Positions 1 through 64,000 of a stretch of DNA of 64,000 nucleotides are shown in pieces. Position numbers and translations under genes: made by a program. The number at the start of each line of letters is the position of its first letter. Within the stretch, counting starts at the first letter, position 1. The notes beneath the pieces were generated by a model, which saw nothing but the letters and a program-made list of their open reading frames with translations, did no database searches and was not told where the DNA came from. This DNA is from Chrysomallon squamiferum (lineage: Eukaryota; Animalia; Mollusca), in assembly GCA_012295275.1 (NCBI GenBank), contig CM022666.1:12958001-13022000 (forward strand), given 5' to 3'.

Positions 1-301
1 AACATTCACTTTGGATTTTTCCTTGATTCAAACAATCAAAAACGAAGTATCAAGGGAGACAATTCTTGTCGTCTTATCTTCTCGTTTTATATTAAATATA
101 CTGATAATAAACAATGAGATAGAATTTTCAAATTTGATGAAAATATAGGGGTAACTAAGTTTCAGTGCTCCACTAAAACTGAACTTTGATTTTATAAATA
201 AACAACAATGTCTTTGCATATATAGGATGTAATATTCATTACTATTATGTTCAGTTTTCTATAATATTTCTGTTTTCTCATTCCTTTTTTTTCAAACTTA
301 G

Positions 302-6639
<6,338 letters not shown>

Positions 6640-6785
6640 AAATTTATAAGCAATAAACAGGGATAAAATTTATTTGACGTTTTTGTAATTCTATAAAAAT
6701 ATTATTAAAGATCAGAATGTATCGCACCGATCTGTCAATCATTACCAGCAGTGCTTACATACGATAAAAATTCAAAATCTAATAG

Positions 6786-6868
<83 letters not shown>

Positions 6869-7439
6869 CTGTGTGTGTGTGGGAGCGTGCGCAGTTAGGT
6901 TAAAAATCGTTAACAAAGTTTAATAGAACAAGACAGAAATAATAGGACCGACACACCTACGAACAGAACCAAAAACGAAACTAAATAAAAACACAGAGAG
7001 AAAAAAAAAGATAAATAGTATTTTATGTACGAATATATAACACACACACATAGAGGTACACATACATATATATATACACACACACACACACTAAGACATA
7101 CAGACAGACAGACATACACACATACATATATATATATACATTCATAATATGTAAGCCACTATTTATTTTTCCTACTTACATTTGCCATTATCAATCCGCG
7201 CTGCTAACATAGTTTCACTTTTTTTTCTTTTTCTTTCTTTTGTTCCAACTACATTACCAGAAGAAGAAGAAAGAAAAAAAAAAAATACAATAAAGTCGAT
7301 GACTTCTATGTCAGTTAATCTCAACAACTCACATTATTCTTATCGGCAGATCTCTGCTCGAGAGAACGAAAGACAAGACCAACTAACCAAAAAAAAAAAA
7401 AAAAAAAGAAGATAATCATGAAAAATGAGAAGATAGTCT

Positions 7440-7619
7440 GGAATCTCACGCGCGCCTCTCTCCGCCGTGCAGTTTGGCCGTAGCTAAATGTAGCGTACGC
7501 GCAGTATTGTACGTAGCAAACTGATCCGCTGAAACATCCTTTCCAGTTCTCTACTGCGGTGTAATGGGAAGGACTGTTATTTGAAATCGTCTGAGCACAG
7601 CAGACTGCAGCGACCCAAG
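7440..7619 (+). promoter_or_regulatory. Probable promoter and non-coding first exon of the calpain gene
   Basis: CpG-rich, non-repetitive island ending in the donor AAG|GTAGGA at 7619/7620. The calpain ATG exon begins at an acceptor (TTTTTCAG|AATG, 16288/16289), so an upstream 5'UTR exon is required. Linking it to this island is inference. Confidence 0.5.
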
Positions 7620-9336
7620 GTAGGAATGCGTACAGCTGTATTAAGTGAATATATATCGTTATATTAATGTATATGTACCTACCTATATTATATACCAGTG
7701 TTATTGTATATGAACATGCCTATATTACTGTTTATACACCTATATTTATATATATATATATATGCCTGTTATTGTATATGAACATGCCTATATTACTGTT
7801 TATAAGCCTATATTAATGAGTATGTACATACCAATGTTAATGTATATGTACATACTTAAAGCAATGAATATATATATGTACATATATTAATATATATGTG
7901 TTTACCAATGTTAATGTTTTTATGCATACTAATATGTAAAATATTTAAAACTGTGTATGTACACTTTTCTGTTAATGTTTAAATTAATTTATATGTAATA
8001 CTTATAACACATACACACACACATACACAAATACATATATATTATTCGTGGTAGTAGTTATTACATATAGTTTCGAACATATCAAGTCTGATGAAATACT
8101 TGAATATTTAATATTATCTCTGATATTCTGCACATTAGTATTTTTATTAATAATCATATATTCTCATAATACATAGGTATATTTAGTTAGACGAGCATTG
8201 ATACATAGGAAGACAGGTAGGTAGACAGGTAGACAAGTAGACATAGAGACAGTTCGACGACAGACATAGGCTGGTTGGATGAATGGATGGTCGGAAAAAT
8301 AGACGAATTGAACTGTTATAAAGCATATATTTAAAATATATACGTAAATGTAGATGTCAATGTTTTTTGTAATGGTAAAATAGAAATGATGTGAATGTAT
8401 GCATATATATATATACACGCGTATGTTTGCTTCTTTATATCTGTATATGCGTGGGTATTTGTGTATATGTGTATATGTGAGTGTTTGACTTACAATAAAA
8501 TACGACATAGATGACATTTCCTCTGCAGATAAAGATTAAATTTGTAACAGATGTACTTGTTTAATGCTTGCCTTAAAATACCAATGAGTATATACAAAGT
8601 AGCGGAGATACATCAATATAATTTTACGATTAGTTCTTACTGAATAATAATAATTTTAAAACCTACAACAACAACACTTACTGGTACCTTAAAAACAGGG
8701 TAATAGTATAGCCTGTGATAATGACAAAATTATTATACATTCAGTTTAAGAACTCCCAATAACAAACAAGCAAGGGTTTGTGTGTTTTACATATACATAG
8801 ATACATACATCCATACATATATATATAATTACGAAAATTAATAAATTAGTAAATTGAAAAGGCAATAACAAAATCACATCATCGCATCATCATCGTTAAC
8901 AACAACAACAGCAATCCCGCAGTTTGTTTCGCTTCGCTCCCCACGTAAAAGACGACATTATTAAAAACCACTTTAGTACCAGTCGGTCTCTTTCTGTTCG
9001 CGCCATCTTTGTGTCTAAAAATAGCACTGGCAAAGCAGACGCGTGTAACCGAGTAGCTAATTCGCCTACTTCTCACTGCGTGGCCGTTTTGTCACATCTA
9101 TTTATAAACCAGTTACCAACTCACTCGATGATATAATCATTTTCCTGGCAAAGTGCGTAGTCATGCTGAATGTTTGAATAGAAGGGGGTGGAACAGAGGC
9201 AGGGCGGTTTTCTAATACGGTGTTATAAAAGATGAAAACAGTATTCGTGAACATTAAACGAAACGAAAAAAGTTTTAATATGTTTTTCGACACGGTTATA
9301 TTAAAATGATTTTTCTTCTTTTTCTTCTTTTTTTTC

Positions 9337-9372
<36 letters not shown>

Positions 9373-9487
9373 TTATTATTATTATTATAAAAATGACATA
9401 ATCTAATGTTTAGATTTTTAAAATTATTATTGATATTTATATTATTTTATTGTTATTATTATTATTTTTGGTATTATTATTGTAATC

Positions 9488-9542
<55 letters not shown>

Positions 9543-10431
9543 ATGACTTGTTTAAACAATGATATAGAATAACAGAAATAACAATGACAGTTGACACTAA
9601 TAAGAAGTAGCAAAGACAGAAATGTGAAAAAAAGTAAGTTCAAAAACTGTTATTTACAGACACCCACATTTATTTGTAAATATATTTTAAATTAATACAT
9701 TACTCTAGATAATTTAATATAAATACTGATTAGCATGAATTTAAACATTCATACACAAAAATATACATTCATACAAACACACACACACATACATAAATAT
9801 ATTACAGCCCTAACGCATAGATAAACACACAGACGTGCATGCATACCCTAAACAAATAAACAAACACCCAAACACACACGTTATTGCCAAATGAAATCTT
9901 GTTTAACGTCTCTGAAACCGATATTTTCAGTGTAAAGTGATACTTAGGCTTTGATAAACCGATGCCACTTTTTTTCTGAAAGAAGTCGCTGATTCATATT
10001 CTAGATATGTATGTTATGCAGAAACCTAATACATTTGACACAAAATTAATAAACATTTTATAGCCAGGTCACATACGTTTGGCCATATGTATAAATTCCG
10101 ATTTTATCTATTTTTCACTCATTTATTTAATATTTTTATGCTTGTATAATTACTGTTTTGCTAGTTTTATTTTATCTTATTTTATTTTATTTTACTTTAT
10201 CTATCTGTCTGTCTGTCCGTCTATATGTTTATCTGTTTATTTATTTTAATTTTATTTTACTTTATCTATCTCTCTGTCTCTGTCTATTTTTTTTCTATCT
10301 GTTTATCTGTTAATTTATTTATTTAATATATTTATTTGTTAATCTATTTATTTTATTTTATTTATTTTATTTATTTTGTTAATTTTATTTATTTATTTTT
10401 TTATTTTATTTTATTTATTTATTTATTTATT

Positions 10432-10462
<31 letters not shown>

Positions 10463-10527
10463 TTTTATTTATTTATTTTATTTTATTTATTTATTTTTTT
10501 TTTTATTTATTTATTTATTTATTTATT

Positions 10528-10598
<71 letters not shown>

Positions 10599-10816
10599 TT
10601 TTATTTTATTTATTAATTTTATATTTTATCTCCTGAAGTACTGTTTAAAGCCACCATCTCGCTGGAATCTATATTTTGAAAATATTTCTAAAAATTGAAT
10701 TTTTTATACCGCGTTTCTGAAAACACTTAAAATGTCATACTTATTTAAAAAGAGAAGACATTTTTATCTTGAAATGACAAACTTGTAAATAAAGAATGTA
10801 GAGGAAAATGTTTTAT

Positions 10817-10933
<117 letters not shown>

Positions 10934-11906
10934 TTACGTATTTATCTACATATATATATATCTATCTCACTGCTTACACACACAGAAACAGACATCTTTC
11001 TAAACAGCAGAACAAATTAAAAGGATTTTAAATATTTTTATATTTTATATGTCTTAGCTTACTATACATTTGAATGTATATGATTCCTACGTTCAAAATG
11101 ACAGACACAAGATAAATGTTAGAATTACTGTTTTTGAAACAAAACCTATAACTCTGTGTATAAGACAAACATAACCACGTATTCACTGAAAGCTGACGCA
11201 TGCTAAAATTACTGTTTTTAAAATAAAATATATGTGTATGTATATGAAGTCCTATACGAAACATTACGTATGTAAATATTACTGGTTTTAGAAACAAAAC
11301 AGATGTGCACACATGTACGGGTATATGCCTATACCGTTCTATATGAAACTTTACATATGTATATATTACTGGTTTTAGAAATAAAACAGATGTGTATGTA
11401 TACACGTACATGTATATGTGTGTGTGTGTATATATACATACACATATAACGTTCACATTGACAGACAAGAACAGCTTAATGTGCTATTGTCAAAATTAGA
11501 AGACTGATTGGATTTTGTGTAGCCAAGCAACAACAGATATAAATTGCTATATAATTGTTTACAGTGCGGCTGAGACAAGAGTTTGAGATTGAAACAAAAT
11601 GACAAGTGTTCTCTAATCTGCTGCTAAAACGTTCATTTATTATTGAAATATGCGAGTCGTCTGTCAACTAGAGAAGTGTGTGACATACGCAGACATATCA
11701 GGAAATTTAGTGTTGCAGAAAAACTGGTCATAGGTTATCTCTGTCTGTCAGTATGTCCAGTATTTATCTATCTGTCTGAAATATATTGTAATACATAGAT
11801 ATAGGTATATTATGTGCATGAATTAAATAAATTACATATATATATATATATATACGTAGTTATATACATACATTCACAAACACATTCATCTGTTTATCCA
11901 TTCATC

Positions 11907-11938
<32 letters not shown>

Positions 11939-11981
11939 AACACACATATATATGCATGTATGTATGTATATATATATATAT

Positions 11982-12033
<52 letters not shown>

Positions 12034-12149
12034 AACAAAACGAATAAATGCATACATACATATATATACAAAATCTAAACTACATATTTGCCAGTGCCAG
12101 GTTTCTCACCAAAAAAATAGATGCACGTAAAAAGACGAAACACAAAGAA

Positions 12150-12300
12150 CGGCGTGCTTCGTGGGAGGCCGTACGTTCGAGTCTCGTCAGCGGCATCTGA
12201 CGGGTTTGTGAGGTCGTGATTGGACTTTGTCCTCCTGCGCCAGTACGTTCCCGAATATTGTCTAAGTACAGAGTCTAATCAGACGTACATAAGACAGAGA
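12150..12300 (+). mobile_element. tRNA-derived SINE-like fragment
   Basis: GC-rich island with a Pol III B-box-like GTTCGAGTC at ~12175; no complete cloverleaf is visible. Confidence 0.4.
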
Positions 12301-12583
12301 ATATTCAAAATCATACACTACAAATATACAGACAAAGGTTTCGGTGCATACGTAATATACATAAAGAAATAGCTAAGGGATTCTCTTAAAAGGCTTAGAG
12401 TCAAAACATTTATTTGTTTACAGCTCGCTGTAATGAATTTATAAAACTGGTTACTTGACCTGAGGCTTTCTGTTTAATTATTTTCTTTTTGTTTTAGAAA
12501 TTTTACTATGTGAGTTTTTCTAAATGAACGTATTTGTAATGATATTGTTCAACAGATAACTATTTACATACATAGCACACACA

Positions 12584-12629
<46 letters not shown>

Positions 12630-13004
12630 TAAGTGCATATATCTAATTAATCAATGGTGTAATTAAACAGCACACGTCCCACGCACGTGCTATGTATCTT
12701 GCAGCTCTGTCTCCTGTTCGTTATCAGTGTTTATGTGCAGATTCACCACGTTCAGCAGCGTCAAGAAATAATCATAAACTCTTCTGCACTCATAAACACA
12801 TCCACTTAAACCATCAGTGCCTGAGACATTAGCGTCAAGTAAACATTTCCAGTACAAAAATACATTTAACGTTTTAAAATGAATTTTAATATATTTTAAA
12901 AGTCTGTCTGTCTTTCTTCCCTCTTTCTTTCTTAATCTGTGTGTGTGTGTGTGTATGTGTGTGTATGTATATGTATATGTGTGTGTCTGTCACTCTAACT
13001 GTGA

Positions 13005-13046
<42 letters not shown>

Positions 13047-13584
13047 ATGTATGTATGTATGTATGTTTGTATGTATATATGTCTCAATCCATCCATCCAT
13101 CCACATCTATCTTTCTGTTTTCTGTTTGTCTGGAACGACGTTTATATCTGTTAGCCTCAGTGATGAACAAAATCGACAAGCAGAACTAATTTAAAAATTT
13201 GTTTTTTTTTTGTTTTATGTGAGATGTGTGCTGTGTTTGATTTACACTGTCTGTCACTTTCCTCAGCAAACAGGTGAGTGTTTAGAACAATGTGTCTGGA
13301 GGTAATCAGCGGCTTGAAGACCAGCAGTAGTTCGTTACAGGCCAGCGTGAACAGATTCTGGAGTTCGTGGTGTCGATCCCCTTCACAAGACACGTTGAAC
13401 TTTTTCACGTGGATGTGGAGGAAAATAAGAAAAGAAGGAAAGAAAAGGAAGGAGGGAATGATAGAAAGAAAAAAGAGGAAAAAGAACGAAAGGAAAAACG
13501 ATAAAGAAAGAAAGAACGAGAGAAAATAATATAAGATTAAATTAAAATAAATTGAAATAAAAATGAACATAATAATGAAAAAAA

Positions 13585-13619
<35 letters not shown>

Positions 13620-15340
13620 AATAAAATAAAATAAAATAAAATTTAAACGAAATCGGCTGACAAATATATATATATTAATATTGGCTCATTATTAAAAAGA
13701 AAAACCCTCAAACATGAAACTGTCTTTTTTCTTCGGCTTTTTTTTTCTGTTATCATTTATATCACTGATATGACGTACTTGATGTCTTTCTGTCAGTCTG
13801 TGAGTAATCTGTTTCAAGCAGTGAAATATCTAGAATTTTCAGTCTTGAGTCAAAAAATAATATTTTCTTGCAGCGGTAATTTCGCTTTACCGTGTAGACT
13901 TAACTTGAAACATATGTTATTAACGATAATGTAAAGACTCCGAAACATCATCAGTGTAAAATAACGATGATAACTTGGTACGCTTTCTGATACAGACAGA
14001 CAAAGAGAGACTGGGTATTTATGTATATGTCTTTATGTATGTATGTAGGTGTTTGTGTGTATATATTCTTATTTGCGTATGTATGTTATATGTGTGTATG
14101 GATATTTGTGTGTGCGTGTTATTAAATAAATAAATAAATATATATATATATATGTTCATGCCTATATAGGTATATCAATCTTAAGTTCTTTCTATCTGAC
14201 AGATTATTTGACTAATCTATGTATGTTAATGACACATCGCTGTATAAATTAAATCTGCTGCTTCATTCTCTACATATATATATATATATTACATTAAAAA
14301 AATAAAAGCCACTTTTCTGTTTAATTTCTTAGTAAGACAAATTAACGTTGTGTATATCCCAGATCGTATAATGAGGTTATTTAACGTCATGAAGTCAGTA
14401 CTGACACATCCCACACTTAGTCACTGAAATTCGTTTGAGTCATACTCGATTTCTAAACTGTTTCATCTAAACTACAAACCTGCTTATCTCAATGTATGTC
14501 AGACTATATCACGTAACAGTTTTACTTTACACTATGATACATTTAGATTATTGTTATTATCATACAATACAACACAGAAGAATAGAAATAATACGGCGGT
14601 GAACAATATAATCAATACAGTACAGTAACACTGCTATCAATATTACGAATACTACTGTAACTACTTCTTCTACTATTATTTCTTTATTAGAACTATTACT
14701 ACATCAACTGCTACTACTAAACTACTGCTACTACTACTACTGCTACTACTTCTACTACTACCACTGCTGCTACCACTACAAATACAAATACAACAAATAA
14801 TAATTATAAATAACTAAATAAATAAATTTAAAAAAAAAATGATGATGACGAAGGTAATAATAATGTTGATGACAACAACAACAACAACAATAATAATAAT
14901 AATAATACAATTAATAATAATAATAATAATAATAATCATTATCATCATCATATTAATAATAATGAAAATGATTATGGCTATATTAGTTTTCCCTACGCTA
15001 TATGAATTTTTAATACTGAACAGAAAATATAAGTAAACGTTACATGCTGAAACATATACGTTTATTTTGAAAAACCCACATAGTAAAAGAAAATAATTAA
15101 ATTACACTTAATCAGAGAGTTTCAGATCAAGTAACCAGTTTTACAAATTCATTACAGCGAGCCGAAAGTGTGTAAACAAATAAATGTTTTGGCTCTAAGC
15201 CCGTTAAGAGAATTCTCTAGCTATTTCATTGTCTATGTTTATGTATATTATGTATATACCGCGACGTTTTCCGTGATTGTTGCAATAACGTTAGTTACGT
15301 ACAGTAAGAAGTTACGTAAACCACGAACAAAAACAACAAA

Positions 15341-15390
<50 letters not shown>

Positions 15391-16289
15391 ACAATTACAA
15401 CACACATACACACGTATATTTACAGTAATAATAAAAATAATAGAAAAAAAAGAAATAAGGGATTAAAAACCAAAATAAAAGTTGTTTCATTGTTTACATG
15501 TTTTTTAGTAATTTTGTTTTCATTTACCCATTTTTGTGGGTGATTTTTGAAATATAAACAACACGAGAAATAGCACAATAAATACAAAGAAAAATGGAGC
15601 CCGTTTGACTGAGAAAACCTGTGTAGTATTTGTGTTATAATTAGTAACCAGCTGTGACTGTAGTGTTGCTCTGTGCAAAGTGAAAATATCTGTGATGTGT
15701 GTAATTGATGTGTTTTATCAACATTTCTGACACACACTGACTAAACAACTCTTTTCGTACGTTCACTCACTCCTGCGTTCACTCTCTCAGATATAATGAC
15801 TAAAAAATTCATTCATATTTTATTGTTATATTTCATTTATATTTATTCTATTTTATGAATTCCATATGCTTACCGTACGATTTTAATTTTTATTTATTTA
15901 TTTTTGGCGTCTTGTCCAATTTTCTTTCGTTTTTTTTATTTTTTTTTTTACATTACTGCCACTTGTGTTTGTTGTTATATAATGACTAAACAACTCATTC
16001 ATATTTTATTGTTATATTTTTTTGTATTTATTTTATTTTTATTATTATTATTATTATTATTATTTTATTTTTATTTGTTTATTTTATCATGTGTTGTTTT
16101 TCTTTGGTTTATTTATTTATTGTCATTATTATTATTATTAACATCTTTCTTGTTGTTACTGTAGCTGTTCTCAAACACAGAATTCTGGTTACATTTTCTC
16201 TATTCTGAACCACACTGTATCTGACCTGTTCTTATTTTTATTATTCTCGAACACACAATAACTCTTCTACTTCAACGTTATTTTTCAGA

Positions 16290-26385
<10,096 letters not shown>

Positions 26386-27150
26386 AACCCGCCTCTTCAC
26401 ACCACTGAACGGAGAATAATGCGCGTCTAAAAATAGTTCGAAACGTTTGACAAAACACTGATGTCATTGACAATGTCAGTATGACGCATCACAGCTTCCT
26501 AGAATGAAAATTGAACCGCATGTAAAAAGTTCCAAGAATACATCGCAATTAAACTATTTCTGACATACGCTGGTTTCGCTATAATAATTTTTAAAGCCAG
26601 ATGTATCACATTTTCTACATTTTTACTATTATTATTATTATTATTCAGAAATATTCACTTATAATGTAATTTTTTATATTTAATTTTTTTTTTTCTAAAA
26701 TGTATATTTCTATTTGCATGTGATTTTTACTTTTTTGCATTTTTATTACAAAACATTTTTTATTGCATGAAAATATACATATTTCACCTATTTTGTACTC
26801 GTCAATGAACACTTTTATGAATAAGAAGATATACATGTATATGTTTTGTGTGTCGTGTGTATAAATACTGTGTTTATTTGTGTGCTGCGTGTGTTTACGC
26901 ATATTTTTATATTTCTTGTGCCTAGTGACTCAGCAAGATAAAGAAAGCACGTGCGCATGCGTGATTGTATTTTATAAACATGTACAATTTTTATATCCAA
27001 ATCTGGCTCCATTAACTTTTGTCTTCAGCATATCAGAAGAAAGAATATTTCGTACTTCCTAATACATATACATACATAAAAAATCATGTACCTATCCACC
27101 ATTGCTTTGATATATGTTTTAAAGCAGTTTTGTACTGTAAACCCCTACAA

Positions 27151-27181
<31 letters not shown>

Positions 27182-27925
27182 ACAAACAAACAAATAAATA
27201 AATGAAAAGAAAAAAATAAATAAAAATAAATGAAAAGAAATCAGAATAATAACAAATTCAATCTACAAGCAACAATCGATTAAATTATACCTACAACTAA
27301 ACAGACAAACAGACAAGAGGCGGATCTAGAATTTCGTGATATATATATATCTTACAATATACATAAAAAAATACTTATGTTCCAAAGAACGGGTCTGCGC
27401 ATACTGGACTCAATGCACCTACCCTGAATCCTCTTTTGTAAAGCAAACCAAGATAAGAAATAATAATAACTGTTAATAATATGTTATCTAAATCATTGCT
27501 CATTCAGTCGTGGTATTTTTGCCTCTTATTGTTTTTCTCTTAACATTTTTATCATGTTTCCCAAAAATTATTTTATACTGTACACTTCCATTTTGCGTTT
27601 TCATTTGTACATCTCTTTTACTGCAATATGTAATTGATCATTATTATGCCTTTATGTTTTTCGATTTTATGCTTTATTATATATTTATAAGAATTTTACT
27701 TATCAATCTTTTTTTTTTTTTAATGTTAATTTTATGCATTTATCACGGTATTTGCCATATAACATGACTTCACTGTAAATAAAGTGCTGCTCAAATGAGT
27801 CGAGGGTGGTTATTATTTATATATTTATAAAAATCATTTTTTTACACACACACACACACACAAACACCGACGCAAGTTTTCGTAACAGATATTTACATCA
27901 ATATAAGAGACAGAGAAAGAGACAG

Positions 27926-28030
<105 letters not shown>

Positions 28031-28680
28031 ATGATGTTTTCATTTCTTGAAAGCTTGTTGCTAAGAAGATGACCAGGAATAGTTAAAATAAACTGTTGAA
28101 TTTTAATGCAATCGTTTTGAAATGTATGGAACTCAAATGAAATAAAACTGACTTTAAAAAAGAAAGAAAATGAAAACTGAAAATGAAAACTGGACTGGAA
28201 TTAGGAAAGTCAGTTACGGAGAATATATTCGTAGTTAATATATAGTTCAAGCAGTAACGACTGCCCTGTAAAAGTACAGGAACAAAGGGACAGATGACTT
28301 CATAATGGATTAAAATAAACTTCACCATGTTTGGTCTTTTGTTGAAATGTATTTACAAAGAACTTATCTGACCTATCTAAACCACAAGTCGGTTTATTAA
28401 TATCTCGATCTAGTTCGCACATTTTATTGTTATTAAAACTTGGTTATTGATTCATAAAGAGCGTACACAAAAGATTTAGGATTGTTTACACTTCCGGTGA
28501 TGTGCAGGTGACTGGAGTAACCGGACTTTACAGAAGGGTTGGGAAAAAGATCAAAGGTGATTCAGAAGCGAGCGAGTTTACCGCAAGGGAAGTAACTCTG
28601 TTAGACATAACCACAAACAACTGTAGCGGATGAAGTCATGAATGAAAATAATAATAACAGTAACAACAACTACAAAAACT

Positions 28681-28715
<35 letters not shown>

Positions 28716-29844
28716 AATAATAGTAATAGTAGTAGTAGTAGTAGTAATAACAACAACAACAATAATAATAATAAAAATAATAATAATAATAATAAATGTT
28801 AATCAGCTTAAACCAGTAAATCATTTACACCATTTATTTATATTGCCTAAACACAAATTTTCCCGCTCAGTTAACAGTTCATTCTTTCTTTCAACCTGTT
28901 TGATATGTCTATCTGTCTGTCTGTCTATATTACTATTTATGTAACTGTCTGTCTGTGAGTTTTGTTTTCTTCATATTCTTTTCTAATCTTTATTTTATTT
29001 TTTTTGATCATTATTTTTTATTAATCTTGACTGATTTTTTTTTCTGAAAAGGTGGGGAAAACGGTTCGTGACAAAACGGCCAGATTAGCGGCATTGATTT
29101 AACTTTAAATAATCACAGATTTACATTCCATGTTTGAAGCGGTTCAGGTTGTTTTTTTATTTGAAATATTTTTTTATAGAAGTGTTCGTTAAGTCCATGT
29201 TCGAAACTTCTATACAAAAAAAAAAAAAAAAAAAAAAAAATCCGAGGACTGAAAGTTGCAGAACCAGTCGACGTTTCAGTGCTCAGTCAAAGGAACAAAG
29301 AGTTTTAACATAGCCCGAAACCTCGTGAAATCGTTTATTGTTCTCCGTTACGCAATAACAGAAATAAAAATAGTATTCTTGTTGCATCAGTAAGCTTGAT
29401 GCTGTAGTAGCTGTTGCAGTCATGGTTTTGTATATTTAATTATTGATTGATTTGTTTCACTGAGTGTTTATTTCTTTTATTATTATTATTATTTTTTTTC
29501 TTTTTCTCTTCTTTTTCTTTTTTTTTTCGTTTGTAATATCGTCTTTTCAAGACAATACCCCCCTTCTTTTTATTCATTTCTTTGTTTACCTTCTTTCCTT
29601 TTTTCTTTTATTTTCATTTTATTTTTTTAATAAATATCTATAATTCTTCGTGAACATTCGTAAACCGTCAAGATACTGGTATTACATAGCGATTTTTTTT
29701 ATGTTTTTGTTTTTTCATTGATAAAACTGTTCAAGTCTGAGTATCCGGTTACGTTCCGCTTCTTGGGTTCGACAGGGTTCGGATTCTTAGTGGCTTTTTC
29801 CGGACACCAAGTGTAACGTTTCGTTATGACAAATTTCCTATCTG

Positions 29845-29950
29845 ATTCTTTATAATGAGTTGTTTCGGCAGCAGCGTTCAGTAGCTCGGATAATATTTCT
29901 CAAGAATATTTTCCAAACGTCACTGTTTATTTATTATCTTCAACACAAAC
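29845..29950 (+). promoter_or_regulatory. Putative core promoter / 5'UTR of astacin-ShKT gene B
   Basis: TTATAAT at ~29850 followed ~28 nt later by an initiator-like TCAGT (29878), then the ATG at 29951. Confidence 0.4.
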
Positions 29951-46730
<16,780 letters not shown>

Positions 46731-47670
46731 ACCGACCACCACTGTGACAACATCTCACCGTCAACGTATAGATACAGCAAATATCAAATTCTAGACGTGC
46801 CAATAAAAAAATAGCTTAATTATTTAGTAAAAACATATATCCAGACATTTATTGTTGTTAAAGTATATCTGTGGTTGTAGGAATACATAGCTTTAATTAG
46901 AATCTTCCAAATGTTACTGAGCAACAACTTTTGCTAATAATAAAGTTTGACATTACAATAAAAAACGGAAGAAAATAACAGAAATAATTATCCCACATAT
47001 TAAGTTAAAATATTACAGAGAGTGAATAATTTACTGCAATGATTTATACCCTCATTATTTCAACATGAAAAATGCAAGATTTTCAATGACATGACGTCAT
47101 AAATAGGATAAAAAAAAAAGGTTTAATGATAATATGTTCAAGATCTTATTACGTTAATACTGTCAACCATTATTGATAGAAAATGATAAATAAAAAAAAA
47201 AAAAAAAATACATTCCAATAAATATATAAAAATATTCTAAAACCAAAAATAATTATTATTATTATTTATACCTTCAAGAAAAACAGTTTGGTAAGATACA
47301 TTTTCAATTATTATTATTATTATTTTAGTAAAGGTGTACATACGTAGTTAGCTTTAAATAAAGAAAAAATGAATCAAACGTTGTTGAGTTTTTTTATTAT
47401 TCACTTTTGAATGATAGAAAAAAAAAATCTTTAAAACCCCGAAGAAAAAAAAAAAAAAAAAAAAAAAAAAGAAGAAGAAATGAATTATAGTCCAGAGAAA
47501 TAAATAAAAGGGAAAAAAGAAACAGTGAATGAATGAATGAATGAAAAAATTAAACAATGACAGAAATGAAAAGAAATATGTGATTTAACTGAAAGTGAAA
47601 ATAAACTTTATAAACGACTATTGAATTTGACGTCCTGGACAGAAAGGAAACTAACAGTAGATGTAGTTGT

Positions 47671-47937
47671 CAGTGGCGTGCAAGGGTGTGGTGATGCCCG
47701 GGGCCAACTGCTTGATTGTCTGCCCCAAAGACTCAAGTACGAGGCCTTGTGCTGAGGAATAGTATGAGAAAGAAAGATTTTTTTGAATATGTAAACACAG
47801 ATGAAACATAAAATAAATACTTTATTCGATTTCAATGTAAATCAACCAGATTTATTAAGTTCTTTTCTCTGATTGGATGCCCCCCTATTTGGATGCCCGG
47901 GGCCACCGCCCCTTCGACCCCCCTCTGCACGCCACTG
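47671..47937. mobile_element. MITE / non-autonomous DNA transposon (~267 bp)
   Basis: Terminal inverted repeats CAGTGGCGTGCA (47671) and TGCACGCCACTG (ends 47937). Subterminal GATGCCCGGGGCCA is present twice. No ORF. It sits in a (TAG)n tract, so the target-site duplication is ambiguous (TAGTTGT vs TAGTAGT). Confidence 0.8.
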
Positions 47938-48839
47938 TAGTAGTAACAGTAGTAGTAGTAGTAGTAGTAGTATATTTGTAATGAAATCCAAATGAAGTCA
48001 AAGATGGTTTAATCGGAGAAGAGATTGTGTTGAAGAACCTTACACATTTGTTCGAAACGATTCATATTTTGCTCCCATCACCAGCAGACTTCAACTATAC
48101 AGCGATACACCTTGTAACAGAAACATATAGTTAGTAATATGTATTATCTATGCCCTTGTAATGGCGATCTTCGTGTTCGAGAATGATGGCGATGAATATA
48201 ACGTTAACGACGTTGATAGTGATGATGACAACGATGATGATGATGATAATGGTGATAAAAACAACATGTTGCATTTACCGATGAAAGACACGAAAAAATC
48301 ATTATAATAATCTGTCTGATTTTAGGATCCATTGTTTGCTCTCTCTGTGTGTGCGTATGTGCTTTTGTAAATATGCATGTCTGTGACTGCGTAGGTGTAT
48401 CTTATTTATACTTCATAATAAGCCTATAAACTACTTATATTAGATAAATAATAAAATTTTCACCTTGAAAAGCACATGTGCACTTGATTTAGTCTTTGTA
48501 TACTTTTGTATCTTGATAAAATAAAAACCAATTAAAAATTAAAAAAATTGATACATAAACACGATATCAGTTACACTTTTAGGCAAAGTAAAATAATGCT
48601 AATAATAAAAACAAAATAAAATAAACAGAATTAACATTTTTCTTTAACGTTTGTTAGTTGTATGCTGAATTTATCGTTGAAATATATTCTGCTGAATTTA
48701 ATTATTTTTGTTAATTTCCCCCAAAAAGTCAAACCGAAATATCATAATAATGAATTGTTTCATGTTGATTATAGATGAGCTGTTATATAGCTACATTTAA
48801 GATTATCCTTGTATATATATATATATATATGTGTGTGTG

Positions 48840-48873
<34 letters not shown>

Positions 48874-49514
48874 TATCCAAAACGAAACAAAAATATAATT
48901 ATATTTCAGTTATGCATTGTGATGTGAAGAAAAAATATACATACACAAAGAAATTTAGGACATGCATGCATTGATATATACACAGAGGCATGCAACGACA
49001 ATAATAACTATTATCAAAATCTGTAATACGAAATATCAAAACAATAACAGAAACAGTGTCAATATAATAATAATAATAGGAATAATAAATAATAACAGTA
49101 GTAATAATAGTAATAATAATAAAATAATAATAATAGTAGTAGTAGTAGTAGTAGTAACAACTACTCCAAGAATAGCTTTAACAATAAAAACAATAAATAA
49201 ATAAATAAATAAATAAATAAATATTATTCTAATATTACATCATGATATATTATTGTCTGTGATGTTAAACAACGTATCTAAATAAAACAAAACAAACTGA
49301 AAGAGAGAGAGAGAGGGTAAGAGGCCAAGAAAAGAAAGAAAGAAAATGTAAAAAAAACGAGGAGAAAATATATTTCGTCATGCAAAGTCAGTATATATTT
49401 TACTGCTGAATGTGAAAACAAATATATAATTTTGTCTGGCCTTGTCTTTGGGAGTGGCTGGGCTAAAACAGGTGCGAGGCTTACCCTTGCAGGTAAGGTA
49501 GATAACAGATATAC

Positions 49515-49577
49515 ATCTTCTATATAAACAAGTTTTTCATAGATTAGAACTCAGATTGGTTCAAATCTCGGAAAACG
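49515..49577 (+). promoter_or_regulatory. TATA box, initiator and short non-coding exon 1 of the peptide-precursor gene
   Basis: TATATAAA at 49521, TCAGATT initiator-like element at 49551 (30 nt downstream), donor ACG|GTAACT at 49577/49578, and an acceptor at 50022 just before the ATG at 50025. Confidence 0.7.
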
Positions 49578-49756
49578 GTAACTATTGTTACAGTTATTAT
49601 TATATACTGTGCTTTTCATTACTGTGTAATTGTTGATAGCGATTCTCAAGTTGTTTTTTGAGTGGTTTTTTTATTATTTTATTTATTCATTTATTTATTT
49701 ATTTACATATTTTTGTTTTGTTTTTATTTATTTTTTTGGACTACTACTACTACTTC

Positions 49757-49811
<55 letters not shown>

Positions 49812-50024
49812 CAATAATAAAAATAACAACAACAACAACAGAAGTTAAATATTAAATATTAAATCTTTATCTGTTTTAAAAGAAAAATAGTGTTTTGCCA
49901 GATTCTAAATGTCGCAAAATTTTTAAAACAAAATTAAAAAAAAAAAAAAAAAAACAATAAAATAAAATTATTTTTGATATTTTAAAAACTCATAGTAAAA
50001 AGAAAATGTTTAATTTTCACAGCA

Positions 50025-52788
50025 ATGGCAGCCAAGTTAGTTCTCTTACTGTCCGTAGCCGCATTCTGTACCGCCGTTCCTCTTGGTGAGTGTCCGAGTG
50101 TTTGTCTGTCTGTGCCTTCGTGTTTTCATCTGTCTGTGTGTCCGTGTGTTTGTCTGTTTGTATGTGTCCGTTTGTACCTCTGTCTGTGTATTCTTGTGTT
50201 TGTCGGTCTGTGTGTTCGTGTGTTTGTTTGTCTGTGTGTTCGTGTATTTGCTTGTTTGGGTGTTTGTCTGTCTGCATTTCCGTATGTCTGTGTCTCTATG
50301 TCTTGGAATATGTCTATGTGTCTGTGTTTTTAGCTGTGTGTGTCTTTCAATTCGATTTTTTTTTTTTTTATAATTTAAAGATTTTCCACAATTAGCTGTC
50401 AGTGTACAAATATGGACGTTGTTGTTACATTCCTATCTAAACAAATGTTTTTCTTGTTTAAGAAAAGAGAAACGTTCTTAAAGAACTCGAGAATCAAGAG
50501 AAGCAGGCACTTCTTCAGGCTGCCAGCGGACTCACACAAGGTTAGTGATATGTACACACACATACACACATACATACATACATACATCAACAAATACACA
50601 CACAGATATACATGCATACATATATACATACATACATACATAGATACATACACATATACACACACACATACATACACACATACATACATACATACATACA
50701 TCAACAAATACACACACAGATATACATGCATACATACATACATACATACATACACACACAGAAATACATATATTCATACATACATACGTACACCAACACA
50801 TACACAAATGCATACAAACATAATATATACATACGTACGTACATACATTCATAAGTACAAACATACATTACATACATGCATACATACATACATTATTAAG
50901 TAAGTTAGTACATAATAATTTCATGATAAAAAAAAAAAAAAAGATCTAAACCGTTATTAAATTTGCTAAACTTAACACAAAAACCAAGGATTATTTTAAC
51001 ACAATTAGTTTTGTAATTTATAGAAATCACATCCAAGGTAACCGATGCTCTTGGCAATGCTATCACTAATGGAATTTCAAACCTGTTCCACCTTGGAAAG
51101 AGAAATATCGGTGACGACTTGAAGAACATTGAAAAACAAGCTCTTCTGCAAGCCGCTGGAACTCTTACCAACCGTAAGTAACAGAAATTAAAAACAAACA
51201 AAAAATAAAAATTAATGAAATTTTAAATTTGAAAAACATGTTTACTATTCTTAAGTATCCCTCCAGTGTTTAATGGTAAACAAGGTTTTTAATAATGTCT
51301 TCAGTTTAATCATAAATGTATTAAATTTCAGAATTATTTTGTTTAAAGTATAAAGGTCAAACGGTTTCGTCAGTACACGCTTGGTTCCTGATTACTTGAA
51401 AAGTTAAAAACAATGTATAAACTTCTGAACTATTTCTTTTGAAATATTACTAAAATAAAATAATTATTTTTTAATGTATTTATTTCTAAAAACAAACGAC
51501 CAAAAAAGATTATAAAATTTATTTGTGCAGTTAACAAAGGAAGTCAAAAAAATATTATATTAAAAGATAGTTTACATATTAATATTCTTAAATCTACGGT
51601 TATAATTATGGCATATATTACGGTAAAGAACCTTGCAAACAACGAGACAGGGAACAGTCTACCGTCATGCAAAGGGTTACTCCTTCTCGTTTTATCTAAA
51701 TGCACCTTCCCACAGATAGAACAGTCTTTGATAAACGAATCGGGAGAAATCGGCTTTAATCGGAAATAGATTTAACAACATCAATCATTGAAAATTATAC
51801 AACAGACCGCTTCAGATGAACCTAATTATAATTTTTTTTTAAATCGGATGTAATATTAAACATTTATAAATTTTAATAACAGATGTTAATTATTTCTCTT
51901 TTGTTACTTAAAGAACTGACTCAACAGCTAACAGGGGCTATTGGCAGCGCTCTCACTAATGGAATTTCTGGTCTGTTTCACCTTGGAAAGAGAAATATCG
52001 GTGAAGACTTGAAGAACATTGAAAAACAAGCTCTTCTGCAAGCCGCTGGATCTCTCGCCAATAGTACGTACATTCGTAAAATTTGTGATAAATCAAAGTG
52101 GTTTTAAAACTGATAATGGTGTGTGGATATTAGATAAATAAAAGAAAGAAAGGCTTTAACCGCTGTTCTTCTGAAAATTAAAGTTAAAACTCTATATATA
52201 AAATGTACTCTTCCAGCATTCATTTATTTATTATGTCTATTATTATTATTATTTATTTATTTATTCATTTATTTATTTATTTATTTATTTATTTATTATA
52301 CTTTATTTATTTATTTACGTCTTTATTCTTTTTTGTTTCCTTCGTTCATTCTTGCTTTCTTTATTTTTATTTCTATTATTTTTATTTTATTCATTATTTA
52401 TATATATTTATTTCTTTATAATAAAAGTTATTTCACCATAACAGTTAGTTAGATACATCACAAGTATGGCGTACCCCTTTTCTTGTAAAGCTGGAACGGT
52501 CCCTGACGTTACGTTTCGTTATTTATAGCACTGACGTCAACAGTGACCGGAGCTCTTAGCAACGCTCTGACCAGTGGTCTCTCGAACCTGTTCCACGTGG
52601 GAAGAAGAAGTCTGGGCAGTGATCTGAAGGACATTGAAAAGCAAGCTCTTCTCCAGGCCGCGGGATCTCTCACAAACCGTAAGTTACGTTACTAAAACAA
52701 ACACTTTCATTTACACCTTGACTGGGTCATTATGATTCGTCAGCGATTATTGATATGAACAATTACTTTATTTTTATTTTTTGGTTAA

Positions 52789-52848
<60 letters not shown>

Positions 52849-53017
52849 TATATCATTATTATCATTATCATCATTATATTTATTATTATTATTATCATCG
52901 TCATCATCATTATATTATTATTATCATCATTATTATTATTACTATTATAATTATTATTATCATTACTATTATTATTATTATTATCATCATCATCATCATT
53001 ATTATCATTCATCATTA

Positions 53018-53064
<47 letters not shown>

Positions 53065-53709
53065 TTCTTCTTCTTTCTTCTTCTTTTTTTTTTTCTATAT
53101 TTTTCATTCTATTCTATTTACATTTTCAGAACTGACTCAGCAACTTACCGGTGCTCTGGGCAGTGCTATCAGCAGTGGAATTTCAAACCTGTTCCATCTT
53201 GGAAAGAGAAATATCGGTGAAGACTTGAAGAACATTGAAAAACAAGCTCTTCTGCAAGCCGCTGGAACTCTCACCAACCGTAAGCTATGTTAAATGTTTT
53301 ATAGACGACTCAGCATATTTTTAACTAAATATTATTAAACGTGAGTCTTATGTTTAATCGTATAAAAATTAGATGAAAGGAAACATGCTGAAGTCAGTAT
53401 GCTGGGTATTTTTCGTTTTAAATTTATCGATTAGCAAAAAGTGATGTTTTATTTGCACCTTCCCGTAGACTATGAAAAATACGAAAGTACCTTATCAGTA
53501 ACAGCAAAACAAGAATACCAACGATGATAATAATAATAATAATAGCTGTTGTTGTAGAAGATGTATCAGTAATAATAGCGGCAGAAGCAGCAACAGTAGT
53601 TGTAGTATTAATAGCAGTAGTAATATTAATTGTCATAACAAGAATAAATAAAGATTACTACTACTACTACTACTACTGCTGCTGCTACTACTACTACTAC
53701 TACTACTAC

Positions 53710-53741
<32 letters not shown>

Positions 53742-54573
53742 CATTTTTATAATGCCCGTTGTATTTCTATTGCTTTTATAAACTGAATGCAGTTTAAATA
53801 AAAATTAAATTAAATAAACGTGCTTTGTAGAACTGACTGGAGCTCTCACAAGTGGCATTGCTAACCTGTTCCACCTTGGAAAGAGAAATATCGGTGAAGA
53901 CTTGAAGAACATTGAAAAACAAGCTCTTCTCCAAGCCGCTGGAACTCTCACCAACCGTAAGCTATATTAAATATTTTATAGAAGACTCAGCATATTTTTA
54001 AGTAAATATTATTTAAAGTGAGTCATATGTTTAATCGTATAAAAATTAGATGAAAGGAAACATGCTGAAGTCAGTGTGCTGGGTATTTTTTTTTTTTTTT
54101 TAATTTTTTTTTTATCGATTAGCAAAAAGTGATGTTTTATTTGCACCTTCCCATAGACTTTGAAGAATATGATATCAGTAACAACAAAACAAGAATACCA
54201 ACGATAATAATAATAATAATAATAATAATAATAGTTGTTGTACAAGATAATAATCATAACATGAACAAATAAAGACTACTACTACTACTGCTACTACTAC
54301 TACTACTACTACTATTAATACTATTACTGCTACTACTACTAATAATACATGCCCGTGGTATTTCTATTGCTTTTATAAACTAAATGCTGTTTAAATAAAA
54401 ATTAAATTAAATAAACGTGTATTGTAGAACTGACTGGAGCTCTCACAACTGGCATTTCTAACCTGTTCCACCTTGGAAAGAGAAATTTTGGAGATGATCT
54501 GAAGAATCTTGAAAAACAAGCTATCCTCCAAGCCGCTGGAACTCTAACCAACCGTACGTTTTATACAGTTCTT

Positions 54574-54616
<43 letters not shown>

Positions 54617-54657
54617 GAAAGAGATAAATATTTTAATCGTTTTATTAAGATTTATTA

Positions 54658-54688
<31 letters not shown>

Positions 54689-54912
54689 GACGTCTGACCA
54701 ATTGTAAAACAAGTATCAAAGTTGAAAATACAGCTTATTATTTAATTCAGTATACACTTTACTCACGCTTGGTCACGTTGGTTGAATGACAGAGCAGTGC
54801 ATACCACATACATCTGTTAGGGGCACTTGGCTTGATCGGAAAATTACTATATTAGGGACTTCTAGAAATAAATGAATTAATTAATTAATACTGTCTGAAG
54901 ATGTCCTAAAAT

Positions 54913-54954
<42 letters not shown>

Positions 54955-55928
54955 TTTTTTTTTTTTTTTCTCTAAAAATTATAAATGTAATTATTAATTA
55001 TTTTTTTTTGGACAGAACTGACTGGAGCCCTCACAAGTGGCATTTCTAACCTGTTCCACCTTGGAAAGCGAGGCCTCGGTGAAGACATAAAGAACGCTGA
55101 GAAACAAGCTCTGCTCCAAGCCGCTGGATCCCTCACAAATGGCAAGTTTACAACGTTTTCCTGATTCCTGGGAAGTAAAAACATGCTTCTCTCCCTTTCT
55201 TTGCTCTCTTATTGTTTAATCTCCTAATAAACTTACGTAAATTTCTTGTTAAAGATATCTTCTCTGTGTGTATCTGTGAACTCATATCTTTTACACATTC
55301 TGCAGCCATCATTACTCTCTTTTGTTTTACGAACCTCCATTTTTGTTAATTTTTTGGCTCGTAACTGTAGACACTTTTTCAGTTTTTCATTTATTAGCCA
55401 AAATACGTGTTACAGTTTAATAAGTATCTAAAAATAGAGACGAAAAACAGAGCTATTAATAGAATGAGATCATTACGACATCAAATTAGAAAAAATAAAT
55501 TTAAATAAAAATAAAACAATCAAATAAATATGTTAAATTTGTAAGAAAACTGAATAATTAATTAACCAGTTAAAACAAATAAAGTATAAATTATAACACT
55601 ATTAATAAATATTTATTAAATGTTTCAGAACTAACACAGAAACTGACCGGTGCTCTTGGAACTGCTCTGACCAATGGAATTTCCAACCTGTTCCACTTTG
55701 GAAAACGTGATACTGGTGACTATATATAAACATATTTACAAACATACAAACATACATATATCCACACATAAACACAACATTTATGTGTATATATATATAT
55801 ATAAAGTTAATCTGACAATACACATATTATATACAAACACACACAAACCCACTCGCACAAAACCATGAGATAGAAATATACTGTGATAGTGATTACATAC
55901 TCTATCAATCAATCAGCCAGTATATAGG

Positions 55929-55959
<31 letters not shown>

Positions 55960-57145
55960 GTATATATCTATATATCTATCTATCTATATCTATGTATATA
56001 CGTATATATCTATCTATCTATCTCTCTGTCTATTAGTCTCTCTGTGTGTCTGCCTGTTTGTGTATCTGTCTTTGAATCTATCTACCTAGCTACCTGGCTA
56101 GTGATCTTTCTGTCTGTCTGTGTGTGTGTTTTAATTTTAATGTTTTCACAGTTGCTAGAAACGCTTTGACTGATGAGCTGAAGGGAATCACGACCTCCGC
56201 CGTCTCTGGTCTTGCCACGGGTTTAGTCAGCAAAGGTGAGTTCTGTATAACTGTATTACTTCGTAACAGCTTTAATATATTGTTATAAAATAAGTTAATG
56301 CTGAACAACATTATTTTATAATTAAAATAACAATTTAACATCATTAAGGATTTATTAGATTTTGTTTATTTATTTACTTACTTACTTAATTACCTGCTTT
56401 TTTATTCTTTCTTTCGTTATTAATTAATTAATTAATTTATTTATTTATTTATTTATTTATTATTATTATTATTATTTTATATACAGCTCTGTCTGGAGTT
56501 CTTGGAAGTCTTCTCGGTGGTTTGCTGGGAAAGAGAAATGAACCAGTCGACATTGTTCAGCTGAAAGCTGAGATTGTCAACAACTTGAGAAATGGTGGGC
56601 AAAAATAATGCATTAAACAATAAAGTTACTGGGAGTAGTCATTGATAATAATAATAATTTCAAAATATCAAACATAGCTTCATAAATATAACAATATAAT
56701 ATAATATAACATAATATAATGTAACGTAACGTAACGTAATGTAATATTATGTAATGTACTGCACTGTACTGAAATGTAACGTAATGTAATATATTATATT
56801 ATAAAATAATCTAATATTATATAATGTACTGCACTGTACTGAAATGTAACGTAATGTAATATATTATATTATAAAATAATCTAATATAATATCATGTACT
56901 ACACTGTACTGAAATGTAACGTAATGTAATAATAATAACGAGGATAACAAGGACAGTGTTGATGACGTATTTGTTATTGTACAGAACTGCAGAAGAGAAA
57001 CAAACTGGCTGACGAACTGAAAGGAATCACCACTTCGGCTCTCTCCGGCATTGCCACTGGACTCGTCAGCCACGGTTAGTTCTGACGTCACAAACTTTTT
57101 AATTTTTGTTTTTGTTTCAAGCGTTCTGACCGGCCATGATTAGTT

Positions 57146-57215
<70 letters not shown>

Positions 57216-57591
57216 TATACGTATGTATGTATGCGTCTGCCCATCCATTTCTTTTTTTGTTATTTATTTATTTTATTTTTTATTTGTTTATTTATTTATT
57301 CATTCATTTGGTATTTATTATATATTTATTTATTTATTTTATTTTTAATATTTATATATATATATATATATATTTTTTAAACTTTATTTGTTTATTTCCT
57401 ACTCAATCACTTATTGACTTACTTAATTATTTACTTATTTTCTATTATTTGCAAACTTTATTTGTTTATTTTTTCAATTTATTTATTTGTTTGCTTATTT
57501 TCTATTATTTATTTAATTTCTACTTATTTATTTACTTATTTACTTGTTTATTTACTTATTTTACTTACTTACTTACTTATTTACTTATTTA

Positions 57592-57641
<50 letters not shown>

Positions 57642-58999
57642 GCCCTGTCTGGTGTTGTTGGAACTCTTCTCGGAGGACTGTTAGGAAAAAGAAATGTTGT
57701 CGATGAATTTGAAAATATCGCCACTGGTGTGGCCACCGAAGTGAAGAATGGTAAATTTGATTTTTAAATTTATTATTTCATGCTAAAAGTTTTTTGATAA
57801 ATTCCTCCTTGAATTTTCATTTTTTGTTGTGTGTGTGTTTCAGTGTTTTATTTATTAATTAAATTATTCATTCGTTCATTGATATTTGTTATGAATTTAT
57901 TTATTTTATTGTACATTTATATCTTTTTTTAATATTTATATTTATTTATTTTAAACTTTATTTACCTTCTTCATCACTTATTTACCTAAATGAATACTTA
58001 CTTGTTTACTACTATTTGCAAACATCTTTACTATTTACGTACTTATATACCAGCTTACATACTTATTTACTTACTTTTTATTTACATACTTACTTATTAT
58101 TTACGTAATTCCTTACTTATTTTATACCTACTTGCTTATTTATTTACTTTTCTTTTATTTACTCATTATTTACGTACTTACTTGCTTCTTAATTATTTAC
58201 TTTGTTACTTACTTGCTTGCTTACTTACTTACTTACAGAAGTGGAAGGTGTACTTGGAGACCTGTTCGGCGGAATGTTTGGAAAAAGAAGTATTGTCGGT
58301 GAATTTGAAAATCTCGTCTCTGGAATGGTAACCGATATGAAAAATGGTAAATTTGATTTTTAAATTCATGAATTTCGTGCTAAAACCTCTTTTTTATTAT
58401 TTATTTATTTATTTACTTTTTTGTGTGTTTTGTTTATTTATTATTTATTTTATTTTATTTTATTATATTTTATTTTATTTTTGTTTTAAGTTGGATTTTT
58501 TTTGTTGGTTTTTTTGTATTTATTTTTTTTTTGTATTTTTTTCTTTATTTTATTTTATTTTACTTTATTTTATTTTATTTTTATTTTATGTATTATTTTA
58601 CTTTATTTATTTATTATTATTTGGTTACACACACATGTACATATATGATATATACACAAACACAAAATTAAAAAGTTCACTAAATGAATTAAACCGTACC
58701 ACTTGATATTCAATATCGTACAACGTTTGTTTTATTTTTAGTTAATTATTCATCTATTTAGTTAGTTAGGTAGGTAGATTGTTATTTGGCTACTTAGTTA
58801 ATTATTTATTTATCTATTTTAGTTGGTTAGGTAGGTAGGTAGGTAGGAATGTCGTTAGTTCGTTACTGAGTTAGTCAGTTGGTTGGTTAGTTGGTTAGTT
58901 TATTCTGATGTTTTGTTTATAAATGCAGAAGTGTCAGAAAAACTGCCAGAAATCGTTGAATCAACAATCAGCAAATTCATCCCATTCAAGTTCTTTTAA
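50025..58999 (+). CDS. Unrecognised secreted multi-copy precursor of long amidated amphipathic peptides (~590 aa)
   Basis: Coding exons 50025-50085, 50463-50540, 51024-51173, 51914-52063, 52529-52678, 53130-53279, 53831-53956, 54428-54553, 55016-55141 (GC donor), 55629-55715, 56152-56235, 56487-56594, 56985-57074, 57643-57750, 58239-58346, 58929-58999 (TAA). Total 1773 nt in one open frame, all introns phase 1. Signal peptide MAAKLVLLLSVAAFCTA, then repeats separated by KR, with GKR/GRR amidation signals 11 times. 3'UTR intron 59003-59299; AATAAA at 59376. Confidence 0.92.
53130..54553 (+). repeat. Recent tandem duplication of exon+intron units in the peptide gene
   Basis: Introns 53280-53830 and 53957-54427 align along their length (GTAAGCTAT.TTAAAT.TTTTATAGA.GACTCAGCATATTTTTAA... 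to ...AAATTAAATTAAATAAACGTG...TTGTAG), and the flanking exons are near-identical. Confidence 0.9.
56754..56930. repeat. Intronic 70-bp tandem repeat (~2.5 copies)
   Basis: ATGTACTGCACTGTACTGAAATGTAACGTAATGTAAT... at ~56754, 56824 and 56894. Confidence 0.85.
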
Positions 59000-59989
59000 A
59001 TAGTAAGTATTTTCATCGTCATCATTATTATTATTATTATTATTATTACTATTATTATTATTATTATTATTACTATTATTATTATTATTACTATTATTGA
59101 CGATATTATTGTTATTATTGCTGTCATTGTTGTTATTAGTTAACAGACACAGATACATGCATAAATATATAGACATACATACATACGTACAACATACATA
59201 CATACATGCATACACACATACATATATACATGTGTATGTGTTTTAATAATATAGTTTCACGTGTAAATTATGTTAATGTTACTTTCATTTATATTTCAGG
59301 TAGGATAATGTATAATGATAAAATCAATTAATGTTGGCTGAAAAATTATGTAACAATCATTTAGCAAAAAAAATGAATAAAAATTAAATTTGATACTGCG
59401 TTGTTTTGTTGATCTTATGACAGCTGAATGTCGCCTGTCCCAGTATAAAACTAATAAAATAAAAAATAAAAATAAATAAATAAATAAACAAGAAAAAAAA
59501 AAAGAAAGAAAGAAGAAGAAGAAATACGAACCTTATTCACTGGATAGGTGATGCATACGAAGAAAATATAAATGCAAATACATAATCATTATATACATAA
59601 ACATTGATATAGCACGTTCTAACAGATATAGATGTATCCGAATAGCCATTCATAGACAAACAAATAGATAGACACACATCCACCATCCATCCATCCAGGC
59701 ATCCAAACATTGATTCATTCGTCTATTCTTTCCTATATACGTAATACATACAGTTTTTGAGTGATCGTCAAGGAATTAATGTAAACAAAAACAAAGGAAA
59801 TTACGTCATCAATCGTAAAGAAAAGTCGACCATCACGCCATCTGTTGTTACAATAATAAAATTGGTACAAATTTTACCAGTCTTACTAAAATACAAATAA
59901 TGTTCGTTTACGAAGAATGAATATAATTTTATTTTAAAAGTAAAGAGAAATAAAGGTAGCATTATTTTGTATTCTTTTATTATTATATA

Positions 59990-60053
<64 letters not shown>

Positions 60054-60152
60054 TTTTAAGAAAAGAAGTTAAATGGTTTGTGTTGCTCAAGTGTTGATTC
60101 TTTTACTTTTTTTTATTTCTAATTTTATTTTTACTATTTTCATTTTGTTTTG

Positions 60153-60204
<52 letters not shown>

Positions 60205-61609
60205 TGAAGAAAATCAGCAAAGTAATAAAAACTATTTGACCAAACGATCCTGAAAAATAGGCTACAGTTACACTACATCACTAATCACACACGCAAGTAA
60301 AATACAAAATCCATCCATGCTCATACATAACAATTTTTATTTTTTAATTTGTTTAAATTTGTTTTAGTTTTATTTTATGATATTTCAAATTTCAGATATT
60401 TAATTTGTTTTATAGAATTTGTTTAAATTTGTTATTATTATTTTGTATTATTTATTATTAATAGTAGTACTAGTAGTACTAGCAGTAGTAGTAGTTGTTG
60501 TTGTAATATTTTAAATTGTTTAAGAGTGGCTTCCCCTTCTATGTCTTCAGTCGTCAAGGCGGAGAAAATGTAAACCGGAACACAGTATATAAACAAAAGA
60601 AAAAAGAAAGTTTACGTAACTGTCGTATCAGCATGCAGGTATATTTCTTTGGATATCAGAATCAGTTAAACCTGATATGTAAATTTTATGATTTTGTGTA
60701 AGTTTCCTGATACAATAACAAAAGTTAGACAACTAAAAAAGACCTGTTTGTATAATTTTTAATTCATGACTCAGTCTGTTACCTTTATTTTGCAGGGATG
60801 TAATAAAATATAAATAACAAAATAAAACTAAAAATAATAAATAAATAAATAAATAAATAAATAAAGATTAAAAAAAATTTAAATAATATTTAATTTAGAA
60901 AATATCATTATCATAGCAAGAACAACAAAAAAAATAATAATGATTTACAGAGTTCAACATAAATAACAGTGCCTTACAATATAAACTATTTATTAATATT
61001 ATTGTTATTAGTTTTTTCTTAGATATGTTTTTCTTTAAGCAAAAATCTATATAATATTTTGTCTTTTACTGTTCCCAAGCATAATTCACTTTTAATATTA
61101 TGAATAGTTTATTAATTTTACCTTCTAGTTATAATTATTTGTTTATTTTTTTTCTATTTAGTTTGTTATTAACATTGTTGTTGGGGAGGTTATGTCAGAT
61201 TATTTTGTTTGTTTGTTTTTTTTTGTTTTTTTTTGTTTTTTGGAATGGGTTGTTAAAGGATATTGAAACCAGATATTAAAGTAATTTTGTTTTATTATTT
61301 TTATTTTTTTCTTCTATTTGATTTATTATTATTGTATTTAATTATTTATTTGTTCCCACAAATTTTTAATGTGTGTGTGAGAGAGATTTAAAATAACCTG
61401 AATCTTTGATACTCTGTTCAGATTATTTTAATTTATTTAAACTGGTAACCTTGGGTATATATCAAAATGTCAGATTATGTAGAAAAAATAAAATGTCATT
61501 AATTTGTTTTAATTTCTTGTATTATCAGGTTATGCAACATATCAGATGACTTGATTAACATACAGGTTAATTATCTAATGTAGTTAATTAACAAGTATTT
61601 TTGTGTTTG

Positions 61610-61668
<59 letters not shown>

Positions 61669-62216
61669 TGTGTGTGTGTCTGTAAAGAAACCAGAAAATA
61701 AGATCTTAAATATAACAGTGGATTGAAGTTTGTGTTCACATGATACTACTGTCGTTACCCTCTCAAGTGGATCTGGTGTACCATTGGATACAGTGGGTAA
61801 CCAAGCATGTAACTACTTTTGTAATGACACATTTCAACTAGGCCAGAATTTAAAATACTAGTGTATCATTTTACATTGAATTATAAATTAACAAAGTAAA
61901 TTTTCATATTAAAGGTAGTTGTTCTATTTGTGTTGTAACAGTCAACCTTCACATTATGATATATTTTCACGATAAAGCAGCAACATGACTTCCCATTTTA
62001 TCATTTCATTTTTTCTTCTTTTTATGTATTATCCTTTTCAAGAAATTTTAATCATCCTTTTAAAATTATATTTAATTAAAATGTAGTTATATTTTTCCTA
62101 ACTTGTATTTTTGTATCTTGGGGGTTTCTTCTATTTTTTCCTCTCTTTTTTGTAGTGGTTGTTTTTCTTTTATAATTTATTTCTGTTTTTATTGTTCATA
62201 TTGTTGTTGTTATTGT

Positions 62217-62258
<42 letters not shown>

Positions 62259-63370
62259 TATTATTATTATTATTATTATCATTATTACGATGATGTAAAA
62301 TAAGAAAAATGCAATTTAAGTAAAATACAGAAATATAAATAAAATTAGAGTAGTCAGCTATTCCTCTGTTTATTGAATATTGACAAGAAAAAGACAAAAA
62401 TACTGGTGCGTGTGTGTGTGTTATAGTACTTGAAACCACAATCACACAACACATTCTTACATAAACTCAGTCTCACATATACACATACATTCAACACACA
62501 TTTATAGATGCATATACATATATATACAAATACAACACTCAAACAAACACAAACACACATAATCACACACATACATACACTATATACACATACATACATA
62601 CATGCACATGCACACAGACACACATACATACACACACATGCACACCCTACACACATACACACTTGCACACACACACATATACCACACCACCATATACTAA
62701 CCTGTACATAAATTCCCTGACACCTCACAACCAATGTTTAATCTGTAACCAGGCTGAACTGTAAGTAGAGAAAGTGAGAGAAAAACAAATAATCTTCACC
62801 TTGATCTGTGAACTGACAGGTATGTGTGAATCGTTTCATAGACTGGAGGCCATTCAAACAACTCAGGAATTTCTTACAGAATGTCACTCTCCATCCATCA
62901 GTTCAGTCAGAGCAGATTAAATGTAAAACAAAAACCCATCTGAGGCCTTCAGTTATTACATAACATTAATCCCAGGTTGAATATAGGCTCCAGCACTGCA
63001 TTCATTACTTGTAAATCAGAAATAACAATCGTTATGTAAGACGGGTTGGTTAGAAGTTGTTTTTGTGTTATTTTTTTTTATTTATTTATTTTATTAATTT
63101 ATATATTTTATTTTATTTTATTTTATTTTATTTTATTTTATTTATTTATTTATTTATTTTATTTTATTTTATTTTATTTTTTATTTCTTTCTTCTTTTTT
63201 ATTTTTTCATTTATTTATTTTATTATTTTTTTTTTTATTATTATTTTTATTATTATTATTATATTTTATTTATTAACAATAAGTCATGTTTGGAAATTTT
63301 ATTTTTTAGATATTTTACAATGTTTAAATGTAAATTTGTTTTTTTTATGTATTCCATTTGTTTTGTTTGT

Positions 63371-63410
<40 letters not shown>

Positions 63411-63548
63411 CACACACACATTCAGTGCATACATGTATCACATATTGCATATATGGGAAGTTACACAAAAAAACAAAAAACCTTCCTGCTTCCTAATAAA
63501 TATCATGTAGTTTCCACTCATTTTGTCTTTACATGAGAAATATATTAC

Positions 63549-63591
<43 letters not shown>

Positions 63592-63649
63592 TATTATTAG
63601 TATTATTACTACTATTATTCTCTTTTTTTTGATGGGTTGTTGACTATAT

Positions 63650-63900
63650 TATTAGGACAGCTGTCACTGTGAATGACTCTATTTCTCTGTAGATCACTTC
63701 TTGTGCCTACAGCTTCTTCTGGAGAGTTGTTGTAGTTGTCCAGGCAGTCTCCCTCAGCTGCTGCAGGTTAATGCAGTTTAGGATGACATGTTCAGATGTC
63801 CAGTTGTCTGTTCTGCTTCTCCAAAGGAGCACTTGGAAGAAGATAACAGTTGGAAGCTCTTATATATGTGCTGGCTGAGCCTGTTGTGTCCTGTCCCCCT
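63650..63900 (-). mobile_element. Degenerate 3' end of a non-LTR retrotransposon (LINE) ORF2
   Basis: Minus-strand translation with frameshifts and a stop gives RGTGHNRLSQHIYK..SKCSFGEAEQT/..EHVILNCINLQQLRETAW..TLQKKL*/GTRSDLQR. This resembles the RLRTGH...C-x-C...H-x4-C zinc-knuckle C-terminus of LINE ORF2 proteins. It is followed on the minus strand by an A-rich/(TAA)n tail. Confidence 0.7.
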
Positions 63901-64000
63901 GCTACTATTATTATTATTCTAATTATTAAATTATTATTATTACTGTTGTTGTTGTTATTATTTTTATTATTAAATTATTATTATTATTATTATTATTATT

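Follow-up and report, generated by a model that had tools for sequence, protein, structure and literature searches.

The stretch of DNA analyzed here (the window; 64,000 nucleotides of genomic DNA from Chrysomallon squamiferum, the scaly-foot snail, a neomphaline gastropod) contains a spliced and expressed gene for a precursor from which 13 long, Cys-free peptides are predicted to be released, 11 of them amidated. On sequence criteria, the gene is not an orphan but a member of a family that occurs in Neomphalina and Haliotis. No characterized precursor or described family matching it was found in Pfam, the PDB or the literature, in agreement with the original prediction. We give about an even chance to the reading that the peptides are an epidermal, membrane- or surface-active host-defense battery, resembling dermcidin, the staphylococcal beta-type phenol-soluble modulins (beta-PSMs) and frog-skin peptides in action but unrelated to them in sequence.

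Gene structure, transcripts and skin expression

Splicing of 16 coding exons (positions 50025–58999, plus strand) gives an open frame of 590 residues, recovering the gene as it had been proposed, with a signal-like start and then VPL followed by an E-KR site. All 15 introns are in phase 1; 14 are GT-AG and one is GC-AG (donor at 55142). A likeness of 75% between introns 6 and 7 indicates a recent exon duplication. The claimed TATA box and initiator are both present upstream. The RNA loose ends that lead into exon 3 from upstream are 152 and 149 nt long, more than the 139 nt available in coding exons 1 and 2, which suggests a short UTR exon; with a 3' UTR exon, the likely total is 18 exons. The features are as follows.

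49521 (+): TATA box
49551 (+): Inr-like TCAGA
49521–49577 (+): promoter motifs and likely non-coding first exon, the latter up to the GT donor at 49578
50023–50085 (+): coding exon 1; start codon ATG at 50025, residues 1–17 resembling a signal peptide, then VPL
50463–50540 (+): exon 2; E-KR site and N-terminal half of A1
51024–51173 (+): exon 3; C-terminal half of A1, G-KR, N-terminal half of A2; covered by RNA contigs
51914–52063 (+): exon 4; C-terminal half of A2, G-KR, N-terminal half of A3; based on RNA and sequence
52529–52678 (+): exon 5; C-terminal half of A3, G-RR, N-terminal half of A4
53130–53279 (+): exon 6; C-terminal half of A4, G-KR, N-terminal half of A5
53831–53956 (+): exon 7, the short 126-nt repeat; C-terminal half of A5, G-KR, N-terminal half of A6
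54428–54553 (+): exon 8; C-terminal half of A6, G-KR, N-terminal half of A7
55016–55141 (+): exon 9; C-terminal half of A7, G-KR, N-terminal half of A8; GC donor
55629–55715 (+): exon 10; C-terminal half of A8, G-KR, first part of the DTVAR spacer
56152–56235, 56487–56594, 56985–57074 and 57643–57750 (+): exons 11–14; B1, B2, C1 and the start of C2
58239–58346 and 58929–58999 (+): exons 15 and 16; C2 and C3, stop codon at 58997–58999
59300–59381 (+): likely 3' UTR exon, predicted from sequence; donor 59003, acceptor 59299, AATAAA at 59376

The anticipated spliced transcripts were found in both of two RNA runs (X8 and X9) from a single study. Contigs of both contain the exon 3–exon 4 joint (51173>51914, GT..AG) and, as a loose end, the last 30 nt of exon 2 fused to exon 3, and X9 also contains letters matching the exon 5–exon 6 junction. 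Runs X10–X19 gave word shares of 0.06 or less, with X18 containing short intronic matches only. No paralogue of the precursor was found elsewhere within the window by tblastn (best E = 3.1).

A published scaly-foot gene model, CsqKR_Scaf102_2.22, links this design to the skin. In the PMC7142155 supplements, it is on the list of genes high in scale epithelium (FDR 0.040; means of 3811 and 333). This enrichment is borderline, since the gene model is partial and the ratio of the means, 11, departs from the model fold change of 3.1. The gene model carries a 42-aa repeat present in 2.98 copies over residues 1–125. By eye, this repeat approximates the consensus of window exons 7–9 (39, 38 and 37 of 42 residues identical), and an astacin gene lies close by in both cases. 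The model apparently begins at exon 7 and has no signal peptide, so it is apparently truncated at the 5' end; it is listed as novel and unannotated, and the available portion of the PMC7142155 text does not discuss it. The amidating lyase PAL is also on the scale-epithelium-high list (fold change 2.2, FDR 0.026). However, a 'neuropeptide precursor' gene is on that list too, so the PAL enrichment need not serve the peptide-battery gene, and mantle is the one tissue for which the neuroendocrine convertase is listed. The expression data compare five tissues, a set that does not include ganglia, gonad or haemocytes. Identity of the window gene with the scaly-foot LASGL/LASGLV-amide neuropeptide was considered and rejected, as the latter is a separate gene.

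Predicted peptides and helix geometry

The precursor contains 13 dibasic [KR]R sites, a number that none of 10,000 shuffles reached (maximum 7), and at 11 of them a Gly precedes the basic pair (G[KR]R; again 0 of 10,000 shuffles, maximum 3). Dibasic sites account for 14 of the 16 Arg residues, and Arg is nearly missing from the predicted peptides themselves. The 13 peptides comprise eight of class A, two of class B and three of class C, matching the roughly 13 mostly amidatable peptides originally proposed, with classes B and C after class A; the 11 that end in G-KR or G-RR are predicted to be amidated. Five class A peptides are 47 aa long and three are 39 aa, exactly as claimed, and the three sequences quoted for them are correct to the letter. 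Both class B peptides (B1 and B2) are 39 aa and end in LLGGLL-G-KR, B1 having this length only with a monobasic cut at DTVAR. The class C peptides are acidic: C1 (22 aa) lacks the Gly, C2 (33 aa) ends in G-KR and C3 (42 aa) has a free C-terminus. The average masses predicted for amidated forms are 4862.5 for A2, 4091.6 for A5, 4869.4 for A8 and 3747.3 for B2, and the H. rubra repeats come to about 6.7 kDa. The sole Cys of the precursor sits in the signal peptide, leaving the peptides Cys-free as had been stated; the signal-like basic–hydrophobic–small pattern of the N-terminus was judged by eye, here and in five homologues. Class A side chains carry a charge of −2 to −1, which comes to about zero once an unblocked N-terminus and an amidated C-terminus are counted in and so bears out their description as about neutral. 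Across the window peptides and homologues, side-chain charge ranges from −6 to +3 (the latter in Gigantopelta aegis) and G/A/S/T content is 30–50%. The repeats are under purifying selection, with a pooled pN/pS of 0.25 over 21 exon pairs.

Helical-range periodicity exceeded that of shuffled sequences in all seven peptides tested (0–10 of 1000 shuffles). In all lineages the hydrophobic periodicity peaks at 91–96° per residue (15/4 to 19/5 geometry), at 95–96° in the Haliotis and G. aegis homologues and broadly in class C, and for class A, class B, G. aegis and Haliotis the power at 98° is no more than about half of the peak (Eisenberg scale). Lys residues lie close to the polar/non-polar boundary and Asp and Glu mainly on the polar side. 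The AlphaFold2 models of an exon-6 stretch and of a 64-aa Haliotis peptide each consist of a single unbroken helix, with pLDDT values of 76 and 88, respectively. With a periodicity of 91–96°, the hydrophobic stripe winds round a straight helix, a geometry that suggests bundles of right-handed sense more than helices lying flat on a surface. Structure searches were uninformative: Foldseek gave no match, and VIA-align gave generic long helices (Z ≤ 6.9).

A family in Neomphalina and Haliotis

Uncharacterized homologues were identified in Gigantopelta aegis (LOC121367530), Haliotis rufescens (LOC124112657), H. rubra (LOC124281015), H. asinina (XP_067668589) and H. cracherodii (XP_071086309). Like the window precursor, they have a signal-like N-terminus and tandem Cys-free amphipathic repeats with ends of the form L-[SA]-[NK]-L-F-H-(x)-G-[KR]-R; ends matching LF[HQN]x-G-[KR]R number 4, 8, 10, 7 and 7, respectively. 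Their peptides differ in being 61–66 aa long with a central P-[YF], often freed through a short spacer whose last residue is R, and only the homologues have a helical tail of 90–100 aa after the repeats. Cleavage and amidation sites are conserved across six lineages, with the Gly before the basic residues kept in all five homologues, so that the design is constant although length and middle sequence vary. In three of the five genomes, calpain-5 is on a scaffold equal in length to that of the homologue. The name 'AtaA-like adhesin' carried by the H. asinina protein is automatic.

Single-peptide homology to Haliotis is modest (8–12 bits). A tree of the repeats, built without class C, duplicate rows and one segment of G. 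aegis, is poorly resolved, with 25 of its 37 inner branches open. All that it supports is a cluster of the eight class A repeats (99/100) and an intermingling of the Haliotis repeats between species. Class B and C did not beat pattern-preserving shuffles when scored against class A and Haliotis profiles (15–262 of 500), and a class B profile scored A2 (1 of 500 shuffles) and C2 (0 of 500); a common origin of the three classes is only suggested by these sequence scores. CHD1-like_C, Mu Gam, RHH and further Pfam families that hit the Haliotis proteins had no passing stretches, and these hits are repeat-summed noise. Wider searches yielded no further members: none of 84 candidates from a single-exon word search scored, none of the pattern matches in two JGI metagenome scans (0 of 599 and 0 of 295) was confirmed, and the ESM Atlas gave only tape-measure and hypothetical matches below 0.9 and structure rows without a family above the bar. 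The G. aegis supplements contain neither the sequence nor a RefSeq ID of its homologue.

Candidate functions of the peptides

The original prediction of a secreted membrane-active or defense battery is supported as regards a polyprotein, secretion and the novelty of the family; its functional part is a reading of the sequence that we retain in conditional form. In the mechanism we favor, skin gland cells probably secrete the precursor in a regulated manner, and convertase, carboxypeptidase and PAM would process it at the KR/RR sites. The products, predicted to be long amphipathic helices, would target the membranes of microbes or their biofilm on the surface of the body. With less support, the near-zero net charge and the winding stripe suggest that the peptides would assemble into right-handed bundles and would not carpet membranes by charge. 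Such bundles might enter lipid or spread along interfaces, perhaps with help from the conserved C-terminal His, and the acidic members of class C could serve as a buffer while the mixture is stored. Many copies of long helices without Cys fit a bulk-acting secretion. Two points of background count against defense: membrane-lytic peptides are mostly cationic, and the window peptides are neutral to acidic; many defense-peptide families diversify, and purifying selection is seen here.

Dermcidin and the beta-PSMs are precedents for the host-defense reading. Magainin and bombinin/maximin H precursors have the skin secretion, processing at basic sites and C-terminal amides that are predicted here, and the ends of class B look like the Leu/Gly-rich maximin-H5; however, these frog-skin peptides are mostly cationic and about 20–30 aa long, against 22–47 aa in the window and 61–66 aa in the homologues. 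Pfam Antimicrobial_2 scored only 13–18 bits on Haliotis repeats (cut-off 22; E = 0.004–0.12) and gave no match in the window. Dermcidin DCD-1L is a 48-aa non-cationic skin peptide that is helical, oligomeric and active at high salt, but it is a single peptide from a 110-aa precursor and forms a Zn-dependent hexamer, whereas 13 peptides are predicted here; PDB sequence searches, dermcidin included, gave a best E of 0.21 for exon 6, 1.3 for an A2 profile and nothing for the Haliotis peptide. The beta-PSMs are biofilm-dispersing amphipathic helices of about 45 aa. They are bacterial products of separate tandem genes with no polyprotein, signal peptide or amide, so that their likeness to an intron-containing gastropod gene is analogy only. 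Among linear antimicrobial peptides of molluscs, myticalins are likewise Cys-free, but each precursor holds one cationic, hypervariable peptide between a conserved signal and a C-terminal propeptide, unlike the thirteen neutral or acidic peptides here; molluscidins are Cys-free and linear but non-amphipathic.

The same helix geometry could serve a structural or surfactant secretion, with right-handed coiled-coil fibers or a film in mucus or cuticle (for wetting, anti-fouling or adhesion) and no killing. The strict four-residue hydrophobic register behind the family-wide peak, length steps of eight residues (47 vs 39 aa) that preserve it, the neutral charge, the G/A/S/T content and the enrichment in sclerite-secreting epithelium are all consistent with this. 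We nevertheless consider it unlikely, since conserved amidation donors and precisely released peptides are unusual in structural proteins and the family is also present in Gigantopelta and abalones, both without scales. In a signaling role, the peptides would be long amidated helical hormones or pheromones acting on a receptor as ELH, DH44 and CRF do. Those precursors can also carry multiple copies (up to 16) of long amidated peptides, multi-copy DH44 precursors are known in lophotrochozoans, the KR-plus-Gly processing, 39–47-aa length and conserved amidated C-terminus fit, a class A start of I-x-x-D-L-K-x-I is common with Aplysia ELH by eye, and a neuropeptide precursor is also on the skin list. 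Yet no ELH or CRF Pfam profile matched at E ≤ 1 among 11 window exons and three whole homologues (a test weakened for the window half because exons split each peptide), the class A C-terminal half is uncharged where that of ELH is highly charged, and peptide length ranges from 39 to 66 aa; the motifs were also not found in the portion covered of a neuropeptide supplement for abalone ganglia. Signaling is thus quite improbable in our estimate.

Lipid carriage, in which apolipoprotein-like helices solubilize or move lipids or hydrophobic compounds, draws on the placement of Lys and Asp/Glu about the polar boundary and on a match of the G. aegis homologue to Pfam ApoA-II (E = 7.9e-18 over four stretches; Apolipoprotein E = 1.4e-8, below the cut-off). 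That score is a sum over four near-identical repeats, ApoA-II matched none of 11 window exons and neither of two Haliotis proteins, the periodicity, at 94–96°, departs from the 98° of 11/22-mer repeats, and apolipoproteins are not characterized by amidation; we regard this role as very unlikely. Neutral amphipathic helices prefer zwitterionic membranes and the scaly-foot gene model is skin-enriched; the peptides could instead deter predators or fouling larvae by lysing animal rather than microbial cells, a role to which we attach only a slight chance.

Within the host-defense reading, a broader proposal is offered tentatively, as one we think unlikely to hold in full: an old gastropod skin-defense system, common to vent snails and abalones, in which a mix of long uncharged amidated helices from a single gene would co-assemble into right-handed, His/metal-assisted membrane bundles. 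If true, these would be salt-proof in seawater because no net positive charge is needed, and vent snails may use them to select foot and scale microbes.

The gastropod antimicrobial peptides that a 2025 review lists form a small set, for the most part short or derived from proteins, and none of those listed has the design proposed here, a multi-copy precursor of amidated 39–66-aa helices. This design is now assigned to a 'novel' scaly-foot skin gene whose published model seems truncated, and its 91–96° register would be an unusual basis for peptide assembly whatever function proves right. The occurrence of the family in farmed, disease-prone abalones as well as vent snails provides defined masses and synthesizable peptides, making gastropod skin protection in seawater testable.

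Structure and transcription of the peptide gene

Microsatellites are dense in the introns of the window (246 tandem-repeat rows across 1-64000), and GC content falls to about 24% beyond the 3' side of the candidate precursor gene, which has the following neighbors.

about 300-6700 (+), astacin metalloprotease gene, HExxHxxGxxH motif at 3832
16290-26382 (+), complete calpain-5-like gene, 12 matched pieces
about 28400-47800 (+), second astacin metalloprotease gene, HExxHxxGxxH motif at 34032, at least six ShK-like exons (36117-46617), ending ~2 kb before the peptide gene
50025-58999 (+), peptide gene, 16 coding exons

Splicing of the 16 coding exons yields a 590-aa frame, in agreement with the gene structure described in the original prediction. 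Every one of the 15 introns is phase 1, with GT-AG boundaries in 14 and GC-AG in one (donor 55142, where sister exons carry GT). The introns mostly interrupt a peptide, such that a repeat exon comprises a C-terminal half, the G-KR site and the following N-terminal half. Exons 3-9 share 71-95% identity across their common part, with 75% similarity between introns 6 and 7, indicating that the array expanded via exon duplication. A TATA box and an Inr-like site, in line with the original prediction, are both present and, with a donor at 49578 upstream and AATAAA downstream of the coding exons, suggest non-coding first and last exons.

The N-terminus of the precursor is signal-peptide-like, as judged by eye. 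There are 13 [KR]R sites, 11 of them with a preceding Gly (neither count was reached in 10,000 shuffles, confirming that the processing sites proposed exceed chance), and 14 of the 16 Arg residues fall within them. The predicted peptides are eight of class A (five of 47 aa and three of 39 aa, as earlier described; side-chain charge -2 to -1), two of class B (39 aa, B1 preceded by a DTVAR spacer; charge 0) and three of the acidic class C (22, 33 and 42 aa; -6 to -2). Pooled pN/pS over 21 repeat-exon pairs is 0.25 (pairwise dN/dS 0.07-0.34), so the amino acids of the repeats are under constraint.

Among the 19 sequencing runs listed, the two RNA runs (X8 and X9) come from a single study labelled metatranscriptomic, and provide contigs, which carry neither expression level nor tissue. 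Within 50990-52200 the contigs of both runs span both exons and skip the intron; the exon 3>4 joint (51173>51914, GT..AG) is present in each, verifying the spliced transcripts that had been called for. Both also contain a loose end identical to the exon 2 end, and X9 additionally holds letters that fit two further junctions, one between exons 5 and 6 and one leading into a short exon; these are the RNA-checked introns, the remainder being sequence-based. The contigs differ from the window at 51057 (A>G, also in DNA run X2), 51106 and 51996, and one loose end would read G-KR-N-L-G-D-D, which suggests alleles or repeat-number variation. For the H. rubra gene, at least 15 isoforms are annotated, and they differ from one another in entire repeats.

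A published scaly-foot snail gene model, CsqKR_Scaf102_2.22 (PMC7142155; unannotated and classed as novel), has a repeat matching window exons 7, 8 and 9 at 39, 38 and 37 of 42 residues by eye. Each letter of the repeat is found in at least one of these exons, so the model probably begins at exon 7, without a signal peptide. An astacin gene close in ID, Scaf102_2.18, matches the window arrangement; it is oesophageal-gland-high. CsqKR_Scaf102_2.22 is listed as high in the scale-secreting epithelium (mean 3811 vs 333, fold change 3.1, FDR 0.040), a borderline and variable enrichment among five tissues that included no ganglia, gonad or haemocytes, and is absent from the mantle, oesophageal-gland and vent-comparison lists. 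PAL, the amidating lyase, is listed both for this skin (fold change 2.2, FDR 0.026) and for mantle, and the neuroendocrine convertase for mantle alone; a 'neuropeptide precursor' gene is likewise on the skin list.

Relatives and novelty of the precursor

A search of exon 6 against 1.84 billion representatives returned two matches, H. rufescens LOC124112657 (E 2.6e-7) and G. aegis LOC121367530 (E 7.5e-4), which are both 'uncharacterized' gastropod proteins and belong to the same region of the tree as the host. A profile search scoring 7993 candidates found seven proteins, namely these two, a second H. rufescens isoform, H. rubra, H. asinina, H. cracherodii and ENA P0023. The profile included one stretch each of H. 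rufescens and G. aegis, making the Haliotis E-values circular and repeat-inflated, and single peptides were therefore tested separately. A Haliotis-only profile gave 9.6-11.9 bits for five class A peptides of the window, scores reached by 0-4 of 500 pattern-preserving shuffles, and 23 bits for the G. aegis peptide (0 of 500); the reverse test gave 8.4-10.6 bits (1-7 of 500). For these pre-selected targets, the single-peptide scores lend modest support to homology between the window and Haliotis precursors. The window calpain-5 is closest to G. aegis (bit sum 1110; none of ten other sequences exceeds 953), which places the window in a neomphaline gastropod. In three of five relatives (G. aegis, H. 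asinina and H. cracherodii, not H. rufescens or H. rubra) the precursor's scaffold equals a calpain-5 scaffold in length. This linkage is supporting evidence only, because calpain-5 has paralogues and chromosomes are few; together with the placement of the first matches, it adds weight to homology.

The relatives have a signal-like start and Cys-free 61-66-aa repeats, with 4, 8, 10, 7 and 7 LF[HQN]x-G-[KR]R ends in G. aegis, H. rufescens, H. rubra, H. asinina and H. cracherodii, respectively. The His close to the predicted amidated end is retained in class A and most relatives' repeats. ENA P0023 (on a contig of 63,553 nt) reads as one exon of a close homologue, 62% identical and matching in register; it ends LGNIL-G-KR, without the His. 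In Haliotis and Gigantopelta (P0017, P0019, P0021, P0022) the repeats are followed by a 90-100-aa non-repeated, amphipathic, non-amidated C-terminal segment, absent from the window precursor, that may form a folded helical domain.

No Pfam family was found in the 11 window exons scanned, and PDB sequence searches gave a best E of 0.21. The family motif had no match in PMC6523705, including part of its supplement, in the part of the PMC11871041 supplement covered, which uses other gene IDs, or in the PMC7895826 supplement rows covered. Full text of open-licence PubMed Central and bioRxiv (locus IDs, motifs and concepts; supplements unindexed) contained no description of the family; one in a subscription journal or a supplement outside this search is possible. 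The original reading of a novel polyprotein holds for the resources searched, and is tempered by the uncharacterised relatives in Haliotis and Gigantopelta. In design, the precursor differs from the myticalins (PMC5577615) and from gastropod antimicrobial peptides of a 2025 review (PMC11767717), as far as the parts of these sources covered describe them. We regard it as a multi-copy precursor of predicted amidated helices, unusual in length, charge and register, none having been found described in the lineage.

Helix periodicity and possible function

Large hydrophobes are spaced mostly four residues apart, and hydrophobic periodicity peaks at 94, 91 and 95 degrees in classes A, B and C (broad in C), 95 degrees in G. 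aegis and 95-96 degrees in Haliotis. In all seven peptides tested it exceeds shuffles of the peptides themselves, the control used in place of other amphipathic peptides (0-10 of 1000 as high). A straight surface helix corresponds to 100 degrees, a heptad to 103, an 11-mer to 98, and a right-handed 15/4-19/5 supercoil to 96-95. AlphaFold2 models both the exon-6 stretch and a 64-aa H. rubra peptide as a single unbroken helix, lone-helix predictions of little weight; each window peptide is split between two exons, so none was folded whole. The relatives have a side-chain charge of +3 in G. aegis and between -4 and +1 in Haliotis.

Frog-skin amidated peptides served as a comparison for precursor design. 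By analogy, the working of the window peptides may be likened to that of these peptides (mature sequences in part of PMC10048636), of dermcidin (an anionic 48-aa peptide, salt-tolerant and forming a Zn-dependent oligomer; part of PMC9243558) and of beta-PSMs (45 aa, biofilm-dispersing; part of PMC11178275); they belong to none of these families.

A structural or surfactant film is a rather unlikely role for peptides of this kind, and a hormone or pheromone an unlikely one. DH44/ELH precursors, with up to 16 copies (part of PMC6425005), gave no profile match with the family. That the peptides carry lipid is improbable, and that they are an anti-animal cytolysin is very improbable.

We give about even chances to an epidermal mix of long helices acting on microbes, for which we infer every step beyond the mRNA. 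The precursor would enter secretory granules, most likely of epidermal cells, where convertase cleavage, trimming and amidation would turn it into a mixture of long helices for release. Lacking a net positive charge and carrying a stripe that winds round the helix, these would form right-handed bundles, which may assemble at lipid or other hydrophobic interfaces and so kill or detach microbes.
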